This document shows, piece after piece, positions 1 to 64,000 of a stretch of 64,000 nucleotides of DNA. Position 1 is the stretch's first letter; the number at the start of each line of letters is the position of its first letter. The DNA comes from Patescibacteria group bacterium (GTDB lineage: Bacteria > Patescibacteriota > Minisyncoccia > Phycocordibacterales > Phycocordibacteraceae). A program made the position numbers and the translations under genes. The DNA lies in contig JAZKAU010000002.1 of assembly GCA_040388985.1 (NCBI GenBank), forward strand, positions 52,570 through 116,569. The letters are read 5' to 3'. The notes beneath the pieces were generated by a model. That model ran no database searches and was not told where the DNA came from. It saw only the letters and a program-made list of their open reading frames with translations.

Positions 1-265
1 CTGCTTTCTGCGCAGCGGCTACGTCAGGAGCGGTTTCTTGCACGGTGAAGGAGATGCGCGCGATATCCGGAACAGCAGCGCCCTTCCCTGTACCGTTTAC
101 AGTTATCGTATTGATCGGCGGATTGTCTCCCTTACCGAACGTACTCATGGCATCGAACGTCTTCACGAGAAGGAAGAGCGCAAGCACGGTGAGGGCTGCG
201 GCAGCAGCGAGGCGCACCGGGCGACTAGCGGCAACTATCGTATCTCTGGTTTCTGGGTTCATAAA
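1..265 (-). CDS. SIMPL/DUF541-like periplasmic protein, 5' part (gene continues beyond window start)
   Basis: Hand translation of minus strand gives MNPETRDTIVAASRPVRLAAAAALTVLALFLLV...ITVNGTGKGAAVPDIARISFTVQE, with N-terminal TM/signal and the ITVxGxG...VxPD pattern typical of SIMPL domain. Start ATG is rc of 263-265. Confidence 0.45.
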
Positions 266-319
266 ATGAATGTATTGGTTATATCTCCTACTGACGCTTA
301 TTTTACCATTTCCTTACGC

Positions 320-495
320 AAGCCTTCTGAAATTCCCCGACCTGCTGCGTTGTCGCTATCGTTCAATTCCTCACCGTACTTCAAGTACGACTCGGACTTT
401 CACCACAAGGGTACTTCTTATTTCCTACTTCCTTCGGTCGTGGAAATAAAGTCGCACTCTGCTCCGCCTTGCATCTCGGGTTTTTCAGGAGGCTC
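320..495. mobile_element. MITE-like repeat element copy A (plus orientation), ~175 bp with imperfect terminal inverted repeats
   Basis: 5' end ...GCCTTCTGAAATTCCCCGACCTGCTGCGTTGTCGC and 3' end CCGCCTTGCATCTCGGGTTTTTCAGGAGGCTC. The rc of the 3' end (GAGCCTCCTGAAAAACCCGAG) mirrors the 5' end. Homologous to copies at 44521-44643, 51625-51800 and 59184-59362. Confidence 0.5.
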
Positions 496-534
496 TTAAC
501 CTCCCTCACTGCTGCTATATACTATGTACGTCAT

Positions 535-1272
535 ATGAATCCGCTCCTCATACTCCTCGTGGCAGTCGCGGCGGCTATAGCGACCTTCCTGGGCGGCTCT
601 CTTGCGCTGCGGCTACGCGATAAGCTGCACCTCGTGCTCGGCTTCTCGGCAGGAGCCATTATCGCAGTGGCCTTCTTCGATCTCCTGCCCGAATCCCTTC
701 AGCTCGGTACTGCGTACCACAGCATAGCTACCCTTCTCACGTTTACCGCGCTCGGCTTCTTCCTCTATACCGTTCTTGACCGCTTCATCGTGCTTCATAC
801 GCACCATGATGATGGAGGCGTTCATGCGCACAACCAGCCGAAGCGTGCGATGGTTGGTGCGGGCTCCCTTTCAGGCCACAGTTTCCTCGACGGACTAGCT
901 ATCGGACTCGCCTTCCAAGCATCGGCTGCCGTGGGCGCTATCGTCGCTATAGCCGTACTTGTCCACGATTTTTCCGATGGCATCAATACCGTAAATCTCG
1001 TTCTGAAAAATGGTGGCTCGAGAGCCCTTGCCTTCCGCTGGCTCCTCGCCGACGCGCTCGCTCCGATACTCGGCGTACTCGCCACATTCTTCATACATGT
1101 AGGAGAAGGTGTGCTGTCACTCATCCTTGCCACCTTCGCCGGCTTCTTCCTCTACATCGGCGCCTCAGATCTCCTGCCTGAAAGTCACCACTCACATCCC
1201 AAGGCGCTTACTACTGTCCTCACTCTGTTGGGCGCGCTCGTACTCTACGGCGCGATACATATTGCCGGCTAA
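535..1272 (+). CDS. ZIP family metal (zinc) transporter, ZupT-like
   Basis: Multi-TM protein with HDFSDG and GLAIGLAFQ motifs typical of ZIP transporters. Start moved to ATG 535 (MNPLLILLVAVAAA) because the upstream part of the ORF overlaps the repeat element. Confidence 0.75.
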   Translation: MNPLLILLVAVAAAIATFLGGSLALRLRDKLHLVLGFSAGAIIAVAFFDLLPESLQLGTAYHSIATLLTFTALGFFLYTVLDRFIVLHTHHDDGGVHAHNQPKRAMVGAGSLSGHSFLDGLAIGLAFQASAAVGAIVAIAVLVHDFSDGINTVNLVLKNGGSRALAFRWLLADALAPILGVLATFFIHVGEGVLSLILATFAGFFLYIGASDLLPESHHSHPKALTTVLTLLGALVLYGAIHIAG

Positions 1273-2126
1273 GCGCTGAATAGCGCCGCCAGTTCCTTTT
1301 TCAGACGTACGGCGTCCGCGACTCCGTCGTCGAACGTCTCCCGAAGCTTCTTTCTGTCTCTGCTTGCCAGAGTCGTCGGCAGCTTTTTCCTGCTGACATA
1401 CAGCAGATCAACACCTGTCGGAACGATAAGCGAACGATCAGTCCATGTGTCTCTGACAAGTGCCTCTCTGAGACCTTTGGGGCACCAGAGCGCATAGAGC
1501 CGAACCAACAGGCGAATGAACATCGGCCTGGAAGAAGAGTTGTCTATGAAGAGTATCTTCGTCGCCCCCTTGCTGAGAGCGAAATCCACCTGACTCTGTA
1601 ATGACTCGCCCACAGTCCCATCAAGATACTTCCTCCCGAGAAGCGGAACGGTCTTTCCGTATAGCAACGGCAATGCCATGGTCGCGCGTAGAATTTCGAA
1701 CGGGTCAACATCATCTTTTCTCGAAATAAAGCGTATCGTTCCATCTTCAGCGTCAACGACTGAAATGTAATATTCAATGGGAGAATCCTGCAGGCTTGCG
1801 GTATCGAAAGGTGCCTGCTCCCTGAAGACCGTATCGATCAAGTAGTCGATGTCCATATCTCTCCTGAAGCGCAGATATGATATGAATTTCGGCGTGCAGA
1901 GTAACTCCGTCCATACCCGTAACGCTTCGTCGTACTGCTGCTGCTTGCGTGTCGCGTAGTAGAGCAAGTTCCCTGCATTTCCCGAGCTGCCCACCACCAT
2001 GTCAGGGGTAGTGATATTCAAATGCGTACCGAGCGCATACAAGAAACCCGCGCCATGCGCGCACCTCATTCCTCCTCCCGTACAGATGATGGCCGTCTTG
2101 TGTTCCAGATTCTCAAAGAGTACCAC
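1269..2126 (-). CDS. patatin-like phospholipase
   Basis: Oxyanion-hole CTGGGMRCAHGAGF (GGxR) and serine hydrolase GSSGNAG (GxSxG) motifs. Confidence 0.75.
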   Translation of the reverse strand: MVLFENLEHKTAIICTGGGMRCAHGAGFLYALGTHLNITTPDMVVGSSGNAGNLLYYATRKQQQYDEALRVWTELLCTPKFISYLRFRRDMDIDYLIDTVFREQAPFDTASLQDSPIEYYISVVDAEDGTIRFISRKDDVDPFEILRATMALPLLYGKTVPLLGRKYLDGTVGESLQSQVDFALSKGATKILFIDNSSSRPMFIRLLVRLYALWCPKGLREALVRDTWTDRSLIVPTGVDLLYVSRKKLPTTLASRDRKKLRETFDDGVADAVRLKKELAALFSA

Positions 2127-2145
2127 CTGCTACCGATAATCCGAC

Positions 2146-2814
2146 TTAATTCGACTGGAGCGTGCCGAGCATCGCCTCAAGCGCCTGATGCCCGGGAAGT
2201 GAACGGGTGTCGAGCTTCGCGTCTGTCCAATCTGCTACGTTATGCTCAAGTACTTCGAAGCGCAGTACGTCGTTCTCGCGCGGAAGATAGTAGAGACTAT
2301 GGACCTGCCCTTCGAAACGCTCCGCGACTATCGTCTGGAACGTCTTCCCGTTTATGATGACCGGCGTGAATGCGTCCATATTCTTCGGCTGCATGCCGGA
2401 TGACTCGTACATAGTCTCGGCGAGCATGACGTCATTCGCTCCCTTTCCGGCAGGTATAGGGTACCGGCGAACTACGATCGCATCTTTGGGCTCCGTCATC
2501 ATCGATTTCTCGTAGCTCGCTACGAGCGAATCGCCGGAGGTACTAGCGCTCGCATTTTTCGCGTAGCCTGTCGGGAGCGCGAAGAAGATACCGATCTGCG
2601 GAAGCTCTACGCTTGGAAGCGGGCACGCAGCAAAGGCGCACGACGGGCCGGTGCGTCCGACTGAAGAGCCATCCGGACACACCTTCGCTTCTGCAGTACA
2701 GGCCATAGCCTGTGAATTGGTGCCGCGCGTCGGCGCCTCGAGCGTATTGCGGTACAGGAATCCCGCGATGCCGATAATGAGTAGAAGAACGGCGAGACCA
2801 GCGAGTTGTTTCAT
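2146..2814 (-). CDS. hypothetical exported protein
   Basis: ORF with N-terminal hydrophobic helix MKQLAGLAVLLLIIGIAGFL. Start trimmed to ATG at 2814 to avoid overlap with mscL. Confidence 0.45.
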   Translation of the reverse strand: MKQLAGLAVLLLIIGIAGFLYRNTLEAPTRGTNSQAMACTAEAKVCPDGSSVGRTGPSCAFAACPLPSVELPQIGIFFALPTGYAKNASASTSGDSLVASYEKSMMTEPKDAIVVRRYPIPAGKGANDVMLAETMYESSGMQPKNMDAFTPVIINGKTFQTIVAERFEGQVHSLYYLPRENDVLRFEVLEHNVADWTDAKLDTRSLPGHQALEAMLGTLQSN

Positions 2815-2824
2815 AGAAGTAAGC

Positions 2825-3220
2825 TTATTTCTTAAGAGAGTCGCGGATCTCCTCAAGCACGATGAGTTCGGCGCTCTTATTTGCCTGCGGCGTTATTCCC
2901 TCCTCCTGCTCCTTGCGGGCAACTTTCTCGAGCCTGTTGATAAACCGGATGACCAGGAAGAGCACGAAGGCGATGATGACGAAGTCGATGACCGATTGGA
3001 TAAAGAGGCCGTATTGGATGTTCACGCTGCCGCCCAGATTAAGCGCCCAATCCTTGAAGTCGATACGGCCGAGTAAGAGGCCGATAGGCGGCGTAATCAC
3101 GTTGGTCACGAGCGATGTCGTGATATTGCTGAAGGCCGTACCGATCACGACGCCCACCGCAAGATCAAGCACGTTTCCGCGTAGCGCGAACTTCTTGAAT
3201 TCTTCGAGGAAGGATTTCAT
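2825..3220 (-). CDS. mscL: large-conductance mechanosensitive channel MscL
   Basis: 131 aa. MKSFLEEFKKFALRGNVLDLAVGVVIGTAFSNI is the canonical MscL N-terminus, with two TM helices. Confidence 0.9.
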   Translation of the reverse strand: MKSFLEEFKKFALRGNVLDLAVGVVIGTAFSNITTSLVTNVITPPIGLLLGRIDFKDWALNLGGSVNIQYGLFIQSVIDFVIIAFVLFLVIRFINRLEKVARKEQEEGITPQANKSAELIVLEEIRDSLKK

Positions 3221-3318
3221 ATCTTATGTATACACCGATGGTTCGGTAAAACAAAAAGGCCCCGCATACGCTACGCGCGGGAGCCTTTCCGATTCCTGTC
3301 TGCATTCCTTCCGCACCA

Positions 3319-4011
3319 TCACCTCCGGAACGTCAGGACCAAGCCGCCGAGAACTCCGGCCTTCCGTTCGTCGAGGTGATTGAGCGGGATCAGTACTTCG
3401 AATCCGGGCGTGATCGACATTCCCTTCGGGAGCCAGGACGGACTGAGCGTGGCCGACAAAGCTGCGGGGAGGTGCAGCCAGTCCTTGCGACGGTTATAGG
3501 CAAGCTCAGCCGAGAGACGTATCGGCACGCCGTGAACCGATTGCGCGTACGCGCCGCTCAGCCGGAAGATCTGCGTGTCGAGCTTGCCGAAGGTCGCGAG
3601 TTCCTCGAACCGGAAACCGAAATCGAGCGTCTTCCCCGTTCCCAGTCGCTGCGTCCCGCCGATGTCGACGGCGAAGTCGACTGCATCGTTCTTCGGAAGG
3701 AACCAATAGGTGACTTCCGCCCGGCACTTGAGCGTGCCGAAGCAACGCTTCACGATGCCGGGTCCTATGTCGAGTTCAGCATCGTTCGTATCCTTGCCGA
3801 CGGTCGAGAAGAGTCGGATATACGGTCCTGCCTTCTCGGTGACTTGGCCGGTCATGACGAGGACCGGATTCTCGGAGACGACCTTACCGCCGCCCGGACG
3901 GATATTCTCCGACTTCACTCCTGCGCTTACGACCGTAGTCGTCTGCGCCGCTACTGGTATGGCGATTATGGTGAAAGGTGCTGCGAACAGCACGAAAGAA
4001 CGAAAAGACAT
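3319..4011 (-). CDS. hypothetical secreted protein, possibly beta-barrel (MipA/OmpW-like pattern)
   Basis: Signal peptide MSFRSFVLFAAPFTIIAIPVAAQ. Alternating hydrophobic strands (VTYWFLP, LDFGFRFEEL, IRLSAELAYN). No confident family. Confidence 0.45.
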   Translation of the reverse strand: MSFRSFVLFAAPFTIIAIPVAAQTTTVVSAGVKSENIRPGGGKVVSENPVLVMTGQVTEKAGPYIRLFSTVGKDTNDAELDIGPGIVKRCFGTLKCRAEVTYWFLPKNDAVDFAVDIGGTQRLGTGKTLDFGFRFEELATFGKLDTQIFRLSGAYAQSVHGVPIRLSAELAYNRRKDWLHLPAALSATLSPSWLPKGMSITPGFEVLIPLNHLDERKAGVLGGLVLTFRR

Positions 4012-4038
4012 CGTTACATCTCCTTGAGGAAACCAGAT

Positions 4039-4067
4039 TTGACAGTATCAGTACTTTGTTTTAATGT
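4039..4067 (+). promoter_or_regulatory. candidate sigma70-type promoter for TrmB-like gene at 4110
   Basis: TTGACA (4039-4044), 17-bp spacer, TAATGT (4062-4067). Followed by operator-like inverted repeat TGTCGTCGAAAACCGACAAAT (4073-4093). Confidence 0.35.
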
Positions 4068-4109
4068 AAATCTGTCGTCGAAAACCGACAAATCTGTTAC
4101 TATCACCCC

Positions 4110-4916
4110 ATGCTAAGCGACCTATTCAAAGAACTGGGGCTTTCCGAAAGTGCTCACCGCATATATCTCTGGCTGCTTGAAAATGGCACGTCCACGGCTC
4201 GCACGCTTGCCGAGAACCTTGGTCTTCCCCGCCCTTCCGTATATGACCATCTGAACGCGCTCATCCAGAAGGGTCTCGTGCTCGAGCGCGAGGAAGGCCA
4301 TACGAAAACGTTCCAGATAGACGACGTGAAGAATCTTCCGCGACTTCTCGAGGAACGCATGGACGCACTTAGCGAAGAGAAAGCTGCGCTCGAGGTCCTC
4401 CTCCCGCAACTGCAGAAGCAGACCGCATCGGTCGAACCGAAGATACGCTTCTTTTCCGGAGCAGAAGGCGTACGCCAGGTGCTGAATGACATCATGTGGT
4501 ACGAGAATATCGAGACGATGAGCATGTGGCCCATTCGTGAGATGGTCGATCTCCTTGGAAAGGAGTATTTCGAAAAATTAAATCGCAAGCGCATCCCGCG
4601 CGGCATCTTCATACGAGCCGTCTGGCCGGAGAACAAGCGTGTTCCCTTCAAGGACTATCCGTTTCTGGGCACCGGAACCGGCCACTTGCGTGATCTTCGC
4701 ATCGGCCCTAAGGGTATGAGCTTTGATATGGGGTACTGGATATACGCCGACAAGGTCGCCTTCCTGTCGTCGCGCAAAGAGACATTCGGCTTCACTATTC
4801 ATAGCAAGGACTTCGCGGTGATGCTGAAGTCGCAATTCGAGGTCGTATGGGCTGCGTCAAAGCCGGTTAAGCCTGAGCCGCAGCATACCGACGCCTTTCT
4901 CGAGACGGTCAGATAG
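4110..4916 (+). CDS. TrmB-family HTH transcriptional regulator (paralog 1 of 9)
   Basis: N-terminal LGLSESAHRIYLWLLENGTSTARTLAENLGLPRPSVYDHLNALIQKGLV is a TrmB-type winged HTH. C-terminal domain is shared with 8 other ORFs in the window (e.g. conserved ...FEVVWAAS tail). Confidence 0.7.
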   Translation: MLSDLFKELGLSESAHRIYLWLLENGTSTARTLAENLGLPRPSVYDHLNALIQKGLVLEREEGHTKTFQIDDVKNLPRLLEERMDALSEEKAALEVLLPQLQKQTASVEPKIRFFSGAEGVRQVLNDIMWYENIETMSMWPIREMVDLLGKEYFEKLNRKRIPRGIFIRAVWPENKRVPFKDYPFLGTGTGHLRDLRIGPKGMSFDMGYWIYADKVAFLSSRKETFGFTIHSKDFAVMLKSQFEVVWAASKPVKPEPQHTDAFLETVR

Positions 4917-4924
4917 ATTTATCT

Positions 4925-4999
4925 TGGGGCGGCTAGAGAGAATCGAACTCTCGATGCGAGTACCACAAACTCGAGTTTTACCACTAAACTATAGCCGCC
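4925..4999 (-). tRNA. tRNA-His (GTG)
   Basis: Hand-folded cloverleaf. G-1 then acceptor GCGGCTA/TAGCCGC, anticodon stem CGAGT/ACTCG, loop TTGTGGT (anticodon GTG), T-arm GAGAG-TTCGATT-CTCTC, discriminator C, encoded CCA. Confidence 0.85.
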
Positions 5000-5478
5000 A
5001 TGAATGTTTTCCGCTCGCCCTCGTAATGGTGTACCAGAAAATGGCAGTTATGACAAAGCCACGCCAGATTTTCAAGCTTATTATTCTTACGATTCTTGTC
5101 GATATGATGCACCGCGAGTATGCGTTTATCTATAGTTTTACAAAGTCCACACACTTGAGGGAGGTTTGCTCGATTCATGACAGCACGATAGCTACTTTGT
5201 CCGGTCGTAAAATTTTTGTGCCTTTCTGCGACGTATAGTTGGTTTCTCCAACATGTCTGGCAGCTCTTGCTGCAGAAGAACTTCCCGCTCTTGGAACGTC
5301 TAAGATCCTTATTTTGCTTATATGAAATCCTCCCGCATATATCACAGGGCATATTCTTTCCCGTGGGTCTTGCTGTCTTATAACAGGCTACGCTGCAATA
5401 CTTTCCGTTACCCTGCTTAAGTGCAGAAGGCTTGCTGTAAAAGCTAGTCGTGCACACATTACAGGGAACGATCGGCAT
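4984..5478 (-). CDS. HNH endonuclease with N-terminal Cys-rich zinc-ribbon repeats
   Basis: Several CxxC pairs (CNVC, CSVAC, CDIC, CSKSC) then HNH motif HHIDKNRKNNKLENLAWLCHNCH. Last 5 codons (MAAIV-stop) overlap the 5' end of tRNA-His. Confidence 0.8.
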   Translation of the reverse strand: MPIVPCNVCTTSFYSKPSALKQGNGKYCSVACYKTARPTGKNMPCDICGRISYKQNKDLRRSKSGKFFCSKSCQTCWRNQLYVAERHKNFTTGQSSYRAVMNRANLPQVCGLCKTIDKRILAVHHIDKNRKNNKLENLAWLCHNCHFLVHHYEGERKTFMAAIV

Positions 5479-5589
5479 GCAAACAGTATGTCTTTCTTCT
5501 TCGAGTCTTGTGGAGTAAACCGACTGTGGATATATCCAGAATCCTTTATCTTTTCTTCATTTTACCTGGGTGACTCATATTCGACTCCT

Positions 5590-5700
5590 CTCCTGGGCTA
5601 CACCGAGGGCTTTCTCCTTACAGGAGCTGTATACCTTTGGGGTTTTCTCACCGAATAGAAATTCGGCTCATAAACATCGCAAAGGTCTTCAAGTCCTCTC
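5590..5700. repeat. R-element copy 1: ~110-bp repeat containing antisense pseudo-tRNA-Leu 3' fragment
   Basis: ~90% identical to 7770-7880. Plus strand carries CGCAAAGGTCTTCAAGTCCTCTCCCGTGCTACC, resembling the 3' half of tRNA-Leu (GCAAGGCGTGGAGGTTCAAGTCCTCTCCTGGGCACC) but on the opposite strand to the adjacent real tRNA. Contains hairpins CTCCTTACAGGAG and CCGAATAGAAATTCGG. Confidence 0.5.
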
Positions 5701-5718
5701 CCGTGCTACCAAGCGATA

Positions 5719-5746
5719 CGACCCCGATGCTTTCGCATCGGGGTCG
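5719..5746 (-). terminator. hairpin 3' of tRNA-Leu(GAG)
   Basis: CGACCCCGATGC-TTTC-GCATCGGGGTCG is a 12-bp stem immediately downstream of the tRNA 3' end. Weak U-tract. Confidence 0.4.
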
Positions 5747-5753
5747 TTCGCCT

Positions 5754-5838
5754 TGGTGCCCAGGAGAGGACTTGAACCTCCACGCCTTGCGGCACATCCA
5801 CCTCAAGGATGCTTGTCTACCAATTTCAACACCTGGGC
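5754..5838 (-). tRNA. tRNA-Leu (GAG)
   Basis: Type II tRNA. Acceptor GCCCAGG/CCTGGGC, anticodon stem CATCC/GGATG, loop TTGAGGT (GAG), long variable arm, T-arm GGAGG-TTCAAGT-CCTCT, encoded CCA. Confidence 0.85.
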
Positions 5839-5939
5839 CTGGTGTGCTCGTGCAGAGACTTGCCCACTATACGAAAGATATAGCTAAAAAGAAAGAGCCG
5901 CCCATAGGGCGGCTCTTTCTTTTTTCAAAATCTCTATCC

Positions 5940-6509
5940 TTAGCCTTCTTTCTCTTCGGTCGGAACTTCTTCAGGAGCGGGAGCAGCAGGTGCGGGTTCG
6001 TCGACTACGGAAGCTTCCGGAGCGCCAGCGACTTCTTCTGCAGGAGTCATATCGGTTCCGTCAGGATTCTGCGCAGGATCGACTGCCTGTACGTCTTCGA
6101 CGCTTACTTCAGGAGCCTCAACTATCTCCGCCTCTTTGAAGTCATCGGTGGAGATCTTCACGAGACGCATGTTGCGAAGCTGGCGACGTACCTCACGGGC
6201 CACCTTCTCGCGGATGAAGTAGAGCTTCGCGCGACGGACCTTCGAGCGGCGAGTGATCTCGATCTTCTCGATGAATGGCGCATACAGCGGGAAAATACGC
6301 TCGACGCCGATGCCTGACATAGTGGCGCGTACGGTGAAGGTCGCTCCGGCTTCGGTGCCGTGCTTTACCGCAAGCACGAGGCCCTCGAAATTCTGGATAC
6401 GAGTCTTTCCTTTCTCGACGATCTTCTGGTGGACACGTACGGTGTCGCCTGGGCGGATGCCAAGCTTCGAGCGCTCCTCCGTCTTAACCGGGGTGATTAC
6501 TGAATGCAT
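5940..6509 (-). CDS. rplS: 50S ribosomal protein L19 with acidic C-terminal extension
   Basis: [48 protein letters not shown]... is the classic L19. C-terminal ~70 aa is an acidic/Pro-rich tail. Start set to ATG (rc of 6507-6509). Confidence 0.85.
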
Positions 6510-6559
6510 AGTGGTGAAAACTGTACCATGGCGTACTGTACGAAGCAAATATAAGGATG

Positions 6560-7297
6560 TTAGGCCTTCTGCAGGCCAGCGGTTTCGGGAAACTTCGCGA
6601 TGGCAGAGGACCATTCAGCGGGTATGGGGGCTATGACGACCTTGGTGCCTCCTGACAGGAGCGAGAACTCCAGCTGATAGGCATGGAGGCCGAGGCGCTT
6701 AAGACCCAGGTCGCAGGGGTGATTAGGCGCGTAGAGCGCATCGCAGACGATGGGGTGATGGATGGCCTTGAGGTGTACGCGTATCTGATGGGTGCGTCCG
6801 GTTTCTGGCATGAGCTTCACGAGCGAGTGCGTACCGATGTCGCTCACGACCTCGTATCGAGTGATAGCCTCGCGCATCTGTCCCTTGGCTTTAGGCTGCG
6901 CGGAGCGCAGCCTAAAATCCTTCCGTGAGCGTCCGATGGCGAAGTCGATCACTCCTTTAGGTTCTTTCAGTACGCCGTATACGAAGGCGATGTAGGTCTT
7001 GCGTACCTCGTGTTCCTGGAAGGCCTTCTTGAGGAAGGCGTGCGCCTCTGGCGTCTTCGCAAGCACGAGGACGCCTGATGTATCGCGATCAAGCCTGTGC
7101 ACGATGCCCGAGCGGGTGATCTCCGTTCCGTCAGTAAGTCGTTGCGTTTCGCCTACTTCTCGGGAATCAGGGTAGCGCGCGGCGAACCAGTCGCTGACCG
7201 TCTCATCCTTAGTGTGGCCGTCCGGATGCGTCATCACGCCTGCCGGCTTGTTTATGGCGACCATATCGTCGTCTTCGTAGAGGATGGGGATGTCCAT
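6560..7297 (-). CDS. RluA-family pseudouridine synthase
   Basis: [14 protein letters not shown] and catalytic [16 protein letters not shown] motifs. Confidence 0.85.
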
Positions 7298-7394
7298 TAC
7301 CTACAGCCTAGCGCGCATGGAGCCCGGCCGCTAGCGGCCGGGCTCCTCCTTCAAAGATTTTGTGAAATGCGGTATGGTTGGAAAGTCCGATAAC

Positions 7395-7468
<74 letters not shown>

Positions 7469-7472
7469 CTAA

Positions 7473-7512
7473 AGTAAAACGAGCCGGATTCCTTCCGGCT
7501 CGTTTTACTTTG
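7473..7512 (+). terminator. rho-independent terminator after tRNA-Val
   Basis: AGTAAAACGAGCCGGA-loop-TCCGGCTCGTTTTACT followed by TTTG. Confidence 0.6.
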
Positions 7513-7559
7513 TATGGATAGAGACGGAGGATTCGAAAGCCGCAGGCGCGCGACCAGAA

Positions 7560-7720
7560 TTTCTTGAGCGAAGCGATTAGAAATTCGAAGTGCCCTTGTG
7601 GTGAAGCCCTTTCGAGTCCGCGAGGGCTGTTGCCGACGCGGGCGTAGATTTTGTTACGAGCTTGCGAGTTAGAAAATCAAGTGCAGAGCTTCGAGAGTGC
7701 GTGACAGAATCCGAATACTT
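7560..7720. repeat. degenerate tandem repeat related to the internal segment of MITE copies B/C
   Basis: GAATTTCTTGAGCGAAGCGATTAGAAATTCGAAGTGCCC and GATTTTGTTACGAGCTTGCGAGTTAGAAAATCAAGTGCAG resemble TAATTTCTTACGAGTAATCGAGTTAGAAATTAGGAAGTGCCC of copy B. No TIRs. Confidence 0.3.
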
Positions 7721-7769
7721 GGAGGAGTATGTCCGCAACTCGTGACCGAATCCGACTCCTTCATTTGTG

Positions 7770-7880
7770 CCCGGGAGGACTTTCTCCTTACAGGAGCTGT
7801 ACACCTTTGCGGTTTTCTCGCCGAATAGGAATTCGGCTCACAAACATCGCAAAGGTCTTCAAGTCCTCTCTCGCAAAGCG
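7770..7880. repeat. R-element copy 2 (antisense pseudo-tRNA-Leu 3' fragment repeat)
   Basis: CTTTCTCCTTACAGGAGCTGTACACCTTTGCGGTTTTCTCGCCGAATAGGAATTCGGCTCACAAACATCGCAAAGGTCTTCAAGTCCTCTC is ~90% identical to 5590-5700. Confidence 0.5.
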
Positions 7881-7895
7881 CGCAGGCGCTTCACT

Positions 7896-7945
7896 CCGGG
7901 CACAAATGAAAAAGCGCTTGTGAGCGCTTTTTCATTTGTGCCCGG
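7896..7945 (-). terminator. 22-bp perfect inverted repeat / terminator overlapping 3' end of tRNA-Leu(CAG)
   Basis: CCGGGCACAAATGAAAAAGCGC-TTGTGA-GCGCTTTTTCATTTGTGCCCGG. Core GCGC...GCGC hairpin plus U-run downstream of the tRNA on the minus strand. Confidence 0.5.
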
Positions 7946-8022
7946 GAGAGGACTTGAACCTCCACGCCCTTGCGAGCTCTACGACCTGAACGTAGCGTGT
8001 CTACCAATTTCACCACCCGGGC
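7939..8022 (-). tRNA. tRNA-Leu (CAG)
   Basis: Type II tRNA. Acceptor GCCCGGG/CCCGGGC, anticodon stem CTACG/CGTAG, loop TTCAGGT (CAG), T-arm GGAGG-TTCAAGT-CCTCT. CCA not encoded. Confidence 0.85.
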
Positions 8023-8058
8023 CTGCGGTGCACTATACCAGATACGTTGCGCGAAACG

Positions 8059-8790
8059 TCAGAGCGCGACTCCCGTAAATACCTTCTCGAGCGTACCTTT
8101 CGCGACCAGCTCCTCCGGAGAGCCCTGCGCGACTACCTTCCCCTTGTCAAGTATATAGCCGCGCGTGGCGATAGTGAGGAGCGACTTGATATTGTGTTCC
8201 ACCACGACGATGGATGTCCTGCGCTTCTCGTTTATATCCTTCACGAAGGCGAATATCTCTTTCACGACCTTGGGAGCCAGCCCGAGCGACGGCTCGTCGA
8301 GCAAGAGCACTTTGGGATCGGTCATGAGTCCGCGCGCAATGGCGAGCATCTGTTGTTGTCCGCCTGAGAGCGTGCCTGACTTCGCGCCGCGCTTCTCCTT
8401 GAGTACGGGGAAGAGTTCGTAGAGATCGCGTATGCGTTCCTTCACGAGCTGCGGGCTTTTGATCCTGAAACCGCCAATCTCGAGATTCTCCTCGACCGTA
8501 AGATCAGCGAAGACGCGACGACCCTGCGGGACGAAGGCTATGCCGCGCTCAACTACCTCGTGCGAGACCGGCGTGAACTTTTGCCCTTCCCAGGACACCG
8601 TGCCTGAAAGAATGGGAGCGAGTCCGAACAGAGCTTTGAGTATCGTCGACTTCCCTGCGCCATTGGGCCCCATCAGGGCAACTACTTCGCCCTCGTCGAG
8701 ATTCACGGACGCGCCGTCGAGCGCTTTCACGCCGCCATAGTGGACGTGGATATCATGCAGCGACAACAATGGTTCCTTGAGTTCTTTCAT
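8059..8790 (-). CDS. livF: branched-chain amino acid ABC transporter ATP-binding protein LivF-like
   Basis: Walker A GPNGAGKST, signature LSGGQQQ, Walker B LLLDEP. Typical LivF length. Confidence 0.85.
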   Translation of the reverse strand: MKELKEPLLSLHDIHVHYGGVKALDGASVNLDEGEVVALMGPNGAGKSTILKALFGLAPILSGTVSWEGQKFTPVSHEVVERGIAFVPQGRRVFADLTVEENLEIGGFRIKSPQLVKERIRDLYELFPVLKEKRGAKSGTLSGGQQQMLAIARGLMTDPKVLLLDEPSLGLAPKVVKEIFAFVKDINEKRRTSIVVVEHNIKSLLTIATRGYILDKGKVVAQGSPEELVAKGTLEKVFTGVAL

Positions 8791-9521
8791 ACGCCTAAGT
8801 ATGCCTCGATCACTGCCGCGTCACTCAGTACGTCCTGCGGCGTGCCTTCCGTAAGGAGCTTACCCGTATCCATCACGATGACGTGATCGCAGAGTTCGCG
8901 GATGAGCGCCATGTCATGCTCGATGAGCACGATGGTCTTCCCCTGCTCTCGCAGCTCTTTCATGATTCCCGATACGAGCTTCACCATCTCCGGAAAGAGC
9001 CCCGCATAGGGCTCGTCGAAGAGGACGATGTCGGCGCCTGTGGCGAGCGCCCGCGCGATTTCAAGGAGTTTACGCTGACCATAGGACAGCTCCGCCGCAT
9101 TCGCGCTCCGCTTCTCCCAGAGTCCTACGCGCTCGAGCACTGTTCGCGCGCGCTCGATATGCGCGCCGCTCGGTCGTTCGAAGAGCGAACCGAGGATGCT
9201 CCGGCGCGTGAGCGCAATGATGATATTATCGAGCACCGTCATCTGTTCGAATATGCGCACATTCTGGAAGGTGCGGGTGATGCCCAGCTTGAAGACTTCG
9301 TAAGGGCGTATGCGAGACCGTTCCTTCCCTCCTTCAACTACTACGATTCCCCCATCCATCCTATGGATACCGGTGAGAACGTTAGTGAGCGTAGTCTTCC
9401 CCGAGCCGTTTGGCCCTATCACGCCCGTTATCTTCCCTTTAGGAATAGAGATGGAAAGCCCGTTCACGGCTTTCACGCCGCCGAATACTTTAGCCAGGTT
9501 CTTTGTCTCTAGCGCAGCCAT
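8787..9521 (-). CDS. livG: branched-chain amino acid ABC transporter ATP-binding protein LivG-like
   Basis: GPNGSGKTT, LSYGQRKLLEIARAL, LFDEP. Overlaps livF by 4 bp (operon). Confidence 0.85.
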   Translation of the reverse strand: MAALETKNLAKVFGGVKAVNGLSISIPKGKITGVIGPNGSGKTTLTNVLTGIHRMDGGIVVVEGGKERSRIRPYEVFKLGITRTFQNVRIFEQMTVLDNIIIALTRRSILGSLFERPSGAHIERARTVLERVGLWEKRSANAAELSYGQRKLLEIARALATGADIVLFDEPYAGLFPEMVKLVSGIMKELREQGKTIVLIEHDMALIRELCDHVIVMDTGKLLTEGTPQDVLSDAAVIEAYLGV

Positions 9522-9545
9522 ACAAGTAGTACGATAGCACGCGTA

Positions 9546-10301
9546 TTAGGGCTTATCGTCAGGCCCTATCGGCACGGCGTCTTCCCATACTGCATCGAAA
9601 TAATATCTGAACATCGTCACCATATCTCGGTCTCGAATCTCGATAATGCGAGGCTCGTTACTCATGATCTGCAATATCACCGTGTCATGGATGATATTGA
9701 AGTTACCTATAGGATTTGAACCTTTCTGCCAGAGCCGATATTCCGTCAGATCAGGATACCGCCGCAGGAGTTCCTGCTCGTGGTCGGTTATCTCGAAGTG
9801 AATGGTCTTCCAGATGATGCGTTTCTTCTCGCGCAAATCCATATACTCTCGTACGCCGTCTTCTCCAAGCAGTTTCGTCCATATCTCATGTGAAGGCACG
9901 CCGAAGCAGTAATCGACGGTTCCTTCAGGGAACCGTTCGAGCGAACTCAGCCAATACGCACGGTAGCTATCGACGCCTTCATAGACCGTGATCTGTTGCT
10001 CGACCTGTTGTCGATACTGCTTGATCTCCTTTATCACCTCATCAGCGATCTGCTCTCTCCGTTTCAACATCGTACGTATGCTGTCAGGCTCGGTGATCTG
10101 GAACCACCATACTCCGCGCTTGCTTATCTTGGTCACGAATCCCTTGCGGATGAGGGTCTCAAGGGCCTCATATACCACGTTCCTATGTATATCGAGCTTG
10201 GCGATAATCGACCCTGCCTTAGAAGAGCCGCTCTTTATGAGCGTCTCGTAGATCTGAGATTCATTCTTTGTCAGTCCCAGGGCCTGAAGATTCTCTATCA
10301 T
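9546..10301 (-). CDS. TrmB-family HTH transcriptional regulator (paralog 2)
   Basis: LGLTKNESQIYETLIKSGSSKAGSIIAKLDIHRNVVYEALETLIRKGFV HTH. Paralogous C-terminal domain. Confidence 0.7.
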   Translation of the reverse strand: MIENLQALGLTKNESQIYETLIKSGSSKAGSIIAKLDIHRNVVYEALETLIRKGFVTKISKRGVWWFQITEPDSIRTMLKRREQIADEVIKEIKQYRQQVEQQITVYEGVDSYRAYWLSSLERFPEGTVDYCFGVPSHEIWTKLLGEDGVREYMDLREKKRIIWKTIHFEITDHEQELLRRYPDLTEYRLWQKGSNPIGNFNIIHDTVILQIMSNEPRIIEIRDRDMVTMFRYYFDAVWEDAVPIGPDDKP

Positions 10302-10509
10302 TTTGTCATTACAAATACAACAACATAAATATACGCCATTTCAACCAACAAGCAAGCCATTCTATAGCGTCCTGGCGAGCAGTTCTGTCACTCAGAATCG
10401 TTTGATGTGACTTCGCGATTTAGGTTTCCTTACACGGTCTGAGCCCTCATTCCTTAGGGACTCATATAGAACCAGCCGCTGGCTGAGCTTATAGGCGTAA
10501 TCAACCATA

Positions 10510-11637
10510 ATGAACAAGAAACTCTTGGCAGGTGCGATCATACTGATCGCGGCCATCCTCGTCATATCCTTCGTTTCTGTGCATCCAGCTAAGCAGTCAG
10601 AGGAGGCCGTGCGCATAGGACTCATAGCTCCGCTTACCGGACCGTTCGCTGACTGGGGAACCTCCATTCAGAACGGCATGCAGCTGGCAGTGCAGGACAC
10701 GCATCACACCTTCGACGTGAATTATCAGGATGATGGGTGCGCCGCTCGTAACGGCGTGTCTATCGCGCAAGAATTCTTTGACGTCGAGAACATCAAGCTC
10801 ATCATGGGGCCTGGCTGCGTAGAAGTGTTGCGTCCGATAGCACCGCTCGCAGACAGCAACGGAGCATTACTGCTCTCGACCGGACTCCTTGATGACGCCA
10901 TCTTCGCCGAACATCCGAGCGTACTCAATTTCGCCACCCAGATATCCGCTGAAGCGGAATATATGGCTGCATATCTTGAGTCGAAACAGGTGAAAAGAAT
11001 CGCTACCATATACGGAACGAATGACTTCGGGGTCGAGTTCTCCAAGCGCTTGCCAGAGTCGCTCGCCAAGCGGGGTATAACCGTAAGTGGCACCAACTCC
11101 AGCAACCTGGACATCACGGACTTCCGCACGATCATCCTGCACCTCATACAGAGCAAGCCAGATGCCATCTTCATCCATCAGGGTGAGAAGCAAGTTGGCC
11201 TGTTCGCCAAGCAACTCCGAGAGATGGGATACGACGTACCGATCTACGGAGGATATGGCACCGAAGCGGACTCGGTTCTTAATGCTGGCGGAAGTGCCGT
11301 CGAAGGCATCGAGTACACCTATCCGGTCAATAGTGCGGACGAAGCGCCAGAGAAGCTCGCCTTCGACAAGCGCTATGCGGAGATGTTCAACACTACCCCT
11401 ACGGCCACTTCGCGCTTCGTATATGACGGGATGATGATCCTCGATAAGGCGCTTGATGCATGTGCCGCGTCAGATACTACCTGCATCCGCGACTATATAC
11501 GACACATCGGAAAGTATTCCGGTATATCAGGAGACATGTACTTCAAGGAAGATGGCAGTCTCGTGCGGCCGTTCGGCATAAAGAAGATCGAGGGAGGGAA
11601 ATTCATCTGGGTCACCAAGGATATCAATATATTCTGA
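10510..11637 (+). CDS. ABC transporter substrate-binding protein, LivK/Peripla_BP_6 type (SBP 1 of 6)
   Basis: N-terminal TM/signal, IGLIAPLTGPFADWG ligand-binding loop motif typical of Leu/Ile/Val-binding protein family. ~375 aa. Confidence 0.8.
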   Translation: MNKKLLAGAIILIAAILVISFVSVHPAKQSEEAVRIGLIAPLTGPFADWGTSIQNGMQLAVQDTHHTFDVNYQDDGCAARNGVSIAQEFFDVENIKLIMGPGCVEVLRPIAPLADSNGALLLSTGLLDDAIFAEHPSVLNFATQISAEAEYMAAYLESKQVKRIATIYGTNDFGVEFSKRLPESLAKRGITVSGTNSSNLDITDFRTIILHLIQSKPDAIFIHQGEKQVGLFAKQLREMGYDVPIYGGYGTEADSVLNAGGSAVEGIEYTYPVNSADEAPEKLAFDKRYAEMFNTTPTATSRFVYDGMMILDKALDACAASDTTCIRDYIRHIGKYSGISGDMYFKEDGSLVRPFGIKKIEGGKFIWVTKDINIF

Positions 11638-11661
11638 CGGATCAGCACGAGCGGCTCGTCA

Positions 11662-12795
11662 TCAAATTCGTTCAGGTTTACCATTCCGTATTACCTTAAC
11701 GACGAAGCCCAGATCCGAGTTTCCGAGGGTATCGAGGGAGTAGGTACCCATGAGGCCTGTGTAGCCGTGTACGCTCGTCGTGAGCCAGTCATGCACGCGC
11801 TGGCTATCATCTCCCACGGCTTTGAGCGCGCCCGCTATCAGCATGACCGAGTCATAGGTGGATGCGGCGTGGAAGGCGATGAACGGCGGCGTACCGTACG
11901 TCTCCTGATACTTCGCGAAGAACACCTTCGTCGTAGTCGCGTCCGCGTCGTATGCAGGATCGGCGAAGTAGATTCCCTCGAAGGAACCGACGATATCCTT
12001 TGCGCTCGTGTTGAGGACGAAATTGAAGTCGGACATGAACGGCGCCGCTATCCCCGCTTCGCGTGCCTGCTTCACGAAGTACGCGCCACCGATTCCTGTC
12101 TGCGAGACGATGAGAATGGCATCCGGATTCTTTGCCTTCACTTTCGCGACGATGGTCCTGAAGTCATCGGTGCCAGGCTGGAACTCTTCCGAGACGACGA
12201 CCGTACCGCCCCCCTTCCCTATCTCACTCTCGAAGCTTTTCTTTAGGTCGAGCGTATATTCCGTGACTTCAGTAACAGTCGCGACATTCTTGAAACCGAG
12301 CTTGAGCGCTGCATCTGCAAGATCCTTGCCTGCAAGCGTATCGCCGTTGGCAACACGGAAGATGTACTCGCCCGCGTTGTCGACATTCGTACCGCCCGTG
12401 ACCGGCGTCATATAGATTACTTTGTTCTCATTCGCGAGAGGCGCTGCTGCCAGAGTCCCATTACTCGAGGTTCCACCGATGATGTACTTCACGCCCTCGA
12501 CGTTGATGAGCTTCTGCGCAGCCGCCAGCCCAGTCTTGCTGTCGAGACCTGCGTCTTCGACGACGAGTTCGAGCGGGCGTCCGTCTATTCCCCCTTCCGC
12601 ATTCACCTGCGCGACCGCAAGCTTCGCCGTCTGCACGATATTTTCTCCAAGCGCTGCGTAGTCGCCGGTAAGTATGGTCGATACACCTACCTTGATAGGC
12701 TCGCCAGAGGCGGGCGCATTCTTATGACTCAATACTAGATAGCCGAATCCGCCCAGCAAGATGAGAACCGCAAGCGTCCATGTAATGTATTTCAT
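11662..12795 (-). CDS. ABC transporter substrate-binding protein, LivK type (SBP 2)
   Basis: Signal peptide. VGVSTILTGDYAALG motif. 377 aa. Confidence 0.8.
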   Translation of the reverse strand: MKYITWTLAVLILLGGFGYLVLSHKNAPASGEPIKVGVSTILTGDYAALGENIVQTAKLAVAQVNAEGGIDGRPLELVVEDAGLDSKTGLAAAQKLINVEGVKYIIGGTSSNGTLAAAPLANENKVIYMTPVTGGTNVDNAGEYIFRVANGDTLAGKDLADAALKLGFKNVATVTEVTEYTLDLKKSFESEIGKGGGTVVVSEEFQPGTDDFRTIVAKVKAKNPDAILIVSQTGIGGAYFVKQAREAGIAAPFMSDFNFVLNTSAKDIVGSFEGIYFADPAYDADATTTKVFFAKYQETYGTPPFIAFHAASTYDSVMLIAGALKAVGDDSQRVHDWLTTSVHGYTGLMGTYSLDTLGNSDLGFVVKVIRNGKPERI

Positions 12796-12873
12796 GAACT
12801 TGACTTTACTTATTTTGTGTCTCTATGTATATGTGTCGTCGACAGTCCGACAACTCAGATATATAGTGTCTAT

Positions 12874-13650
12874 ATGCTTAAGGACACATTCGCCGAACTC
12901 GGGCTCTCAGAATCCTGCTATCGGGTCTACGCTACCCTGCTTGAATACGGCCCTTCTTCAGCCAAACAAATATCCGAGCGTCTCGAGCTGAACCGTCCGT
13001 CTACCTACGATTACCTGAAAGCGCTTACCAATAAAGGGTTGGTCATGGAACGCTTCGAAGATGCGAAAAACCTATTCCAAGTCGATGACCCGAAGCAAGT
13101 GACGCGCCTCTTGGACGAGCGCATCGAACAGTTGGCAGTGCAGCGCAAGCAGGTGGCACTTGAGATACCCGCGCTCATGAAGCATGCGGACTCCGTTGAC
13201 CCTACGTTCAAGTTCTATACCGGGAAAGAAGGCGTCCGGCAGGCACTCAATCAGATCGTGTACTCGGGCGAAACTGACAGCATCGCCATGTGGTCCATAG
13301 AGGACGTCGTGAACCTTCTCGGCGGCCCCGAGATGGTCGACATCGTGAAGAAACGCGTCCAGAACAAAGTGTACGTGCGAGGGATCTGGAGCTATACCGA
13401 TAATCTCGAGGACATGAATCGTAAGTTCAATCCGACCGTCGCCGAGGAGTCGCTACGTGAAGTCAGGATGGCGCCCAAGGAGATGCAGAATCTCAGCATG
13501 GGGTACTGGCTCGCCGGGAACACCGTCGCCTTCGTCTCATCCAAGCGGGAAGCATTCGGCTTCGTGCTTCGCAGCCGAGACTTCGCCGACTTCCTGCGCT
13601 CGCAGTTCGAGATGGTCTGGCAAGCTTCGACCCTTATAGTAAAAGACTAG
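12874..13650 (+). CDS. TrmB-family HTH transcriptional regulator (paralog 3)
   Basis: MLKDTFAELGLSESCYRVYATLLEYGPSSAKQISERLELNRPSTYDYLKALTNKGLV. C-terminal ...LRSQFEMVWQAS. Start set to ATG 12874. Confidence 0.7.
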   Translation: MLKDTFAELGLSESCYRVYATLLEYGPSSAKQISERLELNRPSTYDYLKALTNKGLVMERFEDAKNLFQVDDPKQVTRLLDERIEQLAVQRKQVALEIPALMKHADSVDPTFKFYTGKEGVRQALNQIVYSGETDSIAMWSIEDVVNLLGGPEMVDIVKKRVQNKVYVRGIWSYTDNLEDMNRKFNPTVAEESLREVRMAPKEMQNLSMGYWLAGNTVAFVSSKREAFGFVLRSRDFADFLRSQFEMVWQASTLIVKD

Positions 13651-13654
13651 GATC

Positions 13655-14521
13655 CTAGAGCTTGAACTTCCCTACGAGCCCCTGCGGACGATAGAGCATG
13701 AGAAGGACGAGAAGGAGGCCATAGATAAGCTGACGCATCTGAGCGGCGATATCTGTCGAGAAGCCGACGAAGCGCAGCGCCTCCGGAAGCAGGACCAGGA
13801 CGAGCGCGCCGAGCACCGCGCCGCGAAGCGTCCCGAGGCCGCCAAGGATGATGATCGAGAGCATGAAGATGGATTCAGGAATATTGAAGGAGCTCGGATC
13901 GATGAAAGTGATGTAGGAGGCGAAAAGCGCACCCGCCACTGCCGCCATACCCGCGCTGAGTACGAATATAAGGAGCTTGAATCCTGATGTGCGGTAGCCG
14001 AAGACCGAGAGCGCCTCTTCGTCTTCACGTATGGCTTCCAGGGTGCGCCCGAAGGACGACTGCGTGATGAGCCTTCCGAAGGCGTAGACGATGGCCAGCA
14101 GTAGAAGCGCAAGGAGCAGGAAGAAGGCATTGTCCGAGAATACGAAGCCGAATAGTTCGGGACGGCTGATGCCCGGGATGCCGAGCGGACCGCGCGTGAG
14201 GCCCTGCCAGTTAAGGAGTACTGAGAAGACGATGACGTTGAAGCCGAGCGAACCGAGCGCATAGTAGTCATCGCGGAATTTCGAGAGTACGAGACCGATA
14301 AGCAGTGCTGCGAGCGCGCTCCCGAGGATGCCGAGCGCAAGGGCGCCGAAGAATCCGATTCCGGTGTTCGTAAGCAATAGCGCGACCACATACGCGCCGA
14401 TGCCGTAGAAGGCTGCGTGCGTCACGGAGAGCAGGCCTGTGTAGCCGACGAGCAGCTGGAGCGATATGGCGAGGATCGCGTAGATAGAGACCAGTATCGC
14501 CAGATGGATAATATATTCCAT
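13655..14521 (-). CDS. livM: branched-chain amino acid ABC transporter permease LivM-like
   Basis: 288-aa polytopic membrane protein with LLSVTHAAFYGIGAY... LivM-type permease core. Confidence 0.8.
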   Translation of the reverse strand: MEYIIHLAILVSIYAILAISLQLLVGYTGLLSVTHAAFYGIGAYVVALLLTNTGIGFFGALALGILGSALAALLIGLVLSKFRDDYYALGSLGFNVIVFSVLLNWQGLTRGPLGIPGISRPELFGFVFSDNAFFLLLALLLLAIVYAFGRLITQSSFGRTLEAIREDEEALSVFGYRTSGFKLLIFVLSAGMAAVAGALFASYITFIDPSSFNIPESIFMLSIIILGGLGTLRGAVLGALVLVLLPEALRFVGFSTDIAAQMRQLIYGLLLVLLMLYRPQGLVGKFKL

Positions 14522-14524
14522 ATA

Positions 14525-15400
14525 TCAGATGCGCTTCTTCCCCAGTATGCCCTGGGGACGGAAGAGGAGGAACAGGATGAGCACGGTGAAGGCAATGGCG
14601 TCTTTCCATTCGCCGGATATCTGCCAGATGCCGAAGTTCTCTGCAAAGCCCAGCAAGAAGGCGCCGAGGAATCCTCCGTAGACGCTGCCGATGCCGCCGA
14701 TTATAGCCGCGATGACGCCCTTGAGGAGGATGAGGAAGCCCATACGCGGCTCGATACCCGTATCCATGCCGGCGAAGACGCCGGCGAGTCCGGCGACAGC
14801 GGAGCCGATGATGAACACAGCCCCGATGATCGAATTGGTGTCGATGCCCACGATCTTCGCGACTTCTTCGTCGTCGGAGACCGCGCGTACCGCGCGACCG
14901 AACGACGTCTTCGTGAGCACTAGTCGCAGCGCAATGAGGACAACGACCGAGGACCCCAAGATGATTGCCTGGACGCTCGTCATGACACCGCTTCCGAAGT
15001 GAATGATATGTGTCGCGCCCGTAAGCATTGCTAGCGTCCGGAACTGGCTCGTGAAGAGCATGGCGATGAGGGCTTCGACAGCCGTAAAGGCGCCGAGCGA
15101 CGCTACGAGAAGTACCAGATTCGAGGCACGCCGAGCGCGTAGCGGCCGGAAGATGAGGCGCTCGAAGCCGTATCCGACTAGGGCCGCAGCCGCCACTGCG
15201 CCAATCACCGCGACCCACACCGGCGCGCCAAGCGTACTCCCTAGGTAGAACGCAGTGTACCCGCCCACTGCAGCCAGGACGCCGTGCGCGAGGTTGAAGA
15301 ACCGGGTTGCGCCAAAGACCAGGTTGAATCCCATCGCCACCAGCGCATAGAGCGAGCCCGCGATAAGACTGTTAACGATGAGCTGCGGGACGATGTCCAT
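14525..15400 (-). CDS. livH: branched-chain amino acid ABC transporter permease LivH-like
   Basis: MDIVPQLIVNSLIAGSLYALVAMGFNLVFGATRFFNLAHG is the canonical LivH N-terminus. Confidence 0.85.
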   Translation of the reverse strand: MDIVPQLIVNSLIAGSLYALVAMGFNLVFGATRFFNLAHGVLAAVGGYTAFYLGSTLGAPVWVAVIGAVAAAALVGYGFERLIFRPLRARRASNLVLLVASLGAFTAVEALIAMLFTSQFRTLAMLTGATHIIHFGSGVMTSVQAIILGSSVVVLIALRLVLTKTSFGRAVRAVSDDEEVAKIVGIDTNSIIGAVFIIGSAVAGLAGVFAGMDTGIEPRMGFLILLKGVIAAIIGGIGSVYGGFLGAFLLGFAENFGIWQISGEWKDAIAFTVLILFLLFRPQGILGKKRI

Positions 15401-15460
15401 GTGTTCCCAGTATAAACGAGAAGGGCCGCATGCAATGCGGCCCTTCTCGAGAACTTCTGA

Positions 15461-16594
15461 CTACTGCGTGACTGGGACGATCTGTCCGTTCACGACCTGT
15501 TTGAGCACATACTCGCGCACGGCATCTCCATTTCTGTCTATCGTGAGCTGACCTGCTGCGCCCGGACGGTCTTTAACGGCGTAGAGTGCTCCTTTCACCG
15601 TATCCGGATTCGATCCATATGTAGTGATGAGATCGGTTAACAGGTGCACCGAATCGTACGTAGAAGCCCCGTAGATAGGCGGACTGCTAGGATCCATTGT
15701 TCCGAAACGCTTCGTATATGCATCGAGAAACGCTGCCGCTGCCGGTGAATTCTTGTCGAAGTTCACTTCTGCGAAGATGACCCCGTTGGACACGCCTGAG
15801 GTGAGAAGTGATGGGGTGGTCACTAATTCATTTGAGAAGAGAGGTGTCGTGATTCCCATATCCTTTACCTGACTCAGAAGGATCTGCCCACTTGCGGACG
15901 TATTTGGTACGAGATAGAGAGCATCAGGATTTGCTGCCTTCGCTTTCGTGAGCTGCGAACGGAAGTCCTTGGACGTCGTCTCGTATCCTTCCGAGGTGAC
16001 AATGGTGCCGCCGAGCTCTTTGAAGCGAGCTTCGAAGATATCCTTAAGTGCTTGGGCATAATCCGTCTGTTCGCTTATGACCGCAATGCTGCGATAGCCG
16101 CGACTCCAAATCGCTTCTGCCACTTTCTGGCCAGACGTAGCGTCCGACGCGAATGTCCGAAAGATGTAGTCTCCCGCCTTCGTGATGTCAGGACTTGAGG
16201 AGACTGGGGAGAGCAGGATGATATGCGCTGCTTCGGCGACGGGAGCTGCGCCGAGTGTTTCTCCGCTGCAGATGCCGCCGATGATGAATTTCACCTTGTC
16301 GATGTTGATCAGCTTCTGCGCAGCAGAAGCTGATGTCGGACCATCGCATCTTCCGTCTTCGTAGATGACCTCGTATTTCTGCGTGCTTGACGCATTCACT
16401 TCGTCAATGGCGCTCACGACGGCATTACGCGTCGACTCGCCGATAGGCGCCGCGTCTCCCGTGAGCGGCCCGATGAAGCCGATCTTTATGACACCGCTGC
16501 TTTGGGGCGCTGTGCGAGCAGTCCCCCACCACACGGCTCCCGCAAGGACGATAAGGGCGAGCACCGCCGCAAACGTCCGTTTCTTACTATTCAT
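15461..16594 (-). CDS. ABC transporter substrate-binding protein, LivK type (SBP 3)
   Basis: Signal peptide. IGFIGPLTGDAAPIG motif. 377 aa. Confidence 0.8.
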   Translation of the reverse strand: MNSKKRTFAAVLALIVLAGAVWWGTARTAPQSSGVIKIGFIGPLTGDAAPIGESTRNAVVSAIDEVNASSTQKYEVIYEDGRCDGPTSASAAQKLINIDKVKFIIGGICSGETLGAAPVAEAAHIILLSPVSSSPDITKAGDYIFRTFASDATSGQKVAEAIWSRGYRSIAVISEQTDYAQALKDIFEARFKELGGTIVTSEGYETTSKDFRSQLTKAKAANPDALYLVPNTSASGQILLSQVKDMGITTPLFSNELVTTPSLLTSGVSNGVIFAEVNFDKNSPAAAAFLDAYTKRFGTMDPSSPPIYGASTYDSVHLLTDLITTYGSNPDTVKGALYAVKDRPGAAGQLTIDRNGDAVREYVLKQVVNGQIVPVTQ

Positions 16595-16706
16595 AATCCA
16601 TGTAGCTATTTGTTAATAATCCACTGACGGAAATGCTATTGATTATATTGATTAGTGTCAAGAAATGTAGTATATTGTTGGCATTAGCCGACAACGATAC
16701 TAAACG

Positions 16707-17492
16707 ATGGCCAAGAACATACACGACGACTTCGCCGAGATACTAGAGTCCATCGGACTATCCGGACCCGAAGTACAGGTCTTCACGCTCCTCCTCGAGA
16801 GTACGGAGCCCATGCGAGCCACTCCCCTCTCGCGGAAGCTGCGCATTAATCGCACGACGCTCTACGGTCTACTAAAATCTCTGACCGAAAAAGGCTTGGT
16901 ATCGTCTACCGATGAACGCGGCGTGCTCTGCTTCCAGTCCATACAGCCGGAGCTTCTCGTCGACTACATCGAGCGCGCAAAGGAGCGGCTTTCTAAGAAT
17001 GCTGAGCGCATGCGCACGCTCCTCCCGGCGATCATGAGTTCCCGGAAGTCGAATCCGAAGTATTACCCCCAGATCCAATTCTTCGATGGCGTCGAAGGTA
17101 TCAAGCAGGTATACGAAGATACCCTTCGTAACAACAGATCGAAGACGATGCACGGGTTCACTGACTACACGGCAGTACTGGACTGCATGGGGCTCGACTG
17201 GGCCGGGTACTACATCAAGAAACGGAGCGAGATGAACGTCCAGTCCTACACGATCGCTCCTGATTCCGTGAAAGCGCGCGACGCGAAACGACGCGACAGG
17301 CGAGAGCATCGCATTACCAAGATATTCCCGCCCGGCTACACCTTCGATATAGAGATAGCGGCGTATGACGATCGAACGATACTCGTATCGTTCGACGCCG
17401 AGCACCCGCTCGCGGTCCTTATCATCGACCAGAAGATAGCGGACACCATGCGTTCCCTCTTCCGATACGTAGACGATACTCTTCCCGCATAA
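16707..17492 (+). CDS. TrmB-family HTH transcriptional regulator (paralog 4)
   Basis: HTH ...RATPLSRKLRINRTTLYGLLKSLTEKGLV. C-terminal ...MRSLFRYVDDTLPA. Confidence 0.7.
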   Translation: MAKNIHDDFAEILESIGLSGPEVQVFTLLLESTEPMRATPLSRKLRINRTTLYGLLKSLTEKGLVSSTDERGVLCFQSIQPELLVDYIERAKERLSKNAERMRTLLPAIMSSRKSNPKYYPQIQFFDGVEGIKQVYEDTLRNNRSKTMHGFTDYTAVLDCMGLDWAGYYIKKRSEMNVQSYTIAPDSVKARDAKRRDRREHRITKIFPPGYTFDIEIAAYDDRTILVSFDAEHPLAVLIIDQKIADTMRSLFRYVDDTLPA

Positions 17493-17582
17493 CGAAGAAC
17501 TGACACCGAGTCGCCCGTCGTGGGTAACATAGGAACAAAAGCGCCTCTTCCGAGGCGCTTTTGTTCCTATGACTTTTAGAAA

Positions 17583-18713
17583 TTATTGCGGAACGGTGAC
17601 TGCCTGTGCATTCTTTACGATCTTCACGTCGTAGGTCGCAACCTTCAGATCGCCACTCGAGTCGAAGCTGATATCCGGAAAGGAGACACCGGCTTTGTAA
17701 TCGAGAGCTTTGAGACCAGCGATAATGTCTTTGGAATCAGTTCCCTTCTGTGCGATCACCTGTGTGAGCATCTTGAGCGCATCGTACCCGAGCGGGGTAA
17801 CGATGTTGATCACCGTATCTCTTCCGTTTAATGCTTCTACTTTCGACTTGAAGTCCTCAGGACTCCCGACTGCGCCGGTAACGAACATCACGCCTTCCGC
17901 TGCAGGCGAGGTCAGGAACTCTTTCGCGATGAGCGCGTCTCCTCCGAACACGGGCGTGGTCATGCCAAGGTCGCGGAACTGCTGCGTTGCGATTGCTGCA
18001 AGTGCCGGATATGCCGGCATATAGATAAGGTCCGGCTTAGCTGCCTGTATCTTTGCCGCTACCGACTTAACGTCAGTCGCGTCCTGTGCCACGCCTTCAT
18101 TCATGACCACGGTGCCGCCGAGTTCGGTAAAACGCTCGTTAAAGACTTTTTGTAGCCCTTGACCCCAGTCGTTCTGAACATACATCACGGCCACCTTTCT
18201 CTTTCCCAGCGTGTTGTAGATGTACTCTGCCGAGAACCTCCCTTGGAAAGTATCTGTGGGATAGCTGTTGAATATCGAATCATCCCCTCCGGTAAGGCCG
18301 GGGGCAGACGCGCCGACAAGAAGCACCGGGATATTCGCAGCGCGTGCGATGGGTATTGCGGGCCCCGCCGCCGCTGAGCAGACCGGACCGATGATTGCGG
18401 TGACTTTGTCGACGCTAATCAGCTTCTGGAATACAGAGACACCGGTCGAGTCGCATTTATCATCCTCATATACGAGCTCGACCATGCGTCCCTTGATACC
18501 TCCTGCGTCGTTTATTTCCTTGAGTGCCAGTTCAAGTCCAGCTCTCCCGGCCTCACCATAGCTTGCCGCCTCCCCTGAGAGCGGCATAGAGACTCCTATG
18601 CGTATAGGGCTGGTATCAGGTGCAGGCTTACCTCCCTTGAGGAGCAACCAACTCCCAACGATCACCAGGACCATGACTACGACTGTCCCGAGCGTCTTCT
18701 TATTCTTGTCCAT
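17583..18713 (-). CDS. ABC transporter substrate-binding protein, LivK type (SBP 4)
   Basis: Signal/TM. IGVSMPLSGEAASYG motif. 376 aa. Confidence 0.8.
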   Translation of the reverse strand: MDKNKKTLGTVVVMVLVIVGSWLLLKGGKPAPDTSPIRIGVSMPLSGEAASYGEAGRAGLELALKEINDAGGIKGRMVELVYEDDKCDSTGVSVFQKLISVDKVTAIIGPVCSAAAGPAIPIARAANIPVLLVGASAPGLTGGDDSIFNSYPTDTFQGRFSAEYIYNTLGKRKVAVMYVQNDWGQGLQKVFNERFTELGGTVVMNEGVAQDATDVKSVAAKIQAAKPDLIYMPAYPALAAIATQQFRDLGMTTPVFGGDALIAKEFLTSPAAEGVMFVTGAVGSPEDFKSKVEALNGRDTVINIVTPLGYDALKMLTQVIAQKGTDSKDIIAGLKALDYKAGVSFPDISFDSSGDLKVATYDVKIVKNAQAVTVPQ

Positions 18714-18816
18714 AAATTCCGACAGGTATTACTAGTGGTATGCCTGCAAAATATACCTATCTTGACAAGAGTCAATGGCTTGTAGCATAATTGTTGATAT
18801 AATCCAACAACACGAC

Positions 18817-19602
18817 ATGGCTCAACAAATACAAGCTACTTTGACAGGCATATTCGAGAACCTCGGACTCTCATCCAGCGAGATACCTGTTCTCCTCTTC
18901 CTGCTTGAAAGCGCGAACGGTCTGCGCGCCACTGAGATAGCGCGCAAGACCCGTGTGAATCGCACGACGCTCTACGGCATATTGAAGAGCCTGACTTCCC
19001 GGGGCCTCGTATCTTCTTCGGAGGAGAACGGCATCATGCGCTTCCAATCCATACAGCCGCACCAGCTCACCGCCTATATCGAAAGCGCCAAGCAGCGACT
19101 CGAGAGCGATACGAAACGCTTGGATCAAGTCATTCCTGCGCTTGCGCATGCTCGCAAGGCTAAAGACGAGCAATATCCGCAGATACAGTTCTTCAGCGGC
19201 GTCGAAGGTATCAAGCAGGTATACGAAGACACCCTGCGGGATAACCCCTCGAAGGCTATATATGGATTCTTCGACTACGAGGCGACGCTCAAGCTTATGG
19301 ATACAGAGTGGCCTAATTACTATATTAAAAAACGAACCGAAGCAGGTATCGAGTCGCACACTATCGCGACTTATAGCCCGCTGACGCGCACCTTGAAGGA
19401 GTTCGACAAGGATTATTTACGCGTAACGAAGGAGTTCCCCGAAGGATTCTCCTTCGCCATGGAAATCAGCGCTTACGGAGATAAGACGATGCTCATATCG
19501 TTCAACGAAGATCATCCGCTCGCCATAATCATTAAGGATGCGAGGGTAGCGGAGACGATAAAGACTCTCTTCCGGTATATAGACAGCACGCTGCCAGATT
19601 GA
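18817..19602 (+). CDS. TrmB-family HTH transcriptional regulator (paralog 5)
   Basis: MAQQIQATLTGIFENLGLSSSEIPVLLFLLESANGLRATEIARKTRVNRTTLYGILKSLTSRGLV. C-terminus IKTLFRYIDSTLPD is close to paralog 4. Confidence 0.7.
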   Translation: MAQQIQATLTGIFENLGLSSSEIPVLLFLLESANGLRATEIARKTRVNRTTLYGILKSLTSRGLVSSSEENGIMRFQSIQPHQLTAYIESAKQRLESDTKRLDQVIPALAHARKAKDEQYPQIQFFSGVEGIKQVYEDTLRDNPSKAIYGFFDYEATLKLMDTEWPNYYIKKRTEAGIESHTIATYSPLTRTLKEFDKDYLRVTKEFPEGFSFAMEISAYGDKTMLISFNEDHPLAIIIKDARVAETIKTLFRYIDSTLPD

Positions 19603-19637
19603 GTCGCGGTCACTACGCGCTAAACCTTGTACGCGTC

Positions 19638-20423
19638 TTATTGTGCGCCTACCCACGACAACTCGAACATCATTCGCATCATGTTATGTATTGTTGGGTC
19701 CTCGATGATCACGCCGCTCGGCGTGTTGTTCTCGATATTCACGATAGACACCTTGTTCGTCCCGTAGACCGTAATCTCGCTCTTGTACGGGAATTGTTTT
19801 GCCGGGATATGTCTCATATTCGGCCAGAACTTCTTCGGGAGATGCGCGTATTGTGCCTTGATGAAACCCTTATCTTTTGCCGTATCAGGAACGATGCCGC
19901 GTGTCGTTATGCCGATTCGCCCTTTCTCTTTCTTATAGAACTTAAAGAAGTCTTCGGGGAAGAATTGGTCCAGGTAGCCTGCGTTCGCCCACGCGACCAT
20001 CTCGTACGGCTTTTCGACCCGGACATGGTCTTCATAGATGGAAAGTACTCCCTCCTTCCCTTCGAAGTACGTGATCTTCGGCTTATTGGGAACAAGGGTA
20101 TACATGCCTTCAAGGTCAGGCAGGAGTTCTTCGGCGGCCGCGAGCATTTCCTTGCCGCGCTCGACATTCATCTTCGCGAAGCGCAGCAGCTTCCGGGGCC
20201 GCTCTATCTGGTAATACAACTTCTTCCCTTTCTTGATCTCGGTCACGAGCCCTTTTACCGATAGGTCGAGAAGAATCTTGTATACCGTGCTTCGGTTAAT
20301 GCGTGCGTCTTTTGCAAGCGCAGAAGGATAGGCACCTCCCCGTTCCAGAAGCGTTACATAGACGACGGCAGCTTTATCCGACAGCCCTGCCTTCTTTACC
20401 TTCTCTACCAAGCGATCATCCAT
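19638..20423 (-). CDS. TrmB-family HTH transcriptional regulator (paralog 6)
   Basis: AGLSDKAAVVYVTLLERGGAYPSALAKDARINRSTVYKILLDLSVKGLV. C-terminus ...MRMMFELSWVGAQ. Confidence 0.7.
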   Translation of the reverse strand: MDDRLVEKVKKAGLSDKAAVVYVTLLERGGAYPSALAKDARINRSTVYKILLDLSVKGLVTEIKKGKKLYYQIERPRKLLRFAKMNVERGKEMLAAAEELLPDLEGMYTLVPNKPKITYFEGKEGVLSIYEDHVRVEKPYEMVAWANAGYLDQFFPEDFFKFYKKEKGRIGITTRGIVPDTAKDKGFIKAQYAHLPKKFWPNMRHIPAKQFPYKSEITVYGTNKVSIVNIENNTPSGVIIEDPTIHNMMRMMFELSWVGAQ

Positions 20424-20605
20424 GGCCGCATACTATGGCTCAAATCAAAATGTGTCAATTCGTAGGAACAGATTTGCGTAAAATGGACTGAAATCCTGTA
20501 TCTGCTTGTATGTATAGAATTATTTTGTTATTTCAAAATACCAAATTTGACATTGATGATACAAATGTGGCGTTACCGTCTACTCACCTAATTGTCCGCG
20601 CTGCT

Positions 20606-21700
20606 ATGCAAAACACTATAAAAATCGTCGCGGTCCTCGTCGTTCTCGCGCTTATCGCCTTCGGGATTTCGCTGATCTCGCGGCCGAAGAGCGACACGAC
20701 CGTGGTCCTTGGCGCCACCCTACCCCTCACCGGAGACCTAGCCTTTCTGGGCGAGGGATATAGAAACGGAATGAACTTGGCGCTTTCGGAGCTCGGAGAT
20801 ACGAAATTCAAGTATAAGATCGTATTCGAAGACGATAAGTTCGATCCTGCGACCGGTGCTACGACGGCAAATAAGCTCATCTCTGTCGACCATGCTGACG
20901 GACTATTCTCGTTCGGCTCTCCGGTCGGCAACGTCGTCAGTCCGTTAGCCCAGAAGAACAACATTGTACATATAAACGGTATAGCCTCTGATCAGAACGT
21001 TGCCAAAGGAGACTACAACTTCGTCCACTGGACTCCGCCCTACGAGGAGTCGAAGCTCCTCATCTCGGAGCTGCAGAAACGAGGCATCAGTCGCGTTGCC
21101 ATATTCGTGACGAATCAGCCAGGCGCACTCGCAGTGGCAGACCAGGTAAGCACTGACCTGAAAACGAGCGGCATCCAGTTAGTAGGATACGAGACCATCA
21201 ATCCTGGAGAGACTGATATGCGGTCGCACGTAGCTAAGGTTGCTGGTTCGAAGCCGGACATGTACATACTCTTGTCCATGTCCCCTGAGCTCGAGATACT
21301 TACGAAACAGATCAAGGAGCAGGGCATAACGACGCCGCTTACCTCTATCGAGTCCTTCGAGTGGACCACGCAGCCGCAGATGTTTGAGGGCATGTGGTAT
21401 ATAAATGCTGCCGATCCGTCTCCTGCATTCGTGGAGAAATATAAAACTGCATACGGACAGAGCCCGACCGTGGGAGCCGCCAACGGCTATGATGCCGTGA
21501 TGCTCTTCGTTCACGCAGTCGAAACGTCAGCACAAGGGACGGGTAAGCCCAGCGAGGAAGACATAAAGAATGCTCTTCTGAATGTTCGGGACTATAGCGG
21601 CGCGGTCGGTGAACATCTCTCAGTCGACCGGGACGGGCTAATTGTATCTAAGGCAGTAGTGCGAATCATCAAGGACGGCAAGCCCGTTACGGTGAAGTAA
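20606..21700 (+). CDS. ABC transporter substrate-binding protein, LivK type (SBP 5)
   Basis: MQNTIKIVAVLVVLALIAFG signal/TM. LGATLPLTGDLAFLG motif. Start set to ATG 20606 (ORF track starts at 20510). Confidence 0.75.
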   Translation: MQNTIKIVAVLVVLALIAFGISLISRPKSDTTVVLGATLPLTGDLAFLGEGYRNGMNLALSELGDTKFKYKIVFEDDKFDPATGATTANKLISVDHADGLFSFGSPVGNVVSPLAQKNNIVHINGIASDQNVAKGDYNFVHWTPPYEESKLLISELQKRGISRVAIFVTNQPGALAVADQVSTDLKTSGIQLVGYETINPGETDMRSHVAKVAGSKPDMYILLSMSPELEILTKQIKEQGITTPLTSIESFEWTTQPQMFEGMWYINAADPSPAFVEKYKTAYGQSPTVGAANGYDAVMLFVHAVETSAQGTGKPSEEDIKNALLNVRDYSGAVGEHLSVDRDGLIVSKAVVRIIKDGKPVTVK

Positions 21701-21771
21701 GTTCAGGGGAGAAGGCCTGACAAAAGCGAAACGCCCGCGAAGCGGGCGTTTCGCTTTTGTCAGGAGATGAC

Positions 21772-22923
21772 TTACTTCACGTACGGCACCATCTTGCCGC
21801 CCGTGACCGTCTCAGGACTATGTCCAGAGACAGGATCACCATTGGCGCCGATGGTAACCGCGCCGGAAGCTCCCTGCCAGTCTTTTACGCTAGTGTGCAG
21901 CCACTTCGCGATCTTCGTGCCATCATAACCTACGGCCGCAATGGCGTCGCGAACGAGATAGACGGAATCATACTCGGTCTGCGCATAGCTGAGATAGGGC
22001 GCGTCGGCTCCGTACTTCGTCTTGTACGCGGAAACCATCGCGGTGAATTTTGGATTGTCCTTCTGCGTACCGAACTCGGCTCCGAGCGCACCCTCAAGCT
22101 GCTTGGCATTCGCTGTTATCGTTGCCGGGTCGCCGATCGTAACATCGGTGAGCAGAAGAGGAAGCTTCCAATCAAGCTGCGCCATCTGCGGAAGAACGCG
22201 AGACGCGCTCGCAGGAGTCTGCGTATCTAGGAATACTGCATCCGGCTTCTCTCCCTGCACCTTCGTGATTATCGAGCGGAAGTCGGTAGTCGCAGTCGGG
22301 AACGACTCATTCGTCACGGTTCCGCCGAGCTTCGTGAAGGTCTCGGAGAACGCGTTATATATACCGACCGCATAATCGGTCTGTTCCTGGATGAACGCTA
22401 CCTTCCTCCACCCCTTATCCGTATACGCGATGTTCGCGAGGACTGCTCCTTGTGTCGCGTCGGACGGATAGTTACGGACGAAGTAGTCGCTGATCGCGGT
22501 GAGCTTCGGGCTCGACGAACCGGACGAGATGACCGCGACCTTTGCTCGCTCCGCTACCGGCACTGCTGAGAGCGATTCGCTCGAGCAGAATCCGCCGATG
22601 ATCACCTGGACCTTGTCGATGTTCACGAGCTTCGAAGCCGCGTTCGCTGCCGACGTCCCGTCGCACTTGCCGTCTTCGACGACGAGTTCCATCTGCTTGC
22701 CGTCGATACCGCCTGTGGCATTGATCTCATCGGTCGCGAGCTGCATAAAATTCTTCGCAGGCTCGCCATATGACGCTGCATCTCCCGTGAGCGGGAGGAT
22801 GATGCCGACCTTGTACGTGTCACCGACGGCGACAGGTTCGTGATGCCGGGTGATAAGGAACCAGCCCCCGACTACCACGATTACTGCGATAAGAACCCAG
22901 ACCCATTTCGGAAATCCTTCCAT
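21772..22923 (-). CDS. ABC transporter substrate-binding protein, LivK type (SBP 6)
   Basis: N-terminal TM. VGIILPLTGDAASYG motif. 383 aa. Confidence 0.8.
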   Translation of the reverse strand: MEGFPKWVWVLIAVIVVVGGWFLITRHHEPVAVGDTYKVGIILPLTGDAASYGEPAKNFMQLATDEINATGGIDGKQMELVVEDGKCDGTSAANAASKLVNIDKVQVIIGGFCSSESLSAVPVAERAKVAVISSGSSSPKLTAISDYFVRNYPSDATQGAVLANIAYTDKGWRKVAFIQEQTDYAVGIYNAFSETFTKLGGTVTNESFPTATTDFRSIITKVQGEKPDAVFLDTQTPASASRVLPQMAQLDWKLPLLLTDVTIGDPATITANAKQLEGALGAEFGTQKDNPKFTAMVSAYKTKYGADAPYLSYAQTEYDSVYLVRDAIAAVGYDGTKIAKWLHTSVKDWQGASGAVTIGANGDPVSGHSPETVTGGKMVPYVK

Positions 22924-23071
22924 AGAGAGTTATATAAGGTGTTAATTGCCAATTCTGAAGAAAGTATGAACTGCGGCGAAAGCCTGTCAACACGCTCATG
23001 TGGGGTACTATTCTGAACCCGTCCAGAAATCCTGTATCTGCCTCGATTCGTCGGGAAAAGCTGATTTAGTG

Positions 23072-23857
23072 TCACGAGCCTGACACGGCCTTCTCACTAC
23101 GCTTCGCTTCTTTCCAGGCTAGCTCGAAAACTTTCTTCATAGCATGAGCAATCTCGGCGCTTTCTATAATGATGCCGAGCTTATCGCGCCATGAGGCGAT
23201 CATTATCTTATTGTCATAGATCTCGATGTCAGGAGTTATGTCGAATTCCTCTTTAGGTATGATGGCTATGTCACGCTTCTCATCCTTGTTATGTGAGGCG
23301 CGCTCAAGCGACGCAGTAGTCTCTGGGACGATGCCGCGAATGCTGATCCCTTTCTCTGCTCGACGTTCATAGTATCTAGGGAAATAGTTTCCGAGCGTCG
23401 CGTGCATATCTTCGTATGCGGCATACGCCACGATCGGTTCAGTTGCGGTCAATGTATCTTCGTACACTTCCTTAAGCCCCTCAATACCTTCGTAGAATCG
23501 TACTTGCGGCCGGTCCTGGACCGTATGCATCGCCCTTAGCTGCGGCAAGAACGCTTTGGCGGTACGCAACTGTTGTTCCGTCTCGGATAATCTGCTATCG
23601 AGAAGCGCGATAAGCTTATCCGGAGACTCGGCGGCATATTCTTCCTTCGGTTCTTTCCCCGACAATCGTACCAGATCCTTCTGAGCCAAGGCAGCGAGTA
23701 TGTCGTAGCCGGTAGTCCTGTTTATGCCGGCCTTACGTGATATCTGGGTTACAGTCCCGCGACCGAGCTTCAATATCGCCAGATATACGCCAACCTCTCT
23801 CTTAGAAAGTCCTAACGAGATAAGCGTCTTTACGATATTCTGTTGTCCCTTTTCCAT
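23072..23857 (-). CDS. TrmB-family HTH transcriptional regulator (paralog 7)
   Basis: LGLSKREVGVYLAILKLGRGTVTQISRKAGINRTTGYDILAALAQKDLV. C-terminus MKKVFELAWKEA. Divergent from radical SAM gene. Confidence 0.7.
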   Translation of the reverse strand: MEKGQQNIVKTLISLGLSKREVGVYLAILKLGRGTVTQISRKAGINRTTGYDILAALAQKDLVRLSGKEPKEEYAAESPDKLIALLDSRLSETEQQLRTAKAFLPQLRAMHTVQDRPQVRFYEGIEGLKEVYEDTLTATEPIVAYAAYEDMHATLGNYFPRYYERRAEKGISIRGIVPETTASLERASHNKDEKRDIAIIPKEEFDITPDIEIYDNKIMIASWRDKLGIIIESAEIAHAMKKVFELAWKEAKRSEKAVSGS

Positions 23858-24033
23858 ACGATAACCATACACTACGCTCTATATTTGTGTCAATATTACT
23901 CCACAATATACATTATATCCTTTATATAAAGGATATTCGAGTGTTCTTTTATTGACATAATTGACAGTAAGGAATAATATTGTATCGGGTGCAACTTGAC
24001 ACCAACCGATAATACAAACCAAGGAGGTCAATC

Positions 24034-25284
24034 ATGAACGTATTCCCTAACGTGGCAGCAACCCTGCCGCCTAAAGGTCAGATTCCGCACAGGTATCGCC
24101 TGATGGTCAACAAATGGAGCTTTCCGGAGGACCGGATCGGCGAAACCGTTACGGCCCACGGCGAGACCATCAAGAAGATGCTCACCCTCGATATCAACAT
24201 TCCCGAGACCGGCTTCGCAGTCCTCGTCAACGCGCAGGCACCAGGATCGGACGCAGCCAAGCGCACGTTCGTGAAAAGCTATCCTTGTCCGCACGCATGC
24301 CCTGGCTGCTTCAATAACGCCGACCTGTTCAACCCGATCATGTCGCTCGAGGAGGTCTTCTCCGTCATCGACCAGGCCTGCGAACTGGGCCTGGAATCCA
24401 TGAAGTTCCTCGGTCCGGGGGAGCTGCTCGCCAATCCTCGAATGTTCTACATCCTCGACGAGCTGGCGAGGCGCAATATCGTCGCCGGCATCTTCACGAA
24501 GGCGGCAATGATGGGTAATGATATGTTGTCGCAGCACTATCACGGCATCGGCTCGGAAGAGCTGACGCGCCGGCTCGCGACATATCCCAACATTACCTTC
24601 CTGGTGGGCGGCCGATCCTTCGACCCGGCACTCGAGAATCGGTTCATTCCCCAGAACCGGCGCGAGTTCAGTGAGCGCTTCGACTACCACGCGGCACGCG
24701 GTCTCGCGATCGAGCGTCTCTGCGCGCACGGCATGAATGCCGATCTCATGCACCAACGGCTCGAGATCGCCTGCGCGCCGGTCACGAGCGAGAACATCGG
24801 CGGGTGCCTCGAGCTCTATCAATGGGGTACCGAACGCAATATCCCCGTGGTAATGCCGCCCACGATGGTAAGCGGCAAAGGCCATCGGCTGGAGAAGGCC
24901 GCTGCCGAGGTGCAGTTCGAAGACGACTATATCGAGCTTGCCGTAGCGGTCTACACCTGGGCTATCCAGCGCGGCGTCATGACCGTGGAGCAGTTGCTGC
25001 ATGAGGGCGCAGCACCCTACATCGGCATCGCTCCCTGCAACCAACTGACCCATGGCCTGTACATCCACTACGACGGTCAGGTGTGGCGGTGCCCCGGGAA
25101 CGACACTCCCGACTTCGTCGTGCACCACAATGTGCGCGAAGCTCCGTTGCGACAGATCTGGGTGAACAGCAGGAACTATGGCATTCAGGCCTTCAACAAC
25201 GGATGCGTCAAGGACGGCATATCGCTGCCAATGCGATTCTACAGCGAAGTGCCGGAGCGCGTGGTCGCGATGCTGAAGATCTGA
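24034..25284 (+). CDS. radical SAM protein (CxxxCxxC) with ~85-aa N-terminal extension and C-terminal Cys-containing (SPASM/twitch-like) region, function unknown
   Basis: SYPCPHACPGCFN is a C-x3-C-x2-C radical SAM cluster motif, followed by a Gly-rich FLGPGELL SAM-binding stretch. C-terminal CNQLTHGLYIHYDGQVWRCPGND...NNGCVKDG. Perfect SD AAGGAGG 6 nt upstream of the ATG. AT-rich promoter region 23873-24033. Confidence 0.7.
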   Translation: MNVFPNVAATLPPKGQIPHRYRLMVNKWSFPEDRIGETVTAHGETIKKMLTLDINIPETGFAVLVNAQAPGSDAAKRTFVKSYPCPHACPGCFNNADLFNPIMSLEEVFSVIDQACELGLESMKFLGPGELLANPRMFYILDELARRNIVAGIFTKAAMMGNDMLSQHYHGIGSEELTRRLATYPNITFLVGGRSFDPALENRFIPQNRREFSERFDYHAARGLAIERLCAHGMNADLMHQRLEIACAPVTSENIGGCLELYQWGTERNIPVVMPPTMVSGKGHRLEKAAAEVQFEDDYIELAVAVYTWAIQRGVMTVEQLLHEGAAPYIGIAPCNQLTHGLYIHYDGQVWRCPGNDTPDFVVHHNVREAPLRQIWVNSRNYGIQAFNNGCVKDGISLPMRFYSEVPERVVAMLKI

Positions 25285-25360
25285 GGCAGTGATTCGGTTC
25301 GAGTAATGACCTTTTTATGCGCCTGTCGGGAAACCGACGGGCGCATTTCATTTCCAGAAC

Positions 25361-26113
25361 CTACCGGCTCGGAAGCGAGTCCCAGATGACCTTGAAGAGG
25401 TTCTGTTGCATGCGCACGAGGGCTTCGGTCTCTATGACGATGGTCGTGACGGGATTGGTGAGCGGATGGATGACTATCTTACGGGGCGCGATAGCCATGT
25501 TTGCGTCGATAGTCGTTCCTTCCGGCAGTATGCGCACTTCTTCGCGATAGTTCTTCTCTGTCTTCTTATATGAGCGCGCGGTCTCTGAAGACACAAGGAT
25601 GACCTTGGTATGCACGTCTATGCGCAGCCGCCGCTCTATGAACGTCTTGAAATATTCCTTGTCGAAGTGATTCCACCGGTCCGGGTCGCCGATGACATAG
25701 TAGTCGTCACCACTGCGGAGATCCTGAAGCAGCTCATCATACGCACTTTTCATAGCTTCAACTCCCGAGTGATACCGGATGATGGAGTCGTTACCGCGCA
25801 GCGTATACAAGGCTTCGAGCTCCGGGAAGAACGACTGCAGCGCGTTCTTCTGCTCATCGAGCATGCGTTCGAGGCGTGCAGGGTTCTCCGCTACCGGAAA
25901 TTCCTTGAATCCTCTCTGCTCGACGGATACCAGTCCCTTTGCCTTCAGAGTCTCGATGACGTGGTAGATAGTCGTCCTCTTCACACCCGACTGGAGCGCA
26001 ATCTTTAGGATAGTGGTGGGGCCAAGCTCCAGCATGGCCAGATATACGGCTGCTTCGTGGTCTCCGAGCCCCGCGTGAGCCAGCATTCTCTGGAGTGATT
26101 CTCTGTTTTGCAT
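25361..26113 (-). CDS. TrmB-family HTH transcriptional regulator (paralog 8)
   Basis: AGLGDHEAAVYLAMLELGPTTILKIALQSGVKRTTIYHVIETLKAKGLV. C-terminus ...QQNLFKVIWDSLPSR. Confidence 0.7.
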   Translation of the reverse strand: MQNRESLQRMLAHAGLGDHEAAVYLAMLELGPTTILKIALQSGVKRTTIYHVIETLKAKGLVSVEQRGFKEFPVAENPARLERMLDEQKNALQSFFPELEALYTLRGNDSIIRYHSGVEAMKSAYDELLQDLRSGDDYYVIGDPDRWNHFDKEYFKTFIERRLRIDVHTKVILVSSETARSYKKTEKNYREEVRILPEGTTIDANMAIAPRKIVIHPLTNPVTTIVIETEALVRMQQNLFKVIWDSLPSR

Positions 26114-26267
26114 GATATGTCGAAAGCTCGGACAAATTTATTTCCTTATTTATAGCATTGTTTTTGTCGTATTTATATAATCTGTCGACAATTTTGGCGA
26201 AATAGATATACGCCCCCACCATTAGCGCTACGTACTACCCTGGTGCGCCTAATACCAACGAGAATAT

Positions 26268-26954
26268 ATGAAAAAAGAACTGACGCTCGCGATAGGCGAT
26301 TCGTGGCATCCGCGTGCCCTTCCCTATCTCGCGATGATCCTGATGGCCATGATGCTCATTACGAACGTCCTCAACCTGAAGTTCATCAACTTCTTCGGGC
26401 TCTCGATTATCGGATCAGAGATCATCTACGTCTTCTCTCTCATCCTTTCGGACATCATGACGGAGGTCTATGGATACCGTCGCGTGCGGCGGCTATTGTG
26501 GGCAGGCCTTTCGTGCCTCGTCCTGTACGCGGTCTTCGTACAGGCAGTCGTCCTGCTCGCTCCTGCGCATGGCTATACAAGCAATGCCGCCTTCGTGACC
26601 GTATTCGCGCAGGCGCCACGCATCGTCGTTGCGAGCATCGCCGCATACTTCGTTACCGAGCTTGCGAACTCGCTCGTCATGTCGCGCATGAAGGTCCGCT
26701 TCCGTTCGAAGTACTTTTACGCTCGCGCACTCGGCTCGACGATGGTCGCACAAGCGGCCAACGGCGTGGTGTTCTTCGGCATCGCGTTCACGGGAGTCAT
26801 GCCGCTCAACCTCATCGTTTCCGCCTGCGTCTTCAGCTGGGTCGCCGTCATTGTCTGCGAGACGCTCATCCTTCCGATCACTAAGAGGCTCGCCTATCTG
26901 CTCAAGCACTATGAGGGGGTCGAGCATTACGACCAGGCTCCGCAATCGAACTAA
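26268..26954 (+). CDS. YhhQ/DUF165 (VUT) family membrane transporter, queuosine-precursor transporter-like
   Basis: 6-TM protein. ...YVFSLILSDIMTEVYGYRRVRRLLWAG and VVFFGIAFTG segments match conserved cores of YhhQ-family proteins (F-x-F...D...EVYG; FF.IAF). Confidence 0.55.
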   Translation: MKKELTLAIGDSWHPRALPYLAMILMAMMLITNVLNLKFINFFGLSIIGSEIIYVFSLILSDIMTEVYGYRRVRRLLWAGLSCLVLYAVFVQAVVLLAPAHGYTSNAAFVTVFAQAPRIVVASIAAYFVTELANSLVMSRMKVRFRSKYFYARALGSTMVAQAANGVVFFGIAFTGVMPLNLIVSACVFSWVAVIVCETLILPITKRLAYLLKHYEGVEHYDQAPQSN

Positions 26955-27407
26955 ATTTAGTATCGGTGCCCGAAATATATCAGCATTCGAATCAGTTGAT
27001 AAAAGAGTTACATAATTGGCTAGCGTTCGGGAAAAGTTTAAAAGGAGAGAGTCTGCCGCAAGAGCAGTATGGGAAAAAGGCGGCCGTACACATGGTACGA
27101 CCGCCCGATTTCAGAATGTTCATTAGAGAAGCTTCTTGTTTCAGCTTGCTGAAGCTGAGTTAGGTCTGAGAAGACCAAAACTTCCTGGCCGATTGTCGAA
27201 AGGAGGGATAAGACGGCTTATTTCTTACCAGTCCTAGTACTCTTCGAGAGGGCTACAGCAACCCAACTCTCTCAGGTGAACAGCGCGCTCACCCTTTGAA
27301 TCACTGTATATAAAGGTATCATAGTATGTAAATTTGTCAAGCTCTTCCAACTGTGGTTCCACCATCCAATTGAGTCGCAGTATTGACTTGTCTAACTTGG
27401 TGCCCCC

Positions 27408-27482
27408 ACCTGGAATCGAACCAAGATCAAGAGCTTAGAAGTCTCCTGCTCTATCCATTGAGCTATAGGGGCGAAGCGAGGT
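27408..27482 (-). tRNA. tRNA-Arg (TCT)
   Basis: Acceptor GCCCCTA/TGGGGGC, D-arm GCTC-AATGGATA-GAGC, anticodon loop CTTCTAA (TCT), T-arm CTTGG-TTCGATT-CCAGG, encoded CCA. One mismatch in the anticodon stem. Confidence 0.75.
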
Positions 27483-27573
27483 CGAACGAGCCCCCACATG
27501 CCTATATATGGGAGCAGTATTAGCCTAGCCGCCTTGAGGCGACGGGTCAATGAATCTTTGAGGAACCTAGGGA

Positions 27574-28347
27574 CTAGTGCGCACTGGTGCCGGGAGGCAC
27601 GGGACGGTCAGGCGTTACGAAGGCGAAGGTGTCGCCCTCCCCTACGGCAAATAGCATGCCGTCGCTCTCAAGACCCTTGAGTTTGCGGGGCGCAAGATTG
27701 GTGACGAATGAGAGTTGGCGACCCACTAATGACTCGGGTTCCGGAACATAGGCGGCGATGCCGGACACTATCTGGCGGGGCGCAGCCTCGCCCACATCTA
27801 TCATCAGACGCAGGAGCTTGTCAGTCTCGGGCACGCGTTCGGCTGAAAGCACGGTTCCGACCTTTACTTCGATTTTCGCGAAGTCGTCGATGGTGATCTT
27901 TGCAGGTGCGGCTTCTGGAGCCTCCGTCTCAGGCTTTGACGGCTCCGGACGCTGCGCCGTGCGTTCAAGGTAACTCGTGAGAATGAGGGCGGCAGCGGAG
28001 GCATCGACATCCGGCGAGCCTTCCATGCGCGTGCCATCCGGGAAGCGTCTGGCTTCCTGGGTCGTATAGGTTTCAGGCTCGTAGTTGATCGGAATGCCTG
28101 TGCGCCCGGCGAGCGCCGTGCCGAGCTCTCGCGCGCTCTGCGCAACGGGATTATCACCGCCTGAAAAATTGCGGGATTCGCCGATAACTACAGCTCCGAC
28201 ATTCTTCTCCTTTATGAGCACCGCGAGTTCATCTGCGAGCTTGGGTGTGGTCGTAAGCACGCCGTGCGGGAATCCCATCTGTCCGGCTTCGTCAGACAGG
28301 GCTATGCCCGTCTTCTTCGTTCCGAAATCTATGCCGATATATTTCAT
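27574..28347 (-). CDS. fusion protein: RuvX/YqgF Holliday-junction-resolvase-like domain + C-terminal tRNA-binding (CsaA/Trbp111/EMAP-like) domain
   Basis: N-terminus MKYIGIDFGTKKTGIALSD...AVVIGE (YqgF/RuvX signature). C-terminus DDFAKIEVKVGTVLSAERVPETDKLLRLMIDVGEA...RQIVSGIAAYV...LVGRQLSFVTNLAPRKLKGLESDGMLFA (OB-fold tRNA-binding domain pattern). Start set to MKYIG ATG (rc 28345-28347). Confidence 0.6.
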   Translation of the reverse strand: MKYIGIDFGTKKTGIALSDEAGQMGFPHGVLTTTPKLADELAVLIKEKNVGAVVIGESRNFSGGDNPVAQSARELGTALAGRTGIPINYEPETYTTQEARRFPDGTRMEGSPDVDASAAALILTSYLERTAQRPEPSKPETEAPEAAPAKITIDDFAKIEVKVGTVLSAERVPETDKLLRLMIDVGEAAPRQIVSGIAAYVPEPESLVGRQLSFVTNLAPRKLKGLESDGMLFAVGEGDTFAFVTPDRPVPPGTSAH

Positions 28348-28413
28348 GTCAGCATAGTACCTTATTCTCTCCTCGTTCGCGCCTACGCACGGATATGCTA
28401 TCCTTGGTCGCAT

Positions 28414-28731
28414 ATGGACGCTATATTCACGCAGTCAGGTCTAGGCGATGCTATCGCTAACCACTTCGGAACGACTACGGTTCTCGTAGCCGTCTTGCTC
28501 GCTGCTGTCACGCTTTGGAGCCTTGCCTGGAAAGGAGTCGCACTCTGGTTCTCGGCACGCAACCACCAGAAGGCCTGGTTCGTCGTCATGCTAATCGTGA
28601 ACACGCTCGGCATCCTCGAGATCATCTATCTCCTCTTCTTCCGTCGCGACAAGCAGCCGGGAGCAACGAAGTCACTCTTCAACAATCCGCTTCCGGACGA
28701 GACTGACGCTGAAGTTGCTTCAGCGCCGTAA
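28414..28731 (+). CDS. hypothetical small membrane protein
   Basis: MDAIFTQSGLGDAIANHFGTTTVLVAVLLAAVTLWSLAWKGVALWF...MLIVNTLGILEIIYLLFF has two TM helices. Start trimmed from ORF-track 28264. Confidence 0.4.
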   Translation: MDAIFTQSGLGDAIANHFGTTTVLVAVLLAAVTLWSLAWKGVALWFSARNHQKAWFVVMLIVNTLGILEIIYLLFFRRDKQPGATKSLFNNPLPDETDAEVASAP

Positions 28732-28737
28732 GCGTAG

Positions 28738-29262
28738 TTGAATGGGGTTCTGGGAGGAGTGCGTGAGTGGTATAATAGGTTAGTGACTGAAAAATACCGA
28801 CGGAATGCAAATACCGCATGCAGGACCTGTCTGAAGCCAATTTATCGAAGACCATCTGAGGTAAAGTCTGGGAAGGTTTTCTGTAGTTCATTGTGCTACG
28901 GAGCGGCAAACCGCAAAGAGAAACCCTGCGTTATTTGTGGGAAACTTATTCTTGCTAGAGCAAATAAGAAGACTTGCAGCCGAGAGTGTGCTAATCGAAA
29001 CCGAGCAGGAATCAAGTACAAGATTGGGCGGCCGCGTGATAAGTCTAATACGATACGCACGATCAAGCTGCATCTCATCAATGAGCGCGGATCGGAATGT
29101 GAACGTTGCGGATACGACAAGCGAGAGATACTACACGTTCATCACAAAGACCGAGATCGCTCGAACAATGAGGTGTCGAATCTTGAGCTCATCTGTCCGA
29201 ATTGCCACTATGAGGAGCATTATCTGGAAAAAAGCTGGCTTGATGGTAGACTGACCTCCTAA
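28738..29262 (+). CDS. HNH endonuclease with N-terminal Cys-rich zinc-ribbon repeats (paralog of 4984-5478)
   Basis: CRTCL...CSSLCY, CVICG...CSREC then HVHHKDRDRSNNEVSNLELICPNCH HNH motif. Ends 4 nt before tRNA-Ser. Confidence 0.8.
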   Translation: MNGVLGGVREWYNRLVTEKYRRNANTACRTCLKPIYRRPSEVKSGKVFCSSLCYGAANRKEKPCVICGKLILARANKKTCSRECANRNRAGIKYKIGRPRDKSNTIRTIKLHLINERGSECERCGYDKREILHVHHKDRDRSNNEVSNLELICPNCHYEEHYLEKSWLDGRLTS

Positions 29263-29266
29263 AGAA

Positions 29267-29352
<86 letters not shown>

Positions 29353-29397
29353 TAAATTAGAGACCAATTTGAAGGAGCAGATCGTCTTATCTAGACA

Positions 29398-29745
29398 ATG
29401 AACACAAACTACAACAGGCTCGCCAATGCAATGGTTTTCCTCCACCTTGTCTGGTTTGCAATAGGTATCGCAGCGTTGCCCTTGGTACTTAGCGTAGCAG
29501 CCTCACAGATTTTTATACGAGTGTTTGTAATCGGCACTGTTCTTTCGTGGATTATCTGGAAGGGTTGTGTCTTTAGAATCTGGGAAAATGACTTTAGGCG
29601 CCGTCACGATACGCGTACAGCGTACCAGGGCACTTTTTCATCTCATTACTTGAAGAGAACCTTTGGAATCTCAGTCCCTGACACCTTAGTAAGAATGAGT
29701 ATTTATATCTATCTCGCCTTGCTTCTACTACTATCGTTACGATAG
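29398..29745 (+). CDS. hypothetical membrane protein
   Basis: ORF with two predicted TM helices (VFLHLVWFAIGIAALPLVLSV, IFIRVFVIGTVLSWIIW). No family assignment. Confidence 0.35.
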   Translation: MNTNYNRLANAMVFLHLVWFAIGIAALPLVLSVAASQIFIRVFVIGTVLSWIIWKGCVFRIWENDFRRRHDTRTAYQGTFSSHYLKRTFGISVPDTLVRMSIYIYLALLLLLSLR

Positions 29746-29824
29746 GCCGACCGAGAGACGGCGCCGACATATGTAGTACTCGCGATTCGGGCTCTTAAAA
29801 TCATGTTTAGGCTACAATGAACGT

Positions 29825-30655
29825 ATGAAAAAGCTTCTGATCATAGCCGATATGGAGGGGATCGCAGGTATCGGGCACGATGATTTCTGGTCGACCATCA
29901 AAGGCCACCCGCTGTATTACCTGAAGCGTCACTTACTTGTCGAGGAAGTGAACGCTGCTATAACTGGCGCTCTGAATGCTGGGTTATGGGCGGAGGAGAT
30001 CGTGGTCGCTGATTGGCATCTCACCAACTATAATTTCTACCAGAATGAACTGCCTCAAGGGGTAACGCTCGTGCGGGCTGGCGAAGAGAAATTCCTGAAA
30101 GAGGGCGCCGAGAAAGTATTTCTCGTGGGGTTTCATGGCGCTGTCGGAACACCACCTCGTCTTGCCCATAGTTTTAGCTATGCGATTAAGGAACTCATCA
30201 TTCATGGCAGTCCTGGAGGAGAGGCAACGATGTGCGCCTATATGGCCGGAAGCGCCGGAGTACCCGTCGCCTTGCTGTCAGGAGATGAGTTCGCTATCAG
30301 CGAGATACGGGACTTGGGAATGGATACCCTATGCATAGATACGAAGAGTCAGAGCAATACGATTTCTCCTGCACAGAAGCATGAAGAAATAACTCGTGCT
30401 TCAGAAGAGGTTTTCACCAAGAATATCCAGCCGCTCTTTTCTCCATCGCCATTCGTCGTCAAGTTTTCTTTCAAGTCTGCCAGCATGGCGCGACATCTTC
30501 CGAAAGAGTACTTTACCCGTCGAGAAGGCGAGTATTTCGTAATCGAAACGTCAACGGCGTACGAAGCGTACGAGGCCTTCCATATAAAAGTAGGCTCTTA
30601 TATGCGAAGCAGGTTTCTCGGCCATCGACTCCTGTCCATGTTCGAACGAACGTAG
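29825..30655 (+). CDS. peptidase M55 / D-aminopeptidase DppA-like
   Basis: N-terminus MKKLLIIADMEGIAGIGHDDFW matches the DppA (M55) start (MKxYxSxDMEGIxGx). GFHGAVGTP block. Confidence 0.6.
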   Translation: MKKLLIIADMEGIAGIGHDDFWSTIKGHPLYYLKRHLLVEEVNAAITGALNAGLWAEEIVVADWHLTNYNFYQNELPQGVTLVRAGEEKFLKEGAEKVFLVGFHGAVGTPPRLAHSFSYAIKELIIHGSPGGEATMCAYMAGSAGVPVALLSGDEFAISEIRDLGMDTLCIDTKSQSNTISPAQKHEEITRASEEVFTKNIQPLFSPSPFVVKFSFKSASMARHLPKEYFTRREGEYFVIETSTAYEAYEAFHIKVGSYMRSRFLGHRLLSMFERT

Positions 30656-30744
30656 AGATTGGCTACTGCTTCAAGTAGTGCGCCGTGCACAGAAATAGTG
30701 TCTTCCCCGGCTCTACCTGACCACGGTCAGGGTATACTTTCATC

Positions 30745-31926
30745 ATGAAAATCAGGCGTGTGTATATCGGAGGATGGTTTCAGCGGACGACGCTTCACCT
30801 TTCCGAGATCTATGACTTCCTGCGCGAAGGAACGTCGGGACTTGAACTTGATCCGAAGAAGCTGAAGAGCCTCCAGAAGGCACTCGCTATCAAGTCGGTA
30901 GAACTGAAAGTCGACGGACTCGAACACATCGAGCTGGTGAGCTCGAACGGCATATCGCTCAAGGTGCACGAAGACGGCCTTATCGTGTTGCGGCGCGACT
31001 ATGGCATAGGCGACAACCTATCCGCTGACATCAAGATACTGACCGAATACTACGAGAAGAAGCTGTCGCCGGCCTTCAGTTATATCTTCAGCCTCGGCGC
31101 TCCGGTTCCGAAAGAGCTCGCGAACATAAAGACGGTGTATCCCTACTTCGTCGTCGTCGAAGACACGACGCGCGAGGAGATCACGAAGCTGATGGAGTCG
31201 TTCAAGGAGAAGAAATACTTCGAGGTTACGGGTAAGCGGTTCGACCTGTTCCGTGGTGACAAGTTCTACATCGTGGATATGAAGGAGGACCTCGGTCATT
31301 GCGAACGCTTCATCGAGGAGCAGATATTCCTGCGCGAATTCAAGGGACAGCTCCACCGCTATCTGAACCTGCACCGCATCATCTGGGAACGTATCGCGCA
31401 GGTGAAAGAACGAGGGAATATCAAGGGCGCCGATATCGGCGAATTCCGCGATAAGGTACAGGGATATGCCAAGACCATCAACCTCATCGAGGCGCGCATC
31501 AATCAGATGGGCACCTATCTGCACACGCGCGAACGCATCGTGAAGAGCGACGAGAATCTGACCAGTTTCCTCTCCTTGCTCGAATACCGGTACGAGACGC
31601 TCGGCGATACGCTCGACTACCTGAAGCAGATCTGGACTATGACGAAGAATTACGTGAACTCCGCGCTTGATCTCTTCTCGAGCCTCCAGGCGCAAGCAAC
31701 GCAGAACTCGGTCAAGAATCTCACCGTCGTTACGTCCATGGGCGTGGGCGCCACTCTCATCGGACTTTTCACTACTGACTCGATACCGAAATTCACGATG
31801 TTCGGCATAGCGTACTTCCTGGCGCTCGCGGCTATCGGCTATTTCGCGAACAAGACAACGAACTGGTTCTACGCGCGCAAGGCCTACAACATCTCGGACA
31901 TCGACTACGACAAGGACATCAAGTAG
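30745..31926 (+). CDS. hypothetical protein with C-terminal transmembrane helices
   Basis: 393-aa ORF. Soluble N-terminal region, two C-terminal TM segments (LTVVTSMGVGATLIGLF, FTMFGIAYFLALAAIGYF). Confidence 0.45.
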   Translation: MKIRRVYIGGWFQRTTLHLSEIYDFLREGTSGLELDPKKLKSLQKALAIKSVELKVDGLEHIELVSSNGISLKVHEDGLIVLRRDYGIGDNLSADIKILTEYYEKKLSPAFSYIFSLGAPVPKELANIKTVYPYFVVVEDTTREEITKLMESFKEKKYFEVTGKRFDLFRGDKFYIVDMKEDLGHCERFIEEQIFLREFKGQLHRYLNLHRIIWERIAQVKERGNIKGADIGEFRDKVQGYAKTINLIEARINQMGTYLHTRERIVKSDENLTSFLSLLEYRYETLGDTLDYLKQIWTMTKNYVNSALDLFSSLQAQATQNSVKNLTVVTSMGVGATLIGLFTTDSIPKFTMFGIAYFLALAAIGYFANKTTNWFYARKAYNISDIDYDKDIK

Positions 31927-31952
31927 TGACGGTGGCGCGCTTCGCGCGCCAC

Positions 31953-33128
31953 CTATTTTCGTCCCGTAAGCGCAAAGGCGTAGCGCAAGCCCCAAAGCAT
32001 CAGTACCGCAAGGATGAGGAAGCTCCACCTTAACGATATGGCTTGGAGCGCGAGCGAAGCGACTATAGCTGCCGCTATGTAGGTTGCCGGACGAGCGGCA
32101 CGGAAAAGGCTTATGGTATCAGCCAACGCGCCGTCTACATGCCTGAAGAAGTAGCTCTCGGTAGCAATCTCGGTGCATGCGGCGCCGATACGGCTCACGA
32201 AAAGGACAGCGGTCCAGAGTACGAACGATGGCGCGGTCAGGAACGGGATGACGGCGACGGCGCCCGCCATGAGCAGGAAGCCGACGATCATGATGAACTT
32301 CTCCGGCAGCTTCGTGTCGCTCATGCGCCCGAGCGGCAATTCGAGCAGCAGGAATGGCAGCAGCATGATGGCGAACATCGTACCTATCTGCGGCCAGGTG
32401 AATCCTATGTAGTTCGAAAGATAGAGCGGCGTATAAATGACCATCCATGCGTAGAAGAAGCGGAGGAGGAACTGGGCGACGACGACATGGTAGAGGGTCT
32501 GGTGCTTGAAGACATAGAGCGCGCTCTGCCAGAGCGTGCGCGGATGATAGCGGGCGTCATCGAACTTCCGGAGGTAGCCGACTATGGTTATGACTGCGGC
32601 GAACAGGAATGCGAGGGAGATGGTGTAGACCCGCCAGTATTCGTTGGCGATGAGCAGGAAGCCCACCAGAAACGGGCAGAGCACTTGCGTAATGTTCTGC
32701 ATGCTGAGGAACATGCCGCGTATGCCGCCGGTCGCTCCCTCATCCTTTATGGATTTCTCGAGGAAGATATCGAGATTGAGGTAAATGACCGGCGAGACAG
32801 CGATGAACAGGACGAAGGCCGCGATGACGACGTGGCCGCGACCGAAGCCCAAGCCCAGGAGCGCGAGCGCCTCGAGCGCGATATAGATAAGGATCAGGCG
32901 ATAGTTGCCGATGCGCTGCACCGCGCTCGCGAAGAAGGAGAAGAGACCGACGCTCACTATCGAGCCGATGATGTAGAGGAGGCTCAGACGCTCCGCATTC
33001 ACGTATGCGGAGAGGAATGTCGACGTTATGTATATGACGAGGAAATAGTGGAAGGAGACGAGAAGATTCGAAACGTATATGGCTATCCTTCCGGTTCCGG
33101 GCGCGCGCGATGACATGATGCTGAGCAT
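31953..33128 (-). CDS. MFS-type transporter
   Basis: 391 aa, about 12 predicted TM helices, two-halves architecture. Confidence 0.6.
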   Translation of the reverse strand: MLSIMSSRAPGTGRIAIYVSNLLVSFHYFLVIYITSTFLSAYVNAERLSLLYIIGSIVSVGLFSFFASAVQRIGNYRLILIYIALEALALLGLGFGRGHVVIAAFVLFIAVSPVIYLNLDIFLEKSIKDEGATGGIRGMFLSMQNITQVLCPFLVGFLLIANEYWRVYTISLAFLFAAVITIVGYLRKFDDARYHPRTLWQSALYVFKHQTLYHVVVAQFLLRFFYAWMVIYTPLYLSNYIGFTWPQIGTMFAIMLLPFLLLELPLGRMSDTKLPEKFIMIVGFLLMAGAVAVIPFLTAPSFVLWTAVLFVSRIGAACTEIATESYFFRHVDGALADTISLFRAARPATYIAAAIVASLALQAISLRWSFLILAVLMLWGLRYAFALTGRK

Positions 33129-33254
33129 AGCACGCTGTCCTCAGGTATGAAGAGAGAGACTTGTCAGAAAAGCTACTCCCTCTTCCTCCTATTGAGTTCA
33201 CAGTACGCGCATACGTGCCGTATCGTTGCTGGAATCGGGTGCTATCATGGCTGC

Positions 33255-33728
33255 ATGCCCCGAGAACCGCTCTTTAGCTGGGAAGGACAGGAATACTCGT
33301 TCGAGGAACGCGGTGCTGACTGGTATTGGGCGCTCGGAATCATCACGATTGCCGCAGTACTCGTCGCGATCCTCTTCAGTAACATCCTCCTTGCGCTCGT
33401 CATCCTTGCGGGCGCCGCCACCGTCGCACTCCAGGCGGCTAAGCACCGCCGCACGCACCGCTTCGCTATCTACGAGAATGGTCTCGCTATAGACGATAAC
33501 CTGTATCTATTCACCGACATGCAGGACTTCGCCATCCTCGAGTACCTCGACGAGACGCTGCCGCCTGCCCTTTCCATAAAGACCAATCATATCTTCGCGC
33601 CGCATCTCCTCGTCCCGATACACGACTATGATCCGATGGATGTCTACGACTATGTCTCGATACATCTTCCTGAGGGAATGCACGAGGAGACGCTGCTCGA
33701 TCGTCTGATAGCGCTTCTGCGATTCTGA
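33255..33728 (+). CDS. hypothetical membrane-anchored protein
   Basis: MPREPLFSWEGQEYSFEERGADWYWALGIITIAAVLVAILF... Start set to internal ATG 33255. Confidence 0.4.
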   Translation: MPREPLFSWEGQEYSFEERGADWYWALGIITIAAVLVAILFSNILLALVILAGAATVALQAAKHRRTHRFAIYENGLAIDDNLYLFTDMQDFAILEYLDETLPPALSIKTNHIFAPHLLVPIHDYDPMDVYDYVSIHLPEGMHEETLLDRLIALLRF

Positions 33729-33773
33729 TCAGGCTTGCGAATAGGCGCTAAGAACGGTACAGTCGGAAACGAC

Positions 33774-33845
33774 GCTCTCGTCGTTCAATGGATAGGACGC
33801 GACCTTGCGGAGGTCGTAATGATGGTTCGATTCCATCCGAGAGCA
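33774..33845 (+). tRNA. tRNA-Arg (GCG)
   Basis: Acceptor GCTCTCG/CGAGAGC, D-arm GTTC-AATGGATA-GGAC, anticodon stem CGACC/GGTCG, loop TTGCGGA (GCG), T-arm GATGG-TTCGATT-CCATC, discriminator A. Confidence 0.75.
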
Positions 33846-33852
33846 CCTTAGA

Positions 33853-33893
33853 AAGACAAAGGCCGCCACGTATGTGACGGCCTTTGTCTTTGG
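33853..33893 (+). terminator. terminator hairpin after tRNA-Arg(GCG)
   Basis: AAGACAAAGGCCG-loop-CGGCCTTTGTCTT, 13-bp stem with T-rich 3' side. Confidence 0.5.
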
Positions 33894-33902
33894 AGCGGAA
33901 CA

Positions 33903-34193
33903 CTATCTCATATGGAATACCGCCATGTCGCTGCGGCCGTTGGGATGATGCATAGTCGTGTGCAGCTCATTCCCACGTATCTCGAACCACGGATGTGCCT
34001 GCCTGCCGTCAGGATGATGCATGGTCGTGTACACCTTGGTGCCTCTGATCTCGTAGTCAGGGAGAGGCTTACGGCCAGCTGGGTTGTAGATGGTTGAATA
34101 GATGTGGCTCCCTCGTACTTCATACTGCGGATGCAGCGTATCGGCACCATGGGCACCGTAATGCGAGGTATATATCTTTGCGTTCGTCAGCAT
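33903..34193 (-). CDS. His-rich mini-protein with three internal ~23-aa repeats (E[VI]RG...TT[IM][YH][NH]P[ADN]GR)
   Basis: 96 aa. Units PQYEVRGSHIYSTIYNPAGRKPL / PDYEIRGTKVYTTMHHPDGRQAH / PWFEIRGNELHTTMHHPNGRSDM. The three units are conserved at protein level but diverged at DNA level, which suggests purifying selection. Confidence 0.5.
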   Translation of the reverse strand: MLTNAKIYTSHYGAHGADTLHPQYEVRGSHIYSTIYNPAGRKPLPDYEIRGTKVYTTMHHPDGRQAHPWFEIRGNELHTTMHHPNGRSDMAVFHMR

Positions 34194-34252
34194 ATGCGTA
34201 TATTAGACTCGTCATGCCATTATACCCCCGAGATGCTATAGTCCTCTACGAC

Positions 34253-34324
34253 GCTCTCGTCGTTCAATGGATAGGACACTTCCCTCCGAAGGAAGAAATG
34301 CTGGTTCGATTCCAACCGAGAGCA
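34253..34324 (+). tRNA. tRNA-Arg (CCG)
   Basis: Same acceptor and D-arm as 33774-33845 (GCTCTCGTCGTTCAATGGATAGGAC). Anticodon stem CTTCC/GGAAG, loop CTCCGAA (CCG), T-arm GCTGG-TTCGATT-CCAAC (one mismatch). Confidence 0.7.
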
Positions 34325-34334
34325 CCGGCATAAA

Positions 34335-34378
34335 AGAGAAAACCGCCGGCCCCTAGGGGCCGGCGGTTTTCTCTTTAC
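34335..34378. terminator. bidirectional terminator (tRNA-Arg(CCG) / rpsT)
   Basis: AGAGAAAACCGCCGGCCCC-TAG-GGGCCGGCGGTTTTCTCT is a 19-bp near-perfect palindrome with U-runs on both strands. Overlaps the rpsT stop codon. Confidence 0.6.
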
Positions 34379-34647
34379 GCTTTCTTCGTCGCTGCGCGCT
34401 TCACGTTCGCGGCAAGACGGGATTTCTTGCGACTCGCCGTATTCTTCTTGATGACTCCGCGCTTGGCGGCCTTATCGATTGCCTTGTACGCGGCCGAGAG
34501 GGACTCCCGTGCCTTCGCTGCGTCGGTCGTAATCGCCTTGGCGACGTCCTTGGTTGCGGAAGTAAGGACACGCTTGCGGCGCAGGTTGAATACGTGCTTC
34601 TTAAGCGACGCGCGCTGTGCCTTCTTTGCTGAAGTGGTAATAGCCAT
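34375..34647 (-). CDS. rpsT: 30S ribosomal protein S20
   Basis: MAITTSAKKAQRASLKKHVFNLRRKR... is the canonical S20. Start set to MAITT ATG. Confidence 0.85.
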   Translation of the reverse strand: MAITTSAKKAQRASLKKHVFNLRRKRVLTSATKDVAKAITTDAAKARESLSAAYKAIDKAAKRGVIKKNTASRKKSRLAANVKRAATKKA

Positions 34648-34769
34648 ATGTGAGAGCATCGTACGCTAGAGAGCCCGTTCCTGCAAGCGGCTCGAGGCTC
34701 TGCCTGTGCCGCCTCGTCCCTGCTTATGCCGCCGTATTAAGGAAGACGTGCACCTGCTAGAATGACCCT

Positions 34770-35321
34770 ATGATCCGACAGATACGCGGCACGGTACTTA
34801 GCAATGAGCCGGGCGGCACCATCGTTGACGTGGGCGGTTGGGGCGTCTTCGTCTATATGGGCACGAGCGACATGCCGGTACCCGGCAGCCAAGTCTCTCT
34901 TCTCACCTATCTGGCCGTGACACAGAACGGCATCGACCTCTACGGCTTCACAGATCCCCTAGACCGCCGCTTCTTCGAGCAGCTCCTCACGGTTTCGGGC
35001 GTCGGTCCCAAGACCGCGCTCTCAATCTTGAATCGCGCTCCGCGCGAGGCGCTTGAAGGCGCGATAGCAAAGCGAGATATCTCGTATCTGACGCGCGTAG
35101 TAGGGCTCGGGAAGAAAGCTGCGGAAAAGCTCGCCGTCGAGCTTTCCGAGAAGATGGAACTTGGTAACGCTCCGCATGACGGCGCGGACGCGGAAGTCTT
35201 CGATACGCTCGTCGCTCTCGGCTATACCGAACGCGAGGCGCGCAAGGCGCTTGCGGGTATTCCGCTCCATGTTTCCGGGCGCGACGCGCGGCTTAAGGCC
35301 GCGCTCAGTAACGGTTCCTAG
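34770..35321 (+). CDS. ruvA: Holliday junction DNA helicase RuvA
   Basis: MIRQIRGTV...; HhH motif region LLTVSGVGPKTALSIL. 183 aa. Confidence 0.85.
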   Translation: MIRQIRGTVLSNEPGGTIVDVGGWGVFVYMGTSDMPVPGSQVSLLTYLAVTQNGIDLYGFTDPLDRRFFEQLLTVSGVGPKTALSILNRAPREALEGAIAKRDISYLTRVVGLGKKAAEKLAVELSEKMELGNAPHDGADAEVFDTLVALGYTEREARKALAGIPLHVSGRDARLKAALSNGS

Positions 35322-35328
35322 TTTTCCT

Positions 35329-36597
35329 ATGTATCGACTCATCAACATCGTCGTCGGTATCCTGAAATCCATACTTCCGGACTGGCTCGTCCGTCCGCTT
35401 CTTCCCTTCTATCACCGGGTCCTGGCCTTCCTCCTCGCCTTTTCCTACGGTTTCCCAGCGCGCGGACTCACGGTCATCGGCGTCACCGGCACCAAGGGGA
35501 AATCATCTGTGTCCGACATGCTTTTCACCGTCCTGCGTCATGCGGGATATGCAGCGGCGGTCGCAGGCACGATACGATTCGCGATCAACGACGAATCGGA
35601 ACCGAACCTCTATAAGATGACGATGCCGGGTCGCGGCTTCATCCACTCCTTCCTGGCGCGCGCGCGGAAGGCGCACTGCACGCATGCGGTCGTAGAGATT
35701 ACGAGCGAGAGCGTTCGCCAATATCGCCATACGTACCTATATCTCAACGCCCTCATCTTCACGAATCTCCAGAAAGAGCATATCGAGTCTCACGGCTCTT
35801 TCGAGAATTATGCAGCGGCTAAGCTTGAGATAGGCAAGGAGCTCGCACGCTCGCCCAAACGTCCGCGCGCGATCATTGCAAACGCAGACAACCCGCATAG
35901 CGGTCCCTTCCTCGCGCTTCCCGTAGAGGATGTTCGTCCCTTCTCATATGGCGAGGCGAGGGACGTGAAGCTCGGTCCGGGCGCAGCGACGTTTACGTAC
36001 GAGAGCGTACCCTTCAGCCTCCACTTGCCGGGCAGCTTCAGCATCATGAATGCGCTGGCTGTAATAAAGGCTGCGCAATTCGTGGGAGTGCCGCTTCCGA
36101 CCATCAGCGATGCGCTCGCGCAGCTCAAGCGCATCCCCGGACGCACTGAGCGCATCGATGAAGGTCAGGACTTCCAGGCGATAGTTGACTACGCCCATAC
36201 GCCCGATTCCCTTTCCGCGCTCTACGAAGCGTATCCGGTCCGGAAGATATGCGTGCTCGGTAACACCGGTGGCGGGCGCGACACGTGGAAGCGGCCGGAG
36301 ATGGGTACGATCGCGGACGAGTCCTGCGACGAGGTCATCCTTACGAACGAAGACCCATATGACGAGGACCCTCGCGCGATTCTGGACGCCATGGCCGCCG
36401 GCATGAAGCGGACTCCGCGCATCATCATGGACAGGCGCGAAGCCATCGCGGCCGCGCTCGCGCTCGCGCGTCCGGGCGACGCCGTACTTATCACCGGCAA
36501 GGGTACCGATCCGTACATAATGGAAGCGAATGGCAAGAAGACGCCCTGGAGCGACGCTCGGGTAGTATCTGAAGAACTGAAAAAGCTGGGGATCTAG
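35329..36597 (+). CDS. Mur ligase family protein (MurE/MurT-like; exact specificity unclear)
   Basis: ATP-binding P-loop IGVTGTKGKSS typical of Mur ligases. N-terminal TM-like segment. Start set to ATG 35329 after the ruvA stop. Confidence 0.55.
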   Translation: MYRLINIVVGILKSILPDWLVRPLLPFYHRVLAFLLAFSYGFPARGLTVIGVTGTKGKSSVSDMLFTVLRHAGYAAAVAGTIRFAINDESEPNLYKMTMPGRGFIHSFLARARKAHCTHAVVEITSESVRQYRHTYLYLNALIFTNLQKEHIESHGSFENYAAAKLEIGKELARSPKRPRAIIANADNPHSGPFLALPVEDVRPFSYGEARDVKLGPGAATFTYESVPFSLHLPGSFSIMNALAVIKAAQFVGVPLPTISDALAQLKRIPGRTERIDEGQDFQAIVDYAHTPDSLSALYEAYPVRKICVLGNTGGGRDTWKRPEMGTIADESCDEVILTNEDPYDEDPRAILDAMAAGMKRTPRIIMDRREAIAAALALARPGDAVLITGKGTDPYIMEANGKKTPWSDARVVSEELKKLGI

Positions 36598-36741
36598 ACC
36601 GTATCTATAAAAGCTTCGGATGCGAGGCGCGGGTAGACGAAGAATGCAGGCGTACTGAACGTACGACGGAGTGATGAGTCGGGACCCGCAACAAAGCAGA
36701 TGAGGTTTTTAGACACGGTCTAGGGCTGGTACTATGGCAAT

Positions 36742-37677
36742 ATGAAAAGCGACTTCGTCCTCTTCTTAGCGATCCTCATCTTCATATTCGTCCTCTGGCT
36801 CTACACGGGCGGGCCTACGCACCCGATATCCTTCGCAGGACCTTATCTCACACCCGTCACGACTAGCGGTGGACAGTCGCAAGCATACGGAAACCCGAGC
36901 GACCTCTCAGGCGGCTCGTTCCTGCATAGCCTGTCGAGCGGGTTCGGTAAAAGCGGAAGCCTCGGCGGAGATACGAGCGGAAGCTCGAATATCTCCTCTG
37001 TCCCTGCAGGCGATCAGTCGCCTTATGCGGGCAAGGTACATATAAACGGGGGCGATCCTTCCGCCACCTCAGTGCGACAGGAGTATCTTGCGCTCCAGTC
37101 AGCGTCGGGTTCCGGGAATATCAATATCACTGGCTGGCAGTTGGTGAGCACGCAGTCGGGAGCGCAGGCTGTGATACGTGCAGGCGAACGTATACCGGAC
37201 GTGAGCAGCGAAAGTTCCATCGTCCTCAATCCGGGAGACGAAGCTATTGTCACGACCGGACAGTCCCCCTATCGCAGCACGTCTTTTAAGGAGAATAAGT
37301 GCACCGGCTATCTTGATTCGAGTTCATACTCTCCGTCACTCTCGACGAGCAACTGCCCGGCTCCCATAGACGAGCTCGGGGACTTCTACTCTGGGAACGC
37401 TAATCATTATGACGACTGTGCCGACTATGTACGGACCCTTTCGAGCTGCCGAGTACCGGGTACCTCGCCCCAAGGCACGCCTTCATTCTGCAGGGACTTC
37501 GTCCGGGATCGCCTCGACTATTCCGGCTGCGTAGACGGACACAAAAACGATGCTGACTTCGTCGGCGACACGTGGCGCATCTACCTCGACGAGAACAAGC
37601 AGCTTTGGCGCAGCGACAACGATACTATCCGGCTGCTTGATCAGAACGGGAAGGTGGTAGACCAGTACTCGTATTAG
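36742..37677 (+). CDS. hypothetical secreted protein, Gly/Ser-rich N-terminal region and Cys-rich C-terminal domain
   Basis: N-terminal TM/signal MKSDFVLFLAILIFIFVLWLYTG. C-terminus has at least 8 Cys residues. Confidence 0.45.
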   Translation: MKSDFVLFLAILIFIFVLWLYTGGPTHPISFAGPYLTPVTTSGGQSQAYGNPSDLSGGSFLHSLSSGFGKSGSLGGDTSGSSNISSVPAGDQSPYAGKVHINGGDPSATSVRQEYLALQSASGSGNINITGWQLVSTQSGAQAVIRAGERIPDVSSESSIVLNPGDEAIVTTGQSPYRSTSFKENKCTGYLDSSSYSPSLSTSNCPAPIDELGDFYSGNANHYDDCADYVRTLSSCRVPGTSPQGTPSFCRDFVRDRLDYSGCVDGHKNDADFVGDTWRIYLDENKQLWRSDNDTIRLLDQNGKVVDQYSY

Positions 37678-38507
37678 ATCTGGTAGGAATCAATGGCACG
37701 AGCAAGTAAGTCCCGCTTCTCGACGTGTTCTTTCCAGATACTATTAGATCGATTTCCGTTTACTCGCACACCGGGGGAGAAGTTGATTTCCTTTTGAAAT
37801 TTCAATAGTTCACTTTTTCCTGTTATAAGGACTTCATTTGGAAGAACGATATGTGCGTTGATATCTAGATCTGCGAGAAGTGACTGAACGATTGATAAAA
37901 TACGTATATTTTTCTGATATCCGCGCACCCTTCTTTTATTACGTGCTGGTCTAAAGTCCATGCAGCCCTCGTCATCGAAAAATGCTCTGAGGAATTCGCG
38001 TTTGCATTCTCTTGGCATTCTCTCTATTTCTTCCAGGAGTTCCTCAGCCTTCTTGAGAAGATAGGTGCCGAGAGCGACATTATTATATCCGATCTTAGTT
38101 ACCCCTGTGATGGGATTTACATATAGTTTTGGATCAAAGTCATATATACCTTTCATGAGAGTCCTTACTCGCTGTATGAGAGCTCCGCTTCGATTATTGT
38201 ATCTGCAGCCGCTTGAACTAAGCTCTCCGTCGAATATGAGATGGGCGACTAGTAGTACTAGCTGGGGACTCCAAGTACTAAATTCCTTGAACATTCGGAC
38301 ACTCTTTCCTTTTCTACTTAACGCAAATTCGCGCATTCTGTCTCCTGCTCTCTGCCGAATCGAATCTTTTCTCTCTGCTGACAGCGGCAAATCGCGTATA
38401 TACGAATATACTGTTGTTTTTGGACCTCCTGTGCGCTCAACTATTTCGGATAATGTATATCCTTCTTTCCTCAGCGCTACGCACACTTCTCTCAACGTAG
38501 TCTCCAT
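37674..38507 (-). CDS. LAGLIDADG-family homing endonuclease (two motifs) with N-terminal HTH
   Basis: Motif 1 LVAHLIFDGELSSS and motif 2 LRAFFDDEGCMD (LAGLIDADG-like xxFxDxEG). N-terminal TLREVCVALRKEGYTLSEIVERTG HTH. Start ATG (rc 38505-38507) lies 2 nt downstream of the tRNA-Lys 3' end. Confidence 0.6.
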   Translation of the reverse strand: METTLREVCVALRKEGYTLSEIVERTGGPKTTVYSYIRDLPLSAERKDSIRQRAGDRMREFALSRKGKSVRMFKEFSTWSPQLVLLVAHLIFDGELSSSGCRYNNRSGALIQRVRTLMKGIYDFDPKLYVNPITGVTKIGYNNVALGTYLLKKAEELLEEIERMPRECKREFLRAFFDDEGCMDFRPARNKRRVRGYQKNIRILSIVQSLLADLDINAHIVLPNEVLITGKSELLKFQKEINFSPGVRVNGNRSNSIWKEHVEKRDLLARAIDSYQI

Positions 38508-38508
38508 G

Positions 38509-38581
38509 TGCGCCCGGATGGGCTCGAACCATCGACCCACTGCTTAAAAGGCAGTTGCTCTACCGACTGAGCTACGGGCGC
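38509..38581 (-). tRNA. tRNA-Lys (TTT)
   Basis: Acceptor GCGCCCG/CGGGCGC, D-arm GCTC-AGTCGGTA-GAGC, anticodon stem ACTGC/GCAGT, loop CTTTTAA (TTT), T-arm GATGG-TTCGAGC-CCATC. Confidence 0.85.
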
Positions 38582-38624
38582 ATGCCTTTAGATACTAGCA
38601 GACGATGGTTCTGATTTCTAGGAT

Positions 38625-38784
38625 TCTAGTGCGTCATCTTATACGCCACCCAGATACCTGCCATGCCGCCGATAGCGCTCAAGAAGATGGAGGAGAATGA
38701 CAATACTCCCGCGCCCCATAGGTTCGGAATGAATCCGCCGATGGTGGAGCCTACGACGAGCCCGAGCCAGATCATTTGCTTCAT
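38625..38784 (-). CDS. hypothetical 52-aa membrane peptide
   Basis: Hand translation gives MKQMIWLGLVVGSTIGGFIPNLWGAGVLSFSSIFLSAIGGMAGIWVAYKMTH. Gly-rich hydrophobic, not in the ORF track (under 60 aa). Confidence 0.35.
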
Positions 38785-38809
38785 AGCCGTAGTGTACACG
38801 AGTAAGAAA

Positions 38810-38845
38810 GGCGAAAGCGCGCCGCCTTTAGGCGGCGCGCTTTCG
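38810..38845 (-). terminator. terminator after DoxX gene
   Basis: GCGAAAGCGCGCCGCC-TTTA-GGCGGCGCGCTTTCGC 16-bp stem. U-rich tail on the minus strand. Confidence 0.55.
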
Positions 38846-38868
38846 CGGGATATTCCGAACGTTCAGGC

Positions 38869-39294
38869 TTATGCGTGCGGCAAGGTGTCCCTCTTCACGG
38901 CTGCGTACTGAGCGCCATAGACCGAGATGTAGAGAAGTCCTGCGATAAGTCCCAAGTGGCTTATGAACTGCCCCATCACCATCGGGTCAGCGAAGTTCCG
39001 GTAGAAGATAAGTGCGAGGGCGAGCGTGAATATCGCAAGCACGAAAGCTGCGTTGCGCACATGCCAGCCGACGATGAGCGATACGCCAAGGACAACCTCG
39101 AGCACGAAGGCGAGCGCCACGGCGATGGTCGCGAGCGGTACGCCAGCTGCCGCCGTCATGCCCGACTCCATGATGAAGCCTTGCGTGCCGGGAATCTTGA
39201 AGGCAGCTCCCATAAGGAAGAGTCCGCCGAAGAGCACACGCGCCACGACTGGCGCCCAGTTCTCATATGCTCGTGAAAAATGTGGGAGATTCAT
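38869..39294 (-). CDS. DoxX family membrane protein
   Basis: MNLPHFSRAYENWAPVVARVLFGGLFLMGAAFKIPGTQGF... is a typical DoxX start (..ARV/RIxLGxxFxxxGxxK). Start set to internal ATG. Confidence 0.65.
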   Translation of the reverse strand: MNLPHFSRAYENWAPVVARVLFGGLFLMGAAFKIPGTQGFIMESGMTAAAGVPLATIAVALAFVLEVVLGVSLIVGWHVRNAAFVLAIFTLALALIFYRNFADPMVMGQFISHLGLIAGLLYISVYGAQYAAVKRDTLPHA

Positions 39295-39506
39295 ATCTCT
39301 GGTTTGAAGGATTATGTAGATAGATTCGAACACTAGAATCCTAGCATGGGGGGTACGGTTAGACCCTCTTTTCACGGTCTCCATATCTTGATAACGCACA
39401 TGGGCAAAGGGCAAATATACAGAATCTTCTTGGTGCGGTCATAGAACCATCCGATCCAGAAGTCGTACCAGAGAAAAGCGAGCTGAACACGATACTTAGT
39501 CATATC

Positions 39507-40055
39507 TTAGTAAGTTGATGTGTTGTGGTGACTTTCAACTGATCTAAGCGCTGGGAAGAAGGAGTCCACGACAAAATGAAAAGCTCCTCCAAAGGACTCT
39601 GGGTGGAGATTTAATTCCTCTTTTAATTCCTGTTCGGTAAAGTAGCGATAACTTTCAGACTCGTGATTCAGGACTGGTTCAACGTCTGAGAATATCTTAT
39701 ACATCACGAATAGATGATTCTCATGTCGTCCTAGTACACTCCGATTAAATATTGCTTTCCCGATTAGTTCGTAGGTAAACTCTCCCTGTAATCCGACTTC
39801 CTCTTCGGCTTCGCGTCTTAGCGCCGTTTCGTCAGATTCTCCAGATTGGACATGGCCGCCGACTGGAGATACGTATTGCCCTGCGTCCTGCCTATCGCTC
39901 GACTGCCGAATCATGAGCCATCGACCCTCCGTATCTACAATCTCGCCTATTACCGTCTTGTGGAGTAATCCTTGCTCATGTGCTTTACGTTTTGAGACAT
40001 TGCTAATTACTGCCCCGTTCTCGTCCACCACGTCTACTAACTCGTCGGGATTCAT
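39507..40055 (-). CDS. NUDIX hydrolase
   Basis: Nudix box GGHVQSGESDETALRREAEEEVGL (GX5EX7REUXEEXGU). Confidence 0.8.
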   Translation of the reverse strand: MNPDELVDVVDENGAVISNVSKRKAHEQGLLHKTVIGEIVDTEGRWLMIRQSSDRQDAGQYVSPVGGHVQSGESDETALRREAEEEVGLQGEFTYELIGKAIFNRSVLGRHENHLFVMYKIFSDVEPVLNHESESYRYFTEQELKEELNLHPESFGGAFHFVVDSFFPALRSVESHHNTSTY

Positions 40056-40099
40056 CGAGAATAGTATACGTTACTAAGCGAGAGACTAGAGGCGTGGGC

Positions 40100-40750
40100 C
40101 TACGAAAGCGAAAGCGCGAAGCGCTCGAGCGCAGGGCCGAGCTCGAGATCGCGGCCGCGCGAGTCGGAAAGGAGCTCGATGAGATTGCGCGAGAGCAGAC
40201 GCGCTTGCGAGCGCGGCCACGCGCGACTTCCCTTCTGCATCAGGTCGCGCGCTTTCCAGTGGAGCAGACCGTGCACCATCTCAGGCGCGTCCCCCTGCCG
40301 GTATGCCTTCACTATCTCCTTCCAGAGGGTGTCCCCCTCGCGCGCAGCGAGCGCATTCACGAGCGCACCATTGAAGCCGCGCGCGGGTTTCGCTGTCGCA
40401 TCTATCTTGAATACTTTTTCAGCTTTGGTTTCTACCTTCTTTGCGCGTGCTGCAAGGAGTTTGGGTGCTAGTATGGCGACGATGTTTTCGCTTGCGGCAA
40501 GTTCTGAGAGAAGTCCGAGCACTGCCTCTGCGGGCTCGTTACTGGCGAACGGATCATCGAGCATGACGAGGGTCTTGGAGAAGAAGAGTCCCTGCATGCT
40601 TATGGCCTCGCGAAGCGAGGCCGGGGAGATAGCGTCCGCATCAAGACGGAGATAATACGCGTCCGGGGCTTTCGCGCGCGCAGCCGCGACCCACTGGAAC
40701 GCTTTGGCGCGCACTTTATTAGTATCTGAGCCGTGGAAGAGATAGATCAC
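40100..40750 (-). CDS. hypothetical protein, possibly DNA polymerase III delta (HolA)-like
   Basis: N-terminus MIYLFHGSDTNKVRAKAFQW resembles the HolA start (LYLLYGEE...). Ala-rich, weak call. Confidence 0.3.
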   Translation of the reverse strand: MIYLFHGSDTNKVRAKAFQWVAAARAKAPDAYYLRLDADAISPASLREAISMQGLFFSKTLVMLDDPFASNEPAEAVLGLLSELAASENIVAILAPKLLAARAKKVETKAEKVFKIDATAKPARGFNGALVNALAAREGDTLWKEIVKAYRQGDAPEMVHGLLHWKARDLMQKGSRAWPRSQARLLSRNLIELLSDSRGRDLELGPALERFALSLS

Positions 40751-41090
40751 GCACGTATTGTATACCGAGCACTCATTTTCGTATAAAAGAATCTCCCGGA
40801 CTATATAAACAGGAAAGGCGGCCGTTATTGCGGTCGCGCCTTTCTTTTCAGCGACCGAAAGATGACTCGGATGTCACCGCCCGAAGATGACCCACGCGAG
40901 CCAGAGCCAAGCCGCAAATCCAATGCCGACCGCGACTATCGTGGGACCTCCTTCAGGCATTTCTCGATCGTTTGAGGATGTGGTGCGGCCTGCTGGGCCG
41001 CCCATGTCACCCGTGTCCATGACATCATACTCCTCGCTGCCTGGCCCCAGTATGCTCCCGACTTCCGTTTATGCAAGAGCTTGGTTGGTA

Positions 41091-43574
41091 TCAAGCGACG
41101 GCTTCCATCTCCCCCCAATTCGCGCCTTTCTTCGCTTGGGCGATTATGGGAACGCCCTTCGTCTCGTCTTCCGGAAGGACGGACTCCATGATGTTCTTTA
41201 TCTTCTCTGTCAGCTCCCGTGTCCGCGTCACACGTATCTCGAAAACGAGCTCATCGTGTACCTGGAGAATCGGGTACGCGTCCTCGGTAGCGGTATCAGC
41301 GACGAGCATATTCTGGATCTCAACCATCGCGAGCTTGATGACGTCAGCCTGCGTTCCCTGGATAGGCGCATTGATGGCCATACGCTCAGCCTGCGCGCGT
41401 ACATACGGGAGTGCTGATTTCATGCCGGTGAATTCGCGGCGGCGGCCGAAGAGCGTTTCGGTGAATCCTTGGCGACGGGCGGCCCCCTTGGTGAGCTCTA
41501 GGTATTCGGCGAGCGTGCTGAACGTACGGAAATAGTCTTCGTAGAACTGATGGGCTTCGGAGGTCGAGGTCCCCAGCTGCGCCTTAAGCGCATTCACGCC
41601 CATGCCATAAAGGATGCCGAAATTTATGATCTTCGCGCGGCGGCGCATCTCGCGATCGACTTGCTCAGCTGAGACGCCGAAGACCGCTGCGGCCACCTCC
41701 TGATGTACGTCCCGTCCGGACTTGAATATATCGATGAGCTTCTCGTCGCCCGAAAGTATGGCCGCCAGGCGCAGCTCAATCTGCGAATAGTCGAGGGCGA
41801 CTAAGGTGAACCCCTCGGATGCCTTGAAGGCAGTACGTATGGCGCGCCCGCGATCGCTGCGTATAGGTATGTTTTGGAGGTTCGGATTCGCGCTTGCCAT
41901 GCGGCCGGTCGTTGTTCCGGTCTGGATGAACTGCGCGTGGAGCCTGCCATCGGTATCGAGAAGAGGCGGGATGCTTTCGACATAGGTACCGAGCAACTTC
42001 TGCACTTGTCGATACTCAAGGATGTCATTGATTATGGGGTGCACGTCCCGCAATTTCTCGAGCTCCGACTCCTTGGTGGAGCGCTGACCGGTTGCCGTCT
42101 TCTTCTGCTTGTTTCCAGCACCAGGAGCCTTGAGCGCGAGCTCGTCGAAGAGTACGTCACCAAGCTGCTTGGGCGAGCTCACGTTGAATTCGTGTCCGAC
42201 GACCTCGAAGATGCGTTTCTCGATGGCTTCCAGTTCCGCGCGGTAGCGGGCACGCAGGTCTTCGAGGACATCACGGTCGACGCATACGCCATGCGCTTCC
42301 ATGCCGCGCAGTATCGGAATGAGCGGCTTCTCTATCTTCTCGTACACTTCGTCGAGCCTGCCGGTCGTCGCTATCTTGGTCTCAAGCACCTTGTACGCGG
42401 CAGAGAAGGTCTGCGCCTTCGTATAGGCGAGAATATCCTCGAGGTTCGGGTTGGTGAGGTCGGAAGCAAGGAGCCAGAGCATCACCTGCGCTTCCTCCAG
42501 CTTGTCCTTCGGAACGTTCTCTTCTGCTTCCCCGTTCTCAGTCGCTCCTTCCTCGCGTGCCTCTGTGCTCCCCTCCTCCGCGCCGAAGACGGCGCGGGCC
42601 CTTCCGCGCAGCGTCCGGAAGCCGAGCTCGTCGAAAAGCGCGAGTACGGTCGGCAGCGTATTCCCGTTATGCCAGACCGCTTCGGGCAACTTGAAGGCGA
42701 TAGGCGCGTCCATGCGTATGGTGGCAAGCATCTTCGAGAAAATAGCGTCTTCTTCGTGCTCCTTCAGGAGTCCCACGATGCGCGGCTTTATTCCCTTCGC
42801 TAGGAATACGGATTCATCTTTCTTCAGCTGCTTGTACATGCTCTCGATGGTCCCGAATTCCTGCACGAGCGTCGTCGCGGTCTTCTCGCCGATGCCGGGA
42901 ATGCCGATGATGTTGTCGGACGGGTCGCCACGCAATCCTTTCCAGTCGGAGACGAGTATGGGATCGAAACCGTAACGCGCGACCACGGCTGCGGCGTCAT
43001 ACATGATGGTATCGTTGAGCCCTTTCTTGAGGGTATAGACCTTCACCCGGCTCTTCTCGACGAGCTGGAGCGTATCCATGTCGCCGGAGGCGATGATGAT
43101 CTCGATATCCATATCATCCTTCAAGAGGTGCGTGATGGTTCCGAGAATGTCGTCAGCCTCGAACCCCTCGCGTTCATAGATGGGTATGCAGAAGGCTTTG
43201 AATACGTCGCGCGACGTATTCAGCTGCGTCGCAAGCGCATCGTCTATCTTCATGCGCGTCGATTTATACCCTTCGTACGCCTCATGCCGCATCGTAGGCT
43301 TAGGCAGGTCGTAGCAGGCGGCGATGTAGTCGGGCTTCAGCTCTTGGATGATGCGCAGAAGCATGGACGAGAGACCGTAAAGCGCGCCCGTGGGTTGACC
43401 TGCCGGGCTCTGGAAATCTGGGAGCGCGTGGTAGGCACGATGGATGATGGCGTGGGCGTCCAGTAGGATGAGCCGCTTCTTCTTTGCGCCAGCTGGCGTA
43501 TTCTTTTTAGCCGCTTTTTTGTCGCCCGGAGCAGCGGTCTTTTTTGCGGGGGCTTTAGGCATATGAAATTGCAC
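41091..43574 (-). CDS. polA: DNA polymerase I
   Basis: 827 aa. 5'-3' exonuclease N-terminal domain (LILLDAHAIIHRAYHAL). Polymerase motifs RRRAKIINFGILYGMG (motif B) and ILQVHDELVFE (motif C). Confidence 0.9.
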   Translation of the reverse strand: MQFHMPKAPAKKTAAPGDKKAAKKNTPAGAKKKRLILLDAHAIIHRAYHALPDFQSPAGQPTGALYGLSSMLLRIIQELKPDYIAACYDLPKPTMRHEAYEGYKSTRMKIDDALATQLNTSRDVFKAFCIPIYEREGFEADDILGTITHLLKDDMDIEIIIASGDMDTLQLVEKSRVKVYTLKKGLNDTIMYDAAAVVARYGFDPILVSDWKGLRGDPSDNIIGIPGIGEKTATTLVQEFGTIESMYKQLKKDESVFLAKGIKPRIVGLLKEHEEDAIFSKMLATIRMDAPIAFKLPEAVWHNGNTLPTVLALFDELGFRTLRGRARAVFGAEEGSTEAREEGATENGEAEENVPKDKLEEAQVMLWLLASDLTNPNLEDILAYTKAQTFSAAYKVLETKIATTGRLDEVYEKIEKPLIPILRGMEAHGVCVDRDVLEDLRARYRAELEAIEKRIFEVVGHEFNVSSPKQLGDVLFDELALKAPGAGNKQKKTATGQRSTKESELEKLRDVHPIINDILEYRQVQKLLGTYVESIPPLLDTDGRLHAQFIQTGTTTGRMASANPNLQNIPIRSDRGRAIRTAFKASEGFTLVALDYSQIELRLAAILSGDEKLIDIFKSGRDVHQEVAAAVFGVSAEQVDREMRRRAKIINFGILYGMGVNALKAQLGTSTSEAHQFYEDYFRTFSTLAEYLELTKGAARRQGFTETLFGRRREFTGMKSALPYVRAQAERMAINAPIQGTQADVIKLAMVEIQNMLVADTATEDAYPILQVHDELVFEIRVTRTRELTEKIKNIMESVLPEDETKGVPIIAQAKKGANWGEMEAVA

Positions 43575-43998
43575 GCGTGTCGTCTGGGAGCACGGTAAGA
43601 GTCAGCGCGTGATCAGCTTTCGGCAATTGGCCTTCGACCATCTCCGGCCACTCGAGCACGATGAGACTCTGCGGATTGGCACAGAGTTCTGAAAATTCGA
43701 GCGGTATGAGCGACTTCTCTCCCTCAAGGCGATACGCGTCCACGTGCACGAGCCGCGCAAAGCCGCGGCTCGTGTCGCTCGGCACGTCATATATCTTCTC
43801 GAGCACGAAGGTCGGGCTCGTGATGCTCTCCGTGATGCCGAGTGCGCGTGCCAGTCCCTGCGTAAACGACGTCTTCCCTGCTCCCAGCTCTCCTGAAAGG
43901 GTCACGAGCACCGCAGCATCAGCCTTGGGAGTGAGCGTACTTACAAAATGCACCGCTTCAGTCTGTAAGTCCTCCAGAGATGTGAGGTTCTTTTCCAC
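43555..43998 (-). CDS. tsaE: tRNA threonylcarbamoyladenosine biosynthesis protein TsaE
   Basis: LSGELGAGKTSFTQGLARALGI P-loop typical of YjeE/TsaE. 147 aa. Confidence 0.8.
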   Translation of the reverse strand: MEKNLTSLEDLQTEAVHFVSTLTPKADAAVLVTLSGELGAGKTSFTQGLARALGITESITSPTFVLEKIYDVPSDTSRGFARLVHVDAYRLEGEKSLIPLEFSELCANPQSLIVLEWPEMVEGQLPKADHALTLTVLPDDTRAISYA

Positions 43999-44086
43999 CC
44001 ATGCATTGTATCAAAATAGTGAGAGGCCCGTCCGCGCATGCGCGAGCGAGCCTCCCGATTCGACCTTCTCCAAGGGTCGAGCTTGT

Positions 44087-44398
44087 TCAGAACCTGGTCT
44101 GCGGCGCCGGGGGCGAATAGCCGCCGTACAACCGGCCGCTGGCGTCCCGATTGAAGTTGGAATGGGTCTCGGTGTCGAAGTAATTGAACGCGCCGGACTG
44201 GTCGTACGCGCCCCACCCTTCCCGGCAAAGACGGCCGGGAACCGGGCCCGAGATCTGGCGCGACTCGTTGGTGCGCGTATTGATGTACTGCATGCTGCAG
44301 TTGGGCGCGACATAGATTCCGGAGCGATTGCTCACGAAATTCTGCCCCGCACAAGATGCAAGCAGGCCCGCAAGGGCCAAGATAGCAATCCGCTTCAT
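44087..44398 (-). CDS. hypothetical lipoprotein
   Basis: MKRIAILALAGLLASCAGQ has signal peptide plus lipobox (LLASC). Confidence 0.5.
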   Translation of the reverse strand: MKRIAILALAGLLASCAGQNFVSNRSGIYVAPNCSMQYINTRTNESRQISGPVPGRLCREGWGAYDQSGAFNYFDTETHSNFNRDASGRLYGGYSPPAPQTRF

Positions 44399-44520
44399 TC
44401 TGACTTCCAATCCTGTGTTGGAGTGTTGAGAAATTGTCGGTGAACTCGCGAACACCTGAAAATAATACTACTCTAAATCTGCTGTTTTGTCAATAGGTCC
44501 GCAGCGTCCCAGTATCTTGA

Positions 44521-44643
44521 GAGGTTTCTGAAAAACCCGATATGCAAGGCGCTGAGGAGTGAAAGACCGAGTCGTACTCAGGCGTACGGTGAGGTCTTGA
44601 GCGACGAGAGTAACGCAGCAGATCGGGGAATTTCAGGAAGCTC
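44521..44643. mobile_element. MITE-like element copy D (minus orientation, short 123-bp variant of copy A)
   Basis: rc reads GAGCTTCCTGAAATTCCCCGATCTGCTGCGTT...AGTACGACTCGGTCTTTCAC...CGCCTTGCATATCGGGTTTTTCAGAAACCTC. Both TIRs present. Confidence 0.5.
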
Positions 44644-44649
44644 TGCGGC

Positions 44650-46344
44650 GTGGGGTATGATAGGGACTATATGCCGAGCCATTTCGACACTGACGCCGAG
44701 GACGCGAAGCTCGCCTACGTGCGTGCGGAAGAGGAGGAGGACCTGACGCGCATCCTCTCGGACAAATACGGCATCACGTATACCGACCTTTCCGTCGTAC
44801 CTATAAATATGGACGCGCTGCGCGTCATCGGCGAAGCTGAAGCTAAGGACGCACAGGCCATCGCCTTCGATAAGAACGGAAAGCACCTCTCCGTGGCGTT
44901 GCGTGACCCGAAGAGCGATACTTATACGCGGCTGCGTGCGCGCCTCACGGACGCGGGCTACATCCTCGAAGAATTCCTCGTCTCCGAAGCGGGCATCACC
45001 CGCGGCATCTCCCGCTATGCCGATCTCTCGCAGGCGCATGGCGACGATGCGGGCGTCTTTGCCATCTCCGAAGACGACGTGAAGACCCTCGGGCCCAAAC
45101 TCTCTACAGTGGCGCTCCTGCGTGACTATCTGACCGAGGCCATCTCCACCAAGCATCCCTCCCAGATATCAACCCTTCTCGAAGACATCCTCGTGGCAGC
45201 GCTCACGATGAAAGCTTCCGACATCCATTTCGAGCCGGGTGAGGACGGCACGCGCCTGCGCCTGCGGCTCGACGGCATATTGACCGATACCTTCCTCTTT
45301 AACGAACACTCGTACCGTCTTCTGAGCTCCCGCATCAAGCTTCTCTCGGGACTCAAGCTTAATATCAGCGACCGGGCCCAGGACGGCCGTTTCAGTATCG
45401 GCATCGGCGCGATCGAAGTTGAGATCCGAACATCCTCCATTCCCGGCAACTATGGCGAGTCCATCGTGCTGCGCGTCCTTGATCCGAACGCAACTACCCA
45501 TTCCTTCACCGACATGGGCATCCATCCGAAGCTCTTGAAGCGACTCGAAGCTGAGATACGCCGCCCTACCGGAATGCTGCTCACCACCGGCCCTACTGGA
45601 AGCGGTAAGACCACGACGCTCTATGCCTTCATGCGCGCGATTCATACGCCGGAGATAAAGATAGTGACCATCGAGGACCCGGTCGAGTACCACCTGCCAG
45701 GCATCGTGCAGACCCAAGTAAATGGCGAAGACTACACCTTCGCTTCGGGACTCCGTTCCGTGCTGCGTCAGGACCCGGACGTCATCATGGTGGGCGAGAT
45801 CCGTGACGGTGAAGTCGCAGAAGTCGCCATCCAGGCGGCGCTCACCGGACACTTCGTCTTCTCTACTCTTCACACTAATAACGCTGCGGGCGCTTTCCCG
45901 CGCCTCGCAGATCTCGGCATAGATCCTAAGTCCTTCGCCTCAGCCGTTACGGTCGCTATGGCACAGCGTCTCGTGCGCACCCTTGACCCCGCAACTCGCG
46001 TAAAGCGCGCGGCCACTGACGAAGAGAAGAAAATCATGCAACGTATCTTCGAAGGCCTCTCCGATCCATCGCTCATGCCAGCGTCCTTCGACGAAGTCTG
46101 GAGCGCTGCTACGGGCGAGGACAGCGATACCGGCTACAAGGGCCGCACAGGGCTTGTCGAGGCTATATTCATGGACGAAGAGCTCGGCGAATTCCTGCGC
46201 GACAATCCGTCATCAAGCGATATTGCTAAGCATGTGGAGCGCCAAGGCTATCTCACTATGGCGCAGGATGGCGTTACCAAGGCACTCTCTGGCATCACCT
46301 CGCTCGAAGAAGTCTTCAAGGTCATCGACCTTCCGCGAGATTAA
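44650..46344 (+). CDS. type II/IV secretion system ATPase (PilB/GspE family)
   Basis: Walker A TGPTGSGKTTTLYA; Asp box, Walker B VIMVGEIRD. His box not seen. 564 aa. Confidence 0.8.
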   Translation: MGYDRDYMPSHFDTDAEDAKLAYVRAEEEEDLTRILSDKYGITYTDLSVVPINMDALRVIGEAEAKDAQAIAFDKNGKHLSVALRDPKSDTYTRLRARLTDAGYILEEFLVSEAGITRGISRYADLSQAHGDDAGVFAISEDDVKTLGPKLSTVALLRDYLTEAISTKHPSQISTLLEDILVAALTMKASDIHFEPGEDGTRLRLRLDGILTDTFLFNEHSYRLLSSRIKLLSGLKLNISDRAQDGRFSIGIGAIEVEIRTSSIPGNYGESIVLRVLDPNATTHSFTDMGIHPKLLKRLEAEIRRPTGMLLTTGPTGSGKTTTLYAFMRAIHTPEIKIVTIEDPVEYHLPGIVQTQVNGEDYTFASGLRSVLRQDPDVIMVGEIRDGEVAEVAIQAALTGHFVFSTLHTNNAAGAFPRLADLGIDPKSFASAVTVAMAQRLVRTLDPATRVKRAATDEEKKIMQRIFEGLSDPSLMPASFDEVWSAATGEDSDTGYKGRTGLVEAIFMDEELGEFLRDNPSSSDIAKHVERQGYLTMAQDGVTKALSGITSLEEVFKVIDLPRD

Positions 46345-46351
46345 GACCTTT

Positions 46352-46397
46352 TAGAGAAATGCAAAACCGCCTTTTGGGGCGGTTTTGCATTTCTCTA
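46352..46397 (+). terminator. long hairpin after PilB-like gene
   Basis: TAGAGAAATGCAAAACCGCC-TTTTGG-GGCGGTTTTGCATTTCTCTA, 20-bp stem. No clear trailing U-tract. Confidence 0.4.
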
Positions 46398-46705
46398 AAA
46401 TATTCGCGAACACTACCCTCCAGGCACTCCTCCTTATGAATAAGCAGGTGGACACAGTGCCTGAGGAGGCTCCCAGTTGCCTGCATCGAGTGCAGGACCA
46501 GAAGATCCTTGGGAAAGTGTCCTGAAGCCGTCAAGCCTTGCCTAGAGGGTGGTACTAACGAATATCAAGAATATGAAACCGATGGCAAAGAAAAAACCTC
46601 CCGAAGAAGGTGCGATTACGGGGCCGACCCCCATAGACACGCTCGTTTGTTATACGTTTACCGTACCAAACCTGGTGTGATAGAATACTAGCATACCCGT
46701 ATTTT

Positions 46706-47698
46706 ATGTCAAGTACCCCACTCCCTACTGACTCTGTGGTGAAGATACGCGACCAGGCGCTTGATAGCGCGCTACGCCCCTCGGTATGGGATGACTACGT
46801 GGGGCAAGGGCATGTTAAGGCCAATGTCCAGGTCATTTTAGAGGCCGCGAAGAAGCGCGGCGACATGCCTGAGCACGTACTTTTCTACGGACCGCCCGGC
46901 GTAGGCAAGACGACGCTCGCCCACCTCGTCGCCGCGACTCTCGAGGCGCCTTTGAAGACCACGTCCGGTGTCGCTATCGAGCGCGCTGGCGACCTCGCCG
47001 CCATCCTCACGAATCTCGAGCCCGGCACCGTGCTTTTCATCGACGAGATCCACCAGCTCTCGAATAAGATAGAGGAGCTTCTCTATCCGGCGCTCGAGAA
47101 CGGTTCGCTCGATATCATCCTCGGCAAGGGCCCGTCTGCGCGCACGGTCGAGCTCTCCCTTCCTCCGTTCACGCTCGTGGGTGCGACTACCCGCGTCGCG
47201 CAATTGTCGGGGCCTTTGCGCTCGCGCTTCGGCGGCGGCGTCTATCAGCTCGATTTCTATAGCGATGACGATGTGCGCTCTATCGTGAAGCGTTCCGCTG
47301 GTGTGCTCGGTATGCCTATTACGGATGAGGTCGTGAATAAGATAGCGCTACGCAGTCGCGCGACCCCGCGCGTGGCCAACGCACTCCTCAAGCGCGTTCG
47401 CGACTACGCGCAGGTGCACGAGAAAGACATCACGCCGGAAGTCTGCGATCTTGCCTGCAAACTGTTCGGTATCGACGAGCTCGGACTCACCAAGGACGAC
47501 GTCCGCTACCTCAAGACGCTACGCGATGGCTTCAAAGGCGGGCCCGCCGGCATCCGCGCGCTCGCGAGCTCGCTCCATGAGGATCCCGATACCCTTGAGA
47601 ACGTCTACGAGCCCTTCCTCCAGCGCCTCAATTTCATAGAACGCACCCCCCGCGGCCGCATCCTCACCGAAAAAGGTCGAGAGTATCTGGACTCCTGA
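46706..47698 (+). CDS. ruvB: Holliday junction DNA helicase RuvB
   Basis: FYGPPGVGKTTLAHLVA Walker A; LFIDEIH Walker B. 330 aa. Confidence 0.9.
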   Translation: MSSTPLPTDSVVKIRDQALDSALRPSVWDDYVGQGHVKANVQVILEAAKKRGDMPEHVLFYGPPGVGKTTLAHLVAATLEAPLKTTSGVAIERAGDLAAILTNLEPGTVLFIDEIHQLSNKIEELLYPALENGSLDIILGKGPSARTVELSLPPFTLVGATTRVAQLSGPLRSRFGGGVYQLDFYSDDDVRSIVKRSAGVLGMPITDEVVNKIALRSRATPRVANALLKRVRDYAQVHEKDITPEVCDLACKLFGIDELGLTKDDVRYLKTLRDGFKGGPAGIRALASSLHEDPDTLENVYEPFLQRLNFIERTPRGRILTEKGREYLDS

Positions 47699-47777
47699 CC
47701 GCCCTGATACGTGCTTCAACATATAAATGAAGGTCGCCGCGAGCATGCTCGCGGCGACTAAGTTCCTGACCCATACG

Positions 47778-49223
47778 TCAGCCGGGATCGGCCAGCGCAG
47801 CCATAACCGACGGGCTGTAGAAGAGTGCCAACACCTCATCCTCGAGCAACTGCCCGAGTAGGGATAGCCGCAGGACGACAGCCCCGTCGCGCTCGGTCTG
47901 GACGAGCACGCCGAGGTTCAGGAGTTGTCCGACCAGCCGGTAATAGTGCTCCGAGAGCGCAGGATACCGCTGCCGTGCCAGGCCGTCAGCCTCGGTCTCG
48001 ATCCGTCCGGTACGCAGTCCCGCGACATACGAAGTCGCGAGTTGCTCCGCAAGATCGATCTCGAGTGCCGTCCCAATGGGCACGCGCCCCTCTTCGATAC
48101 GCGCCACGTACTGGCCGCCCTTGTTCTCCGGTAGGTTCCGGAAGAACAAGCCGCAAGTCTCCCCGGTCACGCGGGAATAGGCCGACGCGCCGATTCCGAG
48201 AAGGTCGTTCGTTCCGGCTAGCCGGGTATTCTTGAACGGATCGACGTAACGCTCGTCCAAGACGAATCGGTTGCCATCCACCTGGCGATAGCCCATCTTG
48301 CGGAGTTGCTGCCAGATGAGCATGCGCCCAAGGAAGGTGTCCTGTTCACCCTCGAAGTCCCGCTGCGTCTTCGGATCGGCACGGCGCCTGCCCTGAGGGC
48401 GATCTGGGTCGAACCGGCCGTGATACCAGGTGATGTGCGGCGGCCGTATAGTTTCCAGTACTTGCAGATTATCCCAAACCTCGTCAGGCGTGCCGCTCGA
48501 AAGCGACTGTATGAGATCGACGTTCCAGTTATCGAACACCTCGCGCACGTACGCGCAGGCGCCAACAGCGATCTCGCGGCCGTATCCACGCCCTGCTTCT
48601 TGTAAGACCCGGTTATCGAAGGATTGGATGCCAAAACTGAAACGCGTGACACCCTCTCTTTTCAGTGCGCGGAGCTTCTGAGGTCCTTCTTCTGCGGTGA
48701 TGGTAAGCGGACTTCCCTCTACGCAGATCTCGGCATCTGGAAGCAGGTTGAACTTTTCCCGGATAAAGCGGACCAGGTTGACCAAATCCGCTTCTTCGAG
48801 CACCAGCGGCGTGCCGCCGCCGATGTAAAGCGACGAGATCGCCGTTCCCGTGCGACGCAGCTGCTCCGCCCAGAAATCCAGGTCCCATGTCAGGGCTTCC
48901 ATGTACCGGCCGACTTTCGCCTGCGTGCGGAGCCCTTTCCAAAGCATGACGTCGTAATGGCAGAATGGGCATTTGCTTTCGCACGGAACGATGTGGACGT
49001 ATAGGTTCGTCGTTCTGCCGTACTTTGGCACGTTTATTCCTTCGATGGACGTAACCGTCCGCAAGGCTTTCAGCGGCGGGTAGGTGACCACGGAATGACT
49101 CCCTCCCAAGGTTAGACGACTGATTTGTAGTCCGGCTCCGCGCAGCTTCGGCAGGATGCCGGGAATACCGAGACGTACCAAGGCTTTGTTCGCTCTTGCG
49201 AAAGCGATTGACTTATCACTCAT
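47778..49223 (-). CDS. radical SAM HemN/HemW-family protein (coproporphyrinogen-oxidase-like)
   Basis: VPCESKCPFCHYD (CxxxCxxC). YIGGGTPLVL is the HemN-family GGGTP motif. 481 aa. Confidence 0.7.
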   Translation of the reverse strand: MSDKSIAFARANKALVRLGIPGILPKLRGAGLQISRLTLGGSHSVVTYPPLKALRTVTSIEGINVPKYGRTTNLYVHIVPCESKCPFCHYDVMLWKGLRTQAKVGRYMEALTWDLDFWAEQLRRTGTAISSLYIGGGTPLVLEEADLVNLVRFIREKFNLLPDAEICVEGSPLTITAEEGPQKLRALKREGVTRFSFGIQSFDNRVLQEAGRGYGREIAVGACAYVREVFDNWNVDLIQSLSSGTPDEVWDNLQVLETIRPPHITWYHGRFDPDRPQGRRRADPKTQRDFEGEQDTFLGRMLIWQQLRKMGYRQVDGNRFVLDERYVDPFKNTRLAGTNDLLGIGASAYSRVTGETCGLFFRNLPENKGGQYVARIEEGRVPIGTALEIDLAEQLATSYVAGLRTGRIETEADGLARQRYPALSEHYYRLVGQLLNLGVLVQTERDGAVVLRLSLLGQLLEDEVLALFYSPSVMAALADPG

Positions 49224-49435
49224 GACTTCCTCCTGAGATGCGTATTGCGTTGTGAAATAACTTATTCGACAGAATATCCTAACTGATGTCTAATCTACGT
49301 TCGATATACTTATATGTCAAGTATATCTAACAGTGCTTGGATGTATAGATATACTAATATATGGCTATTTTTACGTATACAAGTAGTTGTTATATTTTAT
49401 TGACACAATTATGACCTTAGATATATACTTACTTT

Positions 49436-50221
49436 ATGGAAAAGACATCTCAAAAACTGAAGGAGTCGCTTACTTCTCTAGGACTATCTCAGAAGGAAGC
49501 GGCCATCTATATTGCTCTCTTGGAGCTTGGTAGATCGACCGTATCGCAAATCTCGCGGAAGGCGGCCGTGAACCGCGCGACCGGCTATGTCATCCTCGAT
49601 TCCCTTATCACTAAAGGGCTCGTCAGTATCTCCGGCAAGGAGCCGAAGCAGGAATATGTCGCAGAGTCTCCCGATAAGCTGCCTGAGTTTTTCAGGAACG
49701 AGCAGAAAGAAGCTCGAGAGAAGGAGGAGAAGGCACAGGAGCTCTCGCTTCAGCTGAAGTCGATACAGAAGGTCGGTGATCGGCCGCAAGTACGTTTTTA
49801 CGAGGGAGAGGAAGGGATAAAGGCCGTCTTCGAGGATTCCCTGACTGCGACGTCAGGAAAGATAATTGCTTTCACCTCTATAGAGGACCAGCATACGTCT
49901 ATTCCAAACTACTTCCCCGAATACTACCAGCGCCGCAAGAGGAAGAAGATATTCATGCGGTCGATATTTCCCGACACGCCCATGGGTATCGAGAGACAGG
50001 GAGCGAACGAGAGCGAGTATCGCGAGTCAGTCCTCGTTCCCAGAGAGATGTACGGCATCCACCCTGCTATAAACGTATACGACAACAAGCTTATGATCGC
50101 TTCCTTTCGCGAAAAGCTCGGTATCCTCGTGGAAAGCGCCGAGATCGCGGACGCGATGAAGAAGATATTCGAACTCGCGTGGATCGGCGCGCATTCCCTG
50201 GAAACACAAAAAGAAACATGA
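49436..50221 (+). CDS. TrmB-family HTH transcriptional regulator (paralog 9)
   Basis: LGLSQKEAAIYIALLELGRSTVSQISRKAAVNRATGYVILDSLITKGLV. C-terminus MKKIFELAWIGA is closest to paralog 7. Confidence 0.7.
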   Translation: MEKTSQKLKESLTSLGLSQKEAAIYIALLELGRSTVSQISRKAAVNRATGYVILDSLITKGLVSISGKEPKQEYVAESPDKLPEFFRNEQKEAREKEEKAQELSLQLKSIQKVGDRPQVRFYEGEEGIKAVFEDSLTATSGKIIAFTSIEDQHTSIPNYFPEYYQRRKRKKIFMRSIFPDTPMGIERQGANESEYRESVLVPREMYGIHPAINVYDNKLMIASFREKLGILVESAEIADAMKKIFELAWIGAHSLETQKET

Positions 50222-50239
50222 TTTTGGTATACTGAGCGT

Positions 50240-50806
50240 ATGTCAGGACACAACAAGTGGTCGCAGATAAAGCAGCAGAAAGGCGCGACTGATGCAGCTA
50301 AGAGCCGTACGTTCTCGAAGTTCGCGCGGCTCCTCACTATCGAGTCTAAGAAGGCGGCCGGGAACGCTGCGTCTCCGGCACTCCTCGCCGTCGTCGCGCG
50401 CGCGAAAGCTGCGAATATGCCTAAGGAGAACATCGAGCGCGCTATCGCCAAGGGAAACTCTAAGGACGCGGGCGAGCTTGAGCATGTAAGCTATGAATTC
50501 TTCGGTCCTGGCGGCTCCGCGGTCATCGTCTCGGCGCTGACCGATAACCGCAACCGTACGACGCAGGAAATAAAGCATCTGCTTACTAAGAACGGATTCG
50601 AGCTTGGCGCGCCAGGGAGCGCAGCGTGGGCATTCACGAAAGCTGGTGACGGAACGTATACGCCGAACGCACCTCTCGTTACGGTAGAAGGGACCGACCA
50701 AGAAAAGCTCGAGATGCTCCTCAACCTCTTCGATGATCACGACGACGTGCAGGATGTCTTCAGTAATGCGATAGGCTATGAGTCCTCACGCGAAGATGCT
50801 GACTGA
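50240..50806 (+). CDS. YebC/PmpR-family probable transcriptional regulator (DUF28)
   Basis: MSGHNKWSQIKQQKGATDAAKSRTFSKFARLLTIESK is the canonical YebC N-terminus. Shorter than usual at 188 aa. Confidence 0.7.
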   Translation: MSGHNKWSQIKQQKGATDAAKSRTFSKFARLLTIESKKAAGNAASPALLAVVARAKAANMPKENIERAIAKGNSKDAGELEHVSYEFFGPGGSAVIVSALTDNRNRTTQEIKHLLTKNGFELGAPGSAAWAFTKAGDGTYTPNAPLVTVEGTDQEKLEMLLNLFDDHDDVQDVFSNAIGYESSREDAD

Positions 50807-51016
50807 TATATGCCCCGTATGACAACTTCGCATCGCTCCCCTGCTATGAATACTTTCAAGCAGCATTGCGCCCAGCGGATTTCGAAGGTAAGGTGCGCAA
50901 CATTATGTGCCGGCGCGAGCGAGTATTCGTACATGCCTACTTCGATATATATGAGTACTTTTACAAGCACGGCGTTTAGTCGAAACGCCGGTGATGCGAA
51001 GTTGTCATAACGGGGT

Positions 51017-51484
51017 ATGAGAGTGCTTGGCGTAGACCCGGGATTCGACAGGCTCGGGCTCGCGGTGCTCGAAGGTGACCCGAGCAGACCCAGCCTCGTG
51101 TGGAGCGACTGTGTGACGCCCGCTCAAGGACTACCTGAAGAGCGGCTAGCTGCGGTATATGCGGCTATAACCGAGGCGCTTACGCACCATACGCCGGACA
51201 CCATCGCGGTCGAGACGCTCTTCTTCAGCACGAATAAGAAGACGGCCTTGGCGGTGGCGCAGGCGCGCGGCGCCATACTTGCCGCCGCAGGCGCGCTCAG
51301 GGTGCGGGTCCAGGAGTACAGCCCTGCACAGGTGAAACTCGCGGTGACCGGCCACGGCGCGGCGGATAAGGTAGCTATCGCGCGCATGATTCCGCACCTG
51401 GTCGCGCTCTCCAGCCGCAAGCGGCTCGATGACGAGATGGATGCGATTGCGGTGGGTATTGCAGGCCTCGCTGACCGACGCTGA
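51017..51484 (+). CDS. ruvC: crossover junction endodeoxyribonuclease RuvC
   Basis: MRVLGVDPGFDRLGLAVLEG...; catalytic Asp context. 155 aa. Confidence 0.8.
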   Translation: MRVLGVDPGFDRLGLAVLEGDPSRPSLVWSDCVTPAQGLPEERLAAVYAAITEALTHHTPDTIAVETLFFSTNKKTALAVAQARGAILAAAGALRVRVQEYSPAQVKLAVTGHGAADKVAIARMIPHLVALSSRKRLDDEMDAIAVGIAGLADRR

Positions 51485-51624
51485 GATCGCTGGTTTCCTG
51501 ATCTGCTTTGAGCCGTCTAGGTGTCACCTAGACAGCTGCTATCCACACGAACGTTATCCACTACTTGCAAAGAAATACGATTCTGTTCAAATAGGAGGGC
51601 TACGCGGAATTCCGCGGCATAACG

Positions 51625-51800
51625 AGCTTCCTGAAATTCCCCGGTCTGCTGTGTTGTCGCTGCTTCGAAATTCTCACGTACGCCCCTAATTTCTTACGAG
51701 TAATCGAGTTAGAAATTAGGAAGTGCCCTTGGGGTGCGCCTTAGTACGCCTGGGAATTTCTCATTGCTCCGCCTTGCATCTCGGGTTTTTCAGAAACCTC
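51625..51800. mobile_element. MITE-like element copy B (plus orientation)
   Basis: 5' TIR GAGCTTCCTGAAATTCCCCGG; 3' end CTCGGGTTTTTCAGAAACCTC (rc GAGGTTTCTGAAAAACCCGAG; 15/21 identical to the 5' TIR). Internal segment is shared with inverted copy C. Confidence 0.55.
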
Positions 51801-51823
51801 TATAATAAGTAATTGCGACCATA

Positions 51824-51985
51824 ATGACTGACGACGACCTGCTCGACGAAGATGCGCTTGATGACAAGGGTCTTCCGCTCGACCTCTCAGACGAGGACGG
51901 AGAGTCCGGAATCCTCGACGACGAGGAAGAGGATCCGCTCGCTATCCCTGAAGGGATGCACGAGATCGAAGATGATGGATTCTAA
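51824..51985 (+). CDS. hypothetical 53-aa highly acidic protein
   Basis: Hand translation gives MTDDDLLDEDALDDKGLPLDLSDEDGESGILDDEEEDPLAIPEGMHEIEDDGF. TATAAT at 51801-51806. Hairpin GAACGCCCG-CCTCC-CGGGCGTTC downstream (52014-52038). Confidence 0.3.
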   Translation: MTDDDLLDEDALDDKGLPLDLSDEDGESGILDDEEEDPLAIPEGMHEIEDDGF

Positions 51986-52058
51986 GCCTCTATTTACTGA
52001 GCCTGTGTGAAAAGAACGCCCGCCTCCCGCGGGCGTTCGTGCTACCATTGCCTGTAGC

Positions 52059-54257
52059 ATGATCAGGAAGAAATCAGCTGCGCCAAAAACGAAAGAGTCA
52101 CGCCTCGGGAAGCTGCTTCATAGCCCTCACCCGGTCGTAAAGGCCGGATATGTCGTGATAGGACTTGGATTCTTGATACTCGGCATAAGCATCCTTTGGG
52201 TAGCGTTTACGCCGATTCCCGCCCTTAACACCTTTGACTCGCGGAAGGTTGCGCAGTCAACCAAGATCTATGACCGCACCGGGAAGACAGTGCTCTATGA
52301 CCTCAATCACAACGTGAAGCGTGACGTCGTGCCACTTTCGGAAATTCCGCTGAATCTGCAGCATGCGACCATCTCCATCGAGGACTCCGGTTTCTATCAG
52401 CACGGCGGCGTGAGCTTTACGGGCATCGCTCGCTCCTTCCTGACCGATATAGTGCGCATGTCGTTTGCGCAAGGCGGTTCGACCCTCACGCAGCAGGTGG
52501 TGAAGAATACTATCCTTACGGGCAATAAGAACATTATCCGTAAGGTACAGGAGTGGATACTGGCCATACGTCTCGAACAGAAATATACGAAGGACCAGAT
52601 CCTTGAGTTCTATTTCAACGTCACGCCATACGGCGGGACGCTCTACGGCGCGCAAGTAGCGAGCCGTTCCTTCTTCGCAAAGGACGTGAGCGAACTCGAC
52701 CTGGCTGAGTCCGCCTATCTCGCTGCCATACCGCAGCTTCCGACCTACTACTCTCCGTATGGGAACAATCGCGCTGCGCTCGACGTTCGCAAGAATATCG
52801 TGCTCGACCGCATGCTTACTCTCGGCTATATCACGCAGGCAGAGCATGATTCGGCGAAGAAAGAGCAGGTGGTCTTCAGTCGCCAGCAGGATAACTCCAT
52901 TCTCGCGCCGCACTTCGTCTTCTATATCGAGCAGCAGCTCGAGGCGAAATACGGCACGGACGTCGCGACCCAGGGACTTACCGTCATCACGACTATCGAC
53001 GCGGACCTTCAGAGCCAGGCTGACCGTCTCGTGAATCAGTACGCGCTCGCGAACGTGAAGAAGTTCAACGCGAGCAATGCCGCGCTCGTCGCCATCGATC
53101 CTAAGACCGGGCAGATACTCGCCATGGTAGGCTCGCGCGACTATTTCGATACGCAGATAGACGGCAACTACAATGCAGCTCTCGCGCTTCGCCAGCCGGG
53201 CTCGTCCTTCAAGCCCTTTGTGTACGCGACGGCGCTGCAGAAAGGCTATACGCCGGAGACCGCTATATTCGATCTTCCGACACAGTTCTCGACCACCTGC
53301 GCAGTTAGCGATAACTTCAACGATACGCCTCCTTGTTATGCGCCGGGAAACTACGACGGCCTGTTCCGGGGTCCCATGACGTTCACCACGGCACTCGCGC
53401 AGTCCATCAACATCCCGGCCGTGAAGACGCTGTATCTGGCTGGCATCCCTGACGTGCTGACGCTCGCCAAGAATATGGGCCTCACGTCGCTCGGCTCACC
53501 GAAGGATTACGGTCTCTCTCTTGCACTCGGGGCGGCGGAAGTCCGCCTCCTTGACCTCACGAGCGCGTACAGCGGATTTGCCAACGAAGGCATGCTGAAC
53601 GCACCGACCGGCATCCTGAAGATCACGGACTCGGACGGAAAGACTATAGATGAATACAAGGCAGCAGCGCGCCAGGCTATAGAGCCTGAGATAGCGCGCG
53701 AGATGTCCTCTATGCTCTCTAATAATGAGGCGCGCTCGCCTGAGTATCCTCCCGATAACCCGTTCCACTTCCCGGGCTACGATGTAGCCGCAAAGACCGG
53801 TACTACCAACGAGTCGCGCGACGCGTGGACCATCGGCTACACGCCGTCGATCGCTATCGGCGTATGGGCTGGCAACAACGACAACAGTCCGATGGTGAAG
53901 GAAATCGCTGGATACATCGTCGCTCCTATGTGGCATGACGTGATGCAATACGCCATCACTAAGTACCCCCAGGAGTTCTTTACGCCGCCCGAGCCTATTC
54001 CAGACTCCGTCCCAGGCGCACTGCGCGGCCTCTACAGCGACGGCACGTCCTATCACGACATCCTCTACTGGGTGAATAGGGATAATCCGCGCGTTCCCGG
54101 AAACTCCATGAACGACGGTCAGTTCCCCTACTGGGAATACCCTCTAAGCGGCGGCTGGGGGTCAGGTGCGGCTGCTCCACAGGCTACAACTACCACGACA
54201 GTTACCGGCGAGACTCCTGCTGCTGACCAGGGTCAGGACGCTGGCAATCCTCATTGA
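52059..54257 (+). CDS. class A penicillin-binding protein (transglycosylase + transpeptidase)
   Basis: GT51 motifs (EDSGFYQHGG, GGSTLTQQ). Transpeptidase SxxK (PGSSFKPF), SxN, KTG (AAKTGTT). 732 aa. Confidence 0.85.
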   Translation: MIRKKSAAPKTKESRLGKLLHSPHPVVKAGYVVIGLGFLILGISILWVAFTPIPALNTFDSRKVAQSTKIYDRTGKTVLYDLNHNVKRDVVPLSEIPLNLQHATISIEDSGFYQHGGVSFTGIARSFLTDIVRMSFAQGGSTLTQQVVKNTILTGNKNIIRKVQEWILAIRLEQKYTKDQILEFYFNVTPYGGTLYGAQVASRSFFAKDVSELDLAESAYLAAIPQLPTYYSPYGNNRAALDVRKNIVLDRMLTLGYITQAEHDSAKKEQVVFSRQQDNSILAPHFVFYIEQQLEAKYGTDVATQGLTVITTIDADLQSQADRLVNQYALANVKKFNASNAALVAIDPKTGQILAMVGSRDYFDTQIDGNYNAALALRQPGSSFKPFVYATALQKGYTPETAIFDLPTQFSTTCAVSDNFNDTPPCYAPGNYDGLFRGPMTFTTALAQSINIPAVKTLYLAGIPDVLTLAKNMGLTSLGSPKDYGLSLALGAAEVRLLDLTSAYSGFANEGMLNAPTGILKITDSDGKTIDEYKAAARQAIEPEIAREMSSMLSNNEARSPEYPPDNPFHFPGYDVAAKTGTTNESRDAWTIGYTPSIAIGVWAGNNDNSPMVKEIAGYIVAPMWHDVMQYAITKYPQEFFTPPEPIPDSVPGALRGLYSDGTSYHDILYWVNRDNPRVPGNSMNDGQFPYWEYPLSGGWGSGAAAPQATTTTTVTGETPAADQGQDAGNPH

Positions 54258-54425
54258 AAGAACGGTGAGGGTGTTTAGAGGCATCTGACCTTCAATATTC
54301 CTGGGGGGTTAGTACGAATGATTAACGAGAGATTGAAGACACGCTTGCGTCTGTTAGAATAGAAATATGCATATATTGATTGCGAACGCTCAGAACCGTC
54401 GTAGGAGCAACCTCTTTGAGGCCGC

Positions 54426-54674
54426 TTGTTCTTTAGGGGAAAGGGTCAAGGAATGTCTAAGGATCTGCTTATAACGCGTAGCGATTATTTGAAGCTTAAA
54501 GCACTAGCACCTGGCAGTAGCGTTGAGGTGTTCGTACTATCCAGCAACCGGTTCCCAGGCACGTACAATAGTACGTCCGGGTCACACGCGAAACCGATCG
54601 CCTGTCGTGCAGAGATTGTGCATGTGAAGAAGAGGCGGCAGCCTCGAGTGCGGGTAAGACTAACCAGAGAATAA
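54426..54674 (+). CDS. hypothetical small protein
   Basis: 82-aa ORF followed by a good intrinsic terminator GGCGGGGTC-TTCG-GACCCCGC-TTTCTTT (54697-54725). No homology recognised. Confidence 0.3.
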   Translation: MFFRGKGQGMSKDLLITRSDYLKLKALAPGSSVEVFVLSSNRFPGTYNSTSGSHAKPIACRAEIVHVKKRRQPRVRVRLTRE

Positions 54675-54759
54675 AAAGGTCTATGCAAGATATTTGGGGC
54701 GGGGTCTTCGGACCCCGCTTTCTTTACGATTACCAGAAACAAGTGCTGATCGAGATACA

Positions 54760-55014
54760 CTATTTGATCGTCTGTATAGAAATTCCTTTCTTTTCTAAAA
54801 GGGAGAGAATATCTTTTCTCTTCAGGTGGAGCGCTGATTTCACGACCGGGGGGGAGGAAACGATGAGTATGGAGTCTTTGAAGACGATCTGTTTCGGTTG
54901 AATAGGAATGCCGAGCTGTTCACTTAATACTTCGGCGATAGTGTGGCGATCATTCGATTCCTTGAGCCCGGGAATCGGGAGCCGCGCCAGGATATCGCTT
55001 AGCCGCTTCTCCAT
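54760..55014 (-). CDS. DUF721/DciA-like small protein downstream of dnaN
   Basis: 84 aa. Position immediately 3' of dnaN and pattern ...KDSILIVSSPPVVKSALHLKRKDILSLL are compatible with the dnaN-associated DUF721 family. Confidence 0.35.
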   Translation of the reverse strand: MEKRLSDILARLPIPGLKESNDRHTIAEVLSEQLGIPIQPKQIVFKDSILIVSSPPVVKSALHLKRKDILSLLEKKGISIQTIK

Positions 55015-55018
55015 ATCC

Positions 55019-56119
55019 CTACTGATTCATCGGCATCACGAGGTAGAGAAGCGTGTTATCCCCTACTCCACGAATGACAAGCGGGCGTCCTATACCTGCG
55101 GACGAGAGTGAGAGGCTTTCGGTCGTGATGAGTGGAAGAGGCGCCGAGAGATAGCGATGATTGAAGGAGAGTTCGACCGATTCGCCAGTAATTGATGCGG
55201 GGACGCTCTCGGAAGACTCTCCGATGTCGCTATTACGGGCTGAGAAGACAACTTTCTTATCCTCACTTGAGAATCCTATACGGACCTTCTGGAATGAGTC
55301 TGAGAAGACTGAGGTACGCTTAAGTGCAGTCTCGAAATCCTTCCTGAGTAATGTCGCTTCCGATACGAAAGACTTCGGGATGATCTGTGCGTAGTCGGGG
55401 TACGGGACAGTGACAAGACGGGTAGTGACGATGCCGTTATTCCACGAGAACGCGCACTGGTGCTCATCGATAAGGACTTCGACCATGTCGTCCGGTAAGG
55501 TCTGAACGATGTCGATGGCGTTCTTAGCAGGAATGAGTATTGAAAATGGAGATATTGCGCCTGCGACAGAGAGTTTCTTCTCTGCCAGACGGAAGGAATC
55601 AGTCGCAACCGCCTTCACTACACCTCCTTCAGCGGATAGGAGTACGCTGCCGAGTTCTGGGCGTACTGTTGAAGGGGAGGCACATGAGGCGACCGTGAGT
55701 ACGAGGGTGCGTAGTGCACTTCCTGCAAGCTGGAATTTCGTCGCAGAGGCCTCTGGAAACGGGAGTGTGGGGAAATCCTCGTATGAGAGGGTTTTAAGCT
55801 GGCTCTGCCCCGCAGGAGAGCGTATGACGACTGTCTCGCCTGCGTGCTCGAGTGTAATCGTACCTGTTCCCGAGAACGAGGAGGTGATCTCACGAAGCGT
55901 CGCTGCAGGTAATGCTACGACACCCGCATCTTGTATGGTTCCAGCAACTTTTAAATCGATCCCGGTCTCGAGATTAGTTGCTCGCAGCTTTATCCCATCG
56001 TCACCAGCGACGATGGCGATACCTGCAAGTACCGGAAGAGTCGCCGAACGCCGCTCCGCAAAGCGCGCAACTCTCGCAACAGCCTCAGAGAACTCTTTTT
56101 TTTCTAAAGTAATAACCAT
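55019..56119 (-). CDS. dnaN: DNA polymerase III beta subunit (sliding clamp)
   Basis: MVITLEKKEFSEAVARVARFAERRSATLPVLAGIAIVAGDDGIKLRATNLE... gives the three-domain clamp. Start trimmed to MVITLEK (ORF track extends to 56272). Confidence 0.8.
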   Translation of the reverse strand: MVITLEKKEFSEAVARVARFAERRSATLPVLAGIAIVAGDDGIKLRATNLETGIDLKVAGTIQDAGVVALPAATLREITSSFSGTGTITLEHAGETVVIRSPAGQSQLKTLSYEDFPTLPFPEASATKFQLAGSALRTLVLTVASCASPSTVRPELGSVLLSAEGGVVKAVATDSFRLAEKKLSVAGAISPFSILIPAKNAIDIVQTLPDDMVEVLIDEHQCAFSWNNGIVTTRLVTVPYPDYAQIIPKSFVSEATLLRKDFETALKRTSVFSDSFQKVRIGFSSEDKKVVFSARNSDIGESSESVPASITGESVELSFNHRYLSAPLPLITTESLSLSSAGIGRPLVIRGVGDNTLLYLVMPMNQ

Positions 56120-56358
56120 ACGCTTATTATTAGGGGTGTTGATACTGGGGAAAGAGCGATACGACCAGTATATACGCTCTGGAGTGCTTCGCCCACATCT
56201 CGCTATCCTGTGAGCCTGGACCTTGTATCTTGGGGACAAGTCATTCGTCTGATATCGGCTTATAATCCTCACCTCGTTTCCCCCGCACTCTCAGAATCTT
56301 TTCCCCACCCGTTTCCACCTCCACTGCCTCGCTATACACATTCTTTTCCCTCTTGCGC

Positions 56359-57798
56359 CTAGACCAGGAGCGTGCGTATGTCCTGGATCTCTTTAGCAAG
56401 TTCCATATCATCCGCTATCTCCCGCTTCACCTTCTCGCAGGAATGGATGACGGTGGTGTGATCGCGTCCGCCGAGCTTGTTGCCAATGGTCGGGTACGAG
56501 ACGCTGAAATCCTCACGCAGGATGTACATGATGACCTGACGCGGACGTACCACTTCCCTCCTACGCGTCTTCTCGTAGATGCTGTCTTCATCGATACCGT
56601 AGAATTCCGCGACTTTCGATACGACATGTTTCACCGATATCTGCTTCGTAGGACGCGAGAAAGAACGCAGTGACTGCTTCACTTCAGCCAGATCTGGCGG
56701 AACTCCCTTTACTTGTGTGTGGCAGACGATGCTATTGATGACGCCTTCAAGCTCACGGATGGATCCTGCGACCGAGGTCGCGATGTACTCGACTGATTCG
56801 TCCGCGAGCGTTACGCCGTTGCTTGCCAGCTTCTTCCGCACGATATTGACCCTCGATTCGGTGTCCGGTTCCCCGATATCGACCGTCATGCCGCTTGCGA
56901 GCCGGCCTCGCAGGCGGTCGACGATGTCGGGGATAGCCACTGGCGCGCGGTCGGAGGAGAACAATATCTGCTTGTTGTTGTCGTAGAGGGAGTTGAAGAG
57001 GTGGAAGAGTTCTTCCTGGAACTTATCCTTCTTCGAAAAGAATTGGACGTCGTCGATTATAAGGAGGTCGTACTGGCGGTACTTCTCCTTGAAACGGTTT
57101 GCGGTGCCCGCCTGAAGCGAGTCTGTATACTCATTGCCGAAGCGATCGCTCGTCAGGTAATAGACCTTGCGGTTAGGATAGAGTTTCTTGTACTGATTGC
57201 CGATGGCTTGGATGAGGTGGGTCTTCCCTCTCCCGGTGTCTCCGTAGATGAAGAGCGGGTTGTAGGTAATGCCGGGACGATGTAGTGCAGCCTGAGCTGC
57301 CGTAAAGGCAAGCTCGTTAAAGGAGCCCACGACGAAGGAGTCGAAGGTATAGCGCGGATTGAGGTTATCGCTCTTATTTATATAGAAATCATCAAGAGGC
57401 AGCTCAGGAGTCGGAACGGGCGCACGGCGCGTCTCTTTGGGCTTGCGGGCCACATCCTTCACGATCGTGTACTCGATATTCCGGTACTCGTACGAGACCC
57501 CACGCAGTACTTTGAGCAGCAGCGTATTGAATTTCTTCAGGTACCAGTCCCGGAAGAAGAGGCTCGGTACGCCGATGTACACGATACCGTCCTCTATCTT
57601 CACGATGGAGCTTTCCCGGAACCACGTGTTGAAATTCGCGCTCGAGATGGAGAGTTCTATCTGGCTCAGCACGTATTCCCAGAGCTCGTGGGGGTCTGCG
57701 CGGTTTACCGTGCTTGTCGCGACCATAGTCATAGGCGATGAATGATTCGTGAATAATGCGTCGTATCTGCTATTTCCACCGCCTCTATCGTCCCGCAA
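56359..57798 (-). CDS. dnaA: chromosomal replication initiator DnaA
   Basis: AAA+ Walker [11 protein letters not shown]; sensor motifs. C-terminal DNA-binding domain (...[16 protein letters not shown]). 479 aa. Confidence 0.9.
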
Positions 57799-57900
57799 GC
57801 GTACATCGTAGCAGTAGTATACGCGCCCTACAGCTCGTGGAAAGAGGCTCGCATTTCTTGCACATCCCGAGTCAACCTGGTACTATCCTGTGGACAACGT

Positions 57901-58062
57901 ATGCCCAAGCGCACCTATCAACCGAAGAAGCGAAAGCGTGCTCGAACGCACGGCTTTCTCGCCCGTTCCGCCACCCCAGGCGGCCGCCGCGTGCTTCTCG
58001 CCCGTCGCCGTAAGGGTCGCGCGAGCCTCGCCGTTTCCCCGACCAAGGCTCCTAGCAAGTAA
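57901..58062 (+). CDS. rpmH: 50S ribosomal protein L34
   Basis: Hand translation gives [53 protein letters not shown]. Not in the ORF track (53 aa). Confidence 0.85.
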
Positions 58063-58074
58063 ATAAGCCCTCCT

Positions 58075-58401
58075 ATGCTGCCTCGCTCGCTGCGGCTCAG
58101 TAGGCAGGGATTCGCGCTCGCCGGAAGGATGCGGCGTATCTCGAGCGCGCACTTCTCACTCTCGTATGCTGATCATCAGCAGATCGGCGGCTCCGCTGTC
58201 ATAGTCCCGAAGAAAGCCGTCAAAGGGGCGGTCGCACGTCACCTTCTGAAGCGGCGCGTACGCGCCGCACTCCTTCCCTTCAGCCGTCCGGACCGCGTCC
58301 TTATCATCTCTGCACGCACCGGGAGCGAAAAGCTTTCCTTTGCCGAGCTCGAGGCCGAGCTTTCTGAGCTCATTCGTCCTATAATGGGAACTACTACATG
58401 A
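58075..58401 (+). CDS. rnpA: ribonuclease P protein component
   Basis: Basic 108-aa protein in the rpmH-rnpA-yidC context (...RLSYADHQQIGGSAVIVPKKAVKGAVARHLLKRR...). Confidence 0.8.
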   Translation: MLPRSLRLSRQGFALAGRMRRISSAHFSLSYADHQQIGGSAVIVPKKAVKGAVARHLLKRRVRAALLPFSRPDRVLIISARTGSEKLSFAELEAELSELIRPIMGTTT

Positions 58402-59141
58402 TCGCTTCGCTCTTTCACAATATCCTCTACGTTCCGATCTATAACCTCCTTATCTTCTTCACGGGCAGTATCCCGGGCGGAGACGTGGGAATCGCCGTCA
58501 TCATCGTTACCATCATCGTGAAGCTGATCGTGATGCCACTTTCAATAAGCGCCGCGAAGACGCAGCGTCGGATGAAGCACGTCGAGCCGCAGATAAAGGC
58601 TATTCGCGAAAAATATAAGGACGATAAGCAGGCACAGGCCGCCGAGACGATGGCGCTCTACAAGAATAACGGCATCAAGCCGTTCTCAAGCATTTTTGCC
58701 GTATTCCTCCAATTGCCGATCATCATCGCGCTCTATATGGTGTTCCGGCACGAGCACTTGCTTACCGCGAATCTTTCGCTCATTTATCCTTTCATCACGC
58801 TCCCGGCCAGTATCTCCCCCTACTTCCTCGGCCTCTTCGCCACGACCGGCCACAGCATCACGCTGGCTGTCGTCGCAGCTGCCAGTCAGTTCCTCCAGGC
58901 GCGGCTCACCATACCTGTTCCTGAAAGATCTACGAGCGCAAAACCGTCTTCGAGCGAAGAGTTCGCGCGCGCGCTCGCACTCCAGTCCCGATTCATCCTC
59001 CCGGTCCTTATCGGCGTATTCGCTTACACCACGGGCGCCATCGCTCTCTATTTCATAACCAGCAGCATCGTCGCCGTCTTGCAGGAACTCTATTTGCGGC
59101 GAGTACGGCACATGTCTCCGGCAGAGCTCGTGACGACATAG
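58398..59141 (+). CDS. yidC: membrane protein insertase YidC/Oxa1 family (short form)
   Basis: 5-TM core (MIASLFHNILYVPIYNLLIFF...IVKLIVMPLS...). Conserved position after rnpA. Confidence 0.8.
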   Translation: MIASLFHNILYVPIYNLLIFFTGSIPGGDVGIAVIIVTIIVKLIVMPLSISAAKTQRRMKHVEPQIKAIREKYKDDKQAQAAETMALYKNNGIKPFSSIFAVFLQLPIIIALYMVFRHEHLLTANLSLIYPFITLPASISPYFLGLFATTGHSITLAVVAAASQFLQARLTIPVPERSTSAKPSSSEEFARALALQSRFILPVLIGVFAYTTGAIALYFITSSIVAVLQELYLRRVRHMSPAELVTT

Positions 59142-59183
59142 CCGTAGGGTGTCGCCACCTCACATTCCCTTCGACCAGCAGCT

Positions 59184-59362
59184 AAGCCTGTTGAAAAACC
59201 CGAGATGCAAGGCGGAGCAATGAGAAATTCCCAGGCGTACTAAGGCGCACCCCAAGGGCACTTCCTAATTTCTAACTCGATTACTCGTAAGAAATTAGGG
59301 GCGTACGTGAGAATTTCGAAGCAGCGACAACACAGCAGGTCGGGGAATTTCAGCAGGCTTAG
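59184..59362. mobile_element. MITE-like element copy C (minus orientation; inverted relative to copy B)
   Basis: Plus strand reads ...CTGTTGAAAAACCCGAGATGCAAGGCGGAGCAATGAGAAATTCCCAGGCGTACTAAGGCGCACCCCAAGGGCACTTCCTAATTTCTAACTCGATTACTCGTAAGAAATTAGGGGCGTACGTGAGAATTTCGAAGCAGCGACAACACAGCAGGTCGGGGAATTTCAGCAGGCTT, the reverse complement of copy B. Confidence 0.55.
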
Positions 59363-60615
59363 AGATCATACGCATATAAAGCCCCGCTACGCTTATCCGT
59401 GAAGAACAGCATATCTTCTGCCGGGTCTACCGAAAGAGCGACCGCATCCACCGATATCGCCCCGATCTGTGACGGGTCAACGACTAGTGTCGCCACGCGC
59501 CCCGTCAGATCTATCTTCCATATCCTGTCGGTGAAGGATGTGGCTCCCTGATACCAGTCATCGGGCAGATTCCCCGAAAGCCCGGTAGGAACGCCGCAGT
59601 ATGCGGAGAGTCCGTTCGCCGCCCACGCACACTTCTCTGAAAGGGTCGCAACCGGAAGTGCGGTAGCTGAGTGGCTCGCTATGTCCAGAACAGCCAAGTG
59701 ATAGACTCCTCCACTGATGTAACTATATATGACCTCGCTCCCAGATGGGCTCGGAAGAAGGGAGAGACCTTGTAGCGGCCCTAAGATACGGGTAAACGCC
59801 CCGGACGTCCTATTTATACTGAAACCATAGCCCCCGACCTCTGAGGCAGCCTTAGTAGCTGCGTACAGGTTTCCGCTGGTGGGATGCACGATGATAGAGG
59901 AAAGGAGCGAGGAGAAGAGGGTGCGCGACTTACTGCCATCAGCTTGCGCTATAGTCCCGACCGAGCCGGTCGTACCAGAGAAAAGCGTGAAGAGCGTGCT
60001 GCTCCCGGCGACGCTTGCTTGTACAAGATCTTGTTCAAGCAGGTATCCAGAACCTCCCGTGGCATCCAGGGCATAGGTACCTACGTGCTCGCTACCGTCG
60101 GCTGAGGAGAGGAACTGCGCGTACGCACGCGTACCGTCAGCGGTCCAGGAGGCCCTCTGTACGCCCGGCAAGGTCTTATTGCTGATACGCACCAGGGTAC
60201 GCGCGTGCGCGGTATACGCATAGACGTTCCCGCTCGCGCGATCGATAAAGCGTCCCTCGACATCAGGTATCGTGGGCGGCTTTGCGAGGGTCGTGGAGGC
60301 GGTCGATGATGCATTAACCGCCGTATCAGTAGTCGGTACGCCCGGCAACTGGACATCTATTGCGCTCATGCCAAGCGCGATCGGACCGTCAGTTACTTTT
60401 ACGAGACGCGGCGCGATATCCACCCCTGCACTCGATACGACTTCGTCGGTGCTCGGAAGATCACCACCCGGGGTAACGGTACCACTTCCGGTATTACCGA
60501 AAGGATTCCCTACCGAAAGCGTCGCTGCGCCTTTCGAAAAGATTAGGAAGTATATGCCGATAGCGATGCCGAGGACGACGATCACTCCCGCAACGATGAT
60601 AAGTATGCGTCTCAT
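59359..60615 (-). CDS. hypothetical membrane-anchored extracytoplasmic protein
   Basis: N-terminal TM MRRILIIVAGVIVVLGIAIGIYFLIF followed by ~390 aa Ser/Thr/Gly-rich, likely beta-rich domain. Confidence 0.45.
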   Translation of the reverse strand: MRRILIIVAGVIVVLGIAIGIYFLIFSKGAATLSVGNPFGNTGSGTVTPGGDLPSTDEVVSSAGVDIAPRLVKVTDGPIALGMSAIDVQLPGVPTTDTAVNASSTASTTLAKPPTIPDVEGRFIDRASGNVYAYTAHARTLVRISNKTLPGVQRASWTADGTRAYAQFLSSADGSEHVGTYALDATGGSGYLLEQDLVQASVAGSSTLFTLFSGTTGSVGTIAQADGSKSRTLFSSLLSSIIVHPTSGNLYAATKAASEVGGYGFSINRTSGAFTRILGPLQGLSLLPSPSGSEVIYSYISGGVYHLAVLDIASHSATALPVATLSEKCAWAANGLSAYCGVPTGLSGNLPDDWYQGATSFTDRIWKIDLTGRVATLVVDPSQIGAISVDAVALSVDPAEDMLFFTDKRSGALYAYDL

Positions 60616-60630
60616 AAGGTAGTAATCATA

Positions 60631-61608
60631 TTATTTCGGCTTTCCGCAGCAGATAGTATTGAGCGGACTTCCCGTACAACATCCGTGAGGAATAGCGAGG
60701 TATCCGTTAGCCGTGTTGCATTTATTTATCGAGGTCGCGGTAGTCGAAGCGATCTCCGTATATAGCATCTGGCATTGGTCGCCGGTTTGCGGCACGTTAG
60801 CATTCGCCGTACATACGTTGTAGTTGTTCTCATCAGTAGCGCATTGCTCGGAAGCAGGGACGACTCTGTATGTCGAAACGTCTTTTTTTACGCATCGATA
60901 CGTGATAGTCCCGTTGCTCTGCGTACATCGCGTAGCGTCAGCAGCCCTATCTCCTACATGCTCCCAGAGCATGGCATCTGATTCGGCAAATTGTCCGGGA
61001 ACTTTGACCTGACTGAGCTGGCCCGGCTGTAGCTGGCTAACGTCGAGGGAGAGGTTGAGTATCTTAGGGTTGATGATTCCGAAGACGATGGCGGGCGAGA
61101 GAACGAGCACGAGACCTATAAGGGCATTCTGTATGAGCGATTTAGCGTGCTCGTTGCCCGACACGCTGCCTTTATTCACCATGAACTCGAAGCCGGCACG
61201 CATGATCTGGATCACGGCGATGACTGCCGCAGCACCTATGCAGAGCTTATAGAGCCCGTTGAAAAAGGTCGGCAGATTCGGACTGTTCGCCGCTTCGATA
61301 AAGCCAGGGATAACGTTGAGGGGAACGAAGGCGCTGGTTACGGGAGCGGAATCCACCTGTGTCGCTTGTTGCGGCGCAGCCCCTTGCGTTGCAGGAGCGT
61401 TCGTTGGCTTAGCTGCGGGAGCGGGAGTCGAAGCTGGCTGGCTGGCTGGCGTCCCGTTCGCCGGCTGGCCCTCAGGCACGGGCGCGACAGGCGCAGGTCT
61501 GGTCACTGGCCCAGAGGTCTCCTGTGCATAGCTTGCAAGCGGCGCACACATGCCTAAGAGAATGAGTATCTGAGCGGTGCCGAGCGCGATGGTGCGGAAG
61601 TGTTTCAT
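60631..61608 (-). CDS. hypothetical secreted protein with VirB2/TrbC-pilin-like hydrophobic hairpin and Cys-rich C-terminal domain
   Basis: Signal peptide, Pro/Ala/Thr-rich linker, two adjacent TM helices (LCIGAAAVIAVIQIM / LIGLVLVLSPAIVFGII), C-terminal domain with about 10 Cys. Confidence 0.3.
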   Translation of the reverse strand: MKHFRTIALGTAQILILLGMCAPLASYAQETSGPVTRPAPVAPVPEGQPANGTPASQPASTPAPAAKPTNAPATQGAAPQQATQVDSAPVTSAFVPLNVIPGFIEAANSPNLPTFFNGLYKLCIGAAAVIAVIQIMRAGFEFMVNKGSVSGNEHAKSLIQNALIGLVLVLSPAIVFGIINPKILNLSLDVSQLQPGQLSQVKVPGQFAESDAMLWEHVGDRAADATRCTQSNGTITYRCVKKDVSTYRVVPASEQCATDENNYNVCTANANVPQTGDQCQMLYTEIASTTATSINKCNTANGYLAIPHGCCTGSPLNTICCGKPK

Positions 61609-61610
61609 GG

Positions 61611-62585
61611 TCAGAATCCGAATATGCCGGTACTTGCAGCCCCGAAGGAGACCGAAAGCGAGTTACCTCCGGACTGGATCGGCGCGCTCGACTGTGCTTG
61701 TATGCCGAGAAGCGCCGTTCCTTTGCCGTTTCCTGACGGGCGTACGGTTATATCTTGCCCTGTCTGGCTCGCCGTTCCGTTCACCTGCCAAGTGAGGCTT
61801 GGGGCGGTCGAGAAGTAATACGGTACGGCACGGTAGCTCTGTTCCGAATCCGTCAGGGTCGTCGCGCTCCCGAGCGCATTCTCGTAGCGCGGGCCGAGCA
61901 GCGGATCATTCTCGTAGATACGCACGGTCGGATCGGTAGGAGAGATGAGCGTGCTGGCTGAGCCGACCACGCTGCTATCCTGGCTCGCTACGGTGACCGA
62001 TATCGTCGTATCCCGATAGCGCACCGGCGCGGTAGCGGTAAGTACTGACTTTCCTATGCCGCTCGAGCTCTGAAGGATCTGATCCCCGTTCTTCCAGGTA
62101 TAGACGAGATTCTCGGGCGCGATAGGCGTTCCCGCACTCGTGCGCAAGTCTGGAATCGCGATAAGCCGCAGACGCCCTTCGCTCCCGATGAGCGGGCTGC
62201 CGTCGTAGAACGGATGAGTGCTTGAAATAGGTTCAACGACGAGCGCGACGTCGGCCGGATGTATCACGAGCTGCTTGGTATAGGTCTGCCCGTTCTGCAC
62301 CGCAGTCACGGTGATAGTCGTCGTCTGACCCGGTCCTCCCACGGCGACGCTCGCGCTCTCAGCACCACTGCCCTTCTGTACGACCGTGCCGTTCACCGAG
62401 AACGTCACGGTGCTTGCGGAGAGGTCGATGAGCGTGCTTTGGGGAGTGACGGTCACTATCTGATACGGTTCAGGATACTGCGGGTCTATGGAAATGCTAA
62501 GTGGGTCGACATTACCGAACTGGGCATGCGCTGAAAGCGCCCCTAAGAGCAGCAAGATGCCTATGAAAGTGAGGCGTGCGCGCAT
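61611..62585 (-). CDS. hypothetical secreted protein
   Basis: Signal peptide MRARLTFIGILLLLGALSAHAQ. Thr/Ser/Val-rich beta-type sequence. Confidence 0.45.
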   Translation of the reverse strand: MRARLTFIGILLLLGALSAHAQFGNVDPLSISIDPQYPEPYQIVTVTPQSTLIDLSASTVTFSVNGTVVQKGSGAESASVAVGGPGQTTTITVTAVQNGQTYTKQLVIHPADVALVVEPISSTHPFYDGSPLIGSEGRLRLIAIPDLRTSAGTPIAPENLVYTWKNGDQILQSSSGIGKSVLTATAPVRYRDTTISVTVASQDSSVVGSASTLISPTDPTVRIYENDPLLGPRYENALGSATTLTDSEQSYRAVPYYFSTAPSLTWQVNGTASQTGQDITVRPSGNGKGTALLGIQAQSSAPIQSGGNSLSVSFGAASTGIFGF

Positions 62586-62679
62586 TGCTCCCAGTATACC
62601 GCCTTATCTGCCCGGGAATGCCAGATTATACCCACTGAATCCCTGCTCGGCTTAGCAAGGCCAGCAACAGGAGGCAGTC

Positions 62680-63570
62680 TTAATTCACTCTGCTCGGTGC
62701 CTGACCATATCTGACCGCAGTCCCGTTATCCCGGAGGAATCTGAACGCCGACCGTATCTTTTCCGGGTAGGTCTCATCAGAACCCTGATCATTCTTTATC
62801 GTGATAACGAATTCTGCAGATTGCCAGGTGGAGCCACCCGCAAGCTCCCGTTCAGAATATTGCCTGTCGGCGAATCCGACCCCGGCGCTCCGCAGAAGCA
62901 TTCTCGCCTTACCAAGGTCGCTCTCCGGAACGACGAACTCGTTTGCCTTAAGCTGTTCCTCTATACGTTGGTCCGCATTCGCCCTGGACTTCTGAACAGC
63001 TGTTTCTGCTTCTTCGTCCTCTTCGTCGGACTCCTGCATCTCTTCGTCTTCGCGCTCCCGTTGCTCGAGCGCTTTCCGGTCTTGCAGTGCCGCTATTACC
63101 TTCTCGCCATAATCGAACCTCCTCTGCGCATCGGCAACTTCGGCCATCTTCGCTTCTCGCTGTGCTTTTTCAGCCTTAATCACCGCTTCTTCCTCGTCAC
63201 GTTTCCGGGAGTAATAGATAACCGTAATTACTCCAATTGTTATACCTGGTAGCGCGTCGAGAAACGGTACCAGCTCGATCACGAGAGAAATAAATGCAGT
63301 CGCAATTATTATGCCGGCGTGCCTGCCGGCAAAAAAGTTCACTCGCATCACACCGAACGCGACGAAAAAGAAACAGGATGCCAAAAATCCGACCAGGAAT
63401 GCGAATGGGGCACCGAGTACGGTAAGGTCGAGCAGAAACTGAAAACAATCAAGGATGAAGGCGATGCCGACCAAGAACCCGGCGACCACCAGAGGGACCT
63501 TATACGAAGCCTTTCCCTTAGGGATCTCATTCCAAACCCGTCGCGCACGATTCTTGAAGGTGTCTGCCAT
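62680..63570 (-). CDS. hypothetical membrane protein with acidic coiled-coil middle region
   Basis: 4 predicted TM helices N-terminal, then EEAVIKAEKAQREAKMAEVADAQRR...EDEEMQESDEEDEEAE. Confidence 0.45.
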   Translation of the reverse strand: MADTFKNRARRVWNEIPKGKASYKVPLVVAGFLVGIAFILDCFQFLLDLTVLGAPFAFLVGFLASCFFFVAFGVMRVNFFAGRHAGIIIATAFISLVIELVPFLDALPGITIGVITVIYYSRKRDEEEAVIKAEKAQREAKMAEVADAQRRFDYGEKVIAALQDRKALEQREREDEEMQESDEEDEEAETAVQKSRANADQRIEEQLKANEFVVPESDLGKARMLLRSAGVGFADRQYSERELAGGSTWQSAEFVITIKNDQGSDETYPEKIRSAFRFLRDNGTAVRYGQAPSRVN

Positions 63571-63616
63571 CTTTCTCAGTATAACGCGGACGATTATCCC
63601 GTAACCGGGAATCTAA

Positions 63617-64000
63617 CTACGCAACCTTAGTCTCCCCTTCTACCTCTGCTCGTTGCTTTTCTCGCTTGATAGCCAGGAGCTGCGACGGGTCGCTCGTTAT
63701 GATCTGATCCTCAGTGTAGGAAGCGACTATCTTGATAGCCACGTGCTTGAGACCTGCGAAGAAGAGCCCCTCCCCCACTCCAGACTCCAGAAGAAGGAAC
63801 TTCTCCTCGTCAGTCAGGTTGAAGGTTTCCTTGAGAATGTCGATGGTGGTCGGCGACTGCTTGAGAAGCAGCTGGATGGAAGAGTTCGTGAGGATAGGAC
63901 GGCCATACGGGCTCCTGAGGAAGTCCTCCACATCCTGCGTGATGGTGGCAAGCCCTAGGTAGTACTTGCGGCCCCGTTTGGCGAGGCTGTAGAGGAAGGA
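63617..64000 (-). CDS. VirB4/TrbE-like conjugative/T4SS ATPase, C-terminal fragment (gene continues past window end)
   Basis: The reading frame stays open to position 64000 (...RKYYLGLATITQDVEDFLRSPYGRPIL...GEGLFFAG...), resembling the C-terminal region of VirB4-family ATPases. Confidence 0.35.
   Translation of the reverse strand, partial: SFLYSLAKRGRKYYLGLATITQDVEDFLRSPYGRPILTNSSIQLLLKQSPTTIDILKETFNLTDEEKFLLLESGVGEGLFFAGLKHVAIKIVASYTEDQIITSDPSQLLAIKREKQRAEVEGETKVA

Follow-up and report, generated by a model that had tools for sequence, protein, structure and literature searches.

A LAGLIDADG homing endonuclease gene (HEG) starts immediately after an intact tRNA-Lys(UUU) in the window, the 64,000-nucleotide stretch of Patescibacteria group bacterium DNA analyzed here. 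In our judgment it is moderately probable that the gene encodes a free-standing homing endonuclease specific for tRNA-Lys, which is co-transcribed with the tRNA and becomes a leaderless mRNA through tRNA 3′ processing; cleavage, RNA ends and homing are inferred.

The HEG ORF extends from ATG (38507-38505) to TAA (37676-37674). ARAGORN placed tRNA-Lys(ttt) at 38508-38581, and Rfam RF00005 matched the tRNA at 38509-38581 over its full length with 74.7 bits. On the minus strand, the sequence across the junction reads ...CCGGGCGC-A(38509, discriminator)-C(38508)-ATG(38507). The earlier note on this DNA described a free-standing double-motif LAGLIDADG ORF joined to a tRNA-Lys unit, and the Pfam match, the fold and the intact tRNA bear this out. 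Its placement of the ATG beside the tRNA 3′ end also stands, except for the trivial point that the gap is 1 nt after the discriminator and not 2 nt. That both the ORF and the tRNA lie on the minus strand was left unstated.

The tRNA is intron-less, as the note had it: no intron was detected between 36500 and 39500 (Rfam, E ≤ 1), and the tRNA was the sole Rfam match. The host tRNA is full length and uninterrupted, and the ORF consists of helix-turn-helix (HTH) and LAGLIDADG parts only, so the criteria for a free-standing gene are met. The criterion for a group I intron-encoded HEG, an ORF within an intron of the target gene, is not met in the window. At its other end the HEG meets a convergent plus-strand gene (36742-37677) that carries a Lamin-tail domain (LTD). 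The stop codons of the two genes overlap, so that neither a terminator nor a tRNA remnant would fit 3′ of the HEG; the identical 4-nt overlap is found in the closest relative, L201. The GC content of the HEG is 0.43 compared to 0.57 in the flanks. Public annotation shortens the HEG. The NCBI gene call (P0001, 206 aa) leaves out the N-terminal HTH, which is lost because gene callers do not accept a start at a tRNA end in the absence of a ribosome-binding site.

Table 1. Positions of the HEG, its tRNA and associated features in the window
Feature	Position	Strand	Basis or remark
LAGLIDADG homing endonuclease gene (HEG), 277 aa	37674..38507, stop included	minus	ORF list, PF14528
LAGLIDADG motif 1, LLVAHLIFDGE, aa 85-95	38223..38255	minus	catalytic D93-G94
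LAGLIDADG motif 2, FLRAFFDDEGC, aa 172-182	37962..37994	minus	catalytic E180-G181; inside PF14528 match
N-terminal HTH domain, aa 5-37	38397..38495	minus	weak Pfam HTH matches and model
TTAG overlapping stops, HEG TAA (minus) and convergent LTD gene TAG (plus)	37674..37677		
Single C between discriminator A73 and ATG, the entire intergenic space	38508	minus	
tRNA-Lys(UUU), intact, intron-less, no encoded CCA	38509..38581	minus	ARAGORN, Rfam RF00005
Promoter-like site of the tRNA-Lys/HEG unit	38592..38620	minus	read by eye
Inverted tRNA T-arm vestige, cgatggttctga	38603..38614	plus	10/11 nt identical to the tRNA's own CGATGGTTCGA

The HMM search that the note proposed matched PF14528 (LAGLIDADG_3) at aa 167-242 with E = 6.7e-8 and 33.1 bits, above the cut-off of 22.5 bits. 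The first LAGLIDADG domain was not detected by Pfam, and an NCBIfam search of the protein gave no meaningful match. A fold search was needed because the PDB sequence-profile search returned marginal matches only, with I-DmoI at E = 0.3. The AlphaFold model (pLDDT 92.6) has three HTH helices (residues 5-14, 19-26 and 30-37) followed by a long helix at aa 44-65, and two motif helices that each run into strands (helix 81-93 then strand 94-105 and onward; helix 166-180 then strand 181-197 and onward). Foldseek matched the model with probability 1.0 to I-DmoI (TM 0.67-0.70 on the target), to the intein endonucleases TliVMA and PI-PfuI and to WhiA, and I-Tsp061I was also among the top matches. Both motifs quoted in the note are present, LIFDGEL at aa 90-96 and FLRAFFDDEGCMD at aa 172-184, and its N-terminal HTH is supported by weak Pfam matches at aa 9-40 together with the three modeled helices. 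Residues D93 and G94 of motif 1 and D178, D179, E180 and G181 of motif 2 are invariant in 28 diverse members. Each motif ends in an acidic residue before a Gly, as expected for the catalytic metal ligands of the superfamily. The HTH is conserved from residue 5 on, with C9, L12, R13, I22 and T26 invariant. The model has two alpha-beta-beta-alpha-beta-beta-alpha domains whose motif helices pack together, which identifies the predicted protein as an I-DmoI-type monomer with two LAGLIDADG motifs and an additional HTH at its N terminus. The family comprises 604 homologues of ~276 aa (protein clusters); all are from Patescibacteria except for one member in an Omnitrophota genome (L079).

Linkage to tRNA-Lys(UUU) and traces of insertion

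The HEG is tied to tRNA-Lys(UUU) in more than 85 assessable loci, without exception. ARAGORN found tRNA-Lys(UUU) at the HEG in 73 of 80 genome loci; the linkage was found by hand in L077 and L080, whose tRNA-Lys contains an intron, and in L079, and the remaining four loci are cut by contig ends. Loci from a second protein search (L201, L203-L206) and from metagenomes (L109, L170, L173, L127, L200) are also linked to tRNA-Lys. The note would have been refuted by an ORF conserved in an unrelated context far from tRNAs, which is not what the relatives contain. Among 69 related genome loci whose ORF is complete, 47 have the junction AC|ATG, and the gap to the ARAGORN tRNA end is zero in 48 and ≤6 nt in 62 of them. 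Programs that find tRNAs overlook the intron-containing tRNA-Lys genes. The RNA upstream of the HEG in L077 and L080 was considered as a tmRNA end and rejected; it is tRNA-Lys with an insert.

These statistics refute the explanation that the HEG is a fortuitous neighbor, an ordinary gene placed behind a tRNA by the compactness of the genome; we give that explanation next to no credence. Packing at this locus does have precedents, as L140 has an unrelated ORF with its ATG at the same AC|ATG junction and, in L104, a Zincin_1 gene follows tRNA-Lys after 8 nt. Such unrelated ORFs directly after tRNA-Lys indicate that tight tRNA-ORF packing here has reasons of its own. Against coincidence, the tie is unbroken among assessable members despite unrelated flanks, spans two phyla and is accompanied by tRNA remnants. 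The adjacency of HEG and tRNA is no chance event, and specificity of the family for the tRNA-Lys(UUU) gene is the best reading, in line with the note's idea that the enzyme may use this tRNA gene for homing.

Some deep-branching relatives carry an intron in the same tRNA gene. A group I intron occupies the anticodon loop of tRNA-Lys(UUU) in L079 (Rfam, 92.5 bits) and L206 (101.7 bits). The ~230-nt insert in the tRNA-Lys of L077, L080 and L205 is group-I-like but goes unscored by Rfam, in L077 even at E ≤ 1, where the term group-I-like rests on P3/P7-type motifs only. None of the intron-bearing loci has the ORF within the intron; it either follows the 3′ exon or precedes the 5′ exon. The note's suggestion of a remnant of an intron-encoded enzyme has an echo in these distant relatives, where a group I intron sits in the same tRNA-Lys with the endonuclease gene outside it.

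For the window that suggestion is unsupported. It holds that the ORF was stranded when a group I intron of tRNA-Lys was lost or rearranged and is now inert, and we regard it as improbable even though the deep-branching introns, in the anticodon loop of this very tRNA-Lys(UUU), favor it. It is opposed by the position of the ORF outside the intron in all intron-bearing loci, by the intact window tRNA and by the lack of any scoring intron model in the interval searched. Strong purifying selection and the invariant catalytic residues also argue that the ORF is not inert.

Traces of insertion are preserved in relatives. A remnant of the tRNA T-arm and acceptor begins at the HEG stop codon in L006, L029, L033, L050, L068, L069 and L077, with 21/22 nt in L006 and 29 nt in L068; in L006 the functional tRNA and the remnant differ in T-stem and acceptor. 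The note had proposed a search behind the ORF for a tRNA 3′ half. There is none in the window, where the HEG stop overlaps that of the convergent gene, while these seven relatives have one. Other relatives have inverted tRNA-Lys 3′ remnants that cover tRNA positions 48-74; the one in L038 is perfect over 26 nt, and further cases are L019, L025, L004, L030, L043 and the metagenome loci L109, L170 and L173. In the lineage of the window, upstream inverted remnants occur solely where the HEG is present. The window itself has a 12-nt inverted vestige (Table 1) that overlaps the spacer of the tRNA promoter. This match alone is not significant and is supported by positional homology with the inverted remnants of relatives. 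Remnant-scan matches in L142 (+780) and L071 were false positives arising from neighboring tRNAs.

Origin by insertion with replacement of the tRNA 3′ part is largely shown by these relatives, as judged from their remnants. On entering the tRNA-Lys gene, the HEG would have brought its own copy of the tRNA 3′ part as a substitute, and the displaced T-arm/acceptor fragment would have stayed behind the stop codon. In the lineage of the window the [promoter-tRNA-HEG] block would have been inverted later, after which the old tRNA fragment would sit upstream in inverted orientation and supply the −35 region.

Putative promoter and predicted leaderless expression

The putative promoter consists of TAGAAA (38620-38615), a 17-nt spacer and TGc-TAGTAT, with the −10 at 38597-38592; the predicted transcription start is ~4 nt before tRNA position 1. 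It aligns with a conserved block, ...GAACC...TGGTAnTAT...AAAGG, upstream of the tRNA-Lys of relatives. A generic promoter scan did not list the tRNA promoter (4/6 + 4/6 matches). The preceding unit is closed by a strong terminator (38846-38811), and a small TM57 gene (38626-38799) lies between this terminator and the promoter-like site. No terminator is found between the tRNA and the ORF. The HEG has neither its own promoter nor its own spacer or Shine-Dalgarno sequence, and the 25 nt upstream of its ATG are the T-arm and acceptor of the tRNA.

A tRNA-punctuated leaderless mRNA has its start codon no more than a few nt from the tRNA 3′ processing site and lacks a Shine-Dalgarno sequence and a separate promoter, and the HEG meets this criterion with an ATG 1 nt after A73. 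Of 54 long ORFs, 12 have a −10 box whose end lies 5-8 nt ahead of the start codon, compared to 0/54 controls, and Shine-Dalgarno motifs are not enriched (29/61 versus 26/62). Indirectly, and at the level of sequence alone, this genome appears to translate leaderless mRNAs as a rule.

HEG expression probably borrows the promoter and processing of the tRNA. The tRNA promoter would transcribe tRNA and ORF as a single RNA. An endonucleolytic cut after A73 would be required to make the tRNA 3′ end because CCA is not encoded; RNase Z is the inferred type of enzyme. The cut would leave an mRNA that starts 5′-C-AUG and is in effect leaderless, and the ribosomes of the organism would translate it, although neither the RNA ends nor translation are more than inferences. 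The parasite would then need the ORF alone, with its expression coupled to tRNA maturation.

Presence, inheritance and selection

HEG-less alleles occur at the same syntenic site, the insertion polymorphism that the note had proposed to check. Most syntenic tRNA-Lys loci in the metagenome sample are HEG-less, and so is the close relative L104, whose HolA and LTD proteins are 74-78% and 62-66% identical to those of HEG-containing genomes. Presence/absence polymorphism at one homologous site meets a criterion for a HEG. Both Patescibacteria and Omnitrophota have members with a HEG at this tRNA, in three architectures. Two of ~76 copies are pseudogenes, with an in-frame stop in L058 and a frameshift in L072; degenerate copies are what an invasion-decay cycle would produce.

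Within the lineage of the window the HEG is nearly fixed and its synteny is conserved. The dN/dS of the HEG is 0.06-0.07 for pairs with dS > 1. The more alike the host proteins of two genomes are, the more alike are their HEGs (r = 0.57-0.74 for identity), and within Paceibacteria HEG identities track those of the host. Pairwise comparison with four host proteins gave no pairs with a HEG identity far above host identity, and pairwise identities, nearest-neighbor lists and sliding windows along L015 and L026 revealed no clear case of recent horizontal transfer. The HEG was more diverged than the neighboring genes in the L015/L026 comparison, and the transfer search showed merely faster HEG evolution. 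L201 and the window are 70% identical in the HEG, 86% in PolA, 62% in Mur and 46% in the LTD gene. The GC content of the HEG tracks that of the host (r = 0.86) and is below it in 70 of 70 cases. No HEG relatives were found on viral contigs and hence there is no sign of a phage vector. The dN/dS of ~0.07 and the tracking of host divergence and GC point to a long, mostly vertical residence of the HEG in this lineage. That its function is kept by selection is inferred from the sequences. Purifying selection over dS > 1 exceeds the prediction of the classical invasion-decay cycle.

A host protein could give the same pattern. The gene may encode a domesticated LAGLIDADG/HTH protein that is no longer or never was selfish, is inherited vertically and is kept beside tRNA-Lys for co-expression; conceivable roles are a nuclease, a maintenance factor or a DNA-binding protein that regulates the tRNA-Lys unit. 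The low dN/dS, the correlation with host divergence without outlying pairs, the GC tracking, the near fixation with conserved synteny and a divergence from L201 inside the range of host proteins all fit this explanation, and the extra HTH recalls WhiA, the domesticated LAGLIDADG transcription factor among the fold matches. We nonetheless consider it unlikely. WhiA shares the LAGLIDADG scaffold and an HTH, but its HTH is C-terminal and its catalytic residues are lost, whereas the HTH of the HEG is N-terminal and both catalytic acidic residues are invariant. The WhiA Pfam models (PF10298, PF14527, PF02650) had no matches in the HEG protein and WhiA membership is not met. Domestication also sits poorly with the absence of the HEG from most syntenic tRNA-Lys loci and from L104, with the tolerated pseudogenes and with the HEG GC content being consistently below that of the host. 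The scars and the three insertion architectures at the same tRNA in different phyla are a signature of target-specific mobility rather than of a host gene inherited from an ancestor.

For a tRNA-Lys-specific homing endonuclease, the enzyme would cut HEG-less tRNA-Lys alleles and repair would copy the gene in; cleavage and homing are inferred. The trailer after position 75 is the sole difference between occupied and empty alleles, and in empty alleles conservation of this trailer ends after 2-3 nt (CA, followed by A-rich sequence). The cleavage site, which is not known, would most likely span the tRNA 3′ end and the native trailer since this is the sole stretch that differs between occupied and empty alleles. 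The occupied allele retains an intact tRNA-Lys, and its self-immunity has no explanation if the trailer is not part of the site.

Comparison with known systems

No description of this HEG family was found in the searchable literature. More than 600 protein clusters follow a single rule, a position beside tRNA-Lys(UUU) with the start codon usually touching the tRNA end. Tentatively, and at something short of an even chance, we propose an undescribed phylum-wide family dedicated to tRNA-Lys(UUU) that combines tRNA-hijacked leaderless expression, tRNA rebuilding that leaves co-optable fragments and trans-mobility of ORF-less introns. In the rebuilding part of this proposal 3′ or 5′ tRNA fragments are left, and in the window the fragment became part of the promoter after inversion. 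If true, the HEG would be a genetic parasite reduced to its minimum, a lone ORF, and the family would be a source of new compact meganucleases with a guessable target, the tRNA-Lys 3′ end plus trailer.

LAGLIDADG genes occur in insertion sequences of CPR rRNA genes (PMC11270868). These resemble the HEG in phylum, superfamily and the choice of a conserved structural-RNA gene as the site, but they are intervening sequences inside rRNA genes whereas the HEG abuts an uninterrupted tRNA 3′ end; tRNA is nowhere mentioned in that report. I-DmoI, I-Tsp061I, PI-PfuI and TliVMA are like the HEG protein in fold, where two LAGLIDADG helices meet at the domain interface and each leads into beta strands, in having one catalytic acidic residue per motif and in PF14528. 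Enzymes of the I-DmoI type lie within archaeal rRNA introns or inteins and target rRNA or protein genes, whereas the HEG is free-standing and tied to a tRNA, has an extra N-terminal HTH of ~65 aa and shares just ~20% identity with them.

Free-standing LAGLIDADG genes in bacterial chromosomes are seldom discussed. We know of no free-standing bacterial LAGLIDADG gene with a fixed tRNA partner, and none was found in the searchable literature. SegB of phage T4 is a free-standing GIY-YIG homing endonuclease in a tRNA gene cluster that favors the inheritance of the DNA around it by cutting the corresponding region in genomes that lack the HEG. Both genes are outside introns and inteins and among tRNA genes, but SegB is a phage GIY-YIG enzyme whereas the HEG is a LAGLIDADG gene of a cellular chromosome with one fixed tRNA and a start fused to the tRNA end. 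In fungal mitochondria, mobile endonuclease ORFs enter genes at their 3′ ends and bring a substitute 3′ end with them, as in Allomyces atp6. There too the host gene is kept functional by the new 3′ part while the old part decays downstream. The atp6 case involves a protein gene with the ORF fused in frame, and the HEG instead is joined to a tRNA at an RNA-processing site.

In collaborative (trans) homing a free-standing endonuclease acts beside an ORF-less group I intron, as with F-CphI and the cyanophage psbA intron or mobE and nrdA. This layout is matched by L077, L080, L205, L079 and L206, where the HEG is beside a tRNA-Lys with an ORF-less group I or group-I-like intron; the window and most family members differ in having no intron. 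Patescibacterial tRNA introns were recently said to have little means of mobility. If trans-mobility of ORF-less introns in the deeper branches is true, this conclusion would be revised and the HEG would be a candidate mobility factor for the ORF-less tRNA introns of Patescibacteria.

Excision of an upstream tRNA creates the 5′ end of an mRNA in mitochondrial tRNA punctuation, which to our knowledge is not known as an expression strategy of a bacterial homing endonuclease. The HEG resembles punctuated and leaderless mRNAs in having its AUG at or beside the new 5′ end, a likeness read from the nucleotide sequence without RNA data. If this inference is true, the HEG is a natural bacterial case of tRNA punctuation that yields a leaderless mRNA.

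The tRNA-Lys junction and the encoded protein

The free-standing homing endonuclease gene (HEG) starts directly after the tRNA-Lys(UUU) gene of the window. Read 5′ to 3′ on the minus strand, the junction is ...GGTTCGAGCCCATCCGGGCGC-A-C-ATGGAGACT... The earlier note had correct coordinates and motifs but left the strand unstated; the adjacency that it described is real, but the gap is 1 nt, not 2. At its other end, the HEG TAA has two bases in common with the TAG of the convergent Lamin-tail-domain (LTD) gene (36742-37677). GC content is 0.41-0.46 in the ORF versus 0.55-0.62 in its surroundings.

Coordinates of features in the window and, where an L handle is given, in homologous loci
Feature	Position	Strand	Source or remark
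tRNA-Lys(ttt)	38508-38581	minus	ARAGORN
Full-length tRNA	38509-38581	minus	Rfam, 74.7 bits
Discriminator A of tRNA-Lys	38509	minus	sequence read
Single C between discriminator and start codon	38508	minus	sequence read
HEG ORF, 277 codons	ATG 38507 to TAA 37676-37674	minus	ORF reading
Inverted T-arm vestige, 12 nt	38603-38614		sequence read; sole remainder in window
Upstream regions with -10-like box	RuvA 34745-34769; LTD gene 36717-36741; Nudix 40056-40080; HolA 40751-40775		8 more genes
tRNA-Lys(UUU) split by ~230-nt insert	L077 3696-3962; L080 1413-1697; L205 ~1130-1400		anticodon loop CTTT/.../TAA
HEG between direct repeats	L079 1810-3120; L206 2390-3600		

Pfam gives a PF14528 (LAGLIDADG_3) match above threshold at residues 167-242 and weak matches to several HTH families at residues 9-40; the protein has no NCBIfam match. 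D93-G94 of the first motif (LLVAHLIFDG) and D178-D179-E180-G181 of the second (FLRAFFDDEG) are invariant in an alignment of 28 homologues and are the catalytic acidic residue and glycine positions of both LAGLIDADG motifs. AlphaFold modelled the protein with high confidence (pLDDT 92.6), and residues ~1-65 of the model form a three-helix HTH followed by a long helix. A fold search returned I-DmoI (TM 0.67-0.70 on target), the intein endonucleases TliVMA and PI-PfuI, I-Tsp061I and WhiA; the protein is not WhiA. The predicted fold and the catalytic motifs place the protein firmly within the LAGLIDADG superfamily, nearest the I-DmoI-type monomers. The public gene call (P0001, 206 aa) covers 74% of the 277-aa ORF. 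It begins at an internal Met, so the conserved N-terminal HTH is missing from the public annotation, presumably because the true start abuts the tRNA without a ribosome-binding site. A conserved C-terminal extension of ~10 aa (...GSNGVHR...) runs beyond the usual protein end in L012, L021, L024, L034, L052, L056/L057 and P0115.

Linkage to tRNA-Lys(UUU) and insertion scars

A protein search returned 604 homologous clusters, most of them ~276 aa long with 55-60% identity, which come from Kaiserbacteria, Paceibacterota, Minisyncoccia and other Patescibacteria. One genome per species was scanned, yielding 80 loci, and ARAGORN placed tRNA-Lys(ttt) directly 5′ of the HEG, in the same orientation, in 73 of them. 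Four of the remaining seven are truncated by contig ends. In L077 and L080, ARAGORN misses a tRNA-Lys(UUU) because a ~230-nt insert interrupts its anticodon loop (CTTT/.../TAA), and in the Omnitrophota locus L079, outside Patescibacteria, the tRNA-Lys(UUU) carries a group I intron scored by Rfam at 92.5 bits (CT/intron/TTTAA). A second search with the L077 protein and four locus look-ups added two intron-less tRNA-Lys genes, 7 and 16 nt upstream of the HEG (L203 and L204), one L077-type layout (L205) and one L079-type layout (L206; group I intron, 101.7 bits). The linkage is exclusive: no family member was found away from tRNA-Lys(UUU) among assessable loci.

Three architectures are distinguished: tRNA, HEG and in some cases a tRNA 3′ remnant (A); intron-containing tRNA, HEG and 3′ remnant (B); and 5′-half remnant, HEG and intron-containing tRNA (C). 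Among 69 complete architecture A ORFs, 48 start directly after the ARAGORN tRNA end, 47 have the AC/ATG junction and 62 start within 6 nt of the tRNA; those that deviate are the most divergent members, whose spacers are short and AU-rich. The junction is kept even though the tRNAs of different loci vary widely in sequence, their stems showing compensatory changes. In the closest relative (L201) the tRNA is identical to the window's and the junction unchanged. The insert of architecture B is conserved and has group-I-like P3/P7 motifs; RF00028 gave no score against it even at E≤1, and ARAGORN overlooks the split tRNA in L205 as well. The insert could represent an intron subtype outside current models, in a tRNA that the recent Patescibacteria tRNA-intron survey does not report. 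The direct repeats of architecture C (30-40 nt) are the tRNA-Lys(UUU) 5′ half, and the downstream repeat runs into the group I intron and then the 3′ exon; in L079 the tRNA 3′ end recurs ~170 nt further on.

At loci with space between the HEG stop and the next gene, a fragment of the tRNA 3′ part lies directly 3′ of it, starting 0-8 nt from the stop and spanning tRNA positions ~46-74 in all cases. The L006 remnant GTTCGAGTCCTGGTGGGCGGAC matches the tRNA-Lys 3′ end of another locus, L014, at 21/22 positions. A terminator comes next, and its stem pairs with the remnant acceptor strand, as in loci without the HEG ("empty" loci). The L068 remnant is 29 nt, and those in L029, L033, L050, L069 and L077 are shorter or more decayed. 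Remnants differ from the functional tRNA of their own locus in T-stem and acceptor, so the two copies have separate histories. The window's lineage has no downstream remnant after the HEG; it has an inverted copy of tRNA positions 48-74 that lies 20-100 nt before the tRNA and overlaps the -35 region of the tRNA promoter. This copy is a perfect 26 nt in L038, also occurs in L019, L025, L004, L030, L043 and the HEG-containing metagenome loci L109, L170 and L173, and is absent from empty loci with the same gene order. The PolA-HolA-[tRNA-HEG]-LTD-Mur-RuvA block is conserved with the tRNA-HEG unit in two orientations, and L104, a close relative without the HEG, has the un-inverted one (LTD→ tRNA→ ... 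←HolA), which fits a putative inversion of the unit. Insertion of the HEG would have duplicated the tRNA 3′ part, and [promoter-tRNA-HEG] would then have inverted, leaving the old tRNA fragment in place. This order is inferred from anatomy, without phylogenetic reconstruction.

Inferred expression from the tRNA-Lys locus

Neither a promoter nor a terminator nor a ribosome-binding site would fit into the tRNA-ORF gap in the window. Upstream, a promoter-like site with the sequence TAGAAA-17-TGcTAGTAT ends 11 nt before tRNA-Lys and aligns with a conserved block upstream of tRNA-Lys in relatives. The tRNA does not encode CCA, so its 3′ end must be made by endonucleolytic cleavage and CCA addition. 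A -10 box lies 6-7 nt before the start codons of RuvA, the LTD gene, Nudix and HolA. Across the window, a -10-like box (TAnn[AT]T, in many cases preceded by TG) ends 5-8 nt before the start in 12/54 long ORFs versus 0/54 controls, and Shine-Dalgarno motifs are not enriched (29/61 versus 26/62). From these signals, leaderless mRNAs seem to be the default for first genes of operons in this genome. The lack of space, the CCA-less tRNA and the leaderless habit together lead to the inference that tRNA-Lys and HEG are co-transcribed and that a cut after A73 would release an mRNA beginning C-AUG, which would be translated like the organism's other leaderless messages. Such release is not universal in the family, since architecture B members have a short leader with AAGGA before the HEG (L077).

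The acceptor 3′ strand of a tRNA doubles as the 5′ half of a terminator stem (e.g. GGGCACAAATGAAAAAGCGC...GCGCTTTTTCATTTGTGCCC) after tRNA-Leu(cag) in the window (7898-7937) and in empty tRNA-Lys loci L085, L137, L139, L180 and L164, so that the terminator overlaps the end of the tRNA. A conserved hairpin-rich leader of ~80-90 nt, whose opening repeats the first 7-9 nt of the tRNA (GCGCCCGTA or GCGTCCG), separates promoter and tRNA-Lys in L201 (4846-4926), L001, L007, L025 and HEG-less L104 (777-856); it is missing in the window, whose promoter directly adjoins the tRNA. No Rfam family reaches its gathering score against the L201 leader. The same GCGCAC/ATG junction opens a Cys-rich ORF in L140 (4891 onward; >340 aa) that has no Pfam match, and in L104 a Zincin_1 metallopeptidase gene (929-1320) starts 8 nt after tRNA-Lys. 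Expression of downstream ORFs driven by the tRNA may be more general at this locus.

Mobility, target site and known systems

A metagenome scan by tRNA-Lys 3′ pattern yielded 120 loci, only 5 of which have the HEG. At least 20 of the others are empty despite PolA/HolA/Mur/RuvA/LTD neighbours, and in these CA... and a terminator hairpin come next after the tRNA. L104 is empty and nearer to certain HEG-containing genomes than the window is (HolA fragment 74-78% and LTD fragment 62-66% identical). Two loci hold pseudogenes that keep the AC/ATG junction: L058 (4001-4825; in-frame stop after PIT) and L072 (3995-4815; frameshift near codon 120). This presence/absence polymorphism, the pseudogenes and the family's reach into Omnitrophota count for mobility. 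Long residence is supported by HEG identity that tracks host-protein identity (r 0.57-0.74; host-host comparisons r 0.78-0.90), with no pair in the pairwise comparison having HEGs much more similar than their hosts. HEG GC is below flank GC in 70/70 loci (mean difference 0.098), yet the two are correlated (r = 0.86). L015 and L026 diverge evenly along the locus, with the HEG more diverged (0.70 versus 0.83 nt identity), HEG dN/dS is 0.06-0.07, which shows purifying selection, and no relatives were found in viral contigs. A domesticated, host-beneficial role cannot be excluded. Our reading is that the HEG is an old, target-specific invader, now mostly vertical in the window's lineage with its function still selected; active homing is inferred. 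The main interpretation of the earlier note, a free-standing LAGLIDADG enzyme tied to a tRNA gene that it may use as its homing site, is supported and considerably extended.

The window also has a second low-GC patch (39350-39950; 0.41-0.48) over the Nudix gene (39507-40055). At this spot, which also takes in 38626-39414, HolA and tRNA-Lys are separated by Nudix and DoxX, an arrangement missing in most relatives; L201 has the small membrane gene alone at this position. The composition and gene content suggest further recent insertions, which remain putative.

Occupied and empty alleles have the tRNA and the following bases (A73-C-A) in common and differ only beyond. For architecture A, a site confined to the tRNA would be suicidal, and a putative cleavage site spanning the acceptor 3′ strand and trailer is therefore favoured. 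Architectures B and C could gain immunity at an anticodon-loop site from the intron. Both sites are inferred, and the data do not decide between them. Collaborative homing is known in phages, and architectures B and C have the same layout.

LAGLIDADG genes have been described from insertions in the rRNA genes of CPR bacteria (PMC11270868). A study of group I introns in the tRNAs of Patescibacteria concluded that tRNA introns have limited mobility there (PMC13011429 and preprint). These papers, the closest in subject, do not mention a tRNA-Lys-adjacent HEG, and PMC13011429 mentions neither tRNA-Lys nor free-standing endonucleases. The HEG shares its free-standing nature with the Seg and Mob enzymes of phages but belongs to a different enzyme class and a cellular genome. 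T4 SegB is located among tRNA genes, and mobile ORFs are found at the ends of fungal mitochondrial genes. The 3′-end-replacement scar of the HEG resembles that of the fungal ORFs, and the inferred release of its mRNA resembles mitochondrial tRNA punctuation.

Follow-up and report, generated by a model that had tools for sequence, protein, structure and literature searches.

A candidate autoregulated TrmB-type repressor and a divergent HemN-like radical SAM gene at a common two-way promoter region in Patescibacteria

In a 64-kb stretch of a Patescibacteria MAG (the whole stretch analysed, hereafter the window), the TrmB9 gene would form one unit with a conserved two-way promoter region that spans about 100 bp; TrmB9 would act locally, repressing its own gene as well as a target gene that can be swapped. 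We estimate the probability of this overall model at about 60%. One promoter would drive the leaderless mRNA of TrmB9 itself, and a back-to-back promoter would serve the gene of a HemN-like radical SAM enzyme. Each promoter has a composite site, TG(T/A)TA-N7-TTGACA, with the -35 box as its right half, and both sites would be bound by TrmB9. Since the consensus -35 box of both promoters lies inside the site, binding would most likely block RNA polymerase and keep the regulator and the radical SAM gene repressed until a signal releases it. The presumed sensor of this signal is the C-terminal domain, which is conserved and contains no cysteine. The target gene would be exchangeable cargo of the regulator-promoter unit, its place being taken by a 236-aa gene in a syntenic relative.

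Both open reading frames lie exactly where the original prediction had placed them, and the region between them (49224-49435, 212 bp, GC 0.30) is as strongly AT-rich as it had stated. In AT content, this region and 23873-24033 (GC 0.32) exceed all other intergenic regions of the window, where GC per kb is elsewhere 0.47-0.61. The TTGACA-type elements reported for the region are present as well, as two consensus boxes, one per strand, each of them promoter-like; overall, four such sites were found vs. 1.5 expected. The coordinates of all features are collected in Table 1. The radical SAM gene is probably monocistronic. No Rfam element was detected in the region, including the radical SAM leader (E <= 1), and a riboswitch or other known RNA in this leader was rejected on this basis. 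The -10 box of TrmB9 ends 6 nt before the ATG and no Shine-Dalgarno sequence is present, so the TrmB9 mRNA is predicted to be leaderless.

Table 1. Features of the TrmB9/HemN-like pair and of the TrmB7/SPASM pair (window coordinates).
Feature	Position	Strand	Remarks
TrmB7 (D-type)	23072..23857	-	closest TrmB9 paralog, 53% identity; start revised to ATG 23857
TrmB7 own candidate site TGTGGAGTAATATTGACA	23888..23908	-	23888-23905 plus 3 flanking bases; overlaps -35 box
Perfect 22-bp palindrome ATATCCTTTATATAAAGGATAT	23915..23936		between the two divergent promoters
Radical SAM/SPASM promoter	23952-23980	+	TTGACA-17-TAATAT; upstream of 24034..25284
Radical SAM/SPASM protein, 416 aa	24034..25284	+	divergent from TrmB7
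Terminator-like GC-rich hairpin	47733..47758	-	11-bp stem, 9 GC pairs; between convergent ruvB and radical SAM gene
HemN-like radical SAM gene, 481 aa	47778..49223	-	ORF and translation; Pfam Radical_SAM 1.5e-14
Shine-Dalgarno GGAGG of radical SAM gene	49229..49233	-	5 nt before ATG; read from sequence
Predicted radical SAM promoter	49292..49320	-	-35 TTGACA 49320-49315, 17-nt spacer, -10 TAGATT 49297-49292; 10/12 matches
Window-specific TAGATATACT repeats	49301-49310, 49320-49329, 49346-49355	+, -, +	variant at 49418-49429
Palindrome ATATACTT-N7-AAGTATAT	49304-49326		within repeat span 49301..49355
Target-facing candidate TrmB9 site TGTTAGATATACTTGACA	49315..49332	-	overlaps -35 box of radical SAM promoter
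Candidate autoregulatory TrmB9 site TGTTATATTTTATTGACACAA	49388..49408	+	overlaps -35 box of TrmB9 promoter; element kept upstream of ~60 clade members
TrmB9 promoter	49400..49429	+	-35 TTGACA, 18-nt spacer, -10 TATACT; 11/12 matches
TrmB9, 261 aa	49436..50221	+	Pfam TrmB HTH 4.8e-15, residues 12-79 only

The motif TGT-N9-TTGACA occurs four times in the 64 kb, vs. 0.23 expected: in the own promoters of TrmB6, TrmB7, and TrmB9 and in the radical SAM promoter. It could be argued that the adjacency of the two genes is incidental, that TrmB9 controls only itself, or distant genes, and that the element is a generic strong-promoter feature of this lineage read by RNA polymerase or sigma. In line with this, the right half of the element is a consensus -35 box, and part of what is conserved might reflect an RNA polymerase or UP-type promoter feature instead of an operator. 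However, only four of the 17 TTGACA boxes in the window have TGT at -12, and all four are TrmB-linked. Spacing also speaks against incidental adjacency. The left edges of the own and target-facing sites are 56 bp apart in the window, and a target-facing TGT(T/C)A-N-TTGACA is found at the identical offset in two diverged loci (L034 and L037), each of which, like the window, has a TrmB9 ortholog paired with a HemN-like gene; the intervening DNA is not alignable among the three despite the identical offset.

The co-variation and the enrichment in the clade of TrmB9 were tested on the best 80 of 493 metagenomic loci. A promoter predicted to be leaderless, with TGTGG/TGTTA-N7-TTGACACAA, is common to about 60 members of this clade, and in ~60 of 70 the full arrangement is TTGTGGAAA or TTGTTATA, N4-5, TTGACACAA, ~18 nt, a -10 box, 6–7 nt, and ATG. 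The residue following NRxTGY in the recognition helix is Asp in all 47 loci with an own site of TGT(G/C)G and Val in all 16 loci with TGTT. The target-facing sites obey the same rule (TGACG in 27/41 D-type loci, xxxTA in 9/12 V-type loci), and the one in the window carries the V-type 'TA' signature. On a neighbor-joining tree without support values, the Asp/Val switch occurred at least three times. Co-variation with the protein is limited to the left half of the site, the right half being the -35 consensus; that the left half co-varies at own and target-facing sites alike argues against a generic promoter feature. To our knowledge, almost nothing is known about gene control in Patescibacteria, whose genomes are tiny and encode few regulators, and no paper linking TrmB regulators to this group was found among the top-ranked full-text matches. 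The locus offers a testable regulatory code consisting of a conserved putative operator, a single candidate specificity residue, a fixed promoter geometry, and predicted leaderless transcripts, in a window where the TrmB family has expanded to nine copies per 64 kb.

The position of the sites also bears on the direction of control. They are centred at about -40 relative to the predicted starts, which would be compatible with TrmB9 being a class II-type activator of the radical SAM gene and of itself through a site overlapping the -35 box; archaeal TrmB and TrmBL1 are described as capable of activation from a binding position upstream of the core promoter (PMC4706686). Nevertheless, we regard activation as unlikely. 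Both promoters have a perfect TTGACA and a -10 box with 4–5 of 6 matches, which is untypical of activator-dependent promoters, and the protein nearest in fold, TrmBL2, has been characterised as a repressor that acts globally (PMC3031468).

TrmB9 is a member of the TrmB family (PF01978, 55.6 bits vs. a gathering cut-off of 25.6). According to the AF2 model (pLDDT 93.8), it consists of a wHTH domain, a long coiled-coil helix, and a PLD-like C-terminal domain. There are no cysteines in the protein, and thiol-based redox sensing is therefore unlikely. The model aligned over its full length to TrmBL2 5bpd (the best Foldseek match), 5box, and 5bqt at E 1e-12; the TM score was only 0.39 because the domain orientations differ. 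TrmBL2 of Thermococcus kodakarensis (TK0471) and Pyrococcus furiosus has the same length (~262 aa) and the same three parts, and the modelled TrmB9 has the TrmBL2 architecture of ~260 aa, with wHTH and coiled-coil helix and no sugar-binding subdomain. TrmBL2 was also matched in a profile search (8.5e-6). By sequence membership the two are distant, with identity of only 15–17% and an NF041141 score of 15.6 bits vs. a cut-off of 530. TrmB9 is likewise distinct from the sugar-sensing TrmB and TrmBL1 (NF040851, 33.9 bits vs. 600; NF047390, 27.7 vs. 650), since the N-terminal part alone matches. It is ~80 aa shorter, lacks their C-terminal sugar-binding subdomain, and resembles 2f5t in fold over the first subdomain alone. 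With TrmB and TrmBL1 of Thermococcales and TrmB of Halobacteria it has the PF01978 DNA-binding domain in common; further common traits are the association with ABC-transporter genes and sites at the core promoter, and other TrmB paralogs in the window flank LIV-type binding proteins. The known archaeal motifs are palindromes unrelated to TGTGG/TGTTA-N7-TTGACA.

TrmB9 and TrmB7 are mutual closest paralogs among the nine TrmB proteins of the window. With orthologs of up to 86% identity to TrmB9, they form part of a clade that is conserved in Parcubacteria and has a TrmBL2-like fold. TrmBL2 itself is described as a chromatin protein of archaea that is present in abundance and represses globally (PMC3031468, PMC4877046). 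The situation here differs in that the host is bacterial and its genome encodes many paralogs, every one of them with a conserved, sequence-specific site and a local divergent target. The conserved specific sites argue for sequence-specific binding by TrmB9 and not for chromatin-like binding of low specificity as in TrmBL2.

The mirrored arrangement that had been proposed at 23072-25284 was confirmed: the TrmB7 gene is divergent from that of a protein with weak Radical_SAM and SPASM matches. Alignment to TrmB9 and the orthologs indicates that translation of TrmB7 most likely starts at ATG 23857 and not at GTG 23872, and the intergenic region of this pair is therefore 176 bp. A comparison of motifs between the two AT-rich regions, a check that the original prediction had named, showed that TGT-N9-TTGACA(CAA) and the leaderless -10/ATG geometry are common to both. 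The TrmB7 promoter is predicted to be leaderless (TTGACA-18-TATGGT, then 6 nt to the ATG). The HemN-like promoter also has a copy of the TGT-N9-TTGACA element; a clean copy was not found in the target-facing promoter of the TrmB7/SPASM region. In 11 metagenomic loci, a homolog of the SPASM protein and a TrmB7-like gene lie in divergent orientation.

Two further kinds of sequence in these regions are not explained by the proposed model, namely the TAGATATACT repeats and the central palindromes. There are four copies of TAGATATACT in the 212 bp, and the two exact ones are the only exact copies in the window. We rejected the repeats as a shared operator: at <= 2 mismatches, 48 copies were counted window-wide vs. 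37 expected, with no enrichment, and their significance is uncertain because conservation does not extend to the orthologous intergenic regions of L034 and L037. The pattern ATATMCTT-N5-8-AAGKATAT matches just two places in the window, the two AT-rich regions, which is not an independent test since it was derived from them. Similar palindromes were also discarded as a shared element, their placement relative to the promoters being different.

The pairing of a TrmB gene with a HemN-like gene does recur in other loci (L034, L037/L038, and L029), but 11 of the 15 Patescibacteria loci of this radical SAM clade have no TrmB neighbour and only four have one. Besides, the radical SAM partner is absent at three loci with TrmB9 orthologs of 77–85% identity (L035/36, L039, and L043). 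For these reasons the two cases in the window, which the original prediction had treated as independent, represent neither a general rule nor independent events; TrmB7 and TrmB9 are each other's closest relatives. The L029 pair (Kerfeldbacteria) is not a carrier of the element either: it has TATTGTCGACA-type palindromes, and the shared element is absent. The 11 loci with no TrmB neighbour and the three without the radical SAM partner count in favour of incidental adjacency. Against it, CxxxCxxC is encoded by the divergent neighbour in 14 of 47 non-redundant clade loci vs. 2 of 194 other genes there (Fisher p 1.8e-9), and the enrichment in radical SAM genes is confined to the divergent position. 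Taken with the spacing and co-variation, this makes us consider incidental adjacency rather improbable. At least four radical SAM families face the TrmB7/9 clade (SPASM, HemN-like, a B12-binding type, and one other). Other divergent neighbours of the clade are substrate-binding proteins, membrane proteins, Cys-rich proteins, and unknowns. The idea that this regulator family controls radical SAM functions as well as transport is partly supported.

Swapping of the target is best illustrated by L035, which is syntenic with the window (ruvB ... trmB ... yebC-ruvC-pbp) and has retained the target-facing site at the 56-bp offset. An unrelated 236-aa gene stands in place of the radical SAM gene, and tblastn found no degraded copy of the latter. 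The true partner of TrmB9 might be sought downstream, TrmB9 being the first gene of a yebC-ruvC operon and the radical SAM gene irrelevant. TrmB9 is separated from yebC by a mere 18 bp that contains no terminator, and an 84% ortholog (L040) is likewise followed by yebC. We find this very improbable, because the genes next to the orthologs on the downstream side in L034, L037, L035, L039, and L043 are unrelated or convergent, yebC has its own extended -10 box (TGnTATACT) 6 nt before its ATG, and the divergent promoter is the sole universally conserved neighbour of the clade.

The enrichment of radical SAM genes among the targets hints at a possible shared physiological signal. A bolder and quite doubtful extension would be that the TrmB7/9 clade is specific to Patescibacteria and reserved for the control of radical SAM enzymes and of others with Fe-S or rich in Cys, as a portable regulator/two-way-promoter unit that has repeatedly captured such genes. 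The PLD-like C-terminal domain might then read one signal that all of them have in common and that is linked to radical SAM chemistry, for which SAM, 5'-deoxyadenosine, and iron-sulfur or metal status are candidates, with Asp/Val setting operator specificity.

The 481-aa enzyme had been assigned to the HemN/HemW family of radical SAM proteins. Its membership in the superfamily and the CPFC and GGGTP motifs hold: it has CxxxCxxC as CESKCPFCHY (C81-x3-C85-x2-C88), GGGTP within YIGGGTPL, and a PF04055 score of 54.9 bits vs. a cut-off of 29.5. Identity as HemN, HemW, or ChuW is ruled out by the curated cut-offs, as the enzyme falls far under those of all NCBIfam HemN/HemW/ChuW/HemZ/STM4012 models: HemN (TIGR00538, 90.8 vs. 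324.95 bits), HemW (TIGR00539, 111.2 vs. 205.4), ChuW/HutW (TIGR04107, 118.2 vs. 400), and STM4012 (NF006067, 121.4 vs. 380). Like HemN/HemW/ChuW and NosN and NocN, it has a HemN-like core with CxxxCxxC and GGGTP. It differs in that it lacks the fourth Cys of the HemN motif CxxxCxxCxC (CPFCHY instead), gives no match to the HemN_C Pfam domain at E <= 0.01, and has a clade-specific, conserved N-terminal extension of ~70 aa. By these sequence criteria it is not a coproporphyrinogen dehydrogenase. The nearest solved structures by sequence similarity are HemN 1olt (1e-22) and NocN 9p2u (1e-15). Class C radical SAM methyltransferases are HemN-like in fold, use two SAM molecules, and transfer methyl to an sp2 carbon; what was observed with respect to them is the similarity to NocN and the presence of GGGTP. 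The best explanation is that the enzyme is a member of an uncharacterised HemN-like clade with a fold of the class C methyltransferase/HemW type. No evidence was found that links it to anaerobic or cofactor metabolism, functions that the original prediction had suggested to be under control of the regulator family.

Outside Patescibacteria, radical SAM homologs with ~50% identity were found in 24 loci, usually in a conserved operon. MNIO-type RiPP clusters are composed of an MNIO enzyme, a partner protein, and a precursor peptide, and the window does not contain such a cluster; the MNIO-cluster partners do not adjoin the radical SAM gene in the window or in any of the Patescibacteria loci examined. 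Literature searches on a cluster of MNIO, HemN-like, and CmoA-like genes returned nothing specific. The order in the non-Patescibacteria operon is MNIO, a TglI-like protein fused to a methyltransferase, the radical SAM enzyme, and a CmoA-like methyltransferase, with the partner proteins present in 15–21 of the 24 loci. In Proteobacteria, Acidobacteria, and Actinomycetota, the same radical SAM clade is thus a member of MNIO (MbnB/TglH/DUF692) clusters with a TglI-like partner, whereas in the window the enzyme stands alone, presumably under a TrmB-type regulator. The locus draws attention to this unstudied HemN-like clade, MNIO-embedded in other phyla and solitary in Patescibacteria.

ORF calling and translation confirmed the two divergent genes of the original prediction, the HemN-like radical SAM gene and TrmB9. 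The spacer between them was as strongly AT-rich as had been claimed (per-kb background GC 0.47–0.61), and this and the TrmB7/SPASM spacer are the two lowest-GC intergenic regions of the window. Its TTGACA-type elements belong to two predicted outward-facing promoters. Four copies of TAGATATACT and the palindrome ATATACTT-N7-AAGTATAT were also present in the spacer region. The radical SAM gene had a strong GGAGG Shine-Dalgarno sequence and a predicted leader of ~60 nt, for which an Rfam search gave no match; at its 3' end, it shares a hairpin with the convergent ruvB. Coordinates are collected in the table.

Positions of the features discussed (window coordinates, or comparison locus and its coordinates)
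Feature	Position	Strand	Remarks
HemN-like radical SAM gene	47778-49223	-	481 aa; C81-x3-C85-x2-C88 (CESKCPFCHY) and YIGGGTPL
TrmB9 gene	49436-50221	+	261 aa; Pfam TrmB HTH domain, 4.8e-15
TrmB9/radical SAM spacer	49224-49435		212 bp; GC 0.30
Promoter towards TrmB9			TTGACA-18-TATACT; near-consensus
Promoter towards radical SAM gene			TTGACA-17-TAGATT; near-consensus
TrmB7 gene	23072-23857	-	start reassigned to the ATG aligning with TrmB9
TrmB7/SPASM spacer	23873-24033		GC 0.32
SPASM protein gene	24034-25284	+
TrmB array	4110-26113
Paralogous ~243-aa genes	8059-9521		two genes
TrmB8 gene	25361-26113	-
TrmB8 spacer	26114-26267
Vut_1/YhhQ-type gene	26268-26954
TrmB9-yebC gap	50222-50239		18 bp
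~170-nt repeat, copies 1-4	320-496, 44520-44643, 51624-51801, 59185-59360
Duplicated segments	5605-5847, 7775-8031		2.2 kb apart
Four-gene operon (example)	L020:4398-10257
Cytochrome b5-like/SET-domain genes	L034:1948-2909, L035:5983-6417, L123:1690-2070
Cys-rich 533-569-aa protein	L063:164-1843, L065:183-1880, L068:2083-3684, L100:1006-2715, L114:2051-3736

The sole Pfam match of the radical SAM protein was Radical_SAM (1.5e-14), HemN_C being absent, and the exact protein is titled "radical SAM protein" in the database. Its predicted membership of the HemN/HemW family was not upheld, as all HemN-like NCBIfam models gave only partial matches, well below their cut-offs: HemN 91 against 325, HemW 111 against 205, ChuW 118 against 400, and STM4012 121 against 380. 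The closest solved structures were HemN (1e-22), which, unlike this protein, has a fourth Cys in its motif, and the class C methyltransferase NocN (1e-15). Because of the sub-cut-off scores, the missing HemN_C and fourth Cys, and the varied genome contexts, the enzyme is assigned from its sequence to an uncharacterised HemN-like clade. We regard the label "coproporphyrinogen oxidase" as an annotation habit rather than a finding. The suggested control of anaerobic or cofactor functions found no support.

Homologs with 47–56% identity, sharing a clade-specific N-terminal extension of ~70 aa, occurred in Patescibacteria, Bradyrhizobium, Mesorhizobium, Burkholderia, Sphingomonas, Acidobacteria, and Actinomycetota. 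A conserved operon contained the gene in most of the 24 genome loci from outside Patescibacteria; its order was MNIO (MbnB/TglH family), TglI-like protein–methyltransferase fusion, radical SAM, and CmoA-like methyltransferase, and partner proteins were detected in 15–21 of these loci. The hosts of this four-gene operon (loci within L004–L028, L030, and L033) were Proteobacteria, Acidobacteria, and Actinomycetota, and the fusion with the SAM methyltransferase was ~880 aa long. A literature search found no paper on such a cluster. In the Patescibacteria loci examined, no MNIO-operon partner adjoined the radical SAM gene, and the neighbours were variable.

All-against-all BLAST revealed nine TrmB paralogs in the 64-kb window, an unusual density for a single regulator family. 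TrmB7 and TrmB9 were reciprocal best paralogs (53% identity; 23–31% for other pairs with either). The two pairs are thus sister modules rather than the independent cases originally proposed. Their radical SAM proteins are unrelated to each other; the SPASM protein matched Radical_SAM and SPASM weakly and no curated family. Six LIV-type substrate-binding protein genes and two permease genes lie among the other eight paralogs, most pairs being divergent, and the array includes two paralogous genes presumed to encode transporter ATPases. TrmB8 is divergent from a Vut_1/YhhQ-type gene for a putative vitamin or queuosine-precursor transporter; their spacer contains TAGATATACG, one mismatch off the TrmB9-region repeat, and TTGTCG...CGACAA elements similar to a motif of L029, a Kerfeldbacteria locus.

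The Pfam match of TrmB9 was confined to residues 12–79. The AlphaFold2 model (39-sequence alignment; mean pLDDT 93.8) comprised a wHTH domain, a 28-residue helix, and an alpha/beta C-terminal domain. Its best full-length structural matches were TrmBL2 structures (E 1e-12), followed by TrmB, and the C-terminal part resembled PLD-fold proteins and the first subdomain of the TrmB sugar-binding domain. The C-terminal and DNA-binding domains are equally conserved, which is compatible with a role of the former in ligand binding or oligomerisation. Since TrmB9 contains no cysteine, thiol or Fe-S sensing by the protein itself is unlikely.

Of 15 Patescibacteria loci with the HemN-like homolog, four had a TrmB gene next to it (the window, L034, L037/L038, and L029 with a distant TrmB) and the other 11 did not (L002, L003, L007, L018, L026, L031, L032, and L120–L123). 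TrmB9 orthologs reached 86% identity, a conservation far above that of the enzyme. Of the loci with 77–85% TrmB9 orthologs and sufficient upstream DNA, a HemN-like gene occupied the divergent position in L034 and L037/L038 and was absent from it in L035/L036, L039, and L043. In L035, which shares synteny with the window (ruvB ... trmB ... yebC-ruvC-pbp), an unrelated 236-aa gene stands in place of the radical SAM gene, with no remnant of the latter. Cytochrome b5-like and SET-domain genes recurred in relatives close to the TrmB9/HemN-like locus; those of L034 lie downstream of the radical SAM gene in the same orientation and so may be co-transcribed with it.

The link between regulator and radical SAM genes stood at the level of the clade. 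In a metagenome scan with the TrmB7/9-clade alignment, divergent neighbours were judged in the 57 loci, from the best 80 of 493, that had 1.3 kb or more of upstream DNA. They included the SPASM radical SAM homolog (11 loci), the HemN-like enzyme (3), one other radical SAM protein (L064), and one B12-binding radical SAM protein (L096). CxxxCxxC occurred in 14 of 47 de-duplicated divergent neighbours vs. 2 of 194 other genes (≥150 aa) from the same loci (Fisher p 1.8e-9; best 80 of 493), one of the two probably being a spurious antisense ORF. The association of the clade with radical SAM genes is real. Other divergent genes encoded substrate-binding proteins, multi-pass membrane proteins, unknowns, and, in five loci, a Cys-rich protein with a single weak Pfam match to a treble-clef zinc finger. 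This partner of TrmB7-like regulators has 28–39 cysteines and 6–12 CxxC motifs.

Upstream DNA of 70 non-identical clade members was aligned on the start codon. About 60 of them carried TTTTGTGGAAA-N4-5-TTGACACAA or TTGTTATA-N4-ATTGACACAA, followed by ~18 nt, a TATACT-like -10 box, 6–7 nt, and ATG without a Shine-Dalgarno sequence, a geometry from which leaderless mRNAs are predicted. TGT-N9-TTGACA occurred four times in the window (0.23 expected; 17 TTGACA hexamers in total), in the promoters of TrmB6, TrmB7, TrmB9, and the HemN-like gene. A second copy of the element faced the radical SAM gene in the window, L034, and L037, its 5' end exactly 56 bp from that of the first in all three, with non-alignable DNA between them. 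Across the clade, this target-facing site lay at 55–58 bp in most loci (minor classes ~36 and ~47 bp) independently of the target gene, L035 included. The SPASM side of the TrmB7 spacer had no clean target-facing site; a perfect 22-bp palindrome lay between the two promoters.

The site in the regulator's own promoter co-varied with the recognition-helix residue that follows NRxTGY: TGT(G/C)G with Asp in 47/47 loci and TGTT with Val in 16/16. The target-facing site was TGACG in 27 of 41 D-type (Asp) loci and xxxTA in 9 of 12 V-type (Val) loci. In a neighbour-joining tree without support values, the Val type formed at least two separate groups, and L042 and L045 (Asp/TGTGG) nested within the TrmB9 group, so the residue would have switched at least three times. 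This co-variation is the main reason to think that the TrmB protein itself reads both sites and that the element is not a polymerase feature.

We propose that TrmB9 would occupy two composite sites, one overlapping the -35 box of each divergent promoter, and thereby keep its own gene and its radical SAM neighbour repressed until a signal lifts repression. Each -35 box already matches the consensus, so repression, rather than activation, is most likely. Divergence of a local regulator from its target is an arrangement of known kind; new are the clade of bacterial TrmBL2-like regulators and the portable two-way promoter region that goes with it, the putative Asp/Val operator code, and the strong bias of the TrmB7/9 clade to radical SAM targets.

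The yebC gene downstream of TrmB9 was not conserved as its neighbour (L034, L035, L037, L039, and L043). An extended -10 box (TGnTATACT) of its own lies 6 nt before its ATG, and, as in the TrmB genes, there is no Shine-Dalgarno sequence; leaderless transcription may be widespread in this organism. A ~170-nt intergenic repeat was present in four copies, of which copies 3 and 4 are inverted with 98% identity, and copies 2 and 3, also inverted, bracket pilB-ruvB-rSAM-trmB9-yebC-ruvC. Its ends are conserved (AGCYTYCTGAAATTCCCCGRYCTGCTG ... CGCCTTGCATCTCGGGTTTTTCAG) and base-pair with each other in a long closing stem, which has compensatory changes (CG to UA) and surrounds a variable middle. It had no match in Rfam and may represent either a structured RNA or an element of the MITE type. 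Finally, two segments with 81–94% identity each contain a tRNA-Leu gene, with anticodon gag in one and cag in the other, and ~100 nt of flank.

Follow-up and report, generated by a model that had tools for sequence, protein, structure and literature searches.

The window analysed here is a 64-kb stretch of DNA from a Patescibacteria/Paceibacterota genome. Its genes are those of an ordinary chromosome (polA, pilB, ruvABC, murE, the PBP1 gene, dnaN, dnaA, yidC and nine tRNA genes). Its RuvC and MurE proteins are identical to proteins filed at NCBI under "Patescibacteria group bacterium", and their nearest relatives, with 74–84% identity, are labelled Paceibacterota or Parcubacteria. Genomes of the Patescibacteria (CPR) are tiny and streamlined, and to our knowledge few mobile elements have been reported from them. 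The locus of interest, located between ruvC and the PBP1 gene, is occupied by a short non-coding repeat (here copy C, 51624–51800 on the plus strand after refinement of its ends). It lies in the 5' leader of the operon formed by a 53-aa acidic ORF and PBP1, and the ATG at 51824 follows 23 nt later.

The interval between ruvC and PBP1 (51545–51985) contains further features of its own. They are a promoter-like box with the sequence TTGCAA-N17-CAAATA, a small hairpin in the 5' leader and an extremely acidic ORF of 53–62 aa. Six relatives (contigs L024, L025, L026, L029, L030 and L031) share the box and the ORF with the window. The leader hairpin was seen in the window and in five of the six relatives, the sequence of its stem varying between genomes while the pairing is kept.

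Several other features of the window were recorded. A segment of 99 nt is repeated at 93% identity (5605–5703 and 7775–7873), each copy just 3' of a minus-strand tRNA-Leu gene (5754–5838 and 7938–8022, respectively). Within the segment there are several hairpins, and the 3' end of tRNA-Leu is present in inverted form. It has no match in Rfam and may represent either a structured RNA that was duplicated together with the tRNA gene to which it is linked, or a relic resembling a tRNA. Homing-endonuclease-like ORFs adjoin tRNA genes at 4984–5478 (-), 28738–29262 (+) and 37674–38540 (-); two of them are of the HNH type, beside tRNA-His and tRNA-Ser, and the third is a LAGLIDADG protein with an HTH domain which overlaps tRNA-Lys (38508–38581). 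Two expanded gene families (4110–26113 and 49436–50221) are found alongside genes for branched-chain amino-acid ABC transporters: at least eight paralogs of TrmB-family regulators (seven at 9.5–26 kb and one at 49436, probably with more at 4110 and 18775), and at least three, probably six, paralogs of Peripla_BP_6 binding proteins.

Copies of the repeat and their neighbourhoods

An earlier note on this DNA had described the repeat as a family of four copies. All four were found in the places given there, and their sequences can be aligned. A search of the whole window, with filters off, by a covariance model built from the four sequences freed of a nested module (M2, see below) retrieved copies A to D and a fifth, diverged copy that had been missed (copy E), which matched over its full length with 36.3 bits (E = 8e-7), compared to 138 (137.6) bits for copy B. 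The conserved 5' block CTGAAATTCCCCGnnCTGCTG and 3' block GCCTTGCATnTCGGGTTTTTCA occur exactly four times each in the window, with an expectation of 0.00 from shuffled sequences. The sequences CTGAAATTCCCCGACCTGCTG (5') and GCCTTGCATCTCGGGTTTTTCA (3') also gave four matches each when up to three mismatches were allowed, always as pairs on one strand and 120–180 bp apart. The family is thus known from five copies in one 64-kb window. All five are intergenic, and their density is about one copy per 13 kb.

Copy A (320–495, +) consists of the base element and an M2 module (401–454) on the 3' side of the central hairpin. Its arms are of type I (AAGCCTTC...GGAGGCTC), and it is situated between divergent genes, 40 nt upstream of the ATG of the ZIP transporter gene at position 535. 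It had been proposed that this copy overlaps the 5' end of the ZIP gene; the overlap exists only for a TTG-extended version of the ORF (469–1272), while the start at 535 given by a public contig (L028) lies downstream of the element. Copy B (44521–44643, -) is the minimal element of 123 nt without M2, has type-II arms (GAGCTTCC...GAAACCTC) and is likewise flanked by divergent genes; the -10 box of pilB (TATGAT) follows about 10 nt downstream of it. The pilB gene is apparently leaderless, the TATGAT box being found 9 nt before the ATG, and this arrangement is conserved in the window (44655–44673) and in two relatives (L026, around 300–321; L036, around 21250–21275). The insertion of copy B falls where the -35 element of pilB would be.

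Copy C, the one initially flagged, has type-II arms and carries M2 (51685–51736) in its apical loop, flanked by CGCC on both sides. Copy D (-) extends from 59185 to 59359, or from 59183 to 59361 when the flanking TA on each side is included, and occupies the spacer between the convergent genes for yidC and a 418-aa protein. Its arms are of type I, though its interior is 98.8% identical to that of copy C. The newly found copy E (-) measures 124 nt (36597–36720; 36595–36722 with the flanking TA), has no M2 and lies in the spacer between murE and an LTD gene. Its type-III arms form 15 base pairs.

In agreement with the description of the repeats as non-coding, six-frame translations of the copies had no homolog among 5.8 billion proteins. 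A protein search with the concatenated six-frame translations of the element, looking for spurious ORFs over other copies, returned nothing.

Anatomy, folding and mosaic structure of the copies

The base element measures about 122 nt and copy B represents its plain form. Once M2 was removed, copies A to D aligned over 121–123 nt (123 columns) with a mean identity of 85%. The greater length of copies A, C and D is due to the nested 52-nt M2 module, which is present in all three. The family had been assigned a size range of 123–180 bp (123–179 nt as measured here), and this spread comes from M2. The presence of terminal inverted repeats was confirmed, as the ends of each copy are imperfect reverse complements over about 21 nt. 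These arms consist of a helix P1 of 13–15 bp and a helix P2 of 5–6 bp, with 90.9% of the alignment cells paired. Positions 9–29 of the arms are near-invariant in copies A to D, and conservation is lowest in the outer 8 nt.

Over its full length the element forms a rod-like palindrome with a central GTAC/GTAC hairpin. In the consensus fold, the terminal stem of 13–15 bp is accompanied by a CCCCGR/UCGGG stem that lies between an A-run and a U-run. Two short stems (UGC/GCA and GYG/CGC), one helix that varies and an apical hairpin that is conserved (CGUAC/GUACG) make up the remainder. RNA folding, which had been suggested as a check on the elements, gave long rod-like hairpins for five of five copies, with z-scores of -3.4 to -6.2 against shuffled sequences. 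The antisense strand folded more stably in all five cases; as the copies share ancestry, this was not counted as evidence.

M2 is a module of about 52 nt made up of CACCMCAAGGGYACTTC and, after it, a hairpin of 8–10 bp. Its place in copies C and D is the apical loop, between the two CGCC motifs, whereas in copy A it lies in the opposite orientation on the 3' side of the central hairpin. A solo M2 (CACCACAAGGGCACTTC followed by the hairpin) was found outside any base element at 7551–7603 (-). The conserved 17-mer of M2 occurs four times in the window, with 0.03 occurrences expected. M2 may be a separate tiny mobile hairpin. A second M2-like hairpin is present at about 7650–7675, and both it and the solo M2 are located inside a 75-aa ORF (7577–7804, -) which has no Pfam hit.

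The arms covary. In an alignment of the arms only, the paired fraction given above was accompanied by changes on both sides in 7 of 11 pairs, a result reached by 0 of 500 shuffles, and controls in which the arms were slid against each other paired at 28–48%. Most of this signal derives from copy E, and it is weaker among copies A to D. Selection for a functional hairpin, in RNA or in single-stranded DNA, would explain such covariation, and the double changes that are also seen in helix P5 and in the M2 hairpin point in the same direction, as does bcr1 of Bacillus, where compensatory changes of the same kind keep the stem (PMC3184786). The arm signal is non-discriminating and is not proof of selection on RNA, because the two ends of any transposon covary when they are bound by one transposase. 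The 5' arms of copies B and C, moreover, would pair better with the 3' arm of copy A than with their own.

Comparison of the copies revealed that they are mosaics. Between copies C and D, 8 of 21 terminal positions are different but no more than 2 of 156 in the interior (Fisher p = 4e-7); the interiors are 98.8% identical over 162 bp. Copies B and C, conversely, have identical arms and an interior identity of only 30/57. The division into subfamilies A/D and B/C proposed in the earlier note thus holds for the outer ~8 nt of the arms, while the interiors group C with D and, loosely, A with B. Even for the arms, the type-I grouping rests mainly on the 5' side, because copy D matches copy A at 7 of 8 positions there, compared to 5 of 8 in the 3' arm. 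Each type of arm is found with each type of interior, so that all four combinations are represented, and this implies recombination or gene conversion between copies. Variable tips and mosaic copies are features that a simple MITE does not predict.

These same features would be accommodated if the family were not a conventional MITE, defined by the tips that a transposase reads, but an element defined by its structure and built of recombining modules, in which the rod hairpin is kept, the tips covary, the interiors are swapped and M2 is mobile, and which would spread in a hairpin-dependent manner and be retained as a portable terminator or regulator. This possibility is considered improbable. 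If it were true, Patescibacteria would harbour small mobile structural elements of a new kind.

Filled and empty sites, target flanks and homology searches

The sites of four copies were compared with orthologous sites in related genomes, represented by Paceibacteria contigs L024–L026, L029–L031, L034 and L036, which belong to other species with 74–84% protein identity. At site B, the region upstream of pilB spans 75 bp in L026 and 215 bp in the window. At site C, the distance from ruvC to the small acidic ORF is about 80–116 bp in five relatives (L024, L025, L026, L029 and L031) and 340 bp in the window. Here the alignment with the relatives covers a conserved promoter-like box and a small hairpin to the left of the insert and resumes to its right with the start of the ORF. 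At site D, the spacer between the convergent yidC and 418-aa genes is 23 bp long in L025 and 218 bp in the window. At site E, murE and the LTD gene are separated by 20 bp in L034, 36 bp in L036 and 144 bp in the window. The flanks of this last site align up to the edge of the element: L034 reads TAG|ACGGCTGGTA without any element, so that TAG-AC-GGCTGGTA in L034 corresponds to TAG-element-GGCTGGTA in the window.

Since the orthologous sites are empty in related genomes, copies B, C, D and E are insertions and not conserved genes. From the comparison of these sequences, insertion appears to have occurred after the split from the known relatives, which amounts to a gain in this lineage and does not imply current activity. 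The outer arms are absent from the empty sites and must have arrived with the element rather than having been supplied by the target. An origin of the outer arms as target-derived palindromes was rejected on the same grounds, no such palindrome being found in the empty sites of the relatives. Two short-read (Logan) contigs of the same organism (L007 and L027) break inside or at the element, as expected of a dispersed repeat.

The filled and empty sites also bear on the idea that the copies are inert remnants, that is, old segmental duplications or relics of a dead IS with neither recent mobility nor function. The heterogeneous termini, the strong divergence of copy E seen in its covariance score and the failure to find a parent element are compatible with it. 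The near-identity of the C and D interiors, though, speaks for copying or conversion in recent times, none of the relatives compared has an element at these sites, and the hairpins are near-perfect even in the diverged copy E with its terminal stem of 15 bp. Inert remnants are accordingly considered highly improbable.

The sequences directly beside the copies were inspected for target-site duplications. Copy E, which begins with GACCG and ends with CGGTC, is framed as ...ATC-TA-element-TA-GGGC, and copy D (AGCCTG...CAGGCT) as ...CTC-TA-element-TA-GCTG. In both cases, removal of the element and of one TA restores CTAG. Judging from these flanks, copies D and E look like insertions into CTAG with duplication of TA, the signature of IS630/Tc1-mariner elements. 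IS630-family elements insert at TA and duplicate it (PMC2170065), and a preference of IS630 for CTAG is documented there and in its reference to Tenzen & Ohtsubo 1991 (PMC2170065). In the window, the stop codon TAG of murE is made of the duplicated TA and the first base of copy E, and the stop codon TAA of the 418-aa gene of the duplicated TA and the first base of copy D; the stop codon is rebuilt because the element begins with a purine.

The remaining copies are less regular. In copy C a TA abuts the 3' end and the 5' TA is 2 nt away, in copy A the TAs are found 4 nt and 2 nt from the ends, and copy B is flanked by CA on both sides, without TA. The boundaries of these three copies, and hence their target duplications, are uncertain by 1–4 nt. 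TA adjoins 5 of the 10 element ends (binomial P = 4e-5), a value to be read with the reservation that the boundaries were chosen after viewing the sequences and that TA is self-complementary. CTAG occurs 64 times in the window where base composition predicts 245, a deficit of about fourfold, and contains 2.2% of the TA dinucleotides of the window; given this share, our own binomial estimate for at least two CTAG targets among five by chance is about 0.005. The search for target-site duplications thus yielded a clean TA within CTAG in copies D and E, but no pattern consistent over all five copies.

The form of the element and its flanks were further weighed against transposition through a single-stranded, folded intermediate of the REPIN/RAYT or IS200/IS605 (PATE) type, in which a Y1 HUH transposase reads the folded element and not a sequence at its ends. 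A long imperfect palindrome covering the whole element, as in REPINs (PMC3116915), would suit such a route, and so would tips whose sequence is free to vary while pairing is kept, a copy B without TA duplication and strands that differ in folding stability. REPINs and IS200/IS605 elements, however, duplicate no target, whereas copies D and E show the 2-bp TA duplication within CTAG. No conserved 5' target tetranucleotide was seen beside the copies and no Y1 transposase among the scanned ORFs of the window, and an element of ~122 nt with conserved 21-nt arms is unlike the REP units of 20–40 nt. This route is regarded as very unlikely.

A parent IS with the same terminal inverted repeats and a transposase gene, proposed as a target of search in the earlier note, was not found within the 64-kb window: among the ~55 window ORFs scanned there was no transposase, integrase or reverse transcriptase. 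Look-ups of window proteins did not lead to further copies, as they returned only short contigs from within the same 64 kb. No family member above noise was detected by blastn or by the covariance model with filters off in about 150 kb of contigs from the relatives, and blastn against plasmid and phage collections gave no match to the element. An exact scan for the conserved blocks in 185,579 species genomes (GTDB, one per species), JGI metagenomes and viral contigs returned only matches that are attributed to chance: they were isolated, had no partner block nearby or fell within genes for proteins.

The alternative that the copies are parts of a structured RNA gene was examined with Rfam. At gathering score only tRNAs were matched in the window, and at E<=10 the surroundings of copies C and B gave only chance hairpin matches (JPX_1 with 11 bits, mir-3140 with 21 bits), so this candidate was discarded. 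In view of the absence of matches in Rfam, in the relatives and in the genome, metagenome, viral, plasmid and phage collections, the family is new and, as far as seen, lineage-restricted. A literature search pairing MITEs with Patescibacteria produced no relevant paper, and the phylum is absent from the main text of a large prokaryotic MITE survey from 2024 (PMC11602168).

Interpretation as a MITE-like family and relation to known repeats

Taken together, the family probably represents a lineage-specific group of non-autonomous, MITE-like DNA transposons in a Patescibacteria/Paceibacterota genome. The copies have several of the properties by which MITEs are recognised, namely a small size (about 50–800 bp in MITEs), inverted ends (at least 10–15 bp), multiple dispersed intergenic copies and filled versus empty sites. 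The MITE reading of the earlier note is therefore retained for the small, non-coding, dispersed elements with inverted ends and empty orthologous sites, with the qualification that clean target duplications, which span 2–10 bp in MITEs, are confined to two of the five copies and that no autonomous element or transposase with matching ends was seen among the scanned ORFs of the window. Two further observations count against it: the outermost 8 nt, usually the best conserved part of transposon ends, are the most variable here, and the near-identical interiors of copies C and D with their different ends were not made by simple transposition. On this reading it is an orphan MITE-like family, of a familiar kind but not described before.

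In the scenario that fits these data, a TA-targeting DDE transposase, presumably of the IS630/Tc1-mariner type and encoded elsewhere or lost, would have acted in trans. Its binding sites would be the conserved blocks at positions 9–29 of the two arms, and its targets would be TA sites, with a preference for those in CTAG, the TA being duplicated upon insertion. Surviving insertions would be those at intergenic TA sites, in promoter regions, in a 5' leader and twice at the TA of a stop codon. After insertion, the copies would have exchanged segments by gene conversion, giving rise to mosaics, and would have picked up the second tiny hairpin module, M2. In the transcript of a copy, a long hairpin would form in which a U-run comes after the GC stem; it would probably act as an incidental terminator, attenuator or RNase target.

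The last point leads to the main rival, a structure-selected regulatory hairpin. Here the element itself would be functional, for example as a portable bidirectional terminator, an attenuator or a target of RNase III/E, roles of the kind suggested for SPRITE or bcr1. Besides the covariation discussed above, the GC stem with its A-run and U-run is in favour of it, as it mimics the long palindromic terminators of the genome itself, where hits of the covariance model were weak. Perfect palindromes of 22–23 bp with A-runs and T-runs were observed at the 3' ends of genes or tRNAs (7896–7945, 21716–21764, 34333–34376 and 46349–46400); presumably they are bidirectional intrinsic terminators. Because of this resemblance, and because copies D and E directly follow stop codons, a putative effect of the element on termination or RNA stability is plausible. 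Copy C, on the other hand, is located in a 5' leader, where a terminator would be costly or even harmful. The orientation to transcription is also inconsistent: copies A, B and D have divergent or convergent genes as neighbours, and of the two copies between co-directional genes, C is in sense and E in antisense. A test for orientation bias was uninformative for this reason.

Donation of promoters or terminators was considered as well and not retained, simple scans having flagged nothing inside the elements and the -35-like matches at the junctions, found by eye, being weak. The element is absent from all relatives examined (~150 kb), so no conserved function is evident, it has no match in Rfam, and a selected hairpin leaves the spread of the copies and their TA/CTAG flanks unexplained. 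Selection for a functional hairpin is thus judged unlikely, and insertion by a transposase acting in trans remains the preferred reading.

The closest parallels to a MITE-like family of this build are found among the small repeats of other bacteria. The Correia elements of Neisseria (NEMIS) duplicate TA. They are orphan MITEs of 100–155 bp with inverted ends of ~26 bp, in which, as in the present family, an A/T run is followed by a GC-rich stretch, and they too exist in long and short forms that differ by an internal segment of ~50 bp (PMC10969869, PMC5039591). Like the present copies they are intergenic and give long RNA hairpins, which in the case of Correia are cut by RNase III, and no cognate transposase is known for either family (PMC10969869, PMC5039591). 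Homology was tested and rejected, a degenerate consensus of the published ends (PMC5039591) having no match in the window with up to three mismatches. The host phylum is another one, and variable outer tips and mosaic copies distinguish the present family.

MITEs derived from IS630/Tc1-mariner elements resemble copies D and E in the TA target, the 2-bp duplication and the CTAG preference, and the family in its simple inverted ends and short core (PMC2170065). Unlike in these MITEs, three of the five copies have no clean TA..TA, the tips are not conserved, and neither an IS630-type transposase nor a full-length element with these ends was seen in the window. The bcr1 repeats of the Bacillus cereus group and the ERIC repeats of enterobacteria are transcribed and palindromic, measure ~127–155 bp and have a distribution which is not conserved between relatives (PMC3184786, PMC10969869); in ERIC, internal insertions produce longer variants (PMC10969869). 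There is no sequence relation to either, and bcr1 has direct repeats of 5 bp.

The BOX, RUP and SPRITE repeats of Streptococcus pneumoniae are modular and insert into one another, comparable to the nesting of M2, and SPRITE has a terminator-like hairpin which recalls the GC stem and U-run at the ends of the element (PMC10969869). Their sequences and hosts are unrelated, and the present family consists of a single scaffold with one kind of nested module. REPINs, which are REP doublets mobilised by RAYT, are likewise long hairpin-forming intergenic repeats with maintained pairing (PMC3116915), but they lack a target duplication and are made of short REP units with a conserved tetranucleotide, and no RAYT gene was seen in the window. 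More generally, the nesting of small elements and long RNA hairpins are classic traits of bacterial MITEs (PMC10969869, PMC3184786).

The mosaic copies with their covarying tips offer a small and clean case for asking how hairpin structure on one side and recognition by a transposase on the other constrain the ends of MITEs. The elements also break short-read assemblies of this lineage and are a possible marker for strain typing. With about one copy per 13 kb, the window suggests that CPR genomes can host a burst of small mobile DNA. Such a burst would reshape intergenic regulation, given that copies are placed at promoter regions, in a 5' leader and at stop codons of housekeeping genes (pilB, murE, yidC and the PBP1 operon), where they may influence expression.
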